Shown here one piece after another: positions 1 through 64,000 of a stretch of DNA of 64,000 bases (within the stretch, counting starts at the first letter, position 1; the number at the start of each line of letters is the position of its first letter). Under the pieces are notes generated by a model. That model made no database searches, was not told the origin of the DNA, and was given only the letters and a program-made list of their open reading frames with translations. The position numbers and the translations under genes are program-made. This stretch comes from an uncultured bacterium (GTDB lineage: Bacteria; Zixibacteria; MSB-5A5; GN15; FEB-12). Where the stretch lies: positions 9,472 to 73,471 of the forward strand of contig CBDVDR010000017.1 of the NCBI GenBank assembly GCA_965372795.1, written 5' to 3'.

Positions 1-500
1 ATAAACATTCCGGCAAAAATAGCATTGGTCACAAATGTTTTAGTTCCATTAATTAACCAATGGTCACCTTTATCATCTGCGGTAGTTGCAATCGAGCCAA
101 CATCAGTCCCGGCATTTGGTTCGGTCACACAATAAGCGCCGAGCCTTTCACCGATTGCTAACTGAGGAAGGTATTTCTTCTTTTGGTCTTCAGTGCCAAA
201 AATTCGGAGAATCTCGCCGACTAATGATACTTCAACCGAAAGTAATACTGAGAAACCGGCGCAGGCTTTACTGAATTCTTCAATGACACCCATGAATGAA
301 ACCGAACTTAATCCCATACCGCCGTATTCTTCCGGAATACAAAATCCGAAATAACCTAACTCGGCGCATTCTTTTATAAGTTCTTTTGGCGTTTCACCTT
401 TTTCATCAAATTCAAGAGCGTACGGGAATAATCTTTTTTCCGCAAACTCTTTTGCCATTTCTTTAAATTCTAAAGCTTCTTCGGACAAATGAAAATCCAT
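1..500 (-). CDS. acyl-CoA dehydrogenase, N-terminal part (gene continues beyond left edge)
   Basis: Absent from the ORF track because it runs off the window. Reverse strand from ATG (498-500) reads MDFHLSEEALEFKEMAKEFAEKRLFPYALEFDEKGETPKELIKECAELGYFGFCIPEEYGG..., the usual ACAD N-terminal domain. It lies directly upstream of hbd and thiolase. Confidence 0.8.
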   Translation of the reverse strand, partial: MDFHLSEEALEFKEMAKEFAEKRLFPYALEFDEKGETPKELIKECAELGYFGFCIPEEYGGMGLSSVSFMGVIEEFSKACAGFSVLLSVEVSLVGEILRIFGTEDQKKKYLPQLAIGERLGAYCVTEPNAGTDVGSIATTADDKGDHWLINGTKTFVTNAIFAGMF

Positions 501-511
501 GAAATTCTCCT

Positions 512-1375
512 CTATGAATCATAAGTATAAAAGCCACGACCGGATTTTCGTCCCAGATATCCTGCCTGTACCATTTTCTTCAAAAGCGGACATGGACGGT
601 ATTTTGGATCACCCAAACCGTCATACATAACTTCTAAAATTGAAAGGCAAACGTCAAGTCCTATAAAGTCTGCCAATGCAAATGGTCCCATTGGATGAGC
701 CATTCCTAATTTCATAACAGAATCTATAGCCTCAACTGTTCCCACCCCTTCCATATGAGCAAAAATAGCTTCATTGATCATCGGAAGCAAAATACGATTT
801 GCAATAAATCCCGGGAAATCATTAACTTCAACCGGAATTTTTCCCAGTTTCTTGGCAAGTTCATCAATCAACTGGAATGTTTCATCAGATGTTGCCATTC
901 CGCGAATAAGTTCAATCAGCTTCATCATCGGAACCGGATTCATAAAATGCATACCAACAAATTTCTCAGGACGGCTGGTTGCAGAGGCTAATTGGGTAAT
1001 CGGAAGTGATGAAGTATTCGAAGCAAAAATTGTGTCAGCCGAACAAATCTTTTCAAGCTTAGCAAAAATATCAAGTTTTACACTCAATGTTTCTGTCACA
1101 GCTTCAATTACTAATTGAGAATCCTTGGCAACACCCATATCAGTTGTAACATTTATTAAACTCAGAGTTGCTTTTTTATCAGCTTCGGTGATTCTCTCTT
1201 TTTTAATTAAGCGATCCATGCTTTTTGTTAAATTTGCGATCGCTTTGTCTAAAAATTCCTGTTTAATATCTATAAGATTTACGGATATTCCTTTTTGGGC
1301 AAACACCTGAGCGATGCCATTTCCCATTGTGCCACAGCCAATAATTGTGACATTTTTGATATCATCAACGTTCAT
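512..1375 (-). CDS. hbd: 3-hydroxybutyryl-CoA (3-hydroxyacyl-CoA) dehydrogenase
   Basis: 287 aa. N-terminal Rossmann motif IIGCGTMGNGIA and 3HCDH core (ASNTSSLPIT, HFMNPVP, C-terminal GRKSGRGFY). ATG preceded by a GGGAGAG RBS. Confidence 0.9.
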   Translation of the reverse strand: MNVDDIKNVTIIGCGTMGNGIAQVFAQKGISVNLIDIKQEFLDKAIANLTKSMDRLIKKERITEADKKATLSLINVTTDMGVAKDSQLVIEAVTETLSVKLDIFAKLEKICSADTIFASNTSSLPITQLASATSRPEKFVGMHFMNPVPMMKLIELIRGMATSDETFQLIDELAKKLGKIPVEVNDFPGFIANRILLPMINEAIFAHMEGVGTVEAIDSVMKLGMAHPMGPFALADFIGLDVCLSILEVMYDGLGDPKYRPCPLLKKMVQAGYLGRKSGRGFYTYDS

Positions 1376-1395
1376 AATTTATCTCTCCCTTATAA

Positions 1396-2583
1396 TTAAC
1401 TTAATTCAATTGCTAATGCGACAGCGTTGCCGCCGCCAAGACATAAAGTTGCCAGACCGGTTTTCAATCCGCGATCTTTAAGAGCATAAATCAAGGTGGT
1501 CAGAATTCTTGTACCCGAGGCTCCAATTGGATGACCAAGCGCAACAGCTCCGCCATTGACGTTTACTTTATCCCAATCCCATCCGAGTCCTTTGCCATCG
1601 GCAAGAGCCTGAACAGAAAAAGCTTCATTAGCTTCAATAAGATCGAAATGATTGATATCAACATTCATTTTCTTCATCAGTTTTTCAACTGCAAAAATCG
1701 GTGAAAAGAAAAGTTCTTTCGGTGGCGTTCCAACAACCGCATATTCAATAATTTTAGCCAGCGGTTTCAAACCTTTTTCATTCAAATATTTTTCTGAAAC
1801 AACAACTGTGGCAGAACTTCCATCGTTTAATCCCGGAGCATTACCGGCGGTGACGGTACCGTCTTTAACAAATGCCGGACGAAGTTTAGCCAGTTTTTCT
1901 GCTGATAGTCCTGGTCTCGGACATTCATCTTTATTAAAAATGATCGGGTCTTTTTTTCTTTGAGGAACTTCAATGGCGAAGATCTCTTCATCAAATTTTC
2001 CAGCTTCAGCCGCAGCAACAGCTTTTTTATGTGAGTTAGCAGCAAATTCATCCTGCTCTTCGCGGGTTATACCGGATTTTTCCTGAGTATATTCAGCAGC
2101 ATTTCCCATATGGAAATTGTTAAAACTACACCAAAGCCCATCAGAGACCATTATATCGTCCATTTTCTGATGTCCGAATCTTACACCAGTCTTTGCGCCA
2201 CGAAGGATTAATGGAGTTTGTGACATAGATTCCATACCACCGGCAATAATAACGTCCTGATCTCCGGCACGAATAGATTGAGCCGCCAACATCACAGTTT
2301 TTAGCCCGGAACCGCAAACTTTATTAATTGTCATCGCCGCAGCAGTATCTGGAACTCCCCCATGAATCGCTGCCTGACGAGCCGGAGCCTGTCCTGCACC
2401 GCCCTGAACTACATGTCCCATAATAACTTCTTCGATATCAGCAACGTCAATCCCGGATCGGGAGATTGCTTCTTTGATTGCAAAAGCGCCTAATTGTGGT
2501 GCCGTAAACTTGCCCAATCCTCCATGCAATGTACCAATCGCACTGCGACAAGCAGATACTATATAAGCATTGTTTTCAGCCAT
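1396..2583 (-). CDS. acetyl-CoA C-acetyltransferase (thiolase II)
   Basis: 395 aa. Thiolase signatures: acyl-enzyme Cys in INKVCGSGLK, NGGAVALGHPIGASG, and C-terminal CLGGGNAVA. Confidence 0.9.
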   Translation of the reverse strand: MAENNAYIVSACRSAIGTLHGGLGKFTAPQLGAFAIKEAISRSGIDVADIEEVIMGHVVQGGAGQAPARQAAIHGGVPDTAAAMTINKVCGSGLKTVMLAAQSIRAGDQDVIIAGGMESMSQTPLILRGAKTGVRFGHQKMDDIMVSDGLWCSFNNFHMGNAAEYTQEKSGITREEQDEFAANSHKKAVAAAEAGKFDEEIFAIEVPQRKKDPIIFNKDECPRPGLSAEKLAKLRPAFVKDGTVTAGNAPGLNDGSSATVVVSEKYLNEKGLKPLAKIIEYAVVGTPPKELFFSPIFAVEKLMKKMNVDINHFDLIEANEAFSVQALADGKGLGWDWDKVNVNGGAVALGHPIGASGTRILTTLIYALKDRGLKTGLATLCLGGGNAVALAIELS

Positions 2584-2663
2584 TATGAATCCCTTTATAT
2601 ATGTTATATTTAAGTTCTAAATCCAATTAGTTACTTATATACCATATAGTCACATCCAAATCA

Positions 2664-2679
2664 AGTGAACAATTTCACA
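2664..2679. promoter_or_regulatory. CRP/FNR-type palindrome AGTGA-N6-TCACA in a divergent promoter region
   Basis: Sequence agtga acaatt tcaca matches the TGTGA-N6-TCACA consensus with one mismatch. About 85 nt upstream of the thiolase ATG and about 130 nt upstream of the OMP gene. Confidence 0.3.
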
Positions 2680-2806
2680 AAATGAAGATGAATACAGTGT
2701 ACAATCATAATTTGATGAATATTTAATTTTCATTAAGTGGTAAAGTTTCTAAATGAAACAGTCGATTTAAAAGGTATCACTTATTTAATTTAAGAAAGGA
2801 TAAATA

Positions 2807-3394
2807 ATGAAAAGATTATTACTCACTCTTAGCCTTGTAATGGTTTTTGCCATTGCTGGTTCTGCACAGGTTCCTCAACCATTTAGTTTTTACGGTGGCG
2901 GAGCAATAACTATTCCGGCATCTCCGGATGGTTTTGATGCTTTATACAAAACCGGTTGGCATGGTATGGCTGGCGTTGGCTACAAAATGGCTCCTAAAAT
3001 GCAAGTCGTTGGTAAATTTGAATATCATAACTTTGCTACCGATTTTGAAGGTCTTTCAATTGACGGTGGAAATAACAAATATGCCATGTTTGGTGCTGAC
3101 GCAAGATTCAGCCCAAGTGTACCGGCATTACCGTTTAAACCTTTTGTGTTTGGCGGCATGGGATTAGCCCATATCACTTATGATGATTTTACCGGAACTG
3201 ACCTGATGACCAGCGTTTTAAATGCTGCAATTCCTGATGCTCAGAATAAAGTATATTATAACTTCGGCGCCGGCTTTGATATCACTGCCGGACCAGCCTG
3301 GAGTTTGTTTGTACAAGGACGTTACGTCTCAATCGCCACGGAAGGTGCTTCGACTGCATTTATACCTTTTACACTCGGTGTTAAGTTTTTCTAA
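2807..3394 (+). CDS. small outer-membrane beta-barrel protein (OmpA-barrel/OmpW-like class)
   Basis: 195 aa. Signal peptide MKRLLLTLSLVMVFAIAGSA/QV, alternating amphipathic strands, Gly/aromatic-rich, C-terminal ...TLGVKFF. RBS AAAGGA. Confidence 0.65.
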   Translation: MKRLLLTLSLVMVFAIAGSAQVPQPFSFYGGGAITIPASPDGFDALYKTGWHGMAGVGYKMAPKMQVVGKFEYHNFATDFEGLSIDGGNNKYAMFGADARFSPSVPALPFKPFVFGGMGLAHITYDDFTGTDLMTSVLNAAIPDAQNKVYYNFGAGFDITAGPAWSLFVQGRYVSIATEGASTAFIPFTLGVKFF

Positions 3395-3417
3395 AATAAC
3401 GCAGTCGACCTATAAAA

Positions 3418-3447
3418 CCGGAGTGGTTTATCTACTCCGGTTTTTTT
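3418..3447 (+). terminator. rho-independent terminator
   Basis: Hairpin ccggagtggtttatctactccgg followed by a T7 run, 24 nt after the stop at 3394. Confidence 0.8.
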
Positions 3448-3531
3448 ATTGCTTGTTTTTTCTCTCCACATTTTACTTATTAGACATAAGTATCAATTAT
3501 TCGTAAATACTCCAATAGGTAAGGATTGAAA

Positions 3532-4146
3532 ATGAAGAAATTTGTTCTCGTATTAGCAATTCTAATTCTGGGTTCTTCAATTGCAGCTCAGGTTCCAAAA
3601 CCGTTCAACCTCTATGCCGGTGGAGGCTTTACAAAACCATCCAAAATTGATATCTCAACTATTGAGATTTCCCAATTTGATGTTTTTGATGACCAATGGA
3701 AGTCTGGTATTAATGGATTTGTGGGAGTCGGTTTTAAAATGATGCCTATGCTGGAAATAATAGGTAAAATTGAATACCATCGCATGAAATTTGATTGGGA
3801 TAGAACCGGATTCTCAAACCTTGCCAGTGGTATAAATTATCAGGTTTTAGCCTTTGGGGTTGAAGGTAAAGTCGCCATGGGCGCACCGGCAAGTCCAATT
3901 ACTCCCTATCTGTTTGGTGGCGGAGGAATCGCAGCTGTAACTTTCTCAACCCTTGATTTAGGAGGATTGAATATTTTTATCCCTCCACCGGGTAACATCA
4001 CCAAACCATACTACAATATTGGGGCTGGTGTAGAGCTTAACTTAATACCAATATTTAAAGTTTTCGTACAATTTCAGACCATGAGAATTGCGACCAAAGA
4101 CGAAACGACAAGTTTGATACCGTTTACAATCGGACTAAAATTTTAA
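3532..4146 (+). CDS. small outer-membrane beta-barrel protein, paralog of 2807-3394
   Basis: The track ORF starts at TTG 3526. ATG at 3532 has an AAGGA RBS 6 nt upstream. Signal peptide, the same QVP(Q/K)PF..YGGG N-terminus and the same ...IPFT(L/I)G(V/L)KF C-terminus as the upstream gene. Confidence 0.65.
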   Translation: MKKFVLVLAILILGSSIAAQVPKPFNLYAGGGFTKPSKIDISTIEISQFDVFDDQWKSGINGFVGVGFKMMPMLEIIGKIEYHRMKFDWDRTGFSNLASGINYQVLAFGVEGKVAMGAPASPITPYLFGGGGIAAVTFSTLDLGGLNIFIPPPGNITKPYYNIGAGVELNLIPIFKVFVQFQTMRIATKDETTSLIPFTIGLKF

Positions 4147-4164
4147 GAAATTATATTAATTAAT

Positions 4165-4203
4165 AAAAAAGGCATCGAATTTCATATTCGATGCCTTTTT
4201 TTA
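4165..4203. terminator. bidirectional terminator between convergent genes
   Basis: aaaaaaGGCATCGAATttcatATTCGATGCCttttttt: an 11-bp stem flanked by an A-run and a T-run. It overlaps the stop of the minus-strand HAD gene. Confidence 0.8.
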
Positions 4204-4887
4204 TTTGCAAACTGATGTTATAAGTTCATCCAAATTATTAATTTCAAAGTCTGCAATAATTTTAGAATTATTTTTAATTTGTTTAGGATTAAACCAGCAG
4301 GTGTCAATACCATAGTCTTTACCACCTTTTATATCAGAGGTTAAACTATCACCGACAATCAACACTTCATCTTTAGAGGGAAACTCCATTCTTTCAAAAC
4401 ATATATCAAATATTTTCTTATCAGGCTTTACCGCATCAACTTCATTTGAAATCACATAGTCTTGAAAGTAATGACCTATATCAGAATTATCAAATTTTCT
4501 TCGTTGCACTAATTTATTGCCATTGGTAATAATCATTAAACTGTAATTTTGTGAAAGAATTGATATAGTTACCTTAGCATTATCAATTAATTTTGCTTCT
4601 AAAGTTAAAAGTTCAAGATAAGTTTTACTGAATTCGGAAGGATTGCATTTAAATCCAAAATGATCTATTAAAATTTCAAATCGCTTGATGCTTAATAAAC
4701 TAACATTAAGTTCTTTGTTCTCAATATAACTCCAAAGCTGGTCATTGATTTCTTCAAACTTACTATGATGTTCTTCGCCAAATTCTAATCCAAATCTATC
4801 AAATAACTTTCTTAGCGAGGTCAACGAGGCATGTTCATAGTCGAAAAGAGTGCCGTCAGCATCAAACAACAACCATTTATATTTCAA
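4201..4887 (-). CDS. HAD-superfamily hydrolase (YjjG-like nucleotidase type)
   Basis: 228 aa. HAD motif I LLFDADGTLFDY at the N-terminus, motif II ITNG, motif IV VGDSLTSDIKGG. The start codon is TTG. Confidence 0.75.
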   Translation of the reverse strand: MKYKWLLFDADGTLFDYEHASLTSLRKLFDRFGLEFGEEHHSKFEEINDQLWSYIENKELNVSLLSIKRFEILIDHFGFKCNPSEFSKTYLELLTLEAKLIDNAKVTISILSQNYSLMIITNGNKLVQRRKFDNSDIGHYFQDYVISNEVDAVKPDKKIFDICFERMEFPSKDEVLIVGDSLTSDIKGGKDYGIDTCWFNPKQIKNNSKIIADFEINNLDELITSVCK

Positions 4888-4895
4888 ATCCCACC

Positions 4896-5396
4896 CTATT
4901 CCTCGTCAAGCTCCAACTCAATTATCGGAGTCTCGGTATCAACCTGATCGCCGGCTGAAAAATTAACCGCTTTAACTTTTCCCTTAGCTTTGCACATCAC
5001 CACGTTTTCCATCTTCATCGCTTCCACAATCACCATCTGTTGTTTCGGCTCTACCGCCTGTCCGACTTCAACCATGACCTTAACAATTTTCCCGGGCATC
5101 GGAGCGAAAATTTTATCCTTCTCACCCCCGTGATCCCCGGCTCCTCCGGCAAACCCGTCTTCTGATGGATCTTTCACTTCAAACTGAAGCGAATCAAAAT
5201 CAATATAATAAGTGCCATTATTTTTTATCACAGCAACAGAGGATTTTCGACCATTAATCAAACATGAATAAAGATTGTCGGCAACCTTAATAAAGTTGAA
5301 TTCTTTTTCACCCGAACGAACTTTGACACTTCCTTTTTCTACTTCAACCGAGGCTTCAATATTTTCACCTTCGAAAATAAAATCAAAGTTATTCAT
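4896..5396 (-). CDS. biotin carboxyl carrier (biotinyl) subunit of an acyl-CoA carboxylase (C-terminal part of MCC-alpha type)
   Basis: Biotinylation motif VEAMKMEN near the C-terminus. The track ORF (to 5552) overlaps the upstream gene by 164 nt. MNNFDF... at ATG 5394-5396 overlaps the upstream stop (ATGAATAA), so the shorter start is preferred. Confidence 0.75.
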   Translation of the reverse strand: MNNFDFIFEGENIEASVEVEKGSVKVRSGEKEFNFIKVADNLYSCLINGRKSSVAVIKNNGTYYIDFDSLQFEVKDPSEDGFAGGAGDHGGEKDKIFAPMPGKIVKVMVEVGQAVEPKQQMVIVEAMKMENVVMCKAKGKVKAVNFSAGDQVDTETPIIELELDEE

Positions 5397-6909
5397 GGAT
5401 GGATGCTCCGATCTGCCAACTCCCGAGAATATCCCATGGTGAAGCAAGCGTTTCCTGTTGTCCGTTATTTCTATTTCCATTTGAGTTAGAAGCTCCAACC
5501 GTTCCCAACGCTGCCACCGAGGCGGCAAGCTCTTTATAATCGAGCATATCAATTTGACGGTCGCTCATATTTTTTTCTATAAAATTAGTAAAGGTTTTAC
5601 CTGAGATAAAATCTTTATGACTCATTACATCAATCATAAATCGCTTGGAGGTTCTCACACCCAAAATTTTATAATTATTCAAAGCATCAATCATTTTCTG
5701 AATCGCTGCTTTCCTGTCAGAAGCGTGCACAATCAGTTTTGCCATTATCGGATCATAATCAATCGTCACTTCTACCCCGCCGACAACACCCGAGTCAACT
5801 CTGATTCCCGGACCTGATGGTTCGGAGTACAAAAGGATTTCACCGATAGACGGCATAAAATTATTCTCGCCATCCTCGGCATAAATACGACATTCAATCG
5901 CATGGCCTCTTTGAGTAAGATTCATATAACTATCATCAAGTTTCTCTCCGGCAGCAATACGAATTTGTTCCACTACCAGATCAACCCCAACGACCATCTC
6001 GGTAATCGGATGTTCCACTTGAATCCGTGTATTCATTTCCAGAAAATAATAATGTCCGGTTTCATCAAGCAAAAACTCTACTGTACCGGCATTAGTATAG
6101 TTTGCAGTTTGTGCAACCTTGACCGCATCCTTACCCATCTTGTCCCGAAGCTTATCATTAAGGGCAACCGATGGCGTCTCTTCGATAATTTTCTGATGTC
6201 GGCGTTGAATTGAACATTCCCGTTCAAAAAGATGCACCGTATTTCCATGACTGTCAGCAATCACCTGAAATTCTATATGACGGGGATTTACAATATATTT
6301 TTCAAGATAAACCGTATCATCACTAAAAGCATTCATCGCTTCCCGTTGAGCTGCCTCAATTGCGCCGACTAATTCCTCAGGCTTATTAACGACCCGCATC
6401 CCTTTACCACCGCCACCGGCGGCAGCTTTGATAATTACCGGATAACCGGCTTTGGTCGCAGCTTCTTCAAACTCTTTTATATCATTGCTGGAGCTTTTCA
6501 TTCCGGGAATCAAAGGAATTTTTGCATCCGCCATTTTAATCCGCGACTCGACTTTATTGCCAAGCAACTTGATAGCCTCAGGTGTTGGACCGATAAATGT
6601 GATCCCTTCATCGATACATCTTTGACCAAACTCGGGATTCTCTGCTAAAAATCCGTACCCCGGATGAATTGCATCACACCTGTTATTTTTGGCTGCTGTA
6701 ATAATTTTATCAATATCCAGATACGATTCTCTTGGCGGAGGAGGTCCGATATTGACCGACTCATCCGCAAAATGTCTATGCTTGCTGTTTTCATCTGCAT
6801 CGGAATACACTGCCACCGAAGGAATTCCTAAAACCCGACAGGCGTTCATCACCCGCACCGCGATTTCCGAACGGTTAGCAATCAGAATTTTATTAAAGAG
6901 TTTTTTCAT
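5389..6909 (-). CDS. biotin carboxylase subunit (acetyl/propionyl/methylcrotonyl-CoA carboxylase alpha, BC domain)
   Basis: 506 aa. ILIANRSEIAVRV N-terminus, ATP-grasp glycine loop KAAAGGGGKGMRVV, EMNTRIQVEHPITE. Confidence 0.9.
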   Translation of the reverse strand: MKKLFNKILIANRSEIAVRVMNACRVLGIPSVAVYSDADENSKHRHFADESVNIGPPPPRESYLDIDKIITAAKNNRCDAIHPGYGFLAENPEFGQRCIDEGITFIGPTPEAIKLLGNKVESRIKMADAKIPLIPGMKSSSNDIKEFEEAATKAGYPVIIKAAAGGGGKGMRVVNKPEELVGAIEAAQREAMNAFSDDTVYLEKYIVNPRHIEFQVIADSHGNTVHLFERECSIQRRHQKIIEETPSVALNDKLRDKMGKDAVKVAQTANYTNAGTVEFLLDETGHYYFLEMNTRIQVEHPITEMVVGVDLVVEQIRIAAGEKLDDSYMNLTQRGHAIECRIYAEDGENNFMPSIGEILLYSEPSGPGIRVDSGVVGGVEVTIDYDPIMAKLIVHASDRKAAIQKMIDALNNYKILGVRTSKRFMIDVMSHKDFISGKTFTNFIEKNMSDRQIDMLDYKELAASVAALGTVGASNSNGNRNNGQQETLASPWDILGSWQIGASIHE

Positions 6910-6916
6910 AGTTGAA

Positions 6917-7702
6917 TTATTCTATTACCCATTTTGGTTTTCGTTTATTTAAAAAGGCGTCCATCCCCTCCTGACCTTCATCGGAGATGCGCAGTTTTGC
7001 TATCATTTCTGCCGTGTATGGTTTAAACTGATCCGGTGACATAGCCGGAACTTCACTGACAAGTTTTTTCGCCATCGTTATTGCTTCAGGACCGGATGAA
7101 AGAATCATCTTCACCAACGAATCAACCTCGGCATCAAGCTCGACATCGTCAACAACCTTGTTAACCAATCCGACTTTGTATGCCCGCTTGGCATTCATTC
7201 GTTCTCCGGTTATAAAAAGCTCTCTTGCTTTACCTTCGCCCATTTTCTTAATCACATACGGTCCGATACAAGCCGGCACTACCCCGATCTTGACCTCTGA
7301 AAAAGAAAACTTCGCCGACTCGGCCGCAATTGCAATATCACAAACCGCAACAAATCCGGTTCCCCCGCCAATCGCCGCACCATTAATCCGACCTATCACA
7401 GGACGCGGGAAGGAATACACTTTGTAAAACAGTTCCGCTAATTTATTTGATTCATCCAGATTTTGCTCATAAGATTGATCGACAACCGAACGCATCCAAT
7501 TCAAATCAGCTCCGGCGCAAAATGATTTCCCTTGACCGCTCAACACTATAACTCGAAGGTCATCATCTTTTAACAGTTCGTCAAAAAGATGTGACATCTC
7601 CTCAATTACTGTTGAGTTGAAAGCGTTATGAATTTCCGGACGAGCAAAATTTATCCGTCCGACATTCCCGGTTTTTCTGTATTCAATAGTCGTATATTTC
7701 AT
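6917..7702 (-). CDS. enoyl-CoA hydratase/crotonase family (methylglutaconyl-CoA hydratase by context)
   Basis: 261 aa. Crotonase oxyanion motifs GKSFCAGADL and INGAAIGGG. Located between the carboxylase subunits. Confidence 0.8.
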   Translation of the reverse strand: MKYTTIEYRKTGNVGRINFARPEIHNAFNSTVIEEMSHLFDELLKDDDLRVIVLSGQGKSFCAGADLNWMRSVVDQSYEQNLDESNKLAELFYKVYSFPRPVIGRINGAAIGGGTGFVAVCDIAIAAESAKFSFSEVKIGVVPACIGPYVIKKMGEGKARELFITGERMNAKRAYKVGLVNKVVDDVELDAEVDSLVKMILSSGPEAITMAKKLVSEVPAMSPDQFKPYTAEMIAKLRISDEGQEGMDAFLNKRKPKWVIE

Positions 7703-8353
7703 TTAGATATCCAATTTTTCTTTAACTGCATTTTTAAAGTTATAAAATAATATTTTTTTATCCTTCCTACATGCAGGATGGAAATAACTAAAGACATGTC
7801 TTTCTCCATCCAATAAATATGATATACCATTATTTATATTAATCCATTTTGGTTTGCCATCAAATAAAATCTCAGAGTAAAAATTACCTGTCCCTCCACA
7901 GACAATAATATTGGGATTATATATGTTGATTTGTTCAATTAATTTCTCTTTATGAATCTTACATGAATCTAAAATTTCAGAATCAATCGCTGTACCACTA
8001 CCAGAAATCTTTTTTAAATTCATGATAGATATTTTCTTCAAATAAAAAGCTCTATCTTCTTGATTCAATAAATCTAAAACATCCCAATTCACTTGGTTAT
8101 CGAGAATCGAAGCACTCCAACGTACAACATTATTCCATGTATAACCATTCTTGATAGCACCTTGATTTAAAAATTCTTTAAAACTAACTATTTTATCGTT
8201 ATAATCATTAGGTTCTTTCAATACAAAAACTATCTTAATATTTGCATTTTCGTATCCGTCAAAATCAACTATTCCATCTCTTACAAATCCTCTTATACCA
8301 TTCCCCCACTTCTCAAACAGCTTATCTTCTTCTTCTTTCATTGAACTCTTCAT
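7703..8353 (-). CDS. hypothetical protein, AT-rich insert in the carboxylase operon (possible UDG-superfamily-like fold)
   Basis: 216 aa. Stop abuts the downstream ATG (TAAATG); 5 nt from the upstream stop. The motif order VFVLKEPN ... MNLKKISGSG ... PNIIVCGGTG ... SYFHPACR resembles the order of motifs in uracil-DNA-glycosylase-like folds (weak, by eye). Confidence 0.5.
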   Translation of the reverse strand: MKSSMKEEEDKLFEKWGNGIRGFVRDGIVDFDGYENANIKIVFVLKEPNDYNDKIVSFKEFLNQGAIKNGYTWNNVVRWSASILDNQVNWDVLDLLNQEDRAFYLKKISIMNLKKISGSGTAIDSEILDSCKIHKEKLIEQINIYNPNIIVCGGTGNFYSEILFDGKPKWININNGISYLLDGERHVFSYFHPACRKDKKILFYNFKNAVKEKLDI

Positions 8354-8358
8354 AAGTC

Positions 8359-9966
8359 CTACATTCTGAATACACCGTATTTCTGATCTGGTATCTCTGC
8401 ATTCAATGACATCGAAATCCCCAACGCCAACGCCTGACGAGTATCGGTCATCCCGATCAAACCATCATCCCAAATTCTCGCACCGCTAAAATAAGGAGTC
8501 GATTCACTTTCATATTTATCTATAATCGGCTGTCGAATAGCATTGATTTCTTCGGAAGTAAGTTTTTTACCTTCGGCTTCAAGCTGATTAATTTTTACCG
8601 TTGCCAGAACATCAGCCGCCTGTTCGCCGCCCATAACACAAATTTTTGAATTGGGCCACATCCACATCATCCGGGGAAAATATCCGCGTCCGCACATAGC
8701 ATAGTTACCGGCTCCATAAGATCCACCAACGACAACTGTAAATTTAGGTACATCAGCATTCGCAACCGCATGAACCATCTTGGCACCATCACGGGCAATA
8801 CCGCCGGCTTCGTATTGTCGGCCGACCATAAAGCCTGAAATGTTCTGCAAAAATATCAATGGAATTTTTCTTTCGGTGCAAAGCTCGATAAAATGAGCAC
8901 CCTTCACCGATGACTCTGCAAACAGAACCCCGTTGTTACCGATGATCCCCACCGGGTAACCCATAATTCTGGCAAAGCCGGTTACAAGAGTCGTGCCATA
9001 TAACTCTTTAAATTCATGAAAACGGGACCCATCAACAATTCGGGCAATCACTTCTTTAACATCAAACGGTTTCCGAAGATCATTTGAGACGACGCCGTAT
9101 AATTCTTCAGCCTCATAATATGGCTCTTCAATTTCTTTAATATCCATCGGAGTCTTATTGGTACGATTCAAATTCTCGACTACGTTACGACAAATTTGAA
9201 TCGAATGTTCATCATTTTGAGCATAATGATCGGACACCCCTGAAGTTCGACAGTGCACATCCGCCCCGCCTAATTCTTCCGGTGTGACTTCTTCCCCGGT
9301 AGCAGCTTTGACAAGCGGAGGACCGCCAATAAAAATAGTACCCTGTTTACGAACAATAATTGTTTCATCCGACATTGCCGGAAGATACGCACCGCCGGCA
9401 GTACAGGATCCCATCACAACTGAAATTTGAGGAATATTTTTCGCCGACATTCTTGCCATGTTATAAAAAATACGCCCGAAATGATCTTTGTCCGGAAAAG
9501 TACCCGATTGCAGAGGTAAAAATATACCGCCTGAATCTACCAGTGAAACACAAGGCAGATGATTCGTCTCGGCAATTTCCTGGGCGCGGGCATGTTTCAA
9601 AATTGTCATCGGGTAATAAGTTCCGCCCTTGACCGTCGCATCATTGACAATCACCATGACTTCTTTTCCGTGCACTCTGCCGATTCCGGTAATCAATCCT
9701 GCCGCAGGTGCGTGATTGTCATACATATCAAAAGCGGCAAGTGGACTTAGTTCCAAAAAAGGACTATTGCGGTCAAGCAGTTTTGCCAGCCGTTCACGCG
9801 GAAGAAGTTTCCCCCGGTCGATATGACGTTTTCGGGAACGCTCGGGTCCGCCTTGTTTTACTTTGTCGAGTCGTTCTTTAAATTCAAGATGCTGGGCTTT
9901 GTTAGCCTCAAAATTGTCTTTGTACTGTACAGATTTTAAATCAACCTTAGTTTCAAGTCGGAACAT
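8359..9966 (-). CDS. methylcrotonyl-CoA carboxylase beta / acyl-CoA carboxyltransferase subunit
   Basis: 535 aa. Carboxyltransferase N- and C-domain pattern ([49 protein letters not shown]). Confidence 0.9.
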
Positions 9967-9968
9967 AT

Positions 9969-11774
9969 TTATTTTTTCCCCGGTGTTGTTTTTAAAAGAG
10001 ATGATGGCACCTGGACTGTCATTTGAAGCAATGCTTGTGCTAATGTTTTCCCTTGAGGGTCGATCATCAATGACTTGGTTCCGCCTCCGCCAAGGGTCTC
10101 TTCAAGCAGAAAATTTAAACCATGCAATATATCTAATTCATAGCGAAGTACTTTACCAAAGGTTATCCCTTCAAAGAATTTTTTAACTTTGTCGGCTGTA
10201 AGATATTCAACCAGCCAGTTATATATCTCCGGCGAACGGGCAAGCACTCCAATATTACAGGTGTCCCCTTTGTCACCGGACCTTGCATAACAAAGCTCCT
10301 GTAGCTTTACCATTTTCGCTTTTCCAGAAGGCTTTTTATATTTTTCTCGTTCTTTAGGCTTAAACAATTCGTCCTGTCGTACCGAGCGAACTCTGATCGG
10401 AAAAGAGATTTCATGGAAATCCTCTTCACCATTCGTGTCAACCACCAATACTTTGGCATTCACCCGACTGCGATGCATCAACGCCGGCCAATAAGCAACG
10501 ACCATTTGCGGTTTGGGTCGACCTCCGGTAGTAACAGCCATTCCTGCTGGACCAGACAGAATCAATGTAGACAATGCTTTCCCGAAATCTTTAACTTTAT
10601 TAACATCTTTATCACGAACTCCAAAACGCAGCATGATTTCGTTAGTTTCACATTGAGAAAGTTGTTCTGGCCATATTGAACCGGAACCGATCATACTCGT
10701 TTGAGTCGCTTCATATTTATGTTTTAATTTTTCCCAGAAAATATCAGCGATGATCTCAGCTTTCCGCTCAACCTCTGGTCCGCAAACCAAAACGGCGCCG
10801 GATGCTTTCCAGCCATCTTCATACGACATTGAAACTTTAAGGAAATCTGGTTCCGGTTTTCCTTTGATTCCAAAAACTTTAACTCGGTTGTTCCCTTCAT
10901 CGGTAAGTTGAATCGTATCAAACCTGGCAATGCCATCGGGTGAAATATAATTTGAGGGATCACCCATCTCATAAAAGAGTTGTTCTTTAACCGTTTTTTC
11001 AGAAACCATCCCACCGGTATTTTTATGTTTGGTCACATAGAAATTTCCGGATTTCTCTATCTCGACAATCGGATAACCGATATTATTAAAATTCTTGACC
11101 TCGTGCCAGTCGGTGATATTCCCGCCGGTAGCCTGTGCCCCGCATTCGATCATATGTCCGGCGACAATCCCCGATGCCATCTTATCCCAGTCATCCATCG
11201 CCCAGCCAAATTCATAAATCATCGGGGCTAAGGTTATCCCGGTATCAGTTACCCTTCCGGTAACAATCACCTGGCAGCCAGCTTCAAGAGCTTTCACGAC
11301 CGGTTCCGCACCAAGATAAATATTTGCCGATGAAATTCTTGAACGGACTTTGTAAAAATCTTCTCCGGTTTCCATATTGGAGAATCTCTCTCCCGCGGCA
11401 GACAGTTCATAAAGCTGATCAACAATATTATCACCGTAAACAACGCCGACTTTCAAATCCAAGCCCATTTTTTTAGCCATCTCAACAATTTTCCGACCCA
11501 TTCCGATAGGATTTATTCCGCCTGCGGATGCAATAACTTTGACTTTCTTTTTACAAATCAGAGGCAGACATTCGGCAAGCTGATCGAGAAAATCAACCGC
11601 ATACCCAAGTTCAGGATTTTTGGCGCGCTGCCTTTGAAGGATTGACATCGTAATTTCAGCTAAAAAATCGATCGTTATATAATCAAGCGGACCACCGGTT
11701 AGTTGTCTTTTCAATGCTGTTAAATCGTCTCCCCAATATCCACCCGCGTTTCCAATTCGGATTTTCTTTTTCAA
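9969..11774 (-). CDS. AtuA-family protein (DUF1446 with DUF4387-like C-terminus)
   Basis: 601 aa. N-terminus [13 protein letters not shown]...[11 protein letters not shown] is typical of acyclic-terpene-utilisation AtuA. C-terminal ARSGDKGD... module. TTG start with AAGGA RBS. 2 nt from the MCC-beta start. Confidence 0.7.
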
Positions 11775-11883
11775 TTTATAATCCTTTAAATTTTTCCCGA
11801 TTTATACAGTTATATACCAAGAAGCTAATATATGCCAAAGAGTTGGATTTGTAAAGCAAGGCAGGAAATTGGTCGCAAACCGG

Positions 11884-12933
11884 CTAATCTTCGAGTTCGG
11901 CGGTCGTCACCCTTGTAATTTCCTGATAAATATTTTCAGTGAATTTAAAACAACCGTCATTTGTCAAATGACATATATCATTAAAATGAATTCCATCCTT
12001 GGGAATCAATTGATTTTGATCTACAAACAGAACCTGATTATGATTTTTAGAAATATTAGATAAAACTTGATTATGAACGCCTAAGCCTTTAATAATATTT
12101 TCAAATTGCCCCCATATCTCAATTGGATACTGATTGGAACTATATTCAAGAGATTTTTCTGCAAACGATTCAAGAGAATAATTATCCGGAACGAAAGATG
12201 CAAAACTCATCATAAGAATCTGTTCATCTTTCTGTTCAGCCAAATCTATTATACTTTCTAAATTATCTGAAAATGATTCTGCTGTTTTAATATCTGAACC
12301 GTACTGAAGCCATTCCTGGCGGGGTTGGTTCATTTCAATAAACTCTCGACCATTGATGAAATTATTGAACCGATTATAAAACAGTCTCGATACTGCAGGA
12401 ATTGCAGAATACTCGAGCGATGAACAACCTGTCAATAAATTGAGTTCGTTATACCAATCATAGTGTGAGTAATCTGTTTGAAATATATCCGGCGGACAAT
12501 TGTTCGCCCGTAATTCGTTGATACCATGATAAAGAACAACAAGATCAAAATTTATATTAATTAGTTGCGAATATTTATAGTAGCTGTCCAAAGATGTATG
12601 TGCCCGTTCGGCAAGATTAAATATTTCAACATACTTACCGGTCGCTTCAGAAAGCATCTTCCCCATCGCAATTTGAATGTTCCCAAAATCATTATTCATC
12701 ACCGAACCGCCCAGCAAAAGCACTTTATATGCATCTTTTGGTGATCGGTTTATCCCCCGCTTGATATGTTTTAATTCAGGATAATACTTATAGATGTAAT
12801 CTATTGGAGTTATAAAAGATGTTTCATATTTCTGGACAAAGTAAACACGGGAAAGAATCTCTATCAAAAACAGAAAATAGATTGCAATTAAAAAATAAAA
12901 AATCGGCTTCCGCTGCCTCGTCTTAATCTCCAC
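11884..12933 (-). CDS. membrane-anchored SGNH/GDSL-like hydrolase-fold protein
   Basis: 349 aa. N-terminal TM (IFYFLIAIYFLFLIEIL), block-I-like LLLGGSV, block III YHGINE, block V NDICHLT. GTG start. Confidence 0.5.
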   Translation of the reverse strand: MEIKTRQRKPIFYFLIAIYFLFLIEILSRVYFVQKYETSFITPIDYIYKYYPELKHIKRGINRSPKDAYKVLLLGGSVMNNDFGNIQIAMGKMLSEATGKYVEIFNLAERAHTSLDSYYKYSQLININFDLVVLYHGINELRANNCPPDIFQTDYSHYDWYNELNLLTGCSSLEYSAIPAVSRLFYNRFNNFINGREFIEMNQPRQEWLQYGSDIKTAESFSDNLESIIDLAEQKDEQILMMSFASFVPDNYSLESFAEKSLEYSSNQYPIEIWGQFENIIKGLGVHNQVLSNISKNHNQVLFVDQNQLIPKDGIHFNDICHLTNDGCFKFTENIYQEITRVTTAELED

Positions 12934-13051
12934 TATTCCCCTCGATTATATGTAGCAAGTTCATCCTGAAGCTTGCGGTATATTTATTTGAAAAAGTTAC
13001 AATGCGATCACTTAGTTGTCAACAATGTGGTTAATAATATTTCGAAATATT

Positions 13052-14101
13052 CTATTGATTGGACAACTCAATAACTTCCAATAGATTATCGACAAACTTC
13101 ACACACCCCGAATCTGTTAAATGGCAGGCATCGTTAAAATATAGTTTCCGCTTCGGGATTAAAAGATTTTGATCAACATAAAATGTCTGTGGATTTTCCA
13201 GATGAAGCGATGCTATTACTTGGTTATGCTCTTTCAACCCTCGCCTGACATTCCCCGGATGGCCCCAAATTTCTACCGGATACTTATTGTCGCTATACTC
13301 AAGAGCCAATTTCTTAAAATCACTCAAGTTATAACTTAACGGGAGATAAAAAGCATAAGACGCAAGAACCAATTTTTCAGTTTTCGACTCAGCCAAATCA
13401 ATTATCTTTTTATAATTTATAGCAAAGGCTTCTGCTGTCTTAATTGTAAAACCAAACTTCAGCCATTCATCTTTAATATAACTCGGGTCAAAAACTTCTT
13501 TCCTGCCGGAACTATGAAGATACTGCGCGTAAATCAACTTAAACGCTATCGGCAAAGTCAGCAAATTATTAAACGTATCAGTACTCAATGTATTCAGTTC
13601 GGCATACCAGCCATAATGACTATAATCCAATTTAAATAATTCCGGCGGACAATTGTTGGCGCGAAGCTCATTAATCCCATGATACAAAATCACCAGATCA
13701 AATTTATAATCTTCCAACAGTTTATATTTATAATAACTGTCTAAACTTGTATGAGCCATCTCGGCCAGATTAAAAAGCTTTACTGTTTTACCTAATGAAT
13801 TGCTCAGCCTCTGTTCTAAAACTTCCCCAATACTTCCAAACTCCGGATTCAATACCGACCCGCCCAGCATCAAAACTTTATACTCAGCCTCAGAATTTTG
13901 ATTTTCTTCTTCAACCTCTAGTAATTCAGGATAAAAATGATAGATCGAATCTGTCGGTGCGATAAAACTTGCATCATATCGGATTACAAAATAAACCCGC
14001 GAAAGAATTTCAAGCAACACCAGACAATAAATTGCAAATATTAAATATTTACCATATCTCTTGATTGAGCTGTTCTTATATTCAATTGGTCGAGTTTTCA
14101 T
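13052..14101 (-). CDS. membrane-anchored SGNH/GDSL-like hydrolase-fold protein (tandem paralog)
   Basis: 349 aa, colinear with 11884-12933: same length, shared LEILSRVYFV, DLV(I/V)LYHGINELRANNCPP, FNDACHLT. Confidence 0.5.
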   Translation of the reverse strand: MKTRPIEYKNSSIKRYGKYLIFAIYCLVLLEILSRVYFVIRYDASFIAPTDSIYHFYPELLEVEEENQNSEAEYKVLMLGGSVLNPEFGSIGEVLEQRLSNSLGKTVKLFNLAEMAHTSLDSYYKYKLLEDYKFDLVILYHGINELRANNCPPELFKLDYSHYGWYAELNTLSTDTFNNLLTLPIAFKLIYAQYLHSSGRKEVFDPSYIKDEWLKFGFTIKTAEAFAINYKKIIDLAESKTEKLVLASYAFYLPLSYNLSDFKKLALEYSDNKYPVEIWGHPGNVRRGLKEHNQVIASLHLENPQTFYVDQNLLIPKRKLYFNDACHLTDSGCVKFVDNLLEVIELSNQ

Positions 14102-14157
14102 ATCTATGAAGTTAATATATTATTATTTCAATCCATGTCAACTTTAACCCACACACT

Positions 14158-14217
14158 TCGTGTGTCTATTTTTCGTGTGTCTATTTTTCGTGTGCCTATT
14201 TTTCGTGTGTCCATTTT
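14158..14217. repeat. 15-bp direct tandem repeat x4 (TCGTGTGTCTATTTT)
   Basis: The 'tcg' register recurs at 14158, 14173, 14188 and 14203 (period 15; copies 3 and 4 each carry one substitution). The array begins with the palindrome cacacTTCgtgtg (14152-14164). Confidence 0.9.
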
Positions 14218-14251
14218 TTGTAAGTAATTATTAAACCATATTGAACCATAC

Positions 14252-14280
14252 TTGACAGAATGAGTTATTTTTTATATTCT
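14252..14280 (+). promoter_or_regulatory. putative sigma70-type promoter (TTGACA-N17-TATTCT)
   Basis: TTGACA at 14252-14257 and TATTCT at 14275-14280, about 40 nt upstream of the CysK-like ATG. Promoter consensus for this lineage is unknown. Confidence 0.35.
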
Positions 14281-14321
14281 AATAATGGAGCAAAAATCTT
14301 TCATTTAAACAAGGGATTCAA

Positions 14322-15425
14322 ATGGATAAATCTACCCAGCGCAGACTTCAATCTTTGTCATTTTTGGTAGGAAACACTCCCCTTTTAGATATTTCATTTA
14401 ATTATAACGGCACAAAAAGGCATATCTATGCCAAAGCTGAGAATTTAAACATGACCGGCTCCATCAAAGACCGCATGGCGCTTCATATTCTCAAAAGAGC
14501 CTACGCCGAGGGACGACTCAAACCCGGCGATACCATTATCGAGGCTACCAGCGGAAACACCGGCATCTCGTTTGCAAGTATCGGTCGTGCGATGGGTCAT
14601 CCGGTTACTATATTCATGCCGGACTGGATGAGTCGCGAACGGGTCGATCTGATTCAAAGCCTAGGCGCCACAATCAGACCGGTCACCCGTGATGAAGGCG
14701 GCTTTGTCGGAAGTATCAAAATGTCAGAAGAACTCGCTTTGCAATCTGAAAACAATTTCCTGCCTTGCCAGTTCTCCAATAACGACAATGTCGAAGCCCA
14801 TTACGAAACAACTGCTCCGGAACTTTGGTGGCAGTTGCGATTCCATGATAAAACCCCTGATGCTTTTGTTGCCGGAGTCGGCACCGGCGGAACCATTATG
14901 GGGATTGGCAAATTCTTAAAAGAACAAAACCCGGGTATCCGTGTTCATGCTATGGAGCCGGCAAGTTCCCCCACTCTTCGAATCGGTAAAAAAGTTGGTT
15001 CGCATCGGATTCAGGGAATTTCCGATGAATTTATTCCTGCGATTTTAAATTTGAATGACCTTGATGATATAATAGATGTCCATGACGGCGACGCTATTAT
15101 TATGGCGCAGAAACTTTCTGCCGAACTTGGTTTGGCGGTTGGTATTTCTTCCGGTGCAAATTTCCTTGCCGCCTTGTTAGTACAGGATCAGATTGCCCCG
15201 GATGCGATAGTTGTTACGATTTTCCCGGATGATAATAAAAAATACTTAAGCACCGATTTACTTCGCGTGGAACCGATCAAATCAGATTACCTCTCCCCTT
15301 CGATTGAACTGTTTGATTTCAATTCCTTTAAACGCACTTGCCATACTTGTTGTGATTACCATTATTGCACCCAAAAAATAGTCCCCATCGAATCAGACAT
15401 TGAGGCGATCAAACATACCCACTAA
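14322..15425 (+). CDS. PLP-dependent cysteine synthase/CBS-family enzyme with Cys/His-rich C-terminal extension
   Basis: 367 aa. PLP-lysine motif GSIKDR, TSGNTG, GVGTGGT, SSGAN. About 60 extra C-terminal residues including [16 protein letters not shown]...HTH. Confidence 0.8.
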
Positions 15426-15441
15426 ATTCTTATTAGCACAA

Positions 15442-15590
15442 GTAGGGCAGTGATCCCTGTGATCCTGCCATTTATGATTTCTTTCATGTTCTGTTGGGTC
15501 CTGATTTACCAAAGGTAAATTGTGACCCGACAGCACAAGTAGGGCAGGTCTCAACCAACCCTCGGTTGATAAAAACCTGCCTTTTTTTTT
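15442..15590 (+). repeat. two REP-like units (gcacaaGTAGGGCAG + hairpin); the second doubles as a terminator
   Basis: gtagggcagtgatccctgtgatcctgcc (15442-15469) and gtagggcaggtctcaacc...acctgcc (to 15581) followed by T9 (15582-15590). Shared leader gcacaagtagggcag. Confidence 0.75.
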
Positions 15591-15656
15591 GAATTCGAAT
15601 ACAAATTTCCGTATAAAAAACAACAATGATAATTAATAACATGAAAGGATATTATT

Positions 15657-16490
15657 ATGGAATTTGATAACATTTTAGAAAAACTAATTGAGTGGGGTGC
15701 ACTATACGGCACCAAAATTATCGGTGCCTTTGTAATTTTAGTCATTGGGAGAATTGTTACAGGAATAATTTCAAAACTTGTTCATCGACTTATGGTAAAA
15801 TCAAGTTTGGATAATGCTCTGGTACAATTTGCTACAACTCTGACAAGAATCACGATGTTAACTTTTGTAGTTCTGGCTGCGTTAAGCTCACTTGGGGTTG
15901 AAACAACTTCTTTTATTGCTATATTGGGTGCTGCCGGTTTAGCGATTGGTTTTGCTCTGCAGGGATCGTTATCTAATTTTGCTTCGGGAATCATGTTGAT
16001 TATTTTCCAACCCTTCAAAAGTGAAGACTTAGTTGAAGCTGGAGGGCATCTTGGGGTTGTAAGAGAAATTAATGTTTTTCATACTGTCATAATTTCATTG
16101 GATAATAAAAGAATTATAATACCTAACGGTAAAATTACAGGTGATAGCATTATAAATTATTCAGCTGAAGGATCTCTTCGTGTTGATATGGTTTTTGGTA
16201 TCGCATATCATGATAATATCAGCAAAGCAAAAGGTATATTGGAAGACATCTTAAAAGCTGACGGCCGTGTTTTAGACGATCCGCCATTTACGGTTGTGGT
16301 AAAAGAACTGGGAAACAGTTCGGTTGATTTTGCAGTCAGACCGTTTGTTAAAGTTGCAGACTACTGGGCTGTGTATTATGATACAACCGAAAAGGTGAAA
16401 AAGGCTTTTGACGAAAAAGGTGTTACGATACCATTCCCTCAACGCGATGTTCATTTTTACAAAGATTCAACCGAACCAATTTTGGAATAA
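15657..16490 (+). CDS. small-conductance mechanosensitive channel (MscS family)
   Basis: 277 aa. Three N-terminal TM helices, pore-helix motif AAGLAIGFALQGSLSNFASG, beta-domain afterwards. RBS AAAGGA. Confidence 0.85.
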   Translation: MEFDNILEKLIEWGALYGTKIIGAFVILVIGRIVTGIISKLVHRLMVKSSLDNALVQFATTLTRITMLTFVVLAALSSLGVETTSFIAILGAAGLAIGFALQGSLSNFASGIMLIIFQPFKSEDLVEAGGHLGVVREINVFHTVIISLDNKRIIIPNGKITGDSIINYSAEGSLRVDMVFGIAYHDNISKAKGILEDILKADGRVLDDPPFTVVVKELGNSSVDFAVRPFVKVADYWAVYYDTTEKVKKAFDEKGVTIPFPQRDVHFYKDSTEPILE

Positions 16491-16491
16491 T

Positions 16492-16615
16492 AGCCCGTAG
16501 GGCAGGACTCTTTAGCAGTTTTGCCAATCAGCCCGTAGGTCAGGTCTCTTTAGCAGTTCTGCCAATCAGCCCGTAGGTCAGGTCTCTCTTCTCTTGGAGA
16601 CCTGATCTGCATACT
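16492..16615 (+). repeat. 38-bp tandem REP array (2 full units plus a variant third unit)
   Basis: agcccgtagg(g/t)cagg(a/t)ctctttagcagtt(t/c)tgccaatc at 16492-16529 and 16530-16567. The third unit (16568-) continues into the hairpin caggtctc..gagacctg. Confidence 0.9.
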
Positions 16616-16687
16616 GTATTTTTCATAAAATAAATCATTTTCTTCTAAAAAAATCCGTGTAACTCTTTAATTTATTTAGCAATACAG

Positions 16688-16805
16688 CGAAATGGGTTCG
16701 TTTCAACACTTCGTGTTTTTGACTCTGGCGAAACTTGCATACATGGAGTGATTTTCAAAATGGGTTCGTTTCCTCATTTTTATACTTGCGTATACTTCGA
16801 ATGTT
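16688..16805 (+). repeat. composite roughly 120-bp repeat (aaatgggttcgtttc ... ctggcgaaact ... tatacttgcgtatacttcg), inverted copy at 38485-38735
   Basis: The reverse complement aligns block by block with 38561-38735: cgaagtat(g/a)cg(t/c)aagtataaaaa, aaacgaacccattt, aagtttcgccagag, aaaacac..gtg. Confidence 0.8.
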
Positions 16806-16863
16806 CTTGATACCGTAAATATTGTTTTCAAATACATTCTTATTTTTTATTTGAAATAAAACT

Positions 16864-16910
16864 CCCGTAGGTCAGGTCTCTCTTGGCTTCGAGACCTGAT
16901 CTGCATCCTG
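16864..16910 (+). repeat. REP-like unit (ccGTAGGtcaggtctc-loop-gagacctgatctg)
   Basis: Same family as 16568-16610 and 34288-34328. 8-bp stem caggtctc/gagacctg. Confidence 0.85.
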
Positions 16911-17049
16911 TATTCTCAAAGTATAGTTTCTTAGTTTTTCTCATAATTTTAGACATAACTTACCGTTCCTCTTTTCATAGAGAGGTATGAATTCTTATTC
17001 ACTAATGAAATGATGTTGAATTTGTAAGTGAGTGAAGGAAGATTTCTTC

Positions 17050-17123
17050 GTAGGGTTCAGGCATGCCTGAACCATTTTGTGGGCGGCAGACGCCAACCAC
17101 ACCTCGTGTGCTCGTCTGCCCCA
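17050..17123 (+). repeat. two REP-like units (GTAGGG+ttcaggcatgcctgaa; gtgggcggcagacg...cgtctgcccc)
   Basis: Palindromes are visible directly. The second family recurs at 33720, 33771 and 34091. Confidence 0.8.
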
Positions 17124-17137
17124 TCTTCACAATAATC

Positions 17138-17190
17138 GGGTGCCCCACTCCTTGGGGTGGGTTTCTATTCATCTTAACCAACTGAACACA
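17138..17190 (+). repeat. left copy of a 53-bp direct repeat (27 bp perfect) bounding a 1.74-kb cassette
   Basis: gggtgccccactccttggggtgggttt is identical at 17138-17164 and 18878-18904, with weaker similarity for a further 26 nt. On the minus strand the left copy still reads V F S W L R stop. Confidence 0.85.
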
Positions 17191-17389
17191 TCAGTACTAT
17201 CTAGACATACTCTACTTCTACTTGATATGAATATATTAATAATTATTGACAAAAAATTTCAACATTATATCTTAATATTGAAACACGCACATCATAGTAG
17301 TCACATTTAAAGCTTGATTGACATAAACCTAACTTAAGAGTTGTCTTTTGAAAAGATTGTAATTCAACACTTTCAATAGTGGAGGAGAT

Positions 17390-18745
17390 ATGTTAAATAT
17401 TTCGGAATGTCAATCAGATCTCAATGAAGAAGAAATATTACAATGTCACTCAGAACTCATAGAGGACCTAAACTTTTTCCAAAGCACAGAATTTACAACC
17501 AAATTTCGCGATAATTTTAATTTAAAAAAACTTACACGAAAAAAGGGTATTAATGATCTGCAGAATAGAATTTCGAATTTCAGTTCAGAACCTTATTGTC
17601 ATCAATTGTACTCATACATTGATGAATTAAGGATGTGGGGCAAACAACAAATTTTTTTATATAAATTTAAACCTGCTGATAAAAATGACACCTTTCTAAA
17701 TGAGCTCTCCAAACCGGCATATATTCAAGAAAATTTAAAGAATAAAAACGTCGAAAATGTATTTGAAAATAATATTTGTTACTTAAAATCTGAAAAGCCT
17801 ATTTTGGCTCATGTATATTACGAAAACAAAAATAATAAAACTGTTAAATTGATATTCAAATGGATAATGACTCGCAAGTACTTTAAACTTGTTGGTAAAA
17901 CGTATATGCCAAGAGAAATACGATCGACCAGTTTTTTTGTTGTAAATTTGCTTGATGGCTTCGCAGAAATACGTCTACAACAATTACCACCCAACCCAAA
18001 TTTGAATCCGATGCAAGAACGCGATATGTATATAAAAGAAATTAACAAATATATCGACTTTCATAAATTTTCGTTGATAGAACTTAAACCGATTATGGAA
18101 ATAATTCTGAAAAAAGCAATCTTTACAAATAAAGCTGTAAATATTGTAAGTAGTAATAAGCCAGGTCATTTAATTTTTAAAAATTTATTTCCACGGTTTT
18201 ACAAACACCCTGTTGCTAATAGTGTTTCAGCATATTGGACTTGTAAACAGGACATTATAGGTAAATCAAAAATTAATTTTACATTATTTAGAGAAAGTAA
18301 CAGCATTAAATTAACGGGTGTAGTTGATCCTAAAAAATTAAATAAAATTTTAAATAAAATTTATGAAATCCATGAAGGTAATACTGATCCAATCGATCAT
18401 ATTCCATTTATAAGAAATGGTATTGTAGGTACAACGCTTAAACTTGTAGAAAATAAAGAAAAAACTGAGACTGTCCTGGTAACAACAGGGAGCCTCGGCG
18501 CATTTCTAATTTGGACTTTATGGGAGTTTTTGGTTGAATATATTAACCTTAAATTAACAGAACAGATTACTTGGCTCGATACAAATTATACTAAAAGTGT
18601 TGTAGAAATTTCATATATAATATTGTACTATGGAATTGACCGGATTATTCTTAGCATAAAATTTCTATTTATTCAAAGTCCTTTTAAGCTCATAAAGTTG
18701 ATTGCGGATTCAAAAAATAAGAAGATTACAGATTTGAGAACATAA
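17390..18745 (+). CDS. hypothetical protein, soluble N-terminal region plus two C-terminal TM helices
   Basis: 451 aa. Strong RBS GGAGGAG 3-9 nt upstream of the ATG. Very AT-rich, Lys/Asn/Ile-rich. Predicted TMs VLVTTGSLGAFLIWTLWEFLV and VVEISYIILYYGIDRIILSIKFLFI. No family recognised. Confidence 0.6.
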   Translation: MLNISECQSDLNEEEILQCHSELIEDLNFFQSTEFTTKFRDNFNLKKLTRKKGINDLQNRISNFSSEPYCHQLYSYIDELRMWGKQQIFLYKFKPADKNDTFLNELSKPAYIQENLKNKNVENVFENNICYLKSEKPILAHVYYENKNNKTVKLIFKWIMTRKYFKLVGKTYMPREIRSTSFFVVNLLDGFAEIRLQQLPPNPNLNPMQERDMYIKEINKYIDFHKFSLIELKPIMEIILKKAIFTNKAVNIVSSNKPGHLIFKNLFPRFYKHPVANSVSAYWTCKQDIIGKSKINFTLFRESNSIKLTGVVDPKKLNKILNKIYEIHEGNTDPIDHIPFIRNGIVGTTLKLVENKEKTETVLVTTGSLGAFLIWTLWEFLVEYINLKLTEQITWLDTNYTKSVVEISYIILYYGIDRIILSIKFLFIQSPFKLIKLIADSKNKKITDLRT

Positions 18746-18877
18746 GATTATTGTTTAAGAGAACAGAAAAGATGGGACATTGCCATACAAAATGATTTGT
18801 CACTATAATAGTTTTACTGATCCGTTTGATGTATCCGACAAACCATGCGTTTAAGCAACTACATACCATTGTCCCAA

Positions 18878-18930
18878 GGGTGCCCCACTCCTTGGGGTGG
18901 GTTTATGTTCATCTCAACCAATAAATCACA
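18878..18930 (+). repeat. right copy of the 53-bp direct repeat
   Basis: See 17138-17190. Overlaps the last 6 codons plus stop (V I Y W L R stop) of the minus-strand 78-aa gene. Confidence 0.85.
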
Positions 18931-19145
18931 TTCAATATCGACCCCACCGCAAACAACACCCACGCCAATCGAAACAAGTTGTAACCAAGCGGAGTAAACA
19001 TCGCTTTATGCTTTTTCATGTTTTGCATGTCAAGCTTCACTGTCTCTCCGGGTGGATTATCCATTTTAAGTTTGTGGGTTGATACTGCCATCAGAATGAA
19101 GGCACAGAACCAGCATAATAGTGCGAGCACGAGAAGTATTTCCAT
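18909..19145 (-). CDS. small membrane protein (2 TM)
   Basis: 78 aa. TMs ILLVLALLCWFCAFILMAV and LFRLAWVLFAVGSILNVIYW. Good RBS AAGAGGA. 40 nt downstream of the 186-aa gene. Confidence 0.55.
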   Translation of the reverse strand: MEILLVLALLCWFCAFILMAVSTHKLKMDNPPGETVKLDMQNMKKHKAMFTPLGYNLFRLAWVLFAVGSILNVIYWLR

Positions 19146-19185
19146 CGTCAGTCCTCTTTATAAATCCTGCGTTTATTTAAGTTTG

Positions 19186-19746
19186 TTATAAAATAGTATC
19201 TACATCATTAATAAAAAGCCTAAGAATATCCCCTTTGTTTAATCCTTTATTTGAATGCCCTAAATCTTTCCTTATTGCAAACAATAACTCTTCTAAACTT
19301 AGTAGCAGTAATGGACTTTTGGGATCAGTTGCTGTTATTGTAGTTTGTCTAAATGCAACGAATGAATTTACAACTTGATCACCACCCCAAGGTATTAACT
19401 CTTGCATAAAACCTACTAAAAATGCTATAATTTCTTCATTTGTTTTTTTCTTTTCCTTTAACTCACCTGCAAATAAAGTATCAAATATAAAGTATATAAA
19501 TTTTGTATAAATATCTCTTTTTTTCTCACTTTGCTCTTCTCTGATTATTTTTTTCTTCTCATATAAATTTGCAATTATTAATGAAAATACAGAAATCATT
19601 ATTGTTCCACTAACTGCCACTACTGCGATAACTATATCATTATTCATACTCAAAATTTTATCTAAAACTAATTCGATTATTTTATAAATAAAGAATCCTG
19701 AAATTATTACAACAATAAGACTAAAAAACATACTACTATTTTTCAT
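19186..19746 (-). CDS. membrane protein (2 N-terminal TM plus helical cytoplasmic domain), hypothetical
   Basis: 186 aa. TMs FFSLIVVIISGFFIYKIIELV and IVIAVVAVSGTIMISVFSLIIA. RBS AAGGATGG. Downstream of the KAP NTPase on the same strand. Confidence 0.6.
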   Translation of the reverse strand: MKNSSMFFSLIVVIISGFFIYKIIELVLDKILSMNNDIVIAVVAVSGTIMISVFSLIIANLYEKKKIIREEQSEKKRDIYTKFIYFIFDTLFAGELKEKKKTNEEIIAFLVGFMQELIPWGGDQVVNSFVAFRQTTITATDPKSPLLLLSLEELLFAIRKDLGHSNKGLNKGDILRLFINDVDTIL

Positions 19747-19780
19747 AAATCCATCCTTCTATTAAAATTTGAGCAGGTTA

Positions 19781-19834
19781 GAAGCCCTACGCTCACGACA
19801 ATTGTTTGGCAGCATCACAGGGATGCCGCCCTAC
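19781..19834 (-). repeat. REP-like units in minus orientation between the KAP NTPase and the 186-aa gene
   Basis: The reverse complement reads gtagggcggcatccctgtgatgctgcc (same family as 15442 and 33960) plus a second gtaggg at 19785-19790. Confidence 0.75.
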
Positions 19835-19839
19835 TTGAA

Positions 19840-21561
19840 TTAAGACACTCTATCCTGAAAGTAATATTTAATGATTTTTACATTTTCATCAATTTCCTCA
19901 AAATTACTAAACAAAACTGAGGTATAGTTTAATTCCATAAATATTTCTGGTAATTCAGTGGCAGCTAAACCTGGTAATATCACTAATAGAATTTCTTTTT
20001 GTTCAAATTTATCAGAATGAAGATATTCAATTAATTTTCTATAAAGAGATTCATCAATATTTGAATCAATAAAAAACAAAAAGGCTAAACTATTGGAAAT
20101 ATAACTTTCTGCTAAATATCTATTTGGGTCAAAACTTTCTAAGAAACTATCAGAATACGTCATGTGATTATAGCCAGACTCATTAAACATTTCAATTAAT
20201 TTTGACAAGAATTCTTGAGGTATTGATTTCTCATTAAATATACTAACTCTAGAAAATGATTTAAGTTTTTTAGAATAATTTTCTTTCTTTCTTTGAGTCA
20301 TCAGGAATTGAGTTGTTGTGGTTCTTTTGATGTCGTTTGACAACCACTCTTCACCAAATCCGGAACTTAGCAATTTGTATAATTCTGGATCAGAGTTACA
20401 TTTCTTTGCAATAATTCTAATTTTATCATCAGGTGAGTCAATTGGAATTTTATTTTTATTTATCCATTCTATAATTTCTGCACATAGATATTTGTGTTTA
20501 ATAAGTAAATCAAAGATATATTCCCACCTTGATTGTAAACTTCTTGAAATTGCAAAGTATCCTATTGGAATTTTATCATCTTCATTCGAATTTATTTCAT
20601 TAAATATCTCACAATCAATAAGAAGATTATTTACGAATCTAATAGTTGTTCTTGGATTGTTTCCGCACGCTGTACCAATAATTGGCAAAATTACTTTAAA
20701 TGCATCACTATTCTCTATCTCTAATTGCTCAATCAAACTATTTGAGAAGTTTTCCATTCGTTGGTCATGAGGTGGAATTGGAAAAGGTAACTGCACCATT
20801 TTGTCTAAGTATTTACTCCCCTCGTCACCTTTTAGCCCAAATTCTTTCTCAAACCTATGTTGCAAATATCCTTCAATAATTGTTCTGGCAACTCCAAGTA
20901 TGAATACGAAACCCTTTTGTGATAGAACTAATTTGATGCTTTCAAGTAGCTTGACAGCGTTATCTGGAAAACATCTATCCAAATCATCTATTAGTACTAC
21001 GACTTTGAATTCAGAATCAATCTCAATCTTTGAAAGAGTTTCAAATGCATCAAAATATAAACTTTTATCAAGCAAAGGATCAGTTCTCTGTTTATCACTA
21101 TGATCGATCATATCTTTCGCAACAAATCCTGCTTCTATTTCAGCAAAACCCGGAATCTTTATTTTTGATTTTGCCGAAAATCCATAGGCAACTGCTTTTA
21201 ATCCTCTAACAAAAGATTTAAGTTGTCCTTTAAGCTTTTGGTCTTCACTTTTAAAATTTTCTAATCCTTGTACAATAGTTGCAACAAGGGGTACAATAGG
21301 ATGATCTTCCTGTTCAAAACGCCAGGCATTAAACCAAATCGTAATAATATTATTATTTTCCTCTAAATGCTTTTGAGTCAGTCTCAACAGGCTGGTCTTG
21401 CCTGAACCCCATTCACCGAATACACCTATCGTAAATGGTCCGGTCGTTCCAGCCGCCGCATCGCCTAAAACTTTTGCATAAGTATGAAATCCAAGCCCAT
21501 CTGTCTTAGAGTTATCATGCTCGCCGATTGCTTGATCTGATAATAATTTGAGTTTTCCCAT
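19840..21561 (-). CDS. KAP-family P-loop NTPase with extra C-terminal alpha/beta module
   Basis: 573 aa. Walker A GVFGEWGSGKTSLL, NAWRFE, Walker B VVVLIDDLDRC, LESIKL... as in KAP NTPases. No TM insert seen. About 130 aa of C-terminal extra domain. RBS GAGAGGGA. Confidence 0.8.
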   Translation of the reverse strand: MGKLKLLSDQAIGEHDNSKTDGLGFHTYAKVLGDAAAGTTGPFTIGVFGEWGSGKTSLLRLTQKHLEENNNIITIWFNAWRFEQEDHPIVPLVATIVQGLENFKSEDQKLKGQLKSFVRGLKAVAYGFSAKSKIKIPGFAEIEAGFVAKDMIDHSDKQRTDPLLDKSLYFDAFETLSKIEIDSEFKVVVLIDDLDRCFPDNAVKLLESIKLVLSQKGFVFILGVARTIIEGYLQHRFEKEFGLKGDEGSKYLDKMVQLPFPIPPHDQRMENFSNSLIEQLEIENSDAFKVILPIIGTACGNNPRTTIRFVNNLLIDCEIFNEINSNEDDKIPIGYFAISRSLQSRWEYIFDLLIKHKYLCAEIIEWINKNKIPIDSPDDKIRIIAKKCNSDPELYKLLSSGFGEEWLSNDIKRTTTTQFLMTQRKKENYSKKLKSFSRVSIFNEKSIPQEFLSKLIEMFNESGYNHMTYSDSFLESFDPNRYLAESYISNSLAFLFFIDSNIDESLYRKLIEYLHSDKFEQKEILLVILPGLAATELPEIFMELNYTSVLFSNFEEIDENVKIIKYYFQDRVS

Positions 21562-21652
21562 TTTCCCTCTCGTTTATGAGGATTAGTTTTAGCCTCACAT
21601 TTTATTTAAATGTACAAACAAGTCCCCCACAAATCAAGACCTTTCCCACCAC

Positions 21653-21727
21653 AAAAAAAGGCAGTCCGCCTTGGTGGACTGCCCTACTTAAATCTAACAC
21701 TGGATTCCTGCTTTCGCAGGAATGACA
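21653..21727 (-). repeat. REP-like units; the first acts as a terminator for the HMGCS operon
   Basis: The minus strand reads gtcattcctgcgaaagcaggaatcc ... gtagggcagtccaccaaggcggactgcc followed by T7. Confidence 0.75.
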
Positions 21728-21819
21728 ATTTGCTTTACATGCGAAGCAATAGACTAACCTCGTTAGTGGCTATGCCACTCGACACATGCGAAGCATCAAA
21801 CCGATTATATCGGTGTCAC

Positions 21820-22221
21820 CTAGTACCATTTGGGGACGAATTTGTGTCCATAACTGATCACGCCATGATGCGCCTCTTTCTGGACCAGTCGGAATTCCAA
21901 ACGGACTTCCATTCCGATCTTGACTTCCTCAACATCACAATCCGTCATCTGTCCAAAGACACGAGTACCATCGGTCAGCTCAACAATTGCCAACGCATAA
22001 GGACCCAAATCACCCCATTCTGCAGGAGCAATCCGTATCACAGTAAAGGTTACGATCTTGCCGGTATCAGGAAGGACCACCGTTTCCGATTCGGTCTCGC
22101 CTGTTTTGGGATCGATCAAGCGTTTTGGAAAATATACGTTTCCGCTTTCTTTGAACTTGCATGCTTCACGGCGGTAACGCTGGGGATATTCACGCCAGTT
22201 ACGAGAACTAAACATAGTCAT
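21820..22221 (-). CDS. DUF35-type OB-fold protein (scaffold of archaeal thiolase/HMG-CoA synthase complex)
   Basis: 133 aa. OB-fold part GKIVTFTVI...YALAIVELTDGTRVFGQMTDCD..IGMEV. Start overlaps the thiolase stop (TAATG). The usual four zinc-ribbon cysteines are absent (only one Cys in that region). Confidence 0.75.
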   Translation of the reverse strand: MTMFSSRNWREYPQRYRREACKFKESGNVYFPKRLIDPKTGETESETVVLPDTGKIVTFTVIRIAPAEWGDLGPYALAIVELTDGTRVFGQMTDCDVEEVKIGMEVRLEFRLVQKEAHHGVISYGHKFVPKWY

Positions 22222-23381
22222 TACGCCACCTCCATGATATGGACAACCGAAGAACCACCGGAACCACCCATGTTCTGAGTCATGCCGATTTTAGGTGAGC
22301 CGGGAATCTGACGCCCGTTCTCAGCCTGTCCGGTTAACTGTTTGTACGCTTCGACCATTTGTGCAACACCGGTTGCACCGACCGGATGACCTTTGGATTT
22401 CAAACCGCCGGATGAGTTCATCGGGAACTTGCCATCAAGTGCGGTTTCACCGGCAAGGATCGCCGGACCGGCTTTACCCGGTTCAAAGATTCCGATAGAT
22501 TCAGCGACAATTATTTCAGCAATAGTGAAACAATCATGCACTTCGGCAAACTGCATATCTTTGATAGTTTTGCCAGCCATCTTAAATGCCCGATCAGCGG
22601 CGATAGTAGCGGCTTTGATGGTTGTCATATCTTCACGCTGGGCCAGCTGAATGGTATCAGTGCCGACACCGGTGCCGATGATTTTGATATATGGTTTACC
22701 AAGTTTCTTGGCAACTTCTTCAGATGTTAAAATAACAGCTGCGGCACCATCGGTGATTGGTGAACAGTCTAAAATATGAAGCGGATCGGCAACCATGACA
22801 GAATTGGCGACCTGTTCCATTTTAAGTTTGAACGGATACTGTGCCACCGGATTCATCGAACCGTTAAAATGGTTCTTCACTGCTACAGCCGAAAGCATAT
22901 CACGAGTCGTGCCATACTTGGCAATGTGAACATTCGCCATCATAGCATAGAGTCCCGGGAAGGTTGCGCCGTGGAAAACTTCATATTCCTGATCGGCGGC
23001 GGCGGCAAGTGCCTGAGTGGCTTCTTCACCGTCACAGTCGGTCATTTTTTCAACTCCGGAAGCCATCACGATGTCTGACATCCCTGAGGCTACTTCGATA
23101 AAGGCTGCCCGGATTGCCATTCCGCCCGAGGCACAAGCTGCCTCAACGCGCATCGCCGGTAATCCCGACATACCCATGTAATCAGTTAACAATGAAGCCA
23201 GATGTTCCTGTCCGACAAACATACCACCGGACATACAACCGGTATACATTCCGTCAAGATGGTCAACTCCAGCATTTTTTATCGCTTTAAGAGCGGCATC
23301 GGTGTGGAGATCACGAAGTGACTGTCGCCATACTTCGCCCCACTTACTCATACCAACGCCAACTACACAAACATCTCTCAT
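22221..23381 (-). CDS. thiolase-domain protein (archaeal-type acetoacetyl-CoA thiolase)
   Basis: Catalytic Cys in [33 protein letters not shown]. The track start is GTG 23390. ATG 23381 lies 8 nt after AGGAG and is preferred. Confidence 0.85.
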
Positions 23382-23392
23382 ATCATTCACTC

Positions 23393-24442
23393 CTAATCGT
23401 TCTTGATGATTTTGTGTCTGAACTTGGCGTAGGTGCCATAGTCGATGTAGGTCAAATTCTCCTCGAGAAGCTTTTGGGTTTTAACCGCAAGGTCTCGTAC
23501 TTCGTTGATGCGATCAGTTACTTTCCAGATGAAAGCATCCGATCCCGCACCCGAACCATAGGAGCACATAAAGATCATGTCGCCCGGCTGGGAAACATCC
23601 AATGTAGCCGTTAAGCCGATTGGTGAGGCACCCGAGTAGGTATTACCCAGTGTCGGAGCCAGCCAGCCCGGATCAATCTGTTCCTGCGTGAAGCCAAGTT
23701 CAAATGCGACGCGCTGGGGGAATTTACCGTTAGGCTGATGGAAAATAGCATATTTGAAATCAGATGGTTTCATTCCGGCTTTTTCCAATATAGCATTTGA
23801 TGCTCCTTTGGTGTGAGCAAAGTAAGCTTCTTCACCGGTGAATCGTCCGCCATGCTGGGGATAGAACTGGTGTTCTCTCCGCCAGAAATCAGGCATATCG
23901 GTCATGTATGAATGAGTATGTTCAATTGATGCGATCACATTATCATTACCCATAATAAAAGCACCGGCACCGGCAGCAGCAGAAAATTCAAGGGCATCCG
24001 AAGGAGCACCCTGAGAGGTATCAGCTGCGATTGCCAGAGCATATTTCATCTCGCCTGCTTTGATATGGCTAAGAGCAACATACATTGCCTCTGAACCGGC
24101 TTTACAGGCAAATTCAAAATCAGCACAATGAATATCCGGGGTCGCGCCGAGTGCTTCGGCAACAGTTGTACCGGATGGTTTTACGGCGTACGGATGAGAT
24201 TCCGAGCCGATATAAATTGCTCCGATATCTTTTGGATCAACTCCCCCGGAACGCTTGAATGCGTTACGGGCAGCCTCTACAGATAACGTAATGGTATCCA
24301 TATCCGGCGGAGGGACAGATTTTTCACGAAGCATCAGTCCTTTTTTGTAACTTGGGGCATCGGCTCCCCATACCTTAGCGATCTCTTCCACCTTAATCCG
24401 ATGTCTGGGAAGATGGGCGCCATAGCCAACAATTCCTGCCAT
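23393..24442 (-). CDS. hydroxymethylglutaryl-CoA synthase, archaeal/short type
   Basis: 349 aa. [14 protein letters not shown]-terminus, [11 protein letters not shown], catalytic Cys in [30 protein letters not shown]. Confidence 0.85.
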
Positions 24443-24670
24443 AAGAGCCTCTTATATTTTATAGTTCTATTTAAGTGTCCAATTTCAAAAAACGTACGAA
24501 ATTCAATAATAACCGTTTCTATGCGAAAAACAAGTTTCGGACGATAAATATTGTGAAAATATTATTTATGTGATCTTAAAAAATGTTTTATAAGAGGGCT
24601 TTACAATTTGAAAAGCAGGATAATATGGGTAATAAATTAATTCAAACCGATGTAATTAGTAAGGTTCAGG

Positions 24671-25315
24671 ATGCCGATAATAATAATTATGCATAAGAAT
24701 ATATTATTTCTCTCAATAATTATCATTGCAACTATTACTTTAGGCGACAGCCTGTTTGCCGTTGATAGTTATGAGGTTACGAGCACGCCTAATAAAGACA
24801 CTCAGTTTGACAAAAATACTGCTTTCTATGAAGGTGACTCGCTCAACTATATTTTCTCTCCCCCGGATGGATTTAAACTGGAGCTTGAGCCGGCGATAAA
24901 CGATGGTTATTCGTTCGCTTTCATTAAAGAAAATGAAAAGTATAGTTCATCAGATGTTACCCTTACGATCAATATATTCAAACTGGAAGCTAACCAGTAT
25001 AATTTTGATATTGAGGGATATATCACCCATGACACCTCATCAATCAAAGATCATTTTGGCACCCATGTCGTTATTGATCAGATAGATTCGATCTTCAATT
25101 CCAACGGCAGAGAAATCACAACTTACTACATCAACGACAAAACCAGGTTTATTCCGAACGTGATGATTTCTTATTATAATGCCGGTAATGAGTTCTTGAT
25201 ATTCGAACTTGTTATATCGCCGGGATATCCCCGTTTTCAGGCTGAGGATGAATATATCGCTATGATCCGCAATTTCAAGACCCTCATTAAAGGCAGTTTT
25301 GGCAAAAAGCCATAG
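24671..25315 (+). CDS. hypothetical secreted/anchored protein
   Basis: 214 aa. N-terminal hydrophobic segment ILFLSIIIIATITLG. No recognisable domain. Confidence 0.5.
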   Translation: MPIIIIMHKNILFLSIIIIATITLGDSLFAVDSYEVTSTPNKDTQFDKNTAFYEGDSLNYIFSPPDGFKLELEPAINDGYSFAFIKENEKYSSSDVTLTINIFKLEANQYNFDIEGYITHDTSSIKDHFGTHVVIDQIDSIFNSNGREITTYYINDKTRFIPNVMISYYNAGNEFLIFELVISPGYPRFQAEDEYIAMIRNFKTLIKGSFGKKP

Positions 25316-25398
25316 TCTCCCCTGTTTCAGATTTGCAACCTTTCAATAACTTACCCGTATATCTATATTATAAGAGGAAAAAAATGTGAGAGGTAGTT

Positions 25399-25986
25399 AT
25401 GAAAAGGTTATCAATCTATTTACTGATGGGGTTGCTGTTGTTTGCCTTTGTGGGTCCTGTTGAAGGTAAAACCAGCAAGTACAAAAAAAGCAATCGCGAC
25501 TATGATCGTTATGACAGTAAGACTTCAATTGACATTGAAGATGGTTCGGTGATCGTTGAGTATGATGATCGTAAAACTTATGACAAAATAGAAATCACCG
25601 AGGATTACGAATTATTTATCAATGACGATCTGATTGATTGCAACGCCGACCAGACTAAACTGGTCAAAGAATTCCATACCAAGGTTTTTAAGATTAAAAA
25701 GTATGCCGTCAATATTGGCTGGGAGGGTGCGAAAATTGGTGCCGAGGGTGCCAAGCTCGGACTTAAAGCTATTGGTCGGGTTATAAAACTGATCTCGGCT
25801 GATTATGATTCGGATGATCTTGAGCGTGACATGGAACGTGATGCCAAGAAGATTGAGAAGAAAGCTGATAAGCTTGAAAAAAAGGCTGAGATAATTGAGC
25901 GTATGGTTGAAGATCTTGACGATCTCGCCTATGAGATGAAAGAAGAAATCCCGGAACTTGATGAACTCGATTGGTTTTGGTTATAG
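25399..25986 (+). CDS. hypothetical secreted protein with acidic coiled-coil C-terminus
   Basis: 195 aa. Signal peptide LLMGLLLFAFVGPVEG/K, internal GWEGAKIGAEGAKLG, charged KKIEKKADKLEKKAE stretch. RBS GAGAGG. Confidence 0.55.
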   Translation: MKRLSIYLLMGLLLFAFVGPVEGKTSKYKKSNRDYDRYDSKTSIDIEDGSVIVEYDDRKTYDKIEITEDYELFINDDLIDCNADQTKLVKEFHTKVFKIKKYAVNIGWEGAKIGAEGAKLGLKAIGRVIKLISADYDSDDLERDMERDAKKIEKKADKLEKKAEIIERMVEDLDDLAYEMKEEIPELDELDWFWL

Positions 25987-25989
25987 CCC

Positions 25990-26010
25990 ACACCCTTCGG
26001 GTGTTTTATT
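25990..26010 (+). terminator. rho-independent terminator
   Basis: acacccTTCGgggtgt hairpin immediately after the stop, followed by ttttattt. Confidence 0.6.
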
Positions 26011-26099
26011 TAAATAATTAGATCAGTTGGTTTGTTTGACAAGTGGTTTAGGTTGATATTTGTGATTAAGGTTTGAATCTTCCACGCAATTTGTCTGTA

Positions 26100-26129
26100 G
26101 GCAGGTATCATTGATACCTGCCTTTTTTT
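26100..26129 (+). terminator. rho-independent terminator / REP-like hairpin
   Basis: gtaGGCAGGTATCattGATACCTGCC followed by T7. Confidence 0.7.
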
Positions 26130-26181
26130 ATTGTTAAATTCTCACTTGAATTGTAATAATTGATTACATATACTATTACCA

Positions 26182-26931
26182 ATGCAGAAAAATAATAGTA
26201 AAAAATGTATCGGTAGAAATCTAAACTTTAAACGATGTAATCGATCAATAAATCGGGGATTCTTTTGCCATGACCATAATAGGCAACCCGTGAGATTCCT
26301 ATATTCAACAGTTATGTTATTACTAAGCATTATGGCTTTTTTTTCATATTGTATTCCACCTTCACAAACAATTCAAGTTCAATCAAATCATGAGAGGGAT
26401 CTTATCATTTGTGATCATTATTCTTTAGCTCTTAGTTTATTCTTAGCAAGATTTAGATTTAATTTATATATGCTTCCCCTATCAGATCCAATAGAAACTA
26501 CAATTTTAGAAGCATTTCAACCTGGAAAAGATTTACTACATACAAAACCAGACTTGGATAAAATAACACCAGATGTGATAAAAATAATCTTTACCACCTA
26601 TGATTTCTCAACAACTTTATATAATTATGAACCAATACAAGGTGGCAGATTACCAACGAATGTCGAAATGCTAAAAGGTGACATAAAAACATTAAATGAC
26701 AACTGTATAGATATATTGAGTAAGTATGCAAGTAGCGGCGATCCAAAATTAATTCAATCAATTGAAGTTATGAGAAATAGAACTGATAATTTACTTGGTC
26801 CATTTGGCATATCAAATCTTTCAAAACCCAATAAACACGAAATAGCAGATCTAATAGAATTATTTGAATTATTGCTCTCATCATATAAAACAATTGATGA
26901 AATCAAGAGTCGTACAGAAAATACTGATTAA
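26182..26931 (+). CDS. hypothetical protein: N-terminal Cys/His knuckle, one TM, C-terminal helical domain
   Basis: 249 aa. KKCIGRNLNFKRCNRSINRGFFCHDH (C-x10-C-x11-C-x2-H), TM VMLLLSIMAFFSYCI. AT-rich, no obvious RBS. Confidence 0.45.
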   Translation: MQKNNSKKCIGRNLNFKRCNRSINRGFFCHDHNRQPVRFLYSTVMLLLSIMAFFSYCIPPSQTIQVQSNHERDLIICDHYSLALSLFLARFRFNLYMLPLSDPIETTILEAFQPGKDLLHTKPDLDKITPDVIKIIFTTYDFSTTLYNYEPIQGGRLPTNVEMLKGDIKTLNDNCIDILSKYASSGDPKLIQSIEVMRNRTDNLLGPFGISNLSKPNKHEIADLIELFELLLSSYKTIDEIKSRTENTD

Positions 26932-26987
26932 AATGAGATTCTGTGGTCTTGGCAAACGAGGTCGACAGATCCCACTTCCCATCATTA

Positions 26988-27491
26988 CTAAGCTTCAAAT
27001 AGATTATATTTTTTCATAATTTTAGCAAATGATTTATCAATATTTGTAAATATTTCTGTAATTTTTTCAAATGCTATAGATTGTGCTCTGTATCCAGCTT
27101 CTGATCCATTAAAGCTTGCAAAAGTCATATTTGTAAAAGGAATAATCAATTTCCTTAAATCTTCTGGTAAATAAAACAAGTTCTTTTCCCAATACTCACG
27201 CGCTTCGACAACATCCTCATAAATCTTTTTTTTAATTTCATCACTAGCTCCACCAAATGAATTTAATGCTCTATTTATCATGTGAGCAAGATGATAAGAT
27301 TTAGCCATTATTTTAATCGATTCCTCTGAAATTATTTTTTCAATTTGAAAGGATCTATCTTTTTCACGATCTGCTATTTCAAGTTCCTTTAATTTTCTTG
27401 TATATCGTAATGTATAAATTGGCAACCCAAAACCTACGAAGAATGGTAACATTTTTTCAAACGCTTTTAATATTTCTGTAAAGAATTCCAT
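26988..27491 (-). CDS. hypothetical membrane-anchored helical protein
   Basis: 167 aa. N-terminal hydrophobic LPFFVGFGLPIYTL. RBS AAGGAAA. AT-rich, convergent with 26182-26931. Confidence 0.5.
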   Translation of the reverse strand: MEFFTEILKAFEKMLPFFVGFGLPIYTLRYTRKLKELEIADREKDRSFQIEKIISEESIKIMAKSYHLAHMINRALNSFGGASDEIKKKIYEDVVEAREYWEKNLFYLPEDLRKLIIPFTNMTFASFNGSEAGYRAQSIAFEKITEIFTNIDKSFAKIMKKYNLFEA

Positions 27492-27531
27492 ATTGTTTCC
27501 TTTATTATTTTAATTTCCTGCGGTTTACTCA

Positions 27532-29334
27532 CTACTTCAACCCCTTCAAAATCATCTCCGCTAACTTCTCAGTGATGCCCTTCTCCTGTGAGAGTTCTTC
27601 AACCGACAGCTCTTTTATCTTGGCAACCGACTTATATTTTTTCAACAGCATCTTCCGGCGTGCCGGACCAATCCCCTTAATATCATCAAGTGCCGATTTG
27701 ATCGTGCGTTTACTCCGCACCTTACGATTATACTCAATCGCAAAACGATGCGCCTCATCACGAACCAGCTTTAACAAAATCAACCCCGGTGAAGCCTTAC
27801 TGATAATCAACGGATCACTCCTGCCCGGCAGGAAAACTTCCTCTAATCTTTTCGCCAGTCCAATCACGGTTTGATCATGGAACCCCAGATGTTCAAGTTC
27901 GGTTTTCGCCGAGGACAACTGCCCCTTTCCCCCGTCAACCACCAGCAGATCAGGTGGCGTTGTCGATTCTTCTTTGATCCTGAAAAAATATCGTCCGATA
28001 ATTTCACGCATCATTTTGTAATCATCCTGCCCCGTAACACCTTTGATTTTAAAATGACGATACTGGCTTTTTTTCGGTTTCCCATTCTCAAAATAAACAC
28101 ATGACCCGACCGCATCGGTTTCACCGGTGTTGGAAATATCAAAACAGACTACCGTCTTGGGTGAACTGTTCAACCCAAGATCGCTTTGAAGTGCAGTGAC
28201 CATTTTACTGGTACGTTCAGATTGTTTTTGTTTTTGAATCAGAAGTTCATCAAGCAGAAGTCTTGCATTTTTAGCCGCCAGATCAACCAACTTAACTTTC
28301 TGCCCAATTTTAGGTGTAATAAGATGAGTCTTTGACTCTTTGAACCATTGTTCATACAATTTTTTATCTGTTACTTCAAGCGGCAGGTAAATCTCTTTCG
28401 GCATATTCGGTTGATGATTATAGTACTGACTCAAAAACGTATGCAAGATTTCATCATCGGTGTCATCGGTATCGGCATTGATCTGAAAATCCTGCCGTCC
28501 AATTAAGATGCCTTCCCTAATCTGCAAAATAACCGCCACCACATATTTTTCTTCCCGTGCAAAAGCGATCATATCCCGATCAACAATTTCACCGACATCA
28601 ACTTTCTGTTTTATCATCACCGATTCAATAGCTTCGATCTGGTCACGGATTTTACACGCCTCTTCATATTCCATATTGTCAGAGGCAAACTTCATCTTTT
28701 CAGCCAGACGTTTGATCAACTCTTTTGATTTTCCCGAGAGAACCAAAATAACCGAATTAACCAGTTCGGCATATTCCTCCTGACTCTGAAATCCCTCGCA
28801 GGGTCCCCCGCAACGATCAATCCGATAATCGAGACAGACCTGATATTTTTTACCATCGGGATGAGGAATCATAAACCGGCAGGTTCTGATTCTAAAAAGA
28901 CGGGTCAGAAATTGCACGGTACGACGCATCCCCTTAGAAGATGTGAACGGGCCAAAATATCGGGCGTTGTCCTTTTCAACTTTTCTGACGATTAAAACCT
29001 GTGGAAATGGTTCATTGGTTATTTTTATATATGGGAAATGTTTATCATCGCGTAAATCTACATTGTAGCGGGGCTTATGTTCTTTGATCAGATTCGCTTC
29101 AAGAATCAGAGCCTCGACCTCGCTGTCGGTAACCATCAGTTCAAAATCAGTTACTTTGGCAACCAGTCGCAAAGTTTTTGGATCGTGCCTGGACGGGGAT
29201 TGGAAATAAGTACGAACGCGGTTTTTTAGATTTTTAGCTTTCCCGATATATATGATTTTTGCCTGTTTATCTTTGAACAGATAAACACCCGATGAGGTCG
29301 GCAGATTTTTTAATTTTAGCTGAAAATCGGTCAT
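27532..29334 (-). CDS. uvrC: excinuclease ABC subunit C
   Basis: 600 aa. GIY-YIG N-terminus (GVYLFKD...IYIGKAKNLKNRV), UvrBC domain, Endo-V-like domain and C-terminal HhH2 (IKGIGPARRKMLL). Confidence 0.95.
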   Translation of the reverse strand: MTDFQLKLKNLPTSSGVYLFKDKQAKIIYIGKAKNLKNRVRTYFQSPSRHDPKTLRLVAKVTDFELMVTDSEVEALILEANLIKEHKPRYNVDLRDDKHFPYIKITNEPFPQVLIVRKVEKDNARYFGPFTSSKGMRRTVQFLTRLFRIRTCRFMIPHPDGKKYQVCLDYRIDRCGGPCEGFQSQEEYAELVNSVILVLSGKSKELIKRLAEKMKFASDNMEYEEACKIRDQIEAIESVMIKQKVDVGEIVDRDMIAFAREEKYVVAVILQIREGILIGRQDFQINADTDDTDDEILHTFLSQYYNHQPNMPKEIYLPLEVTDKKLYEQWFKESKTHLITPKIGQKVKLVDLAAKNARLLLDELLIQKQKQSERTSKMVTALQSDLGLNSSPKTVVCFDISNTGETDAVGSCVYFENGKPKKSQYRHFKIKGVTGQDDYKMMREIIGRYFFRIKEESTTPPDLLVVDGGKGQLSSAKTELEHLGFHDQTVIGLAKRLEEVFLPGRSDPLIISKASPGLILLKLVRDEAHRFAIEYNRKVRSKRTIKSALDDIKGIGPARRKMLLKKYKSVAKIKELSVEELSQEKGITEKLAEMILKGLK

Positions 29335-29355
29335 TGTTTCTGACTTGCTTATATT

Positions 29356-29865
29356 CTAATTCCCAATAACTCTTTTGGCACCGACAAAATATTTCGACCA
29401 GTATTTTTCTCTAAGGCTCGATATAATAATTCCGTTGGAAGATGAAGCATGGATAAATTTATTATTATCTAAATAGATTCCGACATGGGAAATTTTACTG
29501 CTGTTGATTTTGAAAAAAACCAGATCACCATAATATAAATTCTTATTCTTAACTTTTTTGCCTATTTGAAATTGATCATTGGCAGAACGGGGAATGTTCG
29601 TCTGATTATACTTTTTGAAAACCTCCGATGTGAACAGCGAACAATCAAGCCCCGGATCAGTTTTAGACCGTCCTTTGTACGGTCGGCCCAAATATCTTTG
29701 CAAAATCGACCCAAGCCGCATATTATCATTGGTCGTCAGTGATGATAACTGTTTGGATTTGATCGCCCTTGGCTGTTCTTTGGAGGTCGAGCTATATCGG
29801 GGTGCACTCTGGCATCCGATGAACAGTAATAAACATAAAGCTGCCCCAATAGATATATATAACAT
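29356..29865 (-). CDS. NlpC/P60 (C40) peptidoglycan endopeptidase lipoprotein
   Basis: Catalytic Cys in GLDCSLFTSEVF, His in SHVGIY. The track start is TTG 29877. ATG 29865 gives the lipoprotein signal MLYISIGAALCLLLFIGC. Confidence 0.85.
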   Translation of the reverse strand: MLYISIGAALCLLLFIGCQSAPRYSSTSKEQPRAIKSKQLSSLTTNDNMRLGSILQRYLGRPYKGRSKTDPGLDCSLFTSEVFKKYNQTNIPRSANDQFQIGKKVKNKNLYYGDLVFFKINSSKISHVGIYLDNNKFIHASSSNGIIISSLREKYWSKYFVGAKRVIGN

Positions 29866-29890
29866 ATCGCACTCCAAATTTTTGATTTCC

Positions 29891-30802
29891 TCAAGCAGCC
29901 TGGGGGTATTTTATCCCAAACCTCTTCAGGTAATATATACGAGTCAAAAGAAGTAAAACAACTATAAACCCGATGTAGGCGGGAAAATAGAATCCGGCTA
30001 AAAGCGTCAGAAGTAAAATCGGAAGTTTCGTTGCAAACAGGCAGAGCCTGTCTGAACTAATTATCACAGAAGCTAAAATAATCAGACTTGATATGATCGA
30101 GATATAAGTAAGCAGCGGGAAATTTGACCAGTTGGCAACAAATGCCGAGGCAGCCATGAATGCCAGAGCTAAAATTTTTGCCGTGCGAATAGACATGATC
30201 GTTGCGATAGTTTTTTTACCTGTCGCCAGGTCCCCTTCCCGGTCCGGGATTGTGGTCATGACATGAATAGATGCCACCGCCAAAAAGAAATAGAGCGGGC
30301 TATCCCAACCTAACAAACCGGCGTTGTTAATATTTAATTCGGGCATCACCGTATAAGGGATCAACCAGCCAAAAGTAAAAGCATTAACAAACAGTCCGGC
30401 AATTGGACGATCTTTGAGTCGCAGTGGCGGAGCTGAATATAAAACCCCTAACACAAATTGCTGGGCGAAAATCATGAATATCCAAAAACTATAAACCGGA
30501 GTGATGGCAAACGGGATAATTGATGCAATAAAAAAAGCTTTCCACAAATGACGGGAACGCAGAATTTTCATTTGTAAAAATCCAAGTTTCTTATTTATGC
30601 GGTCAGATTCATAATCGTAAATTTGATTCAAATAATATGCTCCGGCAACAATCAAACTCAGACAGACAATCATTAACAAATTATATATTGAAAAAGAATC
30701 GTTTGATAGTTCCAGATGATAATGCAGACTGACAAGATAAATTGACCAGACCGGCAGATGTAACAGCGGTCGGGCAGCAAAGAACAGATCAAATATTTTC
30801 AT
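29891..30802 (-). CDS. UbiA-superfamily prenyltransferase (substrate unknown)
   Basis: 303 aa, about 8-9 TM. Asp-rich motif 1 NQIYDYESDRINK, motif 2 IPDREGDLATGKKT. ATGA overlap with the cdsA stop. Confidence 0.8.
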   Translation of the reverse strand: MKIFDLFFAARPLLHLPVWSIYLVSLHYHLELSNDSFSIYNLLMIVCLSLIVAGAYYLNQIYDYESDRINKKLGFLQMKILRSRHLWKAFFIASIIPFAITPVYSFWIFMIFAQQFVLGVLYSAPPLRLKDRPIAGLFVNAFTFGWLIPYTVMPELNINNAGLLGWDSPLYFFLAVASIHVMTTIPDREGDLATGKKTIATIMSIRTAKILALAFMAASAFVANWSNFPLLTYISIISSLIILASVIISSDRLCLFATKLPILLLTLLAGFYFPAYIGFIVVLLLLTRIYYLKRFGIKYPQAA

Positions 30803-31650
30803 GATAAAAATAATTTAAAGTACAAAAACAAAAACGGCGCCGCAAACAGAAGCGAATCAAATCTATCCAAAATCCCCCCATGCCCGGGAATAATCCCCGA
30901 TGAATCTTTGATATTTAACGAGCGTTTCCACATCGACTCGACCAGATCACCGATTTGCCCGGAAACCGAAGCACCAAACCCGACGATTAAAATATGTATC
31001 ATCGGCAGATGCTGCAATCGCCAGAAATATATCACAACCGTCACAACCATCGCACCCACTATCCCCCCGATAAAACCCTCAACCGTTTTGTTCGGTGATA
31101 CTGCCGGGGCAAGTTTGTGTTTACCGAGCCATTTCCCAAACCCCAAAGCCGCCGTATCCCCAGACCAGAGAATTGCAAACAGGAAAAACATAGCATCCCC
31201 GCCGTTTATGGACTGGAGATCATTCCCGACTTTGTAAACAAACGGGTACAACATCCCCAGATATATGACACCCCAGAGCAACCGACTTTGCCTTTTGAAC
31301 AACTCTGATGGATCGTCTTTACCAAGAGCATATAATTTGGTGGTGATTACAAAAAACAGAAAAAGCAGTATCAACAGGGCGGTGTTATTATCAGGAATTT
31401 GCGATATAAATTGAGTGACTTGAATATATCCGGTTGAAATTAATATCGAAAGAATGACGGTCCCGGATGCAAACCAGAAAAAAATATTAGAAAGCGGGAA
31501 ACCTTCTTTTGTAAAAAATTCATAACAACCCAAAGTTGCCAGCAACAGCACCAGCCCCAAAAGCCAGGTACCGCCCTGATAACAAATCCATAAAATTGCG
31601 GGGATTGCCACAACAGCGACTGCGATTCTGGCAAAGAGATTTTTACTCAT
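30799..31650 (-). CDS. cdsA: phosphatidate cytidylyltransferase (CDP-diglyceride synthase)
   Basis: 283 aa. Signature SMWKRSLNIKDSSGIIPGHGGILDRFDS. Confidence 0.9.
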   Translation of the reverse strand: MSKNLFARIAVAVVAIPAILWICYQGGTWLLGLVLLLATLGCYEFFTKEGFPLSNIFFWFASGTVILSILISTGYIQVTQFISQIPDNNTALLILLFLFFVITTKLYALGKDDPSELFKRQSRLLWGVIYLGMLYPFVYKVGNDLQSINGGDAMFFLFAILWSGDTAALGFGKWLGKHKLAPAVSPNKTVEGFIGGIVGAMVVTVVIYFWRLQHLPMIHILIVGFGASVSGQIGDLVESMWKRSLNIKDSSGIIPGHGGILDRFDSLLFAAPFLFLYFKLFLS

Positions 31651-31663
31651 TAGCTATCCCGGG

Positions 31664-32404
31664 CTACTTCCCAAATCTTCGTTCACGCTTTTGATAATCA
31701 GCAACTGCTTTGTAAAGTTCCAATTCATTAAAATCAGGCCAGAGGGTGTCTATAATATAAAGCTCGGTATAATTGGTTTGCCATAACAGAAAATTTGACA
31801 ATCTCATTTCACCGGAGGTACGAATCAACAAATCAGGATCAGGAATTCCGGAGGTATACAAAAAACTTGAAAACAACTCTTCATCAATTTCATTCAGATT
31901 CACATAACCGGCTTTTACCGAATTTGAAATCGCTTTCACCGCATCAAGTATTTCTGTCCGACCGCTATAATTCAGAGCCAGATTCAAAACCAGCCCTTTA
32001 TTGCTTTTGGTTTTTTCAACCGCTCGAGCCAGTACCTTTTGACGGCTTGATGAAAGTCCTGTTATGCGTCCGGTTGTGATGAGCTTGACATCATTCTTTA
32101 TCAGTTCATTAAGTTCATTACGGGTCGTGCGGGATAAGAGCGACATCAACGCCGCCACTTCGGATTTTGGTCGTTTCCAGTTTTCCACCGAAAAAGTATA
32201 AAGGGTAAGATATTTCACTCCGATATCAGAGGCTGCCCTGACAACGTCCTTCACAGCCTTTACTCCGGCTTCATGACCAAAAGTACGCGGTTTATCCCTC
32301 ATCGCAGCCCACCGACCATTGCCATCCATTATGATTGCTATATGAGTCGGAATCCGGTCTTTTTGAGCAAAAATGGTGTCTTTTAGTTTGTCAATTTTAT
32401 CCAT
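31664..32404 (-). CDS. uppS: isoprenyl transferase (undecaprenyl-diphosphate synthase family)
   Basis: 246 aa. HIAIIMDGNGRWA, LTLYTFSVENWKRP, RTSGEMRLSNFLLWQ. Confidence 0.9.
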   Translation of the reverse strand: MDKIDKLKDTIFAQKDRIPTHIAIIMDGNGRWAAMRDKPRTFGHEAGVKAVKDVVRAASDIGVKYLTLYTFSVENWKRPKSEVAALMSLLSRTTRNELNELIKNDVKLITTGRITGLSSSRQKVLARAVEKTKSNKGLVLNLALNYSGRTEILDAVKAISNSVKAGYVNLNEIDEELFSSFLYTSGIPDPDLLIRTSGEMRLSNFLLWQTNYTELYIIDTLWPDFNELELYKAVADYQKRERRFGK

Positions 32405-32463
32405 ATCTAATTACCAAATTAAGAATTGATCAAAGTGATAGCAAGCTCAATAAAAAAGAGTTT

Positions 32464-33138
32464 TTACCGCAGAATATTAAAGTCGTAAATACTGGTCTCT
32501 ATACGATAATATTCGGTCGAGAGCGTTGTCGATTTAGCCCCCACAACCCAAATCGAATCCGGCATCACTATTCCTGAATAGTCCGTAAAACGGAATGATT
32601 TGGAATATCGATCATGTAATTTATCATGGGGAAAATGCAAAAATAGCCAGTGCATAAAATAATGATTCCGGTCAATAATAGCCAGCCCCACCGGAATTTC
32701 GGCAACCGTTGTATCAATATCAAAACCGATGGCTAAAAATGTACCGCCGGTGTCATTGGGGTAAAAATTATATTCATATTCAGTATTAAATATATTAGGA
32801 TAATTCCAATCAATTTCAACTTCCTTACTTGAATTGACCGAATCCCAGATCAACGAATCAAGGTTGCCATAACTGTAAAATTGGGTTGTGAATGAAGAAT
32901 CGGTTTTGACAATCACCCCTTTTTTATTAACCTTTTTATAATAGGACCTGGTCTGAAAAGAAAAATTTAAACCGCTCTCAATCGGATTTCTACTATCTGA
33001 AACCGATTTTGCCCGCTCGGTATAAAATTTTAAAACCGGATCTGTATCATCGGTATCCTCAGGCACCGCAACAGAGTACAACCCCGCTATTAATAAGACA
33101 ATCGTAATCCATGATGTTTTATATATTTTCACTAACAT
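32464..33138 (-). CDS. hypothetical exported protein
   Basis: 224 aa. N-terminal signal/anchor WITIVLLIAGLYSVA, beta-rich composition. No family recognised. Confidence 0.55.
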   Translation of the reverse strand: MLVKIYKTSWITIVLLIAGLYSVAVPEDTDDTDPVLKFYTERAKSVSDSRNPIESGLNFSFQTRSYYKKVNKKGVIVKTDSSFTTQFYSYGNLDSLIWDSVNSSKEVEIDWNYPNIFNTEYEYNFYPNDTGGTFLAIGFDIDTTVAEIPVGLAIIDRNHYFMHWLFLHFPHDKLHDRYSKSFRFTDYSGIVMPDSIWVVGAKSTTLSTEYYRIETSIYDFNILR

Positions 33139-33245
33139 GTTGATACTATTATACGTATCTATTATACAATTGCCAAGTCAACAATTTTGGCGACATCATA
33201 GCTTTAGAATGAATTACATATATATAGAATTATAAAGAGGTCTTT

Positions 33246-33686
33246 ATGCATGTTAATGAAGTATTGAATAAAAAAGGGATCAATGTTATTACAGCCGGAC
33301 TGGATATGAAACTGCGCGAGGCTATGAAGATTTTGATTTCCAACAAGATTAGTTGTTTGCCGGTATTGAACAGTTCTGATGATCTGGTTGGAATTATTAG
33401 TGATAAAGATATTTTTAAAGCGATATATAACAATGCTGAGGCGATTGATGAGGCGGTGGTTGAAAATCATATGACAACTAATTTGATCGTTGGGTTGATT
33501 GATGATGACATTAATTTTATTGCCGGACTTATGACAAAAAATAAAATCCGCCACATTCCAATTATGGAAAATGATAAATTGTCCGGGGTGCTTTCGGTTG
33601 GAGATATTGTCAAGGTCCAGATGACTGACATGGAGGTTGAAAATAGATATTTGAAAGATTACATAGACGGCGCCTACCCGGGGTAA
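33246..33686 (+). CDS. CBS-domain pair protein
   Basis: 146 aa. Two CBS repeats (ISCLPVLNSSDDLVGIISDKDI; IRHIPIMENDKLSGVLSVGDI). RBS AAAGAGG. Confidence 0.85.
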   Translation: MHVNEVLNKKGINVITAGLDMKLREAMKILISNKISCLPVLNSSDDLVGIISDKDIFKAIYNNAEAIDEAVVENHMTTNLIVGLIDDDINFIAGLMTKNKIRHIPIMENDKLSGVLSVGDIVKVQMTDMEVENRYLKDYIDGAYPG

Positions 33687-33718
33687 GGATAACAGTGTTA
33701 ATAAACACACTATATGTT

Positions 33719-34328
33719 AGTGGGCGGCAGACGCCCTCGTCTGCCCCATCCTTTTGTCATTTCGTGGGCGGCTGACGTCAACCACACTTCGTGTGCTCGT
33801 CTGCCCCATTCTCCACGTAGTATGTTCTTGAGTAGGTTAGTCCGCCAAGGCGGACGCGCTCCTGACAATTTTATATATTATATCGAACAGATTTGAGGGG
33901 TAAAATGTTCGATACTAGGAAGGCAGGATTATTATAGTCCTGCCTTTTTTATATTCTTTGTAGGGCAGGATCCCTGTGATCCTGCCATTTTATATGTTTC
34001 TTCGTAGGGCATGTTCTTGAGTAGGTCAGTGAGCCCCGTGCTCCTGACATCTGTCATTGCGAGCGAAGCGACGCAAGCTCAGTTCGTTGTTTCGTGGGCG
34101 GCAAACGTCAACAACACCACGTGTGCTCGTCTGCCCCACTCTCCGTAGGGAACTGGCATGCCTGTTCCACCCCAAAAAACACACAACGTGTGTCATTGCG
34201 AGCCATGCGACGTAATCTCAATTTTGATATTGTATTGTAATAATTGTCATTCCCACGAAGGCGGAAATCCAGTATTTTCCTTTAGTCCCGTAGGGTATGG
34301 TCTCTCTTGACTTCGAGACCTGATCTGT
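33719..34328 (+). repeat. stack of at least 10 REP-like units from at least 5 families
   Basis: gtgggcggcagacg..cgtctgcccc (x3), gtagggcaggatccctgtgatcctgcc, (c)gtag..atgttcttgagtaggt.ag..ctcctgaca (x2), tgtcattgcgagc.. (x2), tgtcattcccacgaaggcggaaatcc, gtagggaactggcatgcctgttcc, ccgtagggtatggtctc..gagacctgatctg. Confidence 0.85.
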
Positions 34329-34363
34329 CAGCAGAAAATTTCGAATATAATTCTTAAGTAGTC

Positions 34364-36124
34364 TTAATCTAAAATTACATATTCCAGATTCAAGTTTCTA
34401 ATGCTTTCTAGAACCTCTTCATTTACATTAGGGATACTTATAAACAAGATTCTTTTTGCGCGACTCAAAGCCACATAGTAAATCCTTGCATCATCAGAAT
34501 CGGCATCAAGATGCTCGGAAGCATTTAGCACATAACGTTGGAAGTCTCGCAATTCATCATAGTACACCAAGACTTTTTCAAATTCAGTACCTTTGGCACT
34601 GTGAATTGTGCGAATGGTGTCCTCAGACTTCGTGTCTACTCTGATATATCCCAGCAAGCTTGATACGCTATTGTTTTCGTAGAATGTCTTCGGACTTCCG
34701 GGCCGAAACGTTGAGCCTAATAGGAAAGAATGTTGAGCATGTATTCGATTCCTCAAATCTGTGTAATATTCGTATAGCGAACGTTGTCTTGTTCCATTCG
34801 CATTCAGGTCATCCAAAATACCAATTGCTGTTTTTCGTAGCTCCAGTAACGAAACTCCTTTTCCCGCTTTGGATTTCAATGGTATCAGAACCTGCCTAAT
34901 GCTGTCTTTATAAAGACCTTTTTGGTAGAACTTGAAACCCTTTAGAATGTCATGGATAACTTTAGCTCTGGCTGAATTCGAATCAGAAGCATAAAGCCCC
35001 TTGAGTAGATCGTCGCCACGTATTTCTGCTAGATTCCTAAGTACTTCAACCTCGCTATTCCTTCTCGCCAAAAGAAATACGTCTTCATGCCCGTTTTCCC
35101 CAAGCCAACCAAGCATTTGGGGAGTTGATCCCACCAAAACCTTAACCGAATCTCCATTGATTGCGCTTGATGCTGGCTCTTGTTGAATATCAGTTCTCAT
35201 GCTATTTAACAATTCTATAATTCTTCTTGAAGAACGGTGATTCTTATCTAATTTGAAATCCCGTAAATTCTCCAATTGGAAATTTTCAAAGTCACTTCGC
35301 GATGCACCTGCGAATTTATATATTGACTGATATAAATCTCCGATTACACCTACCTTTGTATCGATTTCTGCAATCTTTTTGATAATCCACGTCTGTAATT
35401 CTGTAGTGTCTTGAAACTCGTCGATAAAGATATAGGGGAACCTATTCCTGACGAACTCTAATACTCTTGGGCTTTTGGTTATGATTAGGTATGAGAAATA
35501 AAGAACGTCCTCATGATGCATTATTCCGTCAAGCCAATATTTGCTTTTATAAATCCACAATTCGCGATTGCTAACCGGTATTGGTGCGCCCCTATTAGCC
35601 CGGCATAATAAATCAATCTCACTTCCGACAAAGGTATAATCCAAACTAGACAGTTGTTTGAATATTCGTATCTTATTGTCTGCGTAATTGAAGTGGATGT
35701 AACTTCTACCGTTTTCTTTCTCAATCGTTGTTTTCCATCTTCTAATTTTATCACTGTGTGGGATATGATCTTCATGTCCATTGAGTAGGTCTGTATTAAA
35801 CAACGCATTACCATCATTATCTTTCTCGATTAGATGACAAAATGGTTTGACAATATTGCGGTAGAGAAAGCTGTGAATGGTAGAGACATCAAATCTAGAT
35901 TTATCGCAAATTAGTCGATCACGAATTTCTTCTGTAGCCACATTTGTGTAGGTGATACAAGCAATCTTCCTAGTAGTATTGAGCCTTTGTGATTCTGTTA
36001 AGACTCTCGCCAGATGAGCTACCAGTGCCCTTGTTTTTCCCGCACCTGGACCCGCAAAAACACGGAAGTTTGTTTCGATATTATCTAAATCAGAAAAGAG
36101 GGGAAGTGAATTGATATCTACCAT
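34364..36124 (-). CDS. gajB: UvrD/PcrA/Rep-like superfamily-1 helicase (GajB-like)
   Basis: 586 aa. Motif I FAGPGAGKTRAL, motif II IFIDEFQDTT, KNHRSS, motif V IHSAKGTEFEKV, motif VI YVALSRAKRILFIS. Starts 3 nt after the OLD-nuclease stop. The symbol is by analogy only. Confidence 0.8.
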   Translation of the reverse strand: MVDINSLPLFSDLDNIETNFRVFAGPGAGKTRALVAHLARVLTESQRLNTTRKIACITYTNVATEEIRDRLICDKSRFDVSTIHSFLYRNIVKPFCHLIEKDNDGNALFNTDLLNGHEDHIPHSDKIRRWKTTIEKENGRSYIHFNYADNKIRIFKQLSSLDYTFVGSEIDLLCRANRGAPIPVSNRELWIYKSKYWLDGIMHHEDVLYFSYLIITKSPRVLEFVRNRFPYIFIDEFQDTTELQTWIIKKIAEIDTKVGVIGDLYQSIYKFAGASRSDFENFQLENLRDFKLDKNHRSSRRIIELLNSMRTDIQQEPASSAINGDSVKVLVGSTPQMLGWLGENGHEDVFLLARRNSEVEVLRNLAEIRGDDLLKGLYASDSNSARAKVIHDILKGFKFYQKGLYKDSIRQVLIPLKSKAGKGVSLLELRKTAIGILDDLNANGTRQRSLYEYYTDLRNRIHAQHSFLLGSTFRPGSPKTFYENNSVSSLLGYIRVDTKSEDTIRTIHSAKGTEFEKVLVYYDELRDFQRYVLNASEHLDADSDDARIYYVALSRAKRILFISIPNVNEEVLESIRNLNLEYVILD

Positions 36125-36127
36125 AGG

Positions 36128-38245
36128 CTAACTCAGAATAAACGTGATTGCATCAGAAATATACTCTGGTACAACAAATGCTTCACGATCTTCGCCTTTC
36201 TCTAAGTTATCCCTTAGCTGTTGCTCTAAATAGAGTGCATGTTCACCTTTTCTCTTCTTCAACGCCTGAGAGTAAACAGCTGCAATCAAAGCTTTCTTCT
36301 TTCGATCATCTTCCCACAGGCAACCTTCAAGTGAGTCTATGATCTCAGAGTGATTAGAAAGGGCTTTAATTTCGGTGAGTGACTTTATCTGTTTGTGGGC
36401 ATCTACAAGACTTATCATTACTTCTTTTCTGTTTTTGCCACGAGATGGAAACGAGTCAGTAATAAGTGATAAACAGTTGGGGTTATTGAATATCAAGTCA
36501 TACTCAAGTGTCATGCCCACGCCTGCCGGTGACGAATATATGCTAATGTTTTGACTGCTTTCAACTGTAGACTGCAATATGCCTACATGCTTTGCCATCG
36601 ACTTGTATTCATATGCCTCAGTGTCTTGATCTAGTTCGAAAGGATAACAACTATGCCATCTAACTTTCTTTCCGTGCTCATTAACGTCTGATCCTGGTGG
36701 GGGCTTATCTTTTCTGCATGGGTCTGTGTCAGTTATGCAGGCAACTTTCTTATTGATTGCAAAGCGTTTTGAATCCTTGTTATAAGTGAATAGTTTCAGG
36801 AAGTGGTCGAAAGTGCGACTGTCAACACTCACTATGCAAACATGTTTGTTCAACAAGTCTTCTTCCTTACTCAAGTAAGAAGCAAGGCAGGGTAGTAATA
36901 CTTGTTCAGCGAGCCCTTCAACAAGAATCACTCTTTCCGCGAATAGCATATTCGACTTTGTAGCGTCTAGGAACCGTTTTACATAATTTTTGGAGTTCAC
37001 ATCTTCTGGCGTGTCTGTGAATACTTTGCCAGGATAACCCACCTGTTGCTTTCCCTCAATATCTTCGTACAAGCAAATCACCGCATCCAAATCCACTGCG
37101 GCAGTAATGTGTGTAGAATGTGAAGTGATGAATAATTGTCTTGCCTGCTCCTGCTTTTTGAGGTTATTGTCGAGAAACTGTAGAAATTTATATTGCATCG
37201 ATGGATGCAGATGAGCTTCCGGTTCTTCTATTGCTAAAATGGGGAACACTTTTGCATTGTCGCCCATAAACCCCGAGCGTTGCATTTGCATCTTTGCAAG
37301 GATTAGGGCTATGAATAGCAGATTGTTGTATCCCAAACCGTTATGCGTAATCGGAAATGTAAAACCTGATTGCTCTACGATGAGCCTCAATGCGAAAAGT
37401 ATTTCATGCTCGCTGATTGTAGCATCGAAATCTGGTTTACCGCCTTTATCTGCCCCTGTTTCTTGCGAGTATTCAAGGATTTTCTCTTTTGAGATACGGT
37501 CTATTAGGTGCTGTAACAGAGCTTCCGATTTCTCGGAAAACTCTCGTTCTCTGTCTCTAAGGATTGACTTTGTCGCATCGTCTAATTCCTCAAATTGCTT
37601 CCCGTTAGAAACATCATAATCAAGAAAATAACGGAGTACATCTCTCAGTAGAGTATTGTTGCCATAGAACATTTGTCTTTCTGCGTCGCGGATCGCGTCG
37701 AGAAATTGAAAATCAAATCGATCAAGGTTTTCTGACTCCGCTCTCTCCTCGCGCTTTGGGTCACCTCCAAATATTTGTGATACATACTTATTGATAAATC
37801 TCTTACCTATTACGCTGAAGCAATCCTTCTGGATATAATTTCCTTCTGCATCTTTGTGTTCTTCGATAACTTCCTTATATTCTTCCAAATGCTTACTGGG
37901 CAAGAAGAATGTATATGTTAATTGAGCTTCATATGGAGGTCCTTCGTTGATCAGCCAATCATATATTACATTCTTGTCATCGGGCTTTTCAGCATCAGGA
38001 TGCTCAGTTATAGTAACTCTTATATCTATGCGTGGTGGACTTGAAAAGTCATCGTATGTCTTATTGAAATCATCAATTGTTGGCCTGTTTCTTTGTTCCC
38101 TAGCAAATACAAATTGTAAAGCCCTCAGCACATTCGTTTTACCGGCATTGTTGTGACCAATTATTACATTTAGCCCAGGGGTAAATATGACTGATGTATC
38201 AATAAAGTTCCTAAAATTGGAAATTTGAATATTAGAGATATACAT
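36128..38245 (-). CDS. gajA: OLD-family ATP-dependent endonuclease: ABC-type ATPase plus Toprim (GajA-like, class 2 OLD)
   Basis: Walker A GHNNAGKTNVL, Walker B/D-loop LAIEEPEAHLHP, H-loop FITSHSTH, Toprim Glu VILVEGLAEQ and DxD ACITDTDP, C-terminal TLEYDL/KGEHA. The track start is TTG 38260. ATG 38245 (MYISNIQISNF) with a GGGTGA RBS is preferred. Confidence 0.8.
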   Translation of the reverse strand: MYISNIQISNFRNFIDTSVIFTPGLNVIIGHNNAGKTNVLRALQFVFAREQRNRPTIDDFNKTYDDFSSPPRIDIRVTITEHPDAEKPDDKNVIYDWLINEGPPYEAQLTYTFFLPSKHLEEYKEVIEEHKDAEGNYIQKDCFSVIGKRFINKYVSQIFGGDPKREERAESENLDRFDFQFLDAIRDAERQMFYGNNTLLRDVLRYFLDYDVSNGKQFEELDDATKSILRDREREFSEKSEALLQHLIDRISKEKILEYSQETGADKGGKPDFDATISEHEILFALRLIVEQSGFTFPITHNGLGYNNLLFIALILAKMQMQRSGFMGDNAKVFPILAIEEPEAHLHPSMQYKFLQFLDNNLKKQEQARQLFITSHSTHITAAVDLDAVICLYEDIEGKQQVGYPGKVFTDTPEDVNSKNYVKRFLDATKSNMLFAERVILVEGLAEQVLLPCLASYLSKEEDLLNKHVCIVSVDSRTFDHFLKLFTYNKDSKRFAINKKVACITDTDPCRKDKPPPGSDVNEHGKKVRWHSCYPFELDQDTEAYEYKSMAKHVGILQSTVESSQNISIYSSPAGVGMTLEYDLIFNNPNCLSLITDSFPSRGKNRKEVMISLVDAHKQIKSLTEIKALSNHSEIIDSLEGCLWEDDRKKKALIAAVYSQALKKRKGEHALYLEQQLRDNLEKGEDREAFVVPEYISDAITFILS

Positions 38246-38484
38246 TACATTTTCACCCAATCTACTTTTATTAAATGTTAATCTTCCTACGCTTTTATGC
38301 CTTGCGACTATTTAAAATTGTTTATCCCGTAGTCGATCCATAAATCTACAATATTATTATCCTTTTTGCTAATAATTATTCAATAAATATGCTCCTCCCC
38401 CACTTTCCCCACACTTTCAATGGTGAATGCGATAACGCACCCCTTTATAAAAGGAGGAACGGTAAGTTATGCCCAAAATCCCAA

Positions 38485-38735
38485 CCACGAAGTATGCGTA
38501 AGTATACAAAATTCACAAAATCACACCCTGCGACAAAACACTCTTTTATGCAAAAACACTCGAAGTATGCGTAAGTATAAAAAGTGAGCAAACGAACCCA
38601 TTTCTACATATCACATATAGTGTCCAAGTTTCGCCAGAGAAAAACACACGATGTGTGAAAAATGTGCCTTTAAAGTACCGTAACAGTCGAAGTATGCGTA
38701 AGTATAAAAAGTAACAAAACGAACCCATTTTGGTT
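38485..38735 (-). repeat. roughly 126-bp tandem composite repeat (about 2 units), inverted relative to 16688-16805
   Basis: cgaagtatgcgtaagtata occurs at 38488, 38561 and 38688. aaacgaacccattt occurs at 38591 and 38718. Contains the palindrome acacacGATgtgtg. Confidence 0.85.
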
Positions 38736-38805
38736 GTACAAACATTGCCAACAATGACTTACAGCGAAAAAAATTATATTTTAGGGAGAAAAACACACTA
38801 TGCCA

Positions 38806-38836
38806 CAAAAAAACCGCATCGTTAAATGCGGTTTTT
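38806..38836 (-). terminator. rho-independent terminator of frr
   Basis: The minus strand reads aaaaaccgcatttaacgatgcggtttttttg, about 25 nt after the frr stop. Confidence 0.8.
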
Positions 38837-38859
38837 AGAATAATCATTTTATTGAAAGG

Positions 38860-39417
38860 TCAGACTTCCATGACATCTTTTTCTTTAGCATCAAGCATTT
38901 TATCAATCCGTTGAATATGACCATCAGTCAATTTCTGGATTTCATCATGTCCGTCAGCTTCCTGGTCCTCAGAGATTTCTTTATCTTTCTGAGCTTTCTT
39001 AAAGATGTCGTTATATTCTCTGCGGATACTCCGCAAAGAAACACGCCCATCTTCAGCAAGGTGTTTACAATGCTTAACCAGTTCTTTACGTCGTTCTTCA
39101 TTCAGCGCCGGAATCGGGAGTCTAATCATTTGTCCGTCGACTAAAGGATTCAACCCCAGATCGGCAGCCTGGATTGCTTTTGTGATGTCAGCAACCGTTG
39201 ATTTATCAAAAGCCTGAACGATTAGCAGTCTTGGTTCGGGCGAGTTGATGGTTGCCAACTGATTTAATGGCATCTTTGAACCATAAGCATCAACTTTGAT
39301 GGTGTCCAACAGTTGCGGAGTTGCTTTTCCGGTTTGAACCGCCATAAATTCTTTTGAGATGGCTTCGATGGTTTTATCCATCCGTTCATTTGCATCTTTG
39401 TATGATTGATCGAGCAT
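38860..39417 (-). CDS. frr: ribosome recycling factor
   Basis: 185 aa. Canonical RRF sequence (...LDTIKVDAYGSKMPLNQLATI...RLPIPALNEERRKELVK...). Confidence 0.95.
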   Translation of the reverse strand: MLDQSYKDANERMDKTIEAISKEFMAVQTGKATPQLLDTIKVDAYGSKMPLNQLATINSPEPRLLIVQAFDKSTVADITKAIQAADLGLNPLVDGQMIRLPIPALNEERRKELVKHCKHLAEDGRVSLRSIRREYNDIFKKAQKDKEISEDQEADGHDEIQKLTDGHIQRIDKMLDAKEKDVMEV

Positions 39418-39457
39418 AATTTGATTCTCCTATCTCAGATAATTCCAATTTATCTTC

Positions 39458-40183
39458 TCAGGAAATAAGAGTACCGACCTCTTCACCCAGAACCACTCTT
39501 TTGAGATTACCGGGTACATTCAGATTGATAACTCTTACAGGGATTTTATTATCTTTTAAAAGCGACACTGCGGTTGAGTCCATCACTCTTAATTCTTTTG
39601 TCAAAACTTCCATATATGTTAATTCCGGAAGGAATACAGCATCTTTATCTAATTTCGGATCAGCAGAATAAACACCGTCAACGTTGGTTGCTTTGACCAT
39701 CATTTCAGCATTTATTTCCATAGATCTTAAAGCCGCCGCCGTATCGGTAGTAAAATATGGGTTACCGGTTCCAGCCGCAAAAATAACGAGCCTTCCCTTT
39801 TCCATATGTCTTTTGGCTCTACGACAAATATATTGTTCGGCAAAATCCTCAATTTTAACCGCCGACATGACTCTGGTAAAGATGCCCATATTCTCAAGCG
39901 TATCCATCATAGCCAGCGAATTGATCACAGTAGCCAGCATTCCCATTTTATCGCCGGTAACGCGGTCGATACCTCGAGCGGCAAGGTTGACGCCCCGGAA
40001 AATGTTGCCACCACCGAGAACGATTGCTATCTCGGTGCCGAGATCTTTAATTTCTTTGATTTCTTTACAGATACGTTCGAGCGTATTCGGGTCAATGCCG
40101 AATTCGGTCTCTCCGAGGAGGGCTTCCCCGGAGAGTTTTAATAAAATTCTTTTAAAAGCAGGCGACGAGCCATCGCTATCCAT
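39458..40183 (-). CDS. pyrH: UMP kinase
   Basis: KRILLKLSGEAL, VLGGGNIFRG, and an amino-acid-kinase fold throughout. The track ORF extends to 40246 and would overlap tsf. ATG 40183 (MDSDGSS...) lies just after the tsf stop. Confidence 0.9.
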   Translation of the reverse strand: MDSDGSSPAFKRILLKLSGEALLGETEFGIDPNTLERICKEIKEIKDLGTEIAIVLGGGNIFRGVNLAARGIDRVTGDKMGMLATVINSLAMMDTLENMGIFTRVMSAVKIEDFAEQYICRRAKRHMEKGRLVIFAAGTGNPYFTTDTAAALRSMEINAEMMVKATNVDGVYSADPKLDKDAVFLPELTYMEVLTKELRVMDSTAVSLLKDNKIPVRVINLNVPGNLKRVVLGEEVGTLIS

Positions 40184-40184
40184 A

Positions 40185-40778
40185 TTATTCACCAAGTCTA
40201 AAACGGGAGAACCGTTTGATCTGAATATTTTCACCGATAGTAGCAATCATGTTTTTCACAAAAATACCAATTGTTTGATCGGTGTCTTTGACAAAAGGCT
40301 GTTCAAGCAGAACTACTTCGGCGTAGTGTTTCTCAATTTTACCATCAATAATTTTATTGATAATTTTTTCCGGTTTGCCTTCGTTAATCGCCATTTGTTT
40401 GTAAATTTCGCGTTCTTTGGCAATATAATCAGCATCGACTTCTTCACGTTCAACATATAACGGTGAAGCAGCGGCAACATGCATGGCAATGTCTCTGCCA
40501 AAAGCTTTAAAGCCATCAGTCCGGGCAACAAAATCAGTTTCGCAATTGATTTCTACCATCGTACCTAATTTATCACCATAATGAATATACATTGCAATAA
40601 TGCCTTCAGCCGTAGTTCTTCCTTCTTTAGAAGAAGCTTTAGCAATACCTTTTTCTCTTAAGTAATCGGCTGCTTTTCCAAATTCACCTTCACACTCAAC
40701 AAGAGCTTTTTTACAATCCATCATGCCAGCTCCGGTTTTTTCGCGAAGCTCTTTAACCATCTTAGCAGTAATTTCCAT
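40185..40778 (-). CDS. tsf: translation elongation factor Ts
   Basis: 197 aa. N-terminal UBA-like VKELREKTGAGMMDCKKAL, short-form EF-Ts. Confidence 0.95.
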   Translation of the reverse strand: MEITAKMVKELREKTGAGMMDCKKALVECEGEFGKAADYLREKGIAKASSKEGRTTAEGIIAMYIHYGDKLGTMVEINCETDFVARTDGFKAFGRDIAMHVAAASPLYVEREEVDADYIAKEREIYKQMAINEGKPEKIINKIIDGKIEKHYAEVVLLEQPFVKDTDQTIGIFVKNMIATIGENIQIKRFSRFRLGE

Positions 40779-40779
40779 C

Positions 40780-41574
40780 TTATTTCACTCTCTTATTTTT
40801 ATCATCGGCTTTCACAACATCTTGGGTTGTATAAGTTGTCACTTTGTGTTCACGGTCTTCATCAACATTTGCTTCAATCATTTCCTGAGTAAGGTGATGT
40901 TTCGCATCAATCCCGGCTTCGACCAGTTCTTTTAAAAGGACTCTAATAGATTTGATCGCATCATCATTACCGGCAATCGGGAAATCAATCGGATCCGGAT
41001 CAGCGTTGGTATCAATAATAGCAATGATTGGTATACCGAGTTTATTAGCTTCGGCAACAGCAATTTTTTCTTTTCTGGCATCAACGATAATGACTAGACC
41101 CGGCAGATAGTTCATCTCTTTAATTCCACCGAGAACTTTACGAAGTTTTTCAGCAGAGTTCATAATCTTAGCTGCTTCTTTTTTGGTGAATTTTTCGAGG
41201 GTGCCATCGGTGCTCATTTTTTCAATATCTTTTAATTTCTTAATCGAATTTTTAATAGTATTGAAATTCGTAAGCATGCCACCAAGCCATCGTTCGGTGA
41301 TATAGAACCCGTCGATTCTCGAAGCCTGTTCCATAATAACTTCTTTTGCCTGTTTTTTAGTTCCGACAAAAAGAATAGAACGACCGCGTCCGACCGTTTC
41401 ACGAACCTTAGCTTTAGCGATTTCTAAAGCATTAAGAGTTTTTTGGAGGTCAATAATATAGATACCGTTTCTTGCAGTAAAGATAAACGGCTTCATTTTC
41501 GGGTTCCAACGACGAGTCTGATGCCCGAAATGTACTCCTGCTTCAAGGAGTTCCTTGATCTTTGGATTTAACAT
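40780..41574 (-). CDS. rpsB: 30S ribosomal protein S2
   Basis: 264 aa. LLEAGVHFGHQTRRWNPKM..., with a charged C-terminal tail. Confidence 0.95.
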   Translation of the reverse strand: MLNPKIKELLEAGVHFGHQTRRWNPKMKPFIFTARNGIYIIDLQKTLNALEIAKAKVRETVGRGRSILFVGTKKQAKEVIMEQASRIDGFYITERWLGGMLTNFNTIKNSIKKLKDIEKMSTDGTLEKFTKKEAAKIMNSAEKLRKVLGGIKEMNYLPGLVIIVDARKEKIAVAEANKLGIPIIAIIDTNADPDPIDFPIAGNDDAIKSIRVLLKELVEAGIDAKHHLTQEMIEANVDEDREHKVTTYTTQDVVKADDKNKRVK

Positions 41575-41696
41575 ATTCTACCTTGGTTATGTAGTTATTC
41601 TTTATCCCGGCTTCAACCCTGAATCCACCCTGAAAAGGGACCGCATCCAAGTCGGCTGGAACTGTTTATTTCCCCCAAAGGGGATGATTTTCCTTT

Positions 41697-42089
41697 TTAA
41701 CGCTTTGAGAACTGGAAGCGTTTACGCGCTTTCGGCTGGCCATATTTCTTCCGTTCAACTTCACGAGCATCACGGGTAAGAAATCCGCCTTTTCTCAATG
41801 CATTTCGCAAATCAGGATCTCTCAGCAGCAATGCGCGAGCGATTGCTAAACGAATAGCTCCAGCTTGTCCTGATAAACCGCCGCCACGAGTACGACATCT
41901 GATATCGAAACTTCCCATTAATTCTGAGTCAACCAAAGGTTTTTGAGCGTGATCAACTAAGGTCTGACGTTTCAGATAGTCCTTAATATCACTGCCATTG
42001 ACAACAATTTTGCCTTTTCCTTCAGAGAGTTCGATTCGAGCCGTAGATTCTTTCCGGCGACCAGTTGCAGCAAATGAATTTTTGTTCAT
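41697..42089 (-). CDS. rpsI: 30S ribosomal protein S9
   Basis: 130 aa. GRRKESTARI..., GGGLSGQAGAIRLAIARAL, C-terminal KARKRFQFSKR. Confidence 0.95.
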   Translation of the reverse strand: MNKNSFAATGRRKESTARIELSEGKGKIVVNGSDIKDYLKRQTLVDHAQKPLVDSELMGSFDIRCRTRGGGLSGQAGAIRLAIARALLLRDPDLRNALRKGGFLTRDAREVERKKYGQPKARKRFQFSKR

Positions 42090-42097
42090 ATCTCTTT

Positions 42098-42535
42098 CTA
42101 TTTACTAAGCTTTAAAACTTCTGGTTTCTGTGCCTGATGGGGATGTTTAGCATCTGCATAAACATGCAGTTTCTTAAACATTTTTCTTCCGAGACGATTT
42201 TTAGGCATCATTCTTTTGACTGCCAGTCTAAAAACCTCTTCAGGCCTCTTCTTCATCAACTGAGCAAAAGTTGTAGTAGTTAAACCACCGGGGTAACCAC
42301 TATAACGATAGTATCTTAATTGATCAGGTTTATTTTTCCCCAACACTCTTAATTTTTTGGCATTGATAGCTATAACATGCTCGCCAGTATCAAGGTGCGG
42401 AGTAAAAATAGGTTTGTCTTTTCCACGCAAAATATTTGCGACTTTGACAGCAGTTCTGCCCATAATCACATTATTAAGATCAATCAAGATCCATTTGCGA
42501 TTGTCCGTTTCCACTTTAGGAATATAAGTTTTCAT
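42098..42535 (-). CDS. rplM: 50S ribosomal protein L13
   Basis: 145 aa. W.LIDL....GR.A..VA..LRGK, YYRYSGYPGG, MLPKNRLGR-like motifs. Confidence 0.95.
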   Translation of the reverse strand: MKTYIPKVETDNRKWILIDLNNVIMGRTAVKVANILRGKDKPIFTPHLDTGEHVIAINAKKLRVLGKNKPDQLRYYRYSGYPGGLTTTTFAQLMKKRPEEVFRLAVKRMMPKNRLGRKMFKKLHVYADAKHPHQAQKPEVLKLSK

Positions 42536-42774
42536 TCAATTACCTTAGCTTAAATCTACGCCAATATTACAAAAGCCTCAAAATTTACACATATTTTGTT
42601 GAATGTCAACACTTTCAATAAAAAAAAATGAGCTTTTATTAAGCTCTTTCCCATTGAAGATATCGGCACATCCCGCAATACATTTAACAACATTGATTTA
42701 GGGGGATTTATACGAATTTGTTAACTTGGTTAATAGTCCCATTTTTTTTAAAAATAGGACTATTAAATAACTAT

Positions 42775-43338
42775 TTATATCTTACCAACCAGATCTATTC
42801 CAGGTTTTAGAGTATTTTCACCCGGTTTCCAACTTGCCGGACAAACTTCTCCGCCATGTTCATGCACAAATTTGGCTGCTTGAAGTTTCCTTAAAAGCTC
42901 AACCGATGAGCGACCGATTGAATTATCATTTATTTCAAATGACTTTATGATTCCATCCGGGTCGATAATAAATGTTCCACGAAGTGATAAGCCAGCTTCT
43001 TCAATCATCACCCCATAATCACGGCATAGATTACCGGTTGGATCCGCAAGCATGGGGAATTTAATCTTTTTAATAGTTTCTGAACTTTCGTGCCAGGCAA
43101 GATGACTAAATTCAGTATCAGTTGAAGCAGACAAAACCTCTGCCCCTTGTTTCTTAAAAGTTTCATAATAATCAGCTAATTCACCAAGTTCTGTCGGACA
43201 GACAAAAGTAAAATCAGCCGGATAGAAAAACAGAATCACCCATTTTCCTTTATAACTCTCAAGATTAACATCAATAAATTTTCCGTCTTGAAAGGCTTTC
43301 AAATTAAACTTTGGAGCCTGTTCATTGATCTTCACCAT
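42775..43338 (-). CDS. typical 2-Cys peroxiredoxin (AhpC/Prx1 family)
   Basis: 187 aa. Peroxidatic Cys in FYPADFTFVCPTEL, resolving Cys in GEVCPASW. Confidence 0.9.
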   Translation of the reverse strand: MVKINEQAPKFNLKAFQDGKFIDVNLESYKGKWVILFFYPADFTFVCPTELGELADYYETFKKQGAEVLSASTDTEFSHLAWHESSETIKKIKFPMLADPTGNLCRDYGVMIEEAGLSLRGTFIIDPDGIIKSFEINDNSIGRSSVELLRKLQAAKFVHEHGGEVCPASWKPGENTLKPGIDLVGKI

Positions 43339-43478
43339 TTTGGACTTCCTTTCTCTATATTATTTAACATTCAATTCATTTCTTAACAAAGAATTATTGA
43401 AGAGGTTCCAAAAATCAAGCAAATTATACACTATAGTTACAAACCATGTTGCCGATATATATATTCAGAGGAAATATT

Positions 43479-43778
43479 ATGGAAATATATTTAAAATTAT
43501 TCGAACAAGCGATTCAAAAGCAGATAGAATTAGTAGGGGAAGATGTAGCTTTTGAACAGGCTAAAAAAGCTGGATTAGGGGTCTCCTCTGACGGTCATAT
43601 CGTTAGTTGTACCGGGAATCCTCAATTAGTTCTTATGCGACTGATTAAGTTTTTCACTACCGGTGGTCATTTGAAAGCACTGGTAGAATGCACGCCATTA
43701 ATCAATGAGTTGATTCGACGCGGACAAGATGAAGAGACTTTAGAAGCCGAGCAAAAAGCTCATTTATCTGTGAAATAA
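43479..43778 (+). CDS. hypothetical small protein
   Basis: The track ORF starts at 43446. ATG 43479 has an AGAGGA RBS 6 nt upstream (MEIYLKLFEQAIQ...). No family recognised. Confidence 0.45.
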   Translation: MEIYLKLFEQAIQKQIELVGEDVAFEQAKKAGLGVSSDGHIVSCTGNPQLVLMRLIKFFTTGGHLKALVECTPLINELIRRGQDEETLEAEQKAHLSVK

Positions 43779-43784
43779 GATTCA

Positions 43785-44402
43785 CTATTTCTGAATTAGT
43801 TTCAATTTGAAACGGGTATTAAATTTACCATTTGAGCATTTCCCGCAAGATGCCATCCGGAATCTTTTCTGTCTCGGATATAATAACCCACAATTAGGAC
43901 ATATATAATTATATCGTGGTGTTTTTCTTAATGACGGGTGACCACGGGCTTTGAGGGTTGTTCCTACCCGTTTCGCTTCCCTTTTAAAATCAGTGTCATG
44001 TTTGAAGTGTAATATGTGAATCATTTCATGCTTCAGGGTATCGGTTAAATCTTCGGGGAATATGTCATGATATTTCACTCCGATTTTAATCAGCTTATGG
44101 ATCGGAGTATAAGAACCAGCAGAAAACATCCGCTTGGAATATGCAATCCGAACCCGGGGTAGTTTTCCATCCCAATACAAAAGGTTGAGCCGATCAAACA
44201 TCTGATATAGAATCTCAATTGTAGGAAGAGTTTTTAGCGGCTCTTTTAAAACTGTTTTGCGGTTGTTATCTTTGTCATGTGAAAGAATCTTTATGTCAGG
44301 TACAGGAACAGGCGGTTTCGCTTGCACAAGATTAAAGAGATCAAGGTTTAGAGCCCGGAACGCCCGTTTTATCAGTTTTCGTTTCATACGCCTAATATTC
44401 AA
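43785..44402 (-). CDS. SprT-like zinc metallopeptidase-fold protein with C-terminal zinc ribbon
   Basis: HEMIH (HExxH) plus CPNCG...CGKC. The track start is TTG 44402; an alternative ATG is at 44387. Confidence 0.65.
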   Translation of the reverse strand: MNIRRMKRKLIKRAFRALNLDLFNLVQAKPPVPVPDIKILSHDKDNNRKTVLKEPLKTLPTIEILYQMFDRLNLLYWDGKLPRVRIAYSKRMFSAGSYTPIHKLIKIGVKYHDIFPEDLTDTLKHEMIHILHFKHDTDFKREAKRVGTTLKARGHPSLRKTPRYNYICPNCGLLYPRQKRFRMASCGKCSNGKFNTRFKLKLIQK

Positions 44403-44460
44403 GATTGATGTACTTAAATAATAGTTATGGATTTTTTTTCAACATTTCAACTAAAAGAAA

Positions 44461-45459
44461 TTATCTTCCGCCGCGAGTCAAACCTTTATCAGTAATGTAA
44501 AATGAAACGAGTTCTTGCGGGGTAACATCAAATGCCGGTGAATAGACCTCAATATTATCAGGAGCCGTCTGCATTCCAAATCCGTAAGTAACTTCAATTG
44601 AGGATCGTTCTTCAATTACAATATCGTCACCGGTTTTGATCTTATTATCAAAAGTTGAGTATGGAGCAGCAATATAAAAGGGAACCTTATTTTCTTTGGC
44701 TAAAACAGCAACCGAATAAGTACCGATTTTATTGGCGAAATCACCATTGGCAGCCACCCGGTCAGCACCTACTATCACATGATCGATTTTCCCCTGCTTC
44801 ATTAACATGCCGGCAGTATTATCACATATCAAAGTAACTTTAATATTCTCCTGTTGAAGCTCCCAGGCTGTCAAACGGGCACCCTGAAGTAAAGGTCGGG
44901 TTTCATCCGCATAGATATGGTTTTTCTTGTTTTGATTATGACAAGTATAAATAACCCCAAGCGCAGTGCCTATCCCTCCGGTTGCAAGGGCTCCGGCATT
45001 ACAATGAGTTAAAATTGAGTCGCCTTTTTTAATGAGCTCTGAACCATGGATTCCTATTTGTTCACAAAGAAATTTATCTTCAGAATGAATAGCCTCAGCC
45101 TCACTCCACAAACTTTTTATAACCTGATCTATGTCAGTTGAAGAAATTTCATTGAACTTGCTTATCATCCGATCAATAGCCCAGAAAAGATTAACAGCTG
45201 TGGGTCGCGAGGCTTTGATTTCATCGGCTGTTTTATAAACAAAAGCTTGATCAATATTTTGATGCTGATTTATAGCAGCTGCCAATGCATAAGCGGCAGC
45301 GATTCCGATTGCCGGGGCTCCGCGTACTTCCAGTCGCTTGATTGCTTCGATAAGTCGTAAATAATCAGCCGACTCGATATAGACGATTTCAAGGGGAAGT
45401 TTGGTTTGGTCAATCCATTTAATTGCATTTTCAGTTCTGCAAATTGTGGTAAAATTCAT
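44461..45459 (-). CDS. mtnA: S-methyl-5-thioribose-1-phosphate isomerase (eIF-2B alpha/beta/delta family)
   Basis: 332 aa. LEVRGAPAIGIAAAY, THCNAGALAT, VIVGADRVAANGDFANKIGTY. Confidence 0.85.
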   Translation of the reverse strand: MNFTTICRTENAIKWIDQTKLPLEIVYIESADYLRLIEAIKRLEVRGAPAIGIAAAYALAAAINQHQNIDQAFVYKTADEIKASRPTAVNLFWAIDRMISKFNEISSTDIDQVIKSLWSEAEAIHSEDKFLCEQIGIHGSELIKKGDSILTHCNAGALATGGIGTALGVIYTCHNQNKKNHIYADETRPLLQGARLTAWELQQENIKVTLICDNTAGMLMKQGKIDHVIVGADRVAANGDFANKIGTYSVAVLAKENKVPFYIAAPYSTFDNKIKTGDDIVIEERSSIEVTYGFGMQTAPDNIEVYSPAFDVTPQELVSFYITDKGLTRGGR

Positions 45460-45511
45460 AGCTCAGAGATATAAGAATATCGAATTAAAGTCAATGATAT
45501 AATAAAGGGAA

Positions 45512-45928
45512 TTAGTCGCCAATGATCTGAATGACGACCGAGCGCTCTCTGGGACGATTATCAAACTCTAAAAAGACGACCTGCTGCCAGGTGCCTAAAG
45601 TTAGTTTTCCACTCACAAAAGGGACGGTGATATCAGGACCTATCAAGGCTGCCCGAAGGTGTGAAAAGCCGTTGCCGTCATGCCAGGTAGCGTCATGTTC
45701 ATAGGTGATATTTGAAGGGACTAGTTTTTCCATCAGGTTCGGAATATCTTTTAATAATCCCGGTTCATATTCAATGGTAGTAATTGCGGCGGTTGAGCCC
45801 GGCACAAAAGCAGTTACAGTACCGGAATTTATTTCTGATTTTGAGACTAATTCTATTATCTGATTGGTTAGGTCGACAATATCGCCGTCACCCGAAGTGT
45901 TGAATTTAATTTCCCGCGTATGAACCAT
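45512..45928 (-). CDS. YjbQ/UPF0047 family protein (secondary thiamine-phosphate synthase)
   Basis: 138 aa. GTVTAFVPGSTAAITTIEYEPG, HLRAALIGP, LTLGTWQQVVFLEFD. Confidence 0.85.
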   Translation of the reverse strand: MVHTREIKFNTSGDGDIVDLTNQIIELVSKSEINSGTVTAFVPGSTAAITTIEYEPGLLKDIPNLMEKLVPSNITYEHDATWHDGNGFSHLRAALIGPDITVPFVSGKLTLGTWQQVVFLEFDNRPRERSVVIQIIGD

Positions 45929-47593
45929 TTAATTATACAAAAATCTTTTAACTTTTTTGGTCGATGTTTTTTCAAGCTCATTTATTTGAACTTCAAAATT
46001 TGTTATCCTTTTGTAATCAGCCATTTGAGTATTTACATTAGTAACAATTTCTTTAAAAACATTATTTAAAATTTTCATATCAGGGTTATTCAGATTTAGC
46101 TCGTGATAGGCTTTGACTTCATCCAAATCAGGAACGATAATTGCGACGACCTCTTCACCCTGTTTACTTTTCTTTTTTCTGCCGAAGACCACTGTCTCGA
46201 GAATCATATTCGATTCATGCAGTTTATCCTCGATCTCTTCGGGGTAAATATTTTTACCGGCAGCGGAAACAATTAGATTTTTTGCTCTTCCGGTTATCCA
46301 GAGATGCCCTTTTTTGATACAGCCTAAATCACCGGTATGAAGCCAGCCATTTTTTAATAACTCAGATGTTTTTTCAGGGTTGTTTCTATACCCGGGAGTT
46401 ACATTCCCACCGCGAGCGATGATCTCTCCCACCCCTTTTTTATCCGGATTTTCAATGCGAATTTCTACATTAGCAACTGCCTGACCGACAGAACCAAACT
46501 TGATATCATCAGGACGCTGAGCCGATAGAACCGGTGATGATTCAGTCATGCCATACCCTTGAATAAATACCAGTCCGATGTAATTAAAAAATTCTGCTAT
46601 TCTTGAGGGAACCGCCGCACCTCCTGAGACAAACATTCGGATCGATCCAAGCCCGGCTTTTTCCCGCAGCGGCTGGAATAGTTTTACTCCTATGCGATTA
46701 CCAACTTTCCAACCAAGATTAGAAAGCGAATAAAGAGATTTAAACATAATCCGCTTGGTCACCGGCGCATTATTTATCGCCCGATTGATTGAATGGAACA
46801 TTTTTTCAAATAAAAGCGGCACCCCGATTAATACTGTTATCTGATTGTTCACGATATCTTCAATTATCTCTTTGGATTTTAATGAACGGGCATATACAAT
46901 TTTACAACCGATATACAAAGGTGTGAAAAAGCCGCAGGTTGCTTCAAATGTATGATGAAGCGGGAGAATCGATAAGAAAACATCATTTTCTTTTACTTCC
47001 AACGCCTCCTCAATGCTGGCTAAGTTGCACAACAGATTCTTATGAGTAAGTTCAACAGCTTTTGGATCTCCGGTTGTACCGGAAGTATAGATCAGGACAG
47101 CAGTTTCACTTTGTGACGGTGTTAAACCGGAAGGATCAACAAACAAAGACTTATAAGAAGTGTGTGAGTTTTCATCAAATGAGAAGAGTTTTAAATCTTT
47201 ATCAAATCCGTTAAGAGTTTCAATAAAGTTTGAGGAAGTAAAGACCACCTCTAAATCAGCATGGTTTATAATATTTTCAATTTCATTAGGTTTCAGATTA
47301 GCATCAATCGGAACAACCGTCCCACCGGCAGCAAGGATTGAAAAATAAGCTATTCCCCATTCCGGGCGATTTTCACTTAATAAGCCAATTTCCTTTTTTT
47401 GAAGAAGGGAATGCTTTTGAAGACCGGCTGCTATTTTCCTAACTGATGAAAACAGCTCTGAATAAGTATAAGAGGCACCTTTACCGCCTTTTCCAAGAAA
47501 AGCTATTCGGTTTTGTCTTCCTGATGCTCTGCTTTCGAGTGTAAAAAATAGATTATCAGTCAGACCAATTTTATTTTGAGCATTTACTGACAT
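45929..47593 (-). CDS. long-chain-fatty-acid--CoA ligase (AMP-binding superfamily)
   Basis: 554 aa. AMP-binding motif IYTSGTTGDPKAVELTHKN, GYGMTESS, WLHTGDLG. Confidence 0.85.
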   Translation of the reverse strand: MSVNAQNKIGLTDNLFFTLESRASGRQNRIAFLGKGGKGASYTYSELFSSVRKIAAGLQKHSLLQKKEIGLLSENRPEWGIAYFSILAAGGTVVPIDANLKPNEIENIINHADLEVVFTSSNFIETLNGFDKDLKLFSFDENSHTSYKSLFVDPSGLTPSQSETAVLIYTSGTTGDPKAVELTHKNLLCNLASIEEALEVKENDVFLSILPLHHTFEATCGFFTPLYIGCKIVYARSLKSKEIIEDIVNNQITVLIGVPLLFEKMFHSINRAINNAPVTKRIMFKSLYSLSNLGWKVGNRIGVKLFQPLREKAGLGSIRMFVSGGAAVPSRIAEFFNYIGLVFIQGYGMTESSPVLSAQRPDDIKFGSVGQAVANVEIRIENPDKKGVGEIIARGGNVTPGYRNNPEKTSELLKNGWLHTGDLGCIKKGHLWITGRAKNLIVSAAGKNIYPEEIEDKLHESNMILETVVFGRKKKSKQGEEVVAIIVPDLDEVKAYHELNLNNPDMKILNNVFKEIVTNVNTQMADYKRITNFEVQINELEKTSTKKVKRFLYN

Positions 47594-47640
47594 CTAAATA
47601 AGTTAAGAAAGTATACTCCCACATGCAATAATTTAGTCAA

Positions 47641-47672
47641 TAAAAAAACCGCCTGTCAAATACAGGCGGTTT
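47641..47672 (-). terminator. rho-independent terminator
   Basis: The minus strand reads aaaaccgcctgtatttgacaggcggttttttta, about 20 nt after the stop at 47693. Confidence 0.85.
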
Positions 47673-47692
47673 TGATAAATCGAGGTAAAGTT

Positions 47693-50098
47693 CTATGGAA
47701 CAGTGATATCGACTGATACTGCAGCGGTGCCAGCATCGGAACTAACGGAAATTAGTCCGGTATAATCACCGGCAACTAATCCAGAACGGTCAACAGTTAC
47801 TGTTATTATATCAGTTTCAGTAGTTGTTGTGCCGGCAGCAAGATCAGTTGTAATCCATGTTTTATCATCACTAATTGTCCAGATAATTGTACCACCGGAT
47901 CCAGAATTAATAAGATTAAATGTCAGATTAGTGGTAACGGCTCCAAAACCAAGAGCTGTTGGAGTAGCATTTAAAATCGGATTAGTATTAATAGTAACCT
48001 GTTTTGAAAGCGTAATTCCACCGAGCGGGTCGGTGTCATCGATAGATATTGTAACAGATTCAGCACCGGTTGCAGCGGCGGGCATTGTAATTATAAATTC
48101 TGCATAACCGCCTGCATCAGTTTCTGCTGTTGCAGGAAGGACTGTAGCGCCGTTATTAACGGTTGGAACAAGAGTATGATCTCCAAGAGGATTACCCCAA
48201 CTGTCAGCATACTCAATTTCAATTCTAACTTCAGCATCATAATCGGCTGTGGTAGGCACGGCCGTAATTGTACAATTCTTACGGAATGTTTTACCTGTTA
48301 GAAGATTTATTGTATGTGTTGTAACTCCCCCACCACCATCATCAGCTCTGAAAGAAACAGTAGTAACAGCACCAATTCCATCATCATTTCCACCTGTCAA
48401 TGACCTATCTGCATCAAGTAGTACAGATTGAATAGTCGAAAAATCTGAAGCAGCCCCACAACCATTTTCAAAAACTCCAGAAGATACTTTTAATAAAGGA
48501 GAAAATCCTTCAAATCTTGATCCGCTAATTACAGGATTTCTATTTAGATCATATCCACTAACTTGAACTTCTACTTTCTCTTTGCCATCAGCATTCATAG
48601 AATTTGGTATATTAATACTAAGGCCAATTGAATCTATAAAGTGAGTATTGTAAAACACTGAAGTGTCAGCTACAGTTCCACCGGCTGTTTCGGCATAGAT
48701 AAGAACTCTACCATCAGCAGTAGCAACATTATTACCAGCAAACCATATAGTTTTAGCGATGCCTTCATGTTCTGTCGTACGTTCTTCATGAGATTTCATG
48801 GTACCTTCATCAGTTGAGAAATATACAACGGTTGAATCATTAACAGGATTCAAGAAAGTATCAGATACAACAGCTGTTATTCTAACTTCATTACCAACAT
48901 TATCCCAATAATCAACATTACAATCAAACGCACCGACTACAATATATTTTGGTGGACCGGCTGAGACGAGGACCTGAGTAGCATTTGAAAGGACCGTATC
49001 AGCATCAGCTCTGATTCTGATGGTACCTGAAACTGTTCCTGAATGAATTGTTACGGTTGCCACACCCTGATTATTAGTCTGGGCGACATAAGGACCATAG
49101 CCAACGTTTCCAAGATGTTCTCCCCCGCCGGGTCCGTCAAGGATGCGGAAATTGACCGACAATCCTTCAGGGACGACATCACCGTTATAATCATAACAAA
49201 TGGCTCTTATAGTTCCGGTTTCGATTCCGCCTGTCTGCTTAACAGAAAGACTCATCGAATCAGAGGCAAGGTAAATTGAATTTATAGCTGCATTCGGGTT
49301 CAGCTGAATACTTGATTCAACATGACCGGAAATACCATTATCGTTTACGGTTGCTTTAATATAAACTGTCTGGGCATCGTTTCCGGAGACAAAATTAACC
49401 ATTGCAACTCCGGCTCCACCGGTTGTAAAAGCAGTTGATGAAATAAATCCGACAGCATCCCAAATTCCGTTTGCATTAGCATCGTAAATCACGGAGTCGA
49501 TACCGTTTGACCAGTATCCATTGCCATCAATATCATCAAATTTTTCACCGGCAGCGAGGAATATCAGAGTTGAATCCGGAGCAGGTTCACCGTTAACATC
49601 ACGAACAGTAATAGTCAAAGTAGCAGTATCTTCACCATTAGCTAAGAGCAATGATGGAGAAATATTCATGTTCAGATTTCCAGTACCTTCTTGTTCTTCT
49701 TCGGTGATAGTTATGCCAGTTGACCGTTCAAGGGAACTGCCTAAAACAGACACCGTTAAAGTGGCTTCACCGGTCGTGGTTGCAGTAAAGACAGTTGCAA
49801 CCGCGCCGTCAACATCGGAAGTATCGGTAGCTGGTGAAAAATAACCGGCAGTTGAAGGAGCAACTGAGAACGCTACTATTTGATTGGGAATTGCTAAGGA
49901 GCCTTCCCGAAGAGTAGCTTCTATCACAGAAGTATTCCCTATAGTGACAGATGGTGGGTTAACAACAACTGTAATATCAGTTGATGTTGATAGTTCATTT
50001 GATACTGATTTTGATGAACATCCGGTGATATTCATTAAAACAAAAAGCATCAGAATTGAAGCTATAATTGAAAAAACCTGTAAATTACGCCTAAACAT
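47693..50098 (-). CDS. large surface lipoprotein with repeated bacterial Ig-like (Big) domains
   Basis: 801 aa. Lipoprotein signal LFVLMNITGC/SS. Several roughly 90-aa Thr/Val/Gly-rich beta repeats (..ATLTVSV.., ..ATLTITVRD.NG.P.., ..ATVTIHSG..). Confidence 0.7.
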   Translation of the reverse strand: MFRRNLQVFSIIASILMLFVLMNITGCSSKSVSNELSTSTDITVVVNPPSVTIGNTSVIEATLREGSLAIPNQIVAFSVAPSTAGYFSPATDTSDVDGAVATVFTATTTGEATLTVSVLGSSLERSTGITITEEEQEGTGNLNMNISPSLLLANGEDTATLTITVRDVNGEPAPDSTLIFLAAGEKFDDIDGNGYWSNGIDSVIYDANANGIWDAVGFISSTAFTTGGAGVAMVNFVSGNDAQTVYIKATVNDNGISGHVESSIQLNPNAAINSIYLASDSMSLSVKQTGGIETGTIRAICYDYNGDVVPEGLSVNFRILDGPGGGEHLGNVGYGPYVAQTNNQGVATVTIHSGTVSGTIRIRADADTVLSNATQVLVSAGPPKYIVVGAFDCNVDYWDNVGNEVRITAVVSDTFLNPVNDSTVVYFSTDEGTMKSHEERTTEHEGIAKTIWFAGNNVATADGRVLIYAETAGGTVADTSVFYNTHFIDSIGLSINIPNSMNADGKEKVEVQVSGYDLNRNPVISGSRFEGFSPLLKVSSGVFENGCGAASDFSTIQSVLLDADRSLTGGNDDGIGAVTTVSFRADDGGGGVTTHTINLLTGKTFRKNCTITAVPTTADYDAEVRIEIEYADSWGNPLGDHTLVPTVNNGATVLPATAETDAGGYAEFIITMPAAATGAESVTISIDDTDPLGGITLSKQVTINTNPILNATPTALGFGAVTTNLTFNLINSGSGGTIIWTISDDKTWITTDLAAGTTTTETDIITVTVDRSGLVAGDYTGLISVSSDAGTAAVSVDITVP

Positions 50099-50206
50099 GT
50101 TTTCTCCTAATATTATTTAATATTTCCATTTACTATTCGCTAAATTATTTAATTCGTTCAATTTATTAAAACCCCTCAGTTTAAACCAAGGGGTGTAATC
50201 TTTGAC

Positions 50207-51496
50207 CTAATTACCTTCCATCGCCAAACCATCTTCGATGATTGTCGGTGTAACAAAAATCACCAGATCCCGGCTTTCCATACGTTTGTTTGTATATTTG
50301 AAGAGTAATCCTAAGATTGGAATATCTTTAAGAATTGGAACGCCAACTTCTGATTCAACTTCATCCTGGGTAGTCAAACCACCGATAACAGCCGTTTGTC
50401 CATTCTCAACAATAACATTTGTTTCAGCAGTACTGATATTAATTATGACACCATTTGGATCAAACATATAGGTAGAACGTTCCGGCTTAAGATACATTAG
50501 AATCTGATTTTCAGCTGTAATATGCGGAGTGACTTCTAATATTGTACCAACTTCTTCAAAAACAATTACTACGTTTCCGGATTCATCAAACTGTTTGACA
50601 GGAATTTTCTGACCCATTTGAATTCTGGCTGTTTTGTTGTCGACTGTAGTAATTTCAGGATGAGCAATAACTTTACCTTTACCGGAACTAACAATAGTAT
50701 TTACCACCGCATCAACAGTCCAACCTTTTTGTAAAGCGGTAACAGCATAAGTTCCAGCAGGATCAGCGGTTCTATCATAGACCTGACCTTTTTGCTCGAA
50801 TGAACGGCCGGATTCGGTAGTGAAGGTTCCTGCTGCATCCCAGCTAATGCCTAACTCTTCAATATCAGTATTAAAAATTTCAAGCATTTGAGCAGAAATT
50901 TTGATCTGTTTAGCAGGTCGATCCAGTTCAGATATATACTCAATGATTGATCCCATATTTGACGGAATCTCTTTGATGATAATAGAATTTGAACGGCTAT
51001 CAGAAATAGCTTCTCCACGCTCAGTCATCAGCGACTTAACAGATTTCACAATATCATCGGAAGTTGAGTTTGAGATTCGCACGATTTGAGTAATTAGCGG
51101 AACGATTTCCCTTTGTTCTTTATTATGTTTCTCAAGTTCAGAAACTTCATTTCGATAATCTTCAGATTTCAGAACCCTGATGAATTTTTCACCTTCATTT
51201 ACAACGGCGAGGTCATAAGTTCGGCCGATAATATCCATTGCTTTGCGCCAAGCTACATCAGTTAATTTAATGGTAACCAAACCCTTTACTTCAGGAGAAA
51301 TCACAACATTAACATTACCATAATCAGCAAGGAAAGTGAGTACTGAAGTAATTTCGGCACCCTGGAATTGTAAATTTTTAATCAGTTGAGTCGGGTCGCT
51401 CTTTTTTTCTACAGCAATAACCGGACTTAAGAACGCAACTACCAGGATTAGAACCGTCATAGCAGTTATCGTTTTATTCCAACTCTTTAACATCAT
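50207..51496 (-). CDS. pilQ: type IV pilus secretin PilQ (no AMIN domain)
   Basis: Secretin C-domain (VIVENGQTAVIGGL...VPILKDIPILGLLFK...RDLVIFVTPTII) and an N0/STN-like domain. The track ORF starts at TTG 51529. ATG 51496 (MMLKSW.. signal peptide, AAAGGA RBS) is preferred; ATG 51523 is also possible. Confidence 0.85.
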   Translation of the reverse strand: MMLKSWNKTITAMTVLILVVAFLSPVIAVEKKSDPTQLIKNLQFQGAEITSVLTFLADYGNVNVVISPEVKGLVTIKLTDVAWRKAMDIIGRTYDLAVVNEGEKFIRVLKSEDYRNEVSELEKHNKEQREIVPLITQIVRISNSTSDDIVKSVKSLMTERGEAISDSRSNSIIIKEIPSNMGSIIEYISELDRPAKQIKISAQMLEIFNTDIEELGISWDAAGTFTTESGRSFEQKGQVYDRTADPAGTYAVTALQKGWTVDAVVNTIVSSGKGKVIAHPEITTVDNKTARIQMGQKIPVKQFDESGNVVIVFEEVGTILEVTPHITAENQILMYLKPERSTYMFDPNGVIINISTAETNVIVENGQTAVIGGLTTQDEVESEVGVPILKDIPILGLLFKYTNKRMESRDLVIFVTPTIIEDGLAMEGN

Positions 51497-51515
51497 TATA
51501 GCCGTCCTTTCGCTA

Positions 51516-53009
51516 TTAATCATTTTCAAGTTTTAAAGCTACGGTTCTACTCCAACCATATTCAAATATCTGGAAATAAACTCGTTCGTTTTCCACTCTT
51601 AAGACATAGCCTTTTTTAACTTTATCACCAGATTTCAGAATGTAGCCATATCCTGTTTTATCTTCTAATAAAGCTCTGTTGTTGCCACCAGTAGATTCAA
51701 TGACACCTACTAATTTAAGACCTTCAACATTCGGCTTCCTTCTTTCAACTATAGTGTTATTAACTTTAGTTTCATTTATAAGAGTTTCAAACGGATCACG
51801 TCTATTACGACTTTTATATTTTATAACTAATCGCTTCGGAAATTCCGCTACCATGGTTCCTTTAATTTTATTTGAAGCAACCGGAGATCTGCGGAATCTT
51901 GAAGTTTTTGATTTATTTACTTCTTTTTTCGCTAATACTTTTTTAGTTGGCTTCTTCTTAGGAGCAGCTTTAGCTACTGCTTTGGTAGTTTGTTTCTTAG
52001 GGGAAACTTTAGCCACTGCTTTGGTAGTTTGTTTCTTAGGGGAAACTTTAGCCACTGCTTTGGTAGTTTGTTTCTTAGGAGCAGCTTTTGCTATAACCGC
52101 TTTTTTCTTCTCAGGTTTAGATTTTACAGCAACAGATTTCGTTTGAAATTTCTTTTTCTCGGCAAAAACCGGTTTAGTTTTTAATTTCGGTTTTGGTGCT
52201 GGTCCAATTTTCACTTTATTTTTATCAGTATTATCAACTTTTGCTTTGGATGATTTTCCTGATTTCTTTATAACCTGAACCGGTTTTACTTCTTTAGCAA
52301 CCGGCTTTACTTCACGTTGCTCTGAAAAATTTAGTGCAAAGGCAGAATTCGACCACTTCGTTTCTTTTTTAGCAACCGTTACAACTGGTTTTGATTTCGG
52401 TTTTGTTACCGCAACTTTTGATGACTGTAAACTGGATTGACGATCAGACTCTATCGACTTATTCAGTTGAGCAACCGTTTTTGAGGATTTTGATAAAACT
52501 TCTTTTTTTACGATTACTTTAGGAGTTTTCTTTAGTTGTTTCTTTTGTTTTAGCTCCTGTTTCAGGGCGACAACAACTGTTTTTGTAGTCCAGTTACTGA
52601 ATGACTTATATGAATTTCCCGGAATGGTAACCCTTACCTGCTTAGAATCAGAATCAATACTATAGACAGTTTCTTTTTTCATATCAAAAACTAAGCGGAC
52701 AACTTTTTCAGGTGTAACAGAGTATTGACTGGTTCTTAGTTTACTGATTGAGCAATTCGGTAATGCCATAAAATTTTTGGCGCCAATTTCATGAGTAGCC
52801 GAAAGGATATCTACAATAACTCTGAATGGCTTTCCATCTTTGGCTTCCACAGTCTGGTGTGTGTATCTGATGGTTCCATTAATATCAACAGCTGCCACCG
52901 TCTCTCCATTTTTATGACTCAGCTCAACATTAGTTACCTCGGCGGCATTGACATGCATTCCCAACAGAAACACAGTCGCGAGGAATATAAAGATCTTATT
53001 GTATTTCAT
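51516..53009 (-). CDS. AMIN-domain / Lys-rich linker / PilP-like fusion protein
   Basis: 497 aa. Signal peptide. AMIN-like N-domain (VTNVELS...FRVIVDILSA...VVRLVFDM...VRVTI). Low-complexity K/A/P/T linker with 13-aa repeats. C-terminal PilP-like beta domain (LKLVGVI...ALLED..G..YILKSGD). Occupies the pilP slot between pilO and pilQ. Confidence 0.7.
   Translation of the reverse strand: MKYNKIFIFLATVFLLGMHVNAAEVTNVELSHKNGETVAAVDINGTIRYTHQTVEAKDGKPFRVIVDILSATHEIGAKNFMALPNCSISKLRTSQYSVTPEKVVRLVFDMKKETVYSIDSDSKQVRVTIPGNSYKSFSNWTTKTVVVALKQELKQKKQLKKTPKVIVKKEVLSKSSKTVAQLNKSIESDRQSSLQSSKVAVTKPKSKPVVTVAKKETKWSNSAFALNFSEQREVKPVAKEVKPVQVIKKSGKSSKAKVDNTDKNKVKIGPAPKPKLKTKPVFAEKKKFQTKSVAVKSKPEKKKAVIAKAAPKKQTTKAVAKVSPKKQTTKAVAKVSPKKQTTKAVAKAAPKKKPTKKVLAKKEVNKSKTSRFRRSPVASNKIKGTMVAEFPKRLVIKYKSRNRRDPFETLINETKVNNTIVERRKPNVEGLKLVGVIESTGGNNRALLEDKTGYGYILKSGDKVKKGYVLRVENERVYFQIFEYGWSRTVALKLEND
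51955..52090. repeat. in-frame 39-bp tandem repeat (about 3.3 copies)
   Basis: tttagc(t/c)actgctttggtagtttgtttcttagg(g/a)g(a/c)a.. at 51969, 52008 and 52047. Encodes (KKQTTKAVAKVSP)n on the minus strand. Confidence 0.9.
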
Positions 53010-53020
53010 GCTTTAAACTC

Positions 53021-53644
53021 CTAAAGGGATAACTCTGTGAGACGTTCATTGTCCTTCACAAAGTAGGTTGTGAGGGTAAATGAAGATTTCATAGTTTCTT
53101 GTTTTTTAAGATTATCCAATTGAGTGCTTTTTCTTTTGGATTTCTCTTCAGTTATAGTCAGCTCAAGAGCTTCTATTTGAACATTCATGACATTTGTTAT
53201 AAATGGGAAATTAGCCACATAACTGGTAAATTTACCAAAATCATGAAATCTGCCGGTCAGTTCAATATCAAAAGAGGCAATATTATAAAACTCATTAGAG
53301 GAAATTTCGGATGGTTTTACTTTTGTAATTTTAGTCCCGGTCAAAGATGATGCCATATGGAGTTGAACCAGAAATGACGGAATCTGCTTTACTTCGGGAA
53401 GCAAGGCTTCAATCTTATCATATCTTTCAATAAGATCGACATATTCAATTTTTAAAGCTTCCAGAGATTTTGCTTTCATCTCAACATTGCGTAAGTTCGT
53501 CGTAATAGTTTCGAATTCCTGAGCTTTTTGAGTAATCTGGTTGTCATACATCGAGTAGACTCTTGAGTACCAGAAATATACTACAATAAAAAAGGCCAGA
53601 ACTCCTAAGGCTATTCTTTGAACTTTTGAATCTTTAAAGTCCAT
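53021..53644 (-). CDS. pilO: type IV pilus assembly protein PilO
   Basis: 207 aa. One N-terminal TM, then a coiled coil, then a ferredoxin-like C-domain. Positioned between pilN and the pilP-like gene. Confidence 0.7.
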   Translation of the reverse strand: MDFKDSKVQRIALGVLAFFIVVYFWYSRVYSMYDNQITQKAQEFETITTNLRNVEMKAKSLEALKIEYVDLIERYDKIEALLPEVKQIPSFLVQLHMASSLTGTKITKVKPSEISSNEFYNIASFDIELTGRFHDFGKFTSYVANFPFITNVMNVQIEALELTITEEKSKRKSTQLDNLKKQETMKSSFTLTTYFVKDNERLTELSL

Positions 53645-53655
53645 GCTATAATTCC

Positions 53656-54408
53656 CTAATTTAAAACTTTATGGCTTGTTTTTGAGCCTTTGTTTTTATT
53701 ATCAATTTTTGTCGAAGCTATGAGATTGCGCAGTTTTTCATCTGAAAGAAAATGCAAATCACAGGTTATGACAAAGTTATATGCTTTGTGGCTATCGTCA
53801 CTGTCGAGTTTCTTTTCTTCAGAGGATACCAGTTCAACATTTTCAAAATAATCTGAGCGCATCATGTTGATCATAAAAGATGCCAGAGCATTCAGAGTAA
53901 ATGAGTATCCTTCAATTTTAACTTCTTTTACCGGAGCATTAATACTCGCAGCAACAGAGTAGGCATCAATTTCTTTTTTCTTTTTCTTTTTGCTATTCTT
54001 GTTTTTATCAGCTTTAGCAACCGGTGCAGATTTTGGTCCAAGTTCTTCAAATTTTTGAATCCAAACAAATTCAGGAACATTTCTTGCGATATCTTCAAGA
54101 ACTTTTACCCATGATGACCGATGACTATCTAATTTTTCAACGGCTTCCATTCGCTGGGTAATTTTAGTTTTTACATCAATCAATCCATCAACAAGCTGGA
54201 TATCTTTTTTCAGCATGGCAGCACGCTGTTTTGCTTTGGCAATGTTATCATCCAGAATTGTAAGTTGATGAGATTGGTAGAACGTGACGGCTAAAAGCAT
54301 CACTACGACTCCGGCGGCACCGATCATGCCATAAATACCGGTTTTCCCCATCGAGAAAGAGATGGATTTTTTTCTATATCCTTTGGGAAGTAGATTTATC
54401 TCTATCAT
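53656..54408 (-). CDS. pilN: type IV pilus assembly protein PilN
   Basis: 250 aa. N-terminal INLLP motif, single TM, coiled coil. Contains a poly-Lys insert (KNKNSKKKKKKE). Confidence 0.75.
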   Translation of the reverse strand: MIEINLLPKGYRKKSISFSMGKTGIYGMIGAAGVVVMLLAVTFYQSHQLTILDDNIAKAKQRAAMLKKDIQLVDGLIDVKTKITQRMEAVEKLDSHRSSWVKVLEDIARNVPEFVWIQKFEELGPKSAPVAKADKNKNSKKKKKKEIDAYSVAASINAPVKEVKIEGYSFTLNALASFMINMMRSDYFENVELVSSEEKKLDSDDSHKAYNFVITCDLHFLSDEKLRNLIASTKIDNKNKGSKTSHKVLN

Positions 54409-54414
54409 AGTATA

Positions 54415-55464
54415 TTACCTTACCTTCCGCATTGCTAAGCCAATTGGTACAGCTAAAAGCGGTGCAATTTTTTCCGGTTGGAGATATTGGAATAATTCCG
54501 GGTCGTAATCTACATTCCTGAGCGGGTTTGCAATCTCTAAAGGAACATTAAGTTTTGATTGCAGGAATTCGGGGAGATAAGGAATTAAGGCTCCACCGCC
54601 GGAAAGAACCAACCAATCAACATTCTCTACTTTAGCTTGTGATTTAAAATATGAAAAAGCCAGTTCAATGCCTGACATTAAATCATCGGTAGATGAGATT
54701 ATTGTCGCTTTGAGCATATCCTGGTCTATCGAATCATTCATTTCACCTTTAATAGCTTTATTTGTCAGTTCCGGATTAAGGCGAAATTCTTTTTGAATGG
54801 CATTGTATATATCACGGGTTCCTGATGATACGTCGCGAGTTGAATGATAAATGCCATCGACCAAATATGTAACATTGGTAACATCATGACCAATATTTAC
54901 CAGAGCGGTAATTCTTGTAGGATCAATTTCATAATTATTTTCGTATGCATTAAAAATCGCTAAGGCATCATCATCTACGATTACCGGACGAAGATCGCAG
55001 TCTTCCACTAAATCCAAGACCATCTTCAAATATTCTTTTCTGGCTGCAACCAGAAGAATGTCCATCTTGTTTACATCTTCATCAGTTTTAATAATATGAT
55101 AATCCAATGAAACATCATCGACATCAAATGGTGCCCGTTGTTCGGTTTCAAACAGAATTGCCTGTTCGGCTTCGGTTCCTGTTTTTTTATCAATTGTAAA
55201 ACGATCCGTTATCACACCGTGACCGGAAATTGAAATAACAACATCCTTAATTCTTGGATCAGTCTGATCAATGAGAGATTGGATGTTAAAAATGACCGCT
55301 TCACGGTCTCTGATTTCATCTGCAACTATCGCTTCAGGAGGAAGCTCCCTGATACCGATGGCAGAAACTGAGTAACCTGACTTGGAGTGTTCAAGTTTAA
55401 CGAGTTTAATGGAGTTAGCTCCAATATCAAGTCCGACTGTGCTTTTACTTTTACCAAATGCCAT
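54415..55464 (-). CDS. pilM: type IV pilus assembly ATPase-fold protein PilM
   Basis: 349 aa. Actin-like fold, GLDIGANSIKLVKLE N-terminus, VLSGGGALIP. Confidence 0.85.
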   Translation of the reverse strand: MAFGKSKSTVGLDIGANSIKLVKLEHSKSGYSVSAIGIRELPPEAIVADEIRDREAVIFNIQSLIDQTDPRIKDVVISISGHGVITDRFTIDKKTGTEAEQAILFETEQRAPFDVDDVSLDYHIIKTDEDVNKMDILLVAARKEYLKMVLDLVEDCDLRPVIVDDDALAIFNAYENNYEIDPTRITALVNIGHDVTNVTYLVDGIYHSTRDVSSGTRDIYNAIQKEFRLNPELTNKAIKGEMNDSIDQDMLKATIISSTDDLMSGIELAFSYFKSQAKVENVDWLVLSGGGALIPYLPEFLQSKLNVPLEIANPLRNVDYDPELFQYLQPEKIAPLLAVPIGLAMRKVR

Positions 55465-55693
55465 ATTTCGCTCACTACTGTAGAGTTAATATTTCAAAAA
55501 TTATACTTACCAATTTTATCGGCATATCCACTTATCAATTTACATGCCTGTACTAACTTATATCCTTTCGAATATCCTTTTATCAGGTTTTTGAGAACCT
55601 GATTGCTCAATTATTACTCTTTATTTTATCGGAAAATAATTCAATTAATATTAGATATATTTTGACATATCCCCTAAGTCGTTATAATACAAC

Positions 55694-55724
55694 AAAAAAG
55701 CCCGCCATGCAGCGGGCTTTTTTT
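55694..55724. terminator. bidirectional rho-independent terminator
   Basis: aaaaaaGCCCGCcatgcaGCGGGCttttttt, 15 nt downstream of the pilin stop (minus strand). Confidence 0.85.
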
Positions 55725-55738
55725 AGTTAATAAACCGA

Positions 55739-56302
55739 TCAATAGTAGTATGATTCAGTCGATATTTTGCCGGTAGATGGCAGTACGCTATGATCATGGA
55801 TAGAGAATATGTGTTCTGAATAAGCCATAGTTCCAATCAAAATTTTACCGCCGTTTGGAGGTTCAACCAACTGGACTGATCCACTCGGTTGAAAAATTAT
55901 TGCATTTGTTACGAGATTAGTTCCCAACGCTGTAAATCCGGATGGCAAAGAATCTACTCTTATTACAGAATCGCCGTGATCATAAGTGAATTGATCCAAG
56001 TTGACAATATCTTTAAAAGTTATAAAGACCAGACCTGAGGTTGCACCACCTTCGTAGGAAACTTCTCCGCCATAATAGTCATCATTACCAAAATATACAC
56101 CATAAGGCGTCTTTTCAGTAATTGCAGCAGAACGGGCAACTCTTAAAGCAGAGACAACTTCTTTATTAGCCGTTCGGAATTTAATCCGATCAAAAGCATT
56201 CTGCATGCGAGGAACAGCCATGGCCGAGACAAGACCAATAATAACAACTGTTACCATCAGCTCTATCATTGTAATGCCTCGAATTGATTTTAGTTTTTTC
56301 AT
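55739..56302 (-). CDS. type IV pilin-like protein (FimT/GspH-type minor pilin)
   Basis: 187 aa. Prepilin leader and N-terminal helix MKKLKSIRG/ITMIELMVTVVIIGLVSAMAVP with Glu at +5. Confidence 0.75.
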   Translation of the reverse strand: MKKLKSIRGITMIELMVTVVIIGLVSAMAVPRMQNAFDRIKFRTANKEVVSALRVARSAAITEKTPYGVYFGNDDYYGGEVSYEGGATSGLVFITFKDIVNLDQFTYDHGDSVIRVDSLPSGFTALGTNLVTNAIIFQPSGSVQLVEPPNGGKILIGTMAYSEHIFSIHDHSVLPSTGKISTESYYY

Positions 56303-56318
56303 TTCAAACCTTCCTTAT

Positions 56319-57734
56319 TCAATCAAAATTATTATACCATTTCAAATCTATAAATTTAATATCACTAAATTGTTCAATGTTCAGATATGACAATAAGCGT
56401 GAATCGAAATTCAAATTAATCGGCTCGGTTGAATAGAGTAATATTTCAGGAGCCACTAAATTGCCATTAATTGTTAAGATTCTATTAGATTTATCTTTGC
56501 CAGACATATCTCCAAAAATCATCTTTTGGGCAACTAACTGTCCATCAATTAACAGGTCGTGCTTATCTGAGTTCTGATTTATAAATTTTGAAACAAACTC
56601 TACATTAAGATGATGTTTTTCAAAATCTTTAGATTTCTGAAGTCTGTTTAAAACCTCATTGGACCCTATAAAAATGTTACTGCCTGCAACTAATGATAGG
56701 GCGTTGATATGTCCCTGGGGACCTTTTCCGAAGGTTCGTTTACCTTTAAACATCCCGTCAGCATAGGTCAGGTTTTCAAAAATATAAATATTGCCACGGA
56801 CAAATAATTGTCCAGCCCCTTTTATTATACCGGAAAGGATCAAATCACCAGCTATGGCAACTTCCCCGTCAATAAGAATCGGATCCAGAGTTGTTCCCTT
56901 TAGGACCAAACTTCCTTCATGACTGTTAGCTATTCTATTAATACTAGTTGTATGAAGTGGTCTTGTGGATGCATCAATTAGAACCGAGGCTTTCTCACCG
57001 CCGGTGATATTACCGATTGCTGTTTTTATGACAGTAGAATAATTCTTTTCTAATATTTTCGGGAGTAATTTTGAAATTCTATTTTCTATTTGATGTTCTT
57101 CTTGTGCAGAGCAATTTGAATTTATATGATTTACAGGTTCAAGTGAAAAAACCTGTGGAGTAATTTTATTTTGAATATCTGTAATATTTGAATGACAATT
57201 GATACAACTCGATTTCTCAGATAGAGCGACAAAAGAAAATCCTTTTGAGTCATCTATTTCCACTTTAAAGTATTCAATTAATTTGCTTATCTGGCCATTT
57301 CCGGATTTCCCATAAGAAGTAATAATAAAATTGCAGGAGTTCTTAGTATCAGATCTTAAGATGAGAACCGAATCGACAGTTTGTTCTTCACCTACAATTA
57401 CAAATTCGAATAGTTTGATTTGGTTATCATTATAAATATTTTGTTCATTCAAATATTTACGATACGACACCAGACTGCCACTGTTTTCGTTATTGTAATT
57501 ATCTTTGCGGTTTGATTGTTCCAAGTATTCATTCCATAAAACTGCTTTCGTGATCTCCAGTCCGGATTCGGCAGAAAACAGAGCCTTATCAAGCTGTAAT
57601 TTATGTTCATTGGAATTAGTATTGTAAACCGATGACCCCATTAGCTGAATGCCTAAAATTAACAGAATAACCATAGTTATCGAGGCAAATTTTATCAGAT
57701 AGAGGCTTTCCTTTTTGTCATATCTACGTTTCAT
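56319..57734 (-). CDS. large pilus-associated protein (PilX/PilY-slot), hypothetical
   Basis: 471 aa. N-terminal TM ITMVILLILGIQLMG. Located between two pilin-like genes. Contains a single CINCH (CxxCH) motif. Confidence 0.45.
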   Translation of the reverse strand: MKRRYDKKESLYLIKFASITMVILLILGIQLMGSSVYNTNSNEHKLQLDKALFSAESGLEITKAVLWNEYLEQSNRKDNYNNENSGSLVSYRKYLNEQNIYNDNQIKLFEFVIVGEEQTVDSVLILRSDTKNSCNFIITSYGKSGNGQISKLIEYFKVEIDDSKGFSFVALSEKSSCINCHSNITDIQNKITPQVFSLEPVNHINSNCSAQEEHQIENRISKLLPKILEKNYSTVIKTAIGNITGGEKASVLIDASTRPLHTTSINRIANSHEGSLVLKGTTLDPILIDGEVAIAGDLILSGIIKGAGQLFVRGNIYIFENLTYADGMFKGKRTFGKGPQGHINALSLVAGSNIFIGSNEVLNRLQKSKDFEKHHLNVEFVSKFINQNSDKHDLLIDGQLVAQKMIFGDMSGKDKSNRILTINGNLVAPEILLYSTEPINLNFDSRLLSYLNIEQFSDIKFIDLKWYNNFD

Positions 57735-58140
57735 TGATTACCTCTTTTGCTATCTGAACCGGAGTTAGAAGTTTCAGAGCAGATAATCTGGCGAGACATT
57801 CAACGTTTTTATTTTCAAAAGGAAACACTTCAATTGTTAATTTATAGATACCCGAGCGTATATTATTTTTTTTAATTTGTCTAAATATTCTAAATTCACC
57901 AGAAACAATTTCTGATGATGATTCCTTATAATGGTTCGAATTGATCAATTTTTCCAATTCTATTCTCGCCAATTCGTTCGCTGAGTTAGATCTATGGGTA
58001 GAATGGTTGCTATTATTTAAAGCAAGGATAAGCGGCGAGATACCTGTCACCCCAACAACAATGATTGCTGCGACAATAAGCAACTCCCGGCATGAGAACC
58101 GGTAAAATCGGCTAATATTTCTTATATAATAATTCAACAT
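57724..58140 (-). CDS. pseudopilin-like small protein (degenerate prepilin N-terminus)
   Basis: 138 aa. Hydrophobic helix ELLIVAAIIVVGVTGISPLILAL followed by an ANELARIELEKLI helix as in PilV/GspI-type minor pilins. No canonical G/F cleavage motif. Confidence 0.4.
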   Translation of the reverse strand: MLNYYIRNISRFYRFSCRELLIVAAIIVVGVTGISPLILALNNSNHSTHRSNSANELARIELEKLINSNHYKESSSEIVSGEFRIFRQIKKNNIRSGIYKLTIEVFPFENKNVECLARLSALKLLTPVQIAKEVINET

Positions 58141-58409
58141 AACATATCTCCAGAAAGTTATAAGCAGAAATGATGCCTTGAATGAATTAATAACAATTTT
58201 CCGATTTATCCCCCTATGTCGATATCTGACAACTTTTTATCCATGAGGATAAAACCTGACTCAGCAGTAAAATTAGCGAACTCCGTTTGATTGGCAAAAT
58301 AGTATTGGAACCTTCCCATACTATTAAGTATTACAACAATAATATTGCTAATTTGTTAAAATGATTTAACTTAAAGTGTTCTCACAAGTTTTATTAAAAG
58401 GATAAAAAG

Positions 58410-60770
58410 ATGGCAGCCACGTTTTTACAAAGAATTCTTACAACAATTTTATTCATTCTTATTTCCACTCAATTAACATTTGCGAGCAGTTCTATATCGC
58501 TTAGTTCTGAGCCAGTTGTTAAAGAAAAGCTTGAGATACCATTAACCTCTGCAGCCAAATCATTCCTTAAAGAGAGAGATCAGGAATCAGCAATAATTTG
58601 GGTCTTTTTTACCGACAAAGGACTTTTTGACAAAGCCGGCTTTCAAAAAGCTGCCAGCGAAATCAATTTTAGCGAAAAAGTATTATGGCGAAGAGCAAAA
58701 TCCGGTATCAATGAAATTCTCTTTTCTGATCTGCCGGTTAAAGAAAATTATGTAGCCGAGATTATAAATCTTGGGGCAGAACTACGAAATCGGTCGAAAT
58801 GGCTTAATGCCGCAAGTTTTGAAGTACCATTTGAAAAATTAGATCAGATCGAACTATTACCTTTCGTTTTTGAAATTAAACCGGTATCGAGATACACTAA
58901 ACCTGTTATAGATGAAGCCAATTATCCCTCCGAATCAATTATAACCCAGCCATTGGGAGCTTCTTCAATAGATTATGGCTCGGCCTGGGCGCAGCTTACC
59001 CAGATTAATGTACCTCAGGTTCATAATATGGGTCTTTCCGGTAAAGGGGTTACTTTGGCAATCCTTGATACTGGGTATAGAAAAAGTCACGATGCTTTTG
59101 CCAGTCATTATGCTCAGGGGCATGTACTGGGAGAATATGATTTTATTTTTAATGATGGAAATACTTCCAATGAAGCAGTTGATGCCTCAACTCAATGGAA
59201 TCATGGCACCTCGGTTTGGTCTCTAGCTGCAGGTAATAAGCAAGGTGAAATAGTTGGACCGGCATATAATGCAAATTTCTTGTTAGCTAAAACTGAAGAT
59301 GTACGAAGTGAGACTGTTATTGAAGAAGATAACTGGGCTCGTGCGGCTGAATGGGCGGATTCTGCCGGTGCTGATGTTATTACCTCCTCGCTCGGTTATT
59401 CAGACTGGTATAATTATGCTGATTATGATGGTCAAACTGCAATAACCACTATTGCAGCCAACACAGCCGTTGATCTGGGGATTGTTGTTTGTATTTCAAT
59501 GGGCAATTCTGGTCCGGCATCCGGAACATTGACTCCTCCGGCTGATGCCTTTGAAAATATATCTGTCGGAGCTGTAACTTCCACAGGAGGTTTAGCCAAT
59601 TTTTCTTCACGAGGTCCAACTTTTGATGGACGGATAAAACCTGAAGTTTGTGCCCGTGGAGTTTCCGATGCTATTGCTACAGCAAGTGGCAATAATACTT
59701 ATTCATCAGGTAATGGAACTTCTTACTCAACTCCTCTCGTTGCCGGAGTAGCCTGCTTGATTCTTGAGCAACATCCAAACTACCCGCCTCAATTAGTAAG
59801 AAGAGCTTTAATGGAGAGTGCTGATAATACCGCAACCCCGGATAATAATTTTGGCTGGGGAATTGTTGATGCGCTGGGGGCTGTCAATTGGGGAGCAAAT
59901 TTCTCCGCTGATGTTACAACCGGCGAGGCTCCGATGCTGGTTCAATTTACCGATTTATCGACTATAACAGTATATTCATATCTCTGGGACTTTGGTGACG
60001 GGACAACTTCGAACGAACAAAATCCACAATATTTATATAATGATCCTGGCGTCTACCATGTTTCATTGTCGATTGAAACTGATTACGGCTTAATTTCAAA
60101 TCAGCGGGAAGCATATATTATTGCAATGGGCGACACTTTGATATTTGTCAATGATTCGGCATTTGCCGGAGACCAGGCAGTGATGTCAGTCTTGATGACT
60201 AATTCGATGGTTCTTGATCGGATAACTATTCCGTTTAGATTTCTTGATACTCCAAAGATGGAACTGGATTCAGTTTCATTTGGAGAACGAACCTCATATT
60301 TTGAATTGAAAAATTTTGGTTTTGCAGATGATGTCAACCGGAGATATGTTGTCAATCTGTATGCAAACAACGGCGGTTTGGCCGAACCGCTTCCTCCCGG
60401 AAGCGGCGAAATTGCAAAACTCTTTTTTACTCTTGATCGAAAAGAGATTGGCGGGTTGTCAACACCTGTTGATACCCTATCTGTTTTAGGTTATTACTTA
60501 AAAGTATTTTCTCAATATGCCGAATTCACCCCAGAATTTTATTCGGGTACAATTTCAACTGTTTTTGTTATCCGGGGTGATGTTGACTACAGCTTAGATA
60601 TCGACATTTCTGATCTTACATTTTTAGTGAGATATATGTTTATGCTGGGCGATGAGCCGGTGACATTCCAGACCGGGGATATTAATGGCGATCAGGTTCA
60701 CTCGGTCCTGGATCTGACTTACATGGTTGATTACATGTTTAACAATGGCGCTCCCCCGCCTACTCCATAA
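58410..60770 (+). CDS. secreted subtilisin-family (S8) peptidase with PKD, cohesin-like and dockerin-like modules
   Basis: 786 aa. Signal peptide. Triad D (LAILDTGY), H (WNHGTSV), S (GNGTSYSTP). PKD (WDFGDGTTS..PGVYHVSL). C-terminal duplicated GD(V/I)(D/N)...LD(I/L)..(L/M)V.YMF segments (from 60570). Confidence 0.85.
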   Translation: MAATFLQRILTTILFILISTQLTFASSSISLSSEPVVKEKLEIPLTSAAKSFLKERDQESAIIWVFFTDKGLFDKAGFQKAASEINFSEKVLWRRAKSGINEILFSDLPVKENYVAEIINLGAELRNRSKWLNAASFEVPFEKLDQIELLPFVFEIKPVSRYTKPVIDEANYPSESIITQPLGASSIDYGSAWAQLTQINVPQVHNMGLSGKGVTLAILDTGYRKSHDAFASHYAQGHVLGEYDFIFNDGNTSNEAVDASTQWNHGTSVWSLAAGNKQGEIVGPAYNANFLLAKTEDVRSETVIEEDNWARAAEWADSAGADVITSSLGYSDWYNYADYDGQTAITTIAANTAVDLGIVVCISMGNSGPASGTLTPPADAFENISVGAVTSTGGLANFSSRGPTFDGRIKPEVCARGVSDAIATASGNNTYSSGNGTSYSTPLVAGVACLILEQHPNYPPQLVRRALMESADNTATPDNNFGWGIVDALGAVNWGANFSADVTTGEAPMLVQFTDLSTITVYSYLWDFGDGTTSNEQNPQYLYNDPGVYHVSLSIETDYGLISNQREAYIIAMGDTLIFVNDSAFAGDQAVMSVLMTNSMVLDRITIPFRFLDTPKMELDSVSFGERTSYFELKNFGFADDVNRRYVVNLYANNGGLAEPLPPGSGEIAKLFFTLDRKEIGGLSTPVDTLSVLGYYLKVFSQYAEFTPEFYSGTISTVFVIRGDVDYSLDIDISDLTFLVRYMFMLGDEPVTFQTGDINGDQVHSVLDLTYMVDYMFNNGAPPPTP

Positions 60771-60796
60771 AAAAAGCCCGCTCAGATAAGCGGGCT
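60771..60796. terminator. terminator hairpin between convergent genes
   Basis: aaaaaAGCCCGCtcagataaGCGGGCT. The T-run is on the minus strand, so it serves the aminopeptidase gene best. Confidence 0.75.
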
Positions 60797-60813
60797 GATT
60801 TCAGTCAATTAAT

Positions 60814-61914
60814 CTATATTGTAAACTTACCGTTTTTATAAATAACTTTTCCATCGGCAGTAATTTGAGCTTTTTTCTTCAGATCACAAACCATGTCCCA
60901 ATGGAGTCCGCTCTTATTTTTACCGCCGGCTTCCGGAATCGCAGCCCCGACCGCTAAGTGACAGGTGCCTCCGATTTTTTCATCAAACAGAATATTTTTT
61001 GAAAACTGTTTGATTTCATAATTGGTACCGATTGCAAATTCTCCCAAGAATCTTGCCCCCGGATCCATATCAAGCATCGACTTTAAGAATTCTTCATTTT
61101 TGACGGCTGATTCATTTACAACCTTGCCGTTTTTAAACTCAAGTCTAACATCCTCAACTTCGCGTCCCATATAAACGGCCGGGAATGAATAGCGGATGTA
61201 CCCGTTGGCACTTTTCTCAAGCGGGCTGGTAAAGACCTCCCCATCCGGGAAATTTTCCGTACCGGCACAGTTAATCCATTTGCGTCCTTTAACCCGAAGT
61301 TTTAAATCGGTGCCTTCAGCCAAAATATGTATCTGATCAACTTTATCCAATTTTTTGATTAACCGATCCTGTTCTTTATGAACTTTCAGCCAATGCTTAA
61401 CCGGATCAGCGGAATCCACATGACCAGCTTTATAAACGAAATCTTCATAATCAGACAACGACATATCTGCTTCCTGTGCATCTGACAAAGTAGGAAATTG
61501 AGTTCCGACCCAAGCCGCAGACTTATTGGCAATTTTTTTGAAAAATTTATCCATCAGAGGCATTCTAACTTTACGGGACAGTGCCTGTTTTTTTGAATCC
61601 ACACCGGATAAAAATCGGGTATTCTCACTTCCCCAGATATGCAGCAAGGCGTCAACCTTATCGACTTCCATTTTTTCAAATGGATAAATATACTCAAGCT
61701 GTTCTTTTGTCCCCAGCTTATACATATTTTCTGAATTATCAGGAACAATAATCCGTGTAAAAGGATGCGCCCCAACTTTTAAGGCTTCTTCATAAGCTGC
61801 TTTGATTAAAGGCAGCGTTGAAACTTCACCTTGAATCTTTATAAGTTGTCCTTTTTTTAATTTCAGCGAATAATGAATTAAAATTTTCGCTAACTTTTGA
61901 ACGCGAGGATCCAT
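60814..61914 (-). CDS. aminopeptidase, M29 family (AmpS/PepS-like)
   Basis: 366 aa. MDPRVQKLAKILIHYSLKLKKGQ...; conserved EF(A/G)IGTN and HLA(V/L)G segments typical of thermophilic-metalloprotease M29. Confidence 0.8.
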   Translation of the reverse strand: MDPRVQKLAKILIHYSLKLKKGQLIKIQGEVSTLPLIKAAYEEALKVGAHPFTRIIVPDNSENMYKLGTKEQLEYIYPFEKMEVDKVDALLHIWGSENTRFLSGVDSKKQALSRKVRMPLMDKFFKKIANKSAAWVGTQFPTLSDAQEADMSLSDYEDFVYKAGHVDSADPVKHWLKVHKEQDRLIKKLDKVDQIHILAEGTDLKLRVKGRKWINCAGTENFPDGEVFTSPLEKSANGYIRYSFPAVYMGREVEDVRLEFKNGKVVNESAVKNEEFLKSMLDMDPGARFLGEFAIGTNYEIKQFSKNILFDEKIGGTCHLAVGAAIPEAGGKNKSGLHWDMVCDLKKKAQITADGKVIYKNGKFTI

Positions 61915-61932
61915 GTTTATCTCTCCTATAAC

Positions 61933-62445
61933 TTAAAACTCAATGCCTTCTATTTTGAGCAATTTCTTTTTCAGTGGTAAACCGCCTCCATAACCGCCCA
62001 ACCCATTTGATGCCAGCACCCGGTGGCAGGGGATTATAATCGGTAAATTATTACAAGCATTGGCTGTCCCAACAGCCCGGGATGCTTTTGGGTTGCCTAT
62101 CGCTTTGGCAATCTCACCGTAGGTTTTAGTTTTTCCAAAAGGAATTTTTTTCACGTACTGTAAAGATTTTCTATAAAACGGTGAAGCATGAAGATCAATA
62201 TCAACTGTGAATTTGGTTAGTCTGCCTGATAAGTATGCTTTAATCTGTTTTTCAACTTCTGTGTTATTCTTCCCGCCGGTTTTGATTTCCTTGTTCGGAA
62301 AGATTTTACTGACTTTCATTTCAAACTCTTTTTTTCTTTCATTTGGCAATGAAATAACGGCTACTCCTTTGGAGGATGATGCCGACCTGAACTCGCCGAC
62401 AGAAGTTTGAAACGAATGAATATAAACTATAGTTTTTTCTTTCAT
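61933..62445 (-). CDS. ogt: methylated-DNA--protein-cysteine methyltransferase
   Basis: 170 aa. Active site IIPCHRV, TYGEIA, NPKASRAVG. Confidence 0.9.
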   Translation of the reverse strand: MKEKTIVYIHSFQTSVGEFRSASSSKGVAVISLPNERKKEFEMKVSKIFPNKEIKTGGKNNTEVEKQIKAYLSGRLTKFTVDIDLHASPFYRKSLQYVKKIPFGKTKTYGEIAKAIGNPKASRAVGTANACNNLPIIIPCHRVLASNGLGGYGGGLPLKKKLLKIEGIEF

Positions 62446-62450
62446 TTTAA

Positions 62451-63083
62451 TTATTTCAGTAAAGTTAATATTTCATTAAAGGAATCTAAAAGAAAATCCG
62501 GTTTTGATTCTATCAGTTTATCTTTTCCCCCATACGGCGAAACTATTCCGGCGACTTTCAAAGGAACGGCTTTGGCAGCATAGACATCATTGATGGTATC
62601 ACCAACAACCAATGATTCTTCGGGCGAAGCATTTAATCTTTTCAAGGCCAGTTGGAACGCATCCGGCGCCGGCTTGACCCTCTTAACTTCATCTCCCCCG
62701 ACAATAGCTGAGAACATATCCTGCCATTGGAACATATCAACTATGCCGTCGACATGCTTCTTAATTTTGGTTGTTGCAATCGCAAGTTTATAACCACCCT
62801 GTAGCAATCGATCAAGAACTTGAGGAACCTCATCAAGTATTGTCGTCGAAGAAACAACCGTTTCGGAAGCTTTAACCTGAAAATGATGATACAATTCTTT
62901 AACCGGAGCATCTGTAAAAACAGGATACATCTGGGATAACGGATAGCCTATAAATGCCTTTATCTTTTCAGGCGGTTGAATTGGCTGCCCCATCTTTTCA
63001 AGTGAATAATTAACTGCTTCAACAACCCCGTCGGATGAGTCTATTAGAGTGCCGTCCAGATCAAATATTATATTTTTAATCAT
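62451..63083 (-). CDS. HAD-superfamily phosphatase (phosphoglycolate phosphatase-like)
   Basis: 210 aa. IIFDLDGTLIDS, ATTK, VGDTINDVYAAKA. Confidence 0.8.
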   Translation of the reverse strand: MIKNIIFDLDGTLIDSSDGVVEAVNYSLEKMGQPIQPPEKIKAFIGYPLSQMYPVFTDAPVKELYHHFQVKASETVVSSTTILDEVPQVLDRLLQGGYKLAIATTKIKKHVDGIVDMFQWQDMFSAIVGGDEVKRVKPAPDAFQLALKRLNASPEESLVVGDTINDVYAAKAVPLKVAGIVSPYGGKDKLIESKPDFLLDSFNEILTLLK

Positions 63084-63877
63084 TAAAGAAACTTTTCAAC
63101 TTTCCCAATAAGGTTTTGTAAGGGTACAACATGTGATTTCTCAATTGTACCATAGCTCAAAGAGATTACAATTATAGAGAATTCGTCCCCTAATGTCAAT
63201 TTGGATTGCCCGGTTAGACTCCAATCCTTTTTGGTTCCCTCATAATCCGGCATACCGTTTATCACCACAATGCCATCGAGTATTTCAATTTCTTCCGAGG
63301 GCAGCCCCACTACGATACCGGTGTGGTCTCTTTTGTTTTCATCAGTATACCTGACAATATCATATCTTTCCGGCAAAGCATGGAATACCGGTTGTTCCAG
63401 GAAAAAAAGATCGGTTATGTAACTTAAACTGTTCGCTGACAATAGATCACCCTTTGTGAATATTGGAGAGACTTCATTATTCTCCTGAAAAAAATATTCG
63501 GGCATATTTCGGAGAATGAAATTACCCGGCGCGACCGGAGCTAAAACTTGAAACATAACACCTATTAATACAAAGATTAGTGACGTTTTCTTGCTCCTTT
63601 TGACACTGTTTTGCTTATTTTTTTTTGTTTTTATTAAATCTATAAATGTGAACAGGTAAAAAACTATTGGCAGACCAAACAAGATAAATTTTACCATACC
63701 GGATAATGGAACAAAAAACGAAACAAAAAAGAGAATAACAGCAATCAGGGTAACCAAAAAGATGAACAGCCCAAAAAAGATCTCTTTGAAGTACAAATGA
63801 CCCAAGCCGGGAAACAAAAGGTTCAATAAAATTGCATATAAATTACTATTGATGTATTTATTCTTCTGCTTCACCAT
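63083..63877 (-). CDS. multi-TM protein with signal-peptidase-I-like (S26) C-terminal domain lacking catalytic residues
   Basis: 264 aa. Three N-terminal TMs. The domain aligns by eye with LepB blocks (GDLL, RYDIVRY, IVVGLPSEEIEILDGIVVING, LIGKV). The SM.PT serine position reads NMPEY and the KR(V/I)IG lysine position reads TGIVVG. Confidence 0.45.
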   Translation of the reverse strand: MVKQKNKYINSNLYAILLNLLFPGLGHLYFKEIFFGLFIFLVTLIAVILFFVSFFVPLSGMVKFILFGLPIVFYLFTFIDLIKTKKNKQNSVKRSKKTSLIFVLIGVMFQVLAPVAPGNFILRNMPEYFFQENNEVSPIFTKGDLLSANSLSYITDLFFLEQPVFHALPERYDIVRYTDENKRDHTGIVVGLPSEEIEILDGIVVINGMPDYEGTKKDWSLTGQSKLTLGDEFSIIVISLSYGTIEKSHVVPLQNLIGKVEKFL

Positions 63878-64000
63878 TCTAATTGTTCATTTCCTATACA
63901 TTTTAGAAATTTGCTATTTCGTAGTTATTAAAGTAATCCGATAATTTTAAACAACTTAAAAGAGTTTCTTTATTTAATAATACTTGGGAAGGCATAATTT

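Follow-up and report, generated by a model that had tools for sequence, protein, structure and literature searches.

The locus between mscS and the HMG-CoA-synthase (HMGCS) operon is probably a small patchwork defence island, made of independently acquired AT-rich cassettes with host-type hairpin repeats between them, in which genes 1 and 2 are neighbours through insertion at the same hot spot. Gene 1 is a stand-alone KAP NTPase of the PDC-S20/KAP-TIR type whose NTPase core is intact; gene 2 is autonomous and needs no particular neighbour. Gene 3 probably lies outside either cassette, as an orphan ORF of host composition and not a partner. The earlier note on this DNA had joined the three genes into one defence operon; reciprocal neighbourhood checks split this proposed system into separate cassettes, and that genes adjoin within an AT-rich island speaks only weakly for a multi-gene system. 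Features of the window (the whole 64,000-nucleotide stretch of DNA that was analysed) are collected in Table 1, together with the systems found beside gene-2 relatives in other genomes.

Table 1. Features of the locus (window positions) and systems beside gene-2 relatives elsewhere (L numbers denote loci)
Feature	Position or locus	Strand	Remarks
Gene 1, KAP-family P-loop NTPase, 573 aa, with diverged TIR-like C-terminal domain	19840..21561	-	Pfam and PADLOC matches; PDC-S20-like single-gene defence candidate
KAP NTPase core, residues 28-315	20617..21480	-	Pfam match; Walker A GEWGSGKT, Walker B VVLIDDLDRC
Family-specific helical middle region, residues ~316-436	20254..20616	-	Within PDC-S20 profile; helices in AF2 model
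C-terminal alpha/beta domain, residues ~437-573	19843..20253	-	Putatively TIR-derived, diverged; no Pfam TIR match
REP-like hairpin, box AAGTAGGGCGG and 9-bp stem	19808..19836	-	Inside 93-nt KAP-gene 2 spacer; no T-tract after it
Gene 2, 186 aa	19186..19746	-	N-terminal TM hairpin and helical domain, probably cytoplasmic; member of large family without a name, found inside defence operons of various kinds
Gene 3, 78 aa	18909..19145	-	Putative orphan ORF; two hydrophobic segments; host-like composition
54-nt direct repeat, copy 1	17138..17191	.	Left edge of ORF451 cassette; copies 87% identical
ORF451	17390..18745	+	Convergent AT-rich gene; C-terminal hydrophobic segment; separate cassette of same island
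54-nt direct repeat, copy 2	18878..18931	.	Spans gene 3's final 7 codons and stop codon, and a hairpin; right edge of ORF451 cassette
REP-type hairpin followed by T-tract	21658..21689	-	Likely terminator of upstream HMGCS operon; right island boundary
Beside gene-2 relative: MmeI-like type IIG R-M	L011, L016, L017
Beside gene-2 relative: MutH-like REase and Dcm	L002
Beside gene-2 relative: AAA_21 and RloB	L008
Beside gene-2 relative: Mrr_cat and SF1 helicase	L124, L125
Beside gene-2 relative: HsdS/HsdR	L128, L132, L141, L147, L160
Beside gene-2 relative: M.EcoRI and GmrSD	L131
Beside gene-2 relative: DpnII	L134
Beside gene-2 relative: EcoRII-C	L150
Beside gene-2 relative: SieB	L110
Beside gene-2 relative: SEFIR/TIR protein	L164

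The ORF listing confirmed the coordinates and common minus-strand orientation of genes 1, 2 and 3, which are separated by spacers of 93 nt (KAP-gene 2) and 40 nt (gene 2-gene 3), and a Shine-Dalgarno-like purine run lies 6-11 nt upstream of each ATG, in keeping with the earlier proposal that genes 2 and 3 each have their own ribosome-binding site. Recounting reproduced exactly the claimed GC of 12/60 at 19981-20040 and 24/60 at 8701-8760. Three 60-mers sampled in the HMGCS operon, for which 33-36/60 had been given, contain 29-33/60. The view of the three genes as a joint AT-rich core had to be abandoned, as it included gene 3 and left out ORF451: the AT-rich members are the KAP gene (GC 0.315, GC3 0.23), gene 2 (GC 0.258, GC3 0.17) and ORF451 (GC 0.286, GC3 0.24), whereas gene 3 (GC 0.426, GC3 0.53) equals or exceeds the flanking host genes (GC3 0.43-0.49). 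ORF451, whose hydrophobic segment spans residues 410-428, is bracketed by the 54-nt direct repeat and had no match to protein family models (Pfam, PADLOC and NCBIfam searches) or plasmids; exact look-ups of it and of the KAP protein gave no record. Scanning the window for Rfam families and tRNAs found nothing, and there is therefore no tRNA integration site in it. A promoter scan of the window was uninformative (24 sites against 24.1 expected).

The REP unit previously described between genes 1 and 2 is present as a hairpin with a 9-bp stem and a 5-nt loop, which also appears in the MFE fold. Its 5' box, AAGTAGGGCRG, has four copies in the window where 0.8 would be expected, and aligned copies of the same hairpin repeat are found between host genes. 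The spacer that contains it has a GC of 0.45. A terminator scan did not call this hairpin; between KAP and gene 2 there is neither a T-tract terminator nor, in the promoter scan, a promoter-like site. Given these two results, the co-orientation and the short spacers, co-transcription of KAP, gene 2 and gene 3, and with it a local functional link, is possible; a search of public sequencing runs turned up none that contains this DNA.

Pfam analysis upheld the assignment of gene 1 as a KAP P-loop NTPase: PF07693 (KAP_NTPase) matches residues 28-315 at E 6.3e-40 (137.7 bits against a cutoff of 20). Both the GEWGSGKT and VVLIDDLDRC motifs fall in invariant alignment columns, satisfying GxxGxGK[ST] and hhhhDDLDR, and every residue that is invariant among 12 aligned relatives is kept, Walker A and B included. 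Conserved residues of the middle region are W346, L394, L398, G403, W406, L407, R413, F419 and L420. Inserted TM helices in the NTPase domain are typical of many, though not all, KAP members; as the earlier note had said, gene 1 lacks this insertion, with no convincing TM window in its NTPase domain, and none of the close KAP relatives listed has a membrane-associated Pfam domain. The PADLOC profile PDLC04959 (PDC-S20) matches residues 10-460 over profile positions 8-460 of 464 (E 1.7e-33), and three more PDC-S20 profiles match gene 1 at 1e-23 to 8e-17. More than 2,675 KAP homologs were found, the family being spread over cyanobacteria, actinomycetes, Planctomycetota, Saccharibacteria and archaea. 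Most homologs are ~570 aa and end in TIR_2, which was identified in ~84 of the 119 top homologs (~70%), the others carrying pentapeptide, CHAT, NB-ARC, SWIB or no such domain; the family is thus patchily distributed, with C-terminal modules that are swappable. Searches by tblastn gave no match to KAP in 50,697 phage records, and its plasmid matches are distant only (24-34% identity over about half the length), some of them annotated as QatA. NTP binding and hydrolysis would activate the KAP protein in response to a phage cue and free its C-terminal effector; for typical relatives this effector is expected to be a TIR NADase, which would deplete NAD+ and bring about abortive infection.

The additional C-terminal module that had been noticed in gene 1 comprises ~135 aa past the KAP region, at the position where its relatives carry TIR. 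The 148-aa C-terminus matched no Pfam family at E <= 10 (TIR, TIR_2 and ThsB_TIR included), and its pairwise matches to the relatives' TIRs are weak and collinear. In the AF2 model this domain is a confidently folded alpha/beta unit (pLDDT 84) with five beta-alpha units, and Foldseek placed TIRs at the top by TM-score (RRS1 at TMt 0.70, SARM1 and SPARTA; E ~2e-3), with flavodoxin, Arf and CheY folds scoring similarly. In two independent alignments the column of the catalytic Glu (helix alpha-C) falls on L510 or I511; E512 is 1-2 residues off, where a register shift is possible. The N-terminal TIR strand YD.F.SY is not kept either. Because the TIR is so diverged and has no aligned catalytic Glu, the effector chemistry of gene 1 has, on the alignments, probably been altered or lost.

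The description of gene 2 as a protein with two TM segments and a helical domain agrees with its hydrophobic helices and its AF2 model, in which two N-terminal hydrophobic helices are followed by an all-helical domain (mean pLDDT 83.6). A Lys/Arg-rich stretch after TM2 suggests an N-in/C-in topology. The gene-2 family comprises 3,621 cluster representatives at E <= 1e-3, or 1,963 when the cutoff is E <= 1e-10; almost all are 180-240 aa long and matched full length, and gene 2 matches the family profile at 3.5e-58 (positions 7-189), the profile alignment including gene 2 itself. Across 100 family members Y80 and R159 are invariant and K76, W120, E152, D161, G163, G172, L175 and D181 are near-invariant; gene 2 holds all of these, and the C-terminal motif of the family has the consensus IRKDLGH..x..GD.L.LFINDID. 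No significant relative of the family was found in Pfam, PADLOC, NCBIfam, PHROG or PDB, the best E values for gene 2 being 0.17 in a Foldseek search of PDB and BFVD and 0.065 in a PDB sequence-profile search. Matches to the TM hairpin (SAVED_TM at 0.017, CyanoTRADDas_TM at 0.065, Holin-X in 8 of 100 members and SLATT_fungal in 2 of 100) are all sub-threshold, and membership among the SLATT or holin-type two-TM effectors was rejected on this ground. Gene 2 had no tblastn match in the 50,697 phage records; one match was found in IMG/VR and one on a plasmid, in Calothrix.

Relatives of gene 2 closely adjoin type I, type IIG and other R-M systems, AbiL-like pairs, GmrSD, helicase-nucleases and TIR proteins (Table 1), and their same-strand junctions often overlap or are shorter than 35 nt. 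Counting through the Pfam results protein by protein, we class ~27 of the 63 scanned flanking proteins as R-M, nuclease or defence types. These associations make gene 2 a good guilt-by-embedding defence candidate and, with the full-length PDC-S20 profile match of gene 1, sustain the earlier view of the locus as defence-related. The idea that gene 2 has a conserved helicase partner was rejected, since the large downstream helicases belong to groups unrelated to one another. In L001, where the closest gene-2 relative is found, only gene 2 itself matches the window. In L164 and L165 a TIR protein immediately precedes the gene-2 relative, and in L127 one is nearby, so a loose affinity between TIR proteins and gene 2 is possible.

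Linkage between the genes was sampled in 80 KAP loci (GTDB representative genomes, ±5 kb) and in 82 gene-2 loci, 65 of them distinct, from families that number thousands. The gene-2 family HMM found no relative of gene 2 within 5 kb in any of the 80 KAP loci, no recurrent downstream ORF was found there, and the KAP HMM found no KAP in any of the 82 gene-2 loci. Gene 3 does contain the two hydrophobic segments previously reported. No homolog of it was detected in a word-indexed search of 5.8 billion proteins, which needs shared five-residue words and could let remote relatives escape, and neither a homolog nor an analogue was present in the 167 fetched loci, including downstream of 54 distinct gene-2 relatives. 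The three-gene arrangement of an NTPase sensor with membrane effectors, which had been staked beforehand on co-occurrence in other genomes, fails on these counts (0/80, 0/82 and 0/167 loci).

It is unlikely that KAP and gene 2 have recently become partners, with the TIR of KAP degenerated, gene 2 now acting as effector or membrane anchor, and gene 3 irrelevant. Such a partnership would be consistent with a TIR that has diverged past profile detection and has Leu/Ile in its Glu column, with the placement of gene-2 relatives beside TIR proteins, and with the lack of an obvious terminator or promoter between the two genes, but among the sampled loci the pairing is seen here only, the genes differ in GC3 and are separated by a host-type repeat and a GC-rich spacer, and the neighbours of gene 2 elsewhere are mostly DNA-targeting and do not follow an NTPase-TIR logic. 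Quite unlikely, too, is an inert locus of decaying cargo, in which relics of old horizontal transfers drift to high AT and KAP has lost its effector. The very low GC3, the loss of the TIR motifs (both the YD.F.SY strand and the catalytic Glu column) and the lack of detected relatives for ORF451 and gene 3 would suit decay; against it, all ORFs are intact, KAP and gene 2 retain the invariant residues of their alignments (for gene 2 the near-invariant ones also), and the C-terminal domain of KAP is still confidently modelled as alpha/beta. A single lineage-specific abortive-infection operon, with KAP sensing infection and the two small membrane proteins as effectors, is very improbable: it can draw on the co-orientation, short spacers and individual ribosome-binding sites, on a spacer hairpin without a T-tract and on the two hydrophobic helices of both small proteins, but in the sampled loci co-occurrence is absent in both directions, gene 3 is an orphan whose GC3 (0.53) sets it apart from the other two genes (0.17-0.23), the relatives of KAP are single genes with a C-terminal effector of their own, and those of gene 2 are paired with a variety of unrelated systems.

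Within a patchwork of independent cassettes, gene 2 may be a membrane-anchored anti-phage or anti-mobile-DNA factor at the inner membrane face, which could act by blocking the entry of DNA or, once triggered, by perturbing the membrane. We tentatively suggest that it could represent a new, widespread class of defence proteins without a fixed partner, ~190 aa long and membrane-anchored, with an undescribed helical domain, riding in R-M, Abi, helicase-nuclease and TIR operons of many phyla, and serving as a stand-alone anti-phage protein at the membrane or coupling cytoplasmic defence systems to it. The family is in any case a practical lead, being large, well conserved, without a Pfam model and embedded in many defence operons, and the protein is small enough for quick cloning and testing. 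Gene 1, an eroded-TIR variant in a family only lately given experimental anti-phage support, could show whether such KAP proteins still work once the effector degenerates.

Among known systems, gene 1 is most directly comparable to PDC-S20, with near-complete profile coverage and the form of a single-gene unit that has no conserved partner in 80 related loci, but it has ~113 further residues forming the TIR-like domain. The earlier note had said that correspondence to a named system would refute its proposal; for gene 1, PDC-S20 provides this in part. PDC systems are defined as guilt-by-embedding candidates, i.e. predictions (Payne et al. 2024, bioRxiv 10.1101/2024.01.29.577857); we found no experimental test of PDC-S20 in the literature, and it is a candidate only. 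The KAP-TIR fusions (e.g. P0002, P0004, P0010 of Leptolyngbya sp. Heron Island J, P0096 of Acaryochloris; ~570 aa) share 42-50% identity with gene 1 over >90% of its length (50% for P0002), with the same domain order and length, but feature a conserved Glu and, in the two that were scanned, a clear TIR_2 (3.6e-21 in P0002, at the same position, and 1.1e-24 in P0004), neither of which was detected in gene 1. KAP NTPases with fused C-terminal regions protected E. faecalis from phage, with both Walker B and the C-terminal region needed, the validated set being EF_KAP and three gut-metagenome proteins, all single genes (PLoS Biol 2026, PMC13552941). Gene 1 is likened to EF_KAP by description, as a single gene for a KAP P-loop NTPase with a C-terminal region; EF_KAP differs in that it has TM helices and that its C-terminal region is 322 aa long and of unknown fold.

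QatA and PifA share the KAP NTPase core with gene 1 (PADLOC 1.9e-34 and 1.6e-28, respectively). Membership in QatA was rejected, as gene 1 reaches 134 bits with the NCBIfam equivalog, whose cutoff is 600, and the best QatA stretch covers only 29-110 of 646; the neighbours include no QatB/C/D-like proteins and gave no QueC- or TatD-like matches. PifA of the F plasmid was likewise rejected, with only 12-257 of 720 profile positions matched. The SLATT, SAVED-TM and Holin-X two-TM conflict effectors resemble gene 2 in the TM hairpin, at sub-threshold level, but for its helical domain and C-terminal motif no relative is known, by sequence or by fold. The nesting of gene-2 relatives in type I and other R-M operons is comparable to that of genes embedded in R-M, BREX or DISARM operons, and is the type of evidence used to nominate PDC systems.

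The three minus-strand ORFs lie exactly where the earlier note had placed them, and each is preceded by a purine-rich Shine–Dalgarno-like run upstream of its ATG, as claimed there for genes 2 and 3; its hand GC counts were also reproduced (12/60 at 19981-20040 and 24/60 at 8701-8760). Its proposal that the KAP-family P-loop NTPase (gene 1) and two small membrane proteins (genes 2 and 3) form a conserved defence or abortive-infection operon did not survive comparison with related loci. A gene-2-family HMM, which recovered the window's own gene 2 as a control, matched none of 80 KAP-family loci with 5-kb flanks, and these loci feature neither a recurrent downstream ORF nor a downstream membrane protein. 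Reciprocally, a KAP HMM found no KAP in any of 82 gene-2 loci (65 distinct), its only match being a lone canonical TIR protein (9616-10428) 2 kb from the gene-2-family member of locus L127. Gene 3 has no detectable relative in a word-indexed search of 5.8 billion proteins or in 167 fetched loci, and no small 2-TM ORF follows gene-2 relatives at the 54 distinct relatives inspected. The observations of the earlier note are therefore largely right, but its system-level interpretation is not supported, and is refuted by the co-occurrence comparison that the note itself had proposed.

Features of the AT-rich island and its surroundings (window positions)
Feature	Position	Strand	Length	GC	GC3
AT-rich dip	4001-5000			0.317	
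REP-like element	15440-15470				
REP-like element	15537-15590				
MscS-like channel gene	15657-16490	+			0.27
REP-like element	16492-16567				
REP-like element	16570-16620				
REP-like element	16864-16914				
54-nt direct repeat, left copy	17138-17191		54 nt		
ORF451	17390-18745	+	451 aa	0.286	0.24
54-nt direct repeat, right copy	18878-18931		54 nt		
Gene 3	18909-19145	-	78 aa	0.426	0.53
Gene 2	19186-19746	-	186 aa	0.258	0.17
Gene 1 (KAP)	19840-21561	-	573 aa	0.315	0.23
AT-rich dip	26001-27000			0.306	
AT-rich dip	57001-58000			0.320	
Flanking host genes					0.43-0.49

A 1-kb profile delimits an AT-rich tract at ∼17.0-21.6 kb (GC ∼0.30 vs 0.386 for the window). Describing the whole trio as AT-rich holds for KAP and gene 2 but not for gene 3, so the tract is non-uniform. 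Because its composition differs from that of KAP, gene 2 and ORF451, gene 3 looks like native sequence between two foreign cassettes, and the simplest view is that it is an ORF of host composition whose reality is doubtful. ORF451, which was absent from the earlier note, belongs to the same tract; it converges on gene 3, has a C-terminal hydrophobic segment, and gave no match in Pfam, PADLOC, NCBIfam, PHROGs or plasmids and no exact record. It may be another defence-island cargo gene. The MscS-like channel gene adjoining the island has a lower GC3 than its host neighbours, and given this value the island may start further to the left than 16.5 kb. Three more AT-rich dips in the window may represent other acquired cassettes.

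KAP and gene 2 are separated by a 93-nt spacer (GC 0.45) in which a box, AAGTAGGGCGG, precedes a hairpin (9-bp stem, 5-nt loop). Four copies of this box occur in the window against 0.8 expected, the others being found in the cysK-mscS interval and immediately upstream of KAP; the 'REP unit' of the earlier note therefore represents a genuine family of small repeats in the host genome. A T-tract follows the KAP-upstream copy, which resembles a terminator for the HMG-CoA-synthase operon, whereas the spacer copy has no T-tract and its hairpin was not called in a terminator scan. A direct repeat, 87% identical between its copies and with no further copy in the window, brackets ORF451. Gene 3 takes its final seven codons and its stop from the right copy, where a hairpin also lies; the left copy keeps '...VFSWLR*' in frame with no ORF upstream. 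This resembles an att-like or target-duplication scar; the bracketed segment contains no integrase. Taken together, the host-type hairpin repeats and the 54-nt bracket suggest that the island was assembled cassette by cassette at a hot spot. REP-like host elements also cluster at the left edge of the island, among them hairpins that carry the box AAGTAGGGCAG, two tandem 38-nt units, and two 51-nt units that share 92% identity and lie 294 nt apart.

The core of gene 1 matches Pfam KAP_NTPase (E 6.3e-40, residues 28-315). Its Walker A (GEWGSGKT) and Walker B (VVLIDDLDRC) motifs occupy invariant alignment columns, and the TM insertion reported as missing was indeed not found. More than 2,675 relatives were retrieved from 5.8 billion proteins, scattered among cyanobacteria, actinomycetes, Chloroflexota, Planctomycetota, Saccharibacteria and archaea. 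Most of the top 119 are ∼570 aa in length, and ∼84 of the 119 carry a C-terminal TIR_2 or TIR domain; other C-termini comprise pentapeptide repeats, CHAT (a protease), NB-ARC, SWIB, Trans_reg_C or no domain match (alternative modules or none are seen in, for example, homologs P0017, P0021, P0026, P0045, P0071 and P0116). Exchange of modules while the NTPase chassis stays constant is typical of single-protein defence systems. Some relatives of 430-510 aa have no C-terminal domain match and may be missing the module.

The 'extra C-terminal module' noted previously exists, and sits where relatives carry TIR_2: homolog P0002 (50% identity) has this domain at the same position (3.6e-21). In isolation, the module of the window's KAP matched no Pfam family at E ≤ 10, and pairwise matches to the TIR domains of relatives are weak but consistently collinear (for example, 26% identity over 103 residues with homolog P0013). 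An AlphaFold2 model, computed with 58 relatives as the alignment and anchored on the conserved preceding helices, features five beta-alpha units (mean pLDDT 84). Its best Foldseek TM-scores were to TIR domains, namely RRS1 (4c6t, TMt 0.70, rmsd 3.4 Å), then SARM1 and SPARTA TIR-APAZ, at E values of only ∼2e-3 and with flavodoxin, Arf and CheY folds interleaved. Two independent alignments place the catalytic Glu column at L510 or I511, next to E512, and the N-terminal 'YD.F.SY' strand motif of TIR is also missing. From these matches, the model and the missing motifs, we read the module as a probable TIR-derived domain that has drifted; judged by its residues, NADase activity is doubtful.

A word-indexed search yielded only 31 relatives of gene 2, while a full profile search recovered 3,621 cluster representatives at E ≤ 1e-3 (1,963 of them also at E ≤ 1e-10), nearly all 180-240 aa long and matching end to end. 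All 100 members compared share Y80 and R159, and K76, W120, E152, D161, G163, G172, L175 and D181 are nearly invariant, with the conserved residues forming a C-terminal consensus, IRKDLGH..x..GD.L.LFINDID. An AF2 model (pLDDT 83.6) comprises a TM hairpin whose second helix extends into the soluble portion, followed by a bundle of three helices and then the conserved C-terminal loop; a Lys/Arg-rich stretch after TM2 suggests, by the positive-inside rule, that both termini are cytoplasmic. No significant relative was found in Pfam, PADLOC, NCBIfam, PHROG, PDB sequence, PDB fold or viral fold searches. The hairpin gave only sub-threshold matches to 2-TM conflict-system modules (SAVED_TM, CyanoTRADDas_TM, Holin-X and SLATT_fungal), perhaps through mere composition. 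The closest relative (47% identity) adjoins an integrase-like gene on a 63%-GC contig, which indicates that the family moves between widely differing genomes. Phage genomes essentially lack the family. In a Calothrix sp. NIES-4105 plasmid (plasmid1, AP018291.1; L163, 6824-7363), a relative annotated as two short CDS is possibly frameshifted, with a 1,116-aa hypothetical protein and a 1,094-aa 'putative helicase' on either side and an XRE regulator upstream.

Relatives of gene 2 share a strand with their listed neighbours, often with stop/start overlaps or junctions below 35 nt. These neighbours include MmeI-like type IIG R-M enzymes (loci L011, L016, L017), a MutH-like endonuclease with a Dcm methylase (Parvimonas micra, L002), AAA_21 with RloB (AbiL-like, L008), a Mrr_cat nuclease upstream and an SF1/Schlafen-like helicase downstream (L124, L125), type I HsdS and HsdR on either side (L128, L132, L141, L147, L160), M.EcoRI upstream and GmrSD downstream, both overlapping (L131), DpnII (L134) and EcoRII-C (L150) endonucleases, SieB (L110), DUF559 (L109), a 1,486-aa helicase-REase (L014) and a SEFIR/TIR protein (L164, L165). 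HydF, ClpB, FlhB and an aminotransferase are plainly non-defence neighbours, and many others are unannotated. By our own tally of per-protein Pfam results, ∼27 of 63 scanned flanking proteins belong to R-M, nuclease or defence classes, well in excess of the few per cent that random genes would give, a general estimate rather than a matched control. A fixed helicase partner was rejected, as the large downstream helicases fall in unrelated groups. Gene-2 relatives form a well-supported candidate for an unrecognised 'embedded' defence family, the most useful lead from this locus.

Saccharibacteria-type contigs (L011 2954-10106, L016 87-9880, L014 15-10819) feature a tight operon with overlapping junctions, in the order MmeI-like type IIG R-M, gene-2 relative, DUF2779 and AAA_15/21 ATPase or the helicase-REase. 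L011 and L014 also have serine recombinases close by, which fits the idea of recombinases as defence markers (PMC13552941). In L164 (6180-7594) and L165 (772-2186), an 80-nt gap separates the family member from a 246-aa SEFIR/TIR_2 protein upstream of it; two genes of no known function, then an FRG-domain gene, follow the family member.

Gene 2 may act as an autonomous membrane-tethered factor, carried as an embedded gene in the operons of other systems. It may block foreign-DNA entry, as in superinfection exclusion, or, like abortive-infection systems, disturb the membrane once triggered. Co-transcription with KAP is plausible, because the spacer appears to hold neither terminator nor promoter. 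A local, recently formed partnership with KAP is made attractive by the apparently eroded TIR of the latter and by the TIR-gene 2 adjacency in L164/L165; with neither family found in the other's sampled loci, we consider it improbable. We lean slightly towards a stand-alone defence role for gene 2, because its partners are so varied.

KAP would function as an NTP-driven switch controlling its C-terminal module, which in relatives is a TIR NADase that would deplete NAD+. Such a switch and output agree with the finding that protection of E. faecalis by KAP NTPase fusions requires Walker B and the C-terminal region (PMC13552941); the output of the window's copy is uncertain. KAP adds a new member, with an apparently degenerate effector, to a candidate family that was already known. 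Its top full-length PADLOC match is the single-gene candidate PDC-S20 (PDLC04959, E 1.7e-33, profile positions 8-460 of 464), whereas QatA and PifA match only partially, and assignment as QatA was rejected at 134 bits against the 600-bit cutoff of the NCBIfam equivalog. PDC systems are themselves predictions, based on 'guilt-by-embedding' within operons for BREX, DISARM and type I R-M (bioRxiv 10.1101/2024.01.29.577857).
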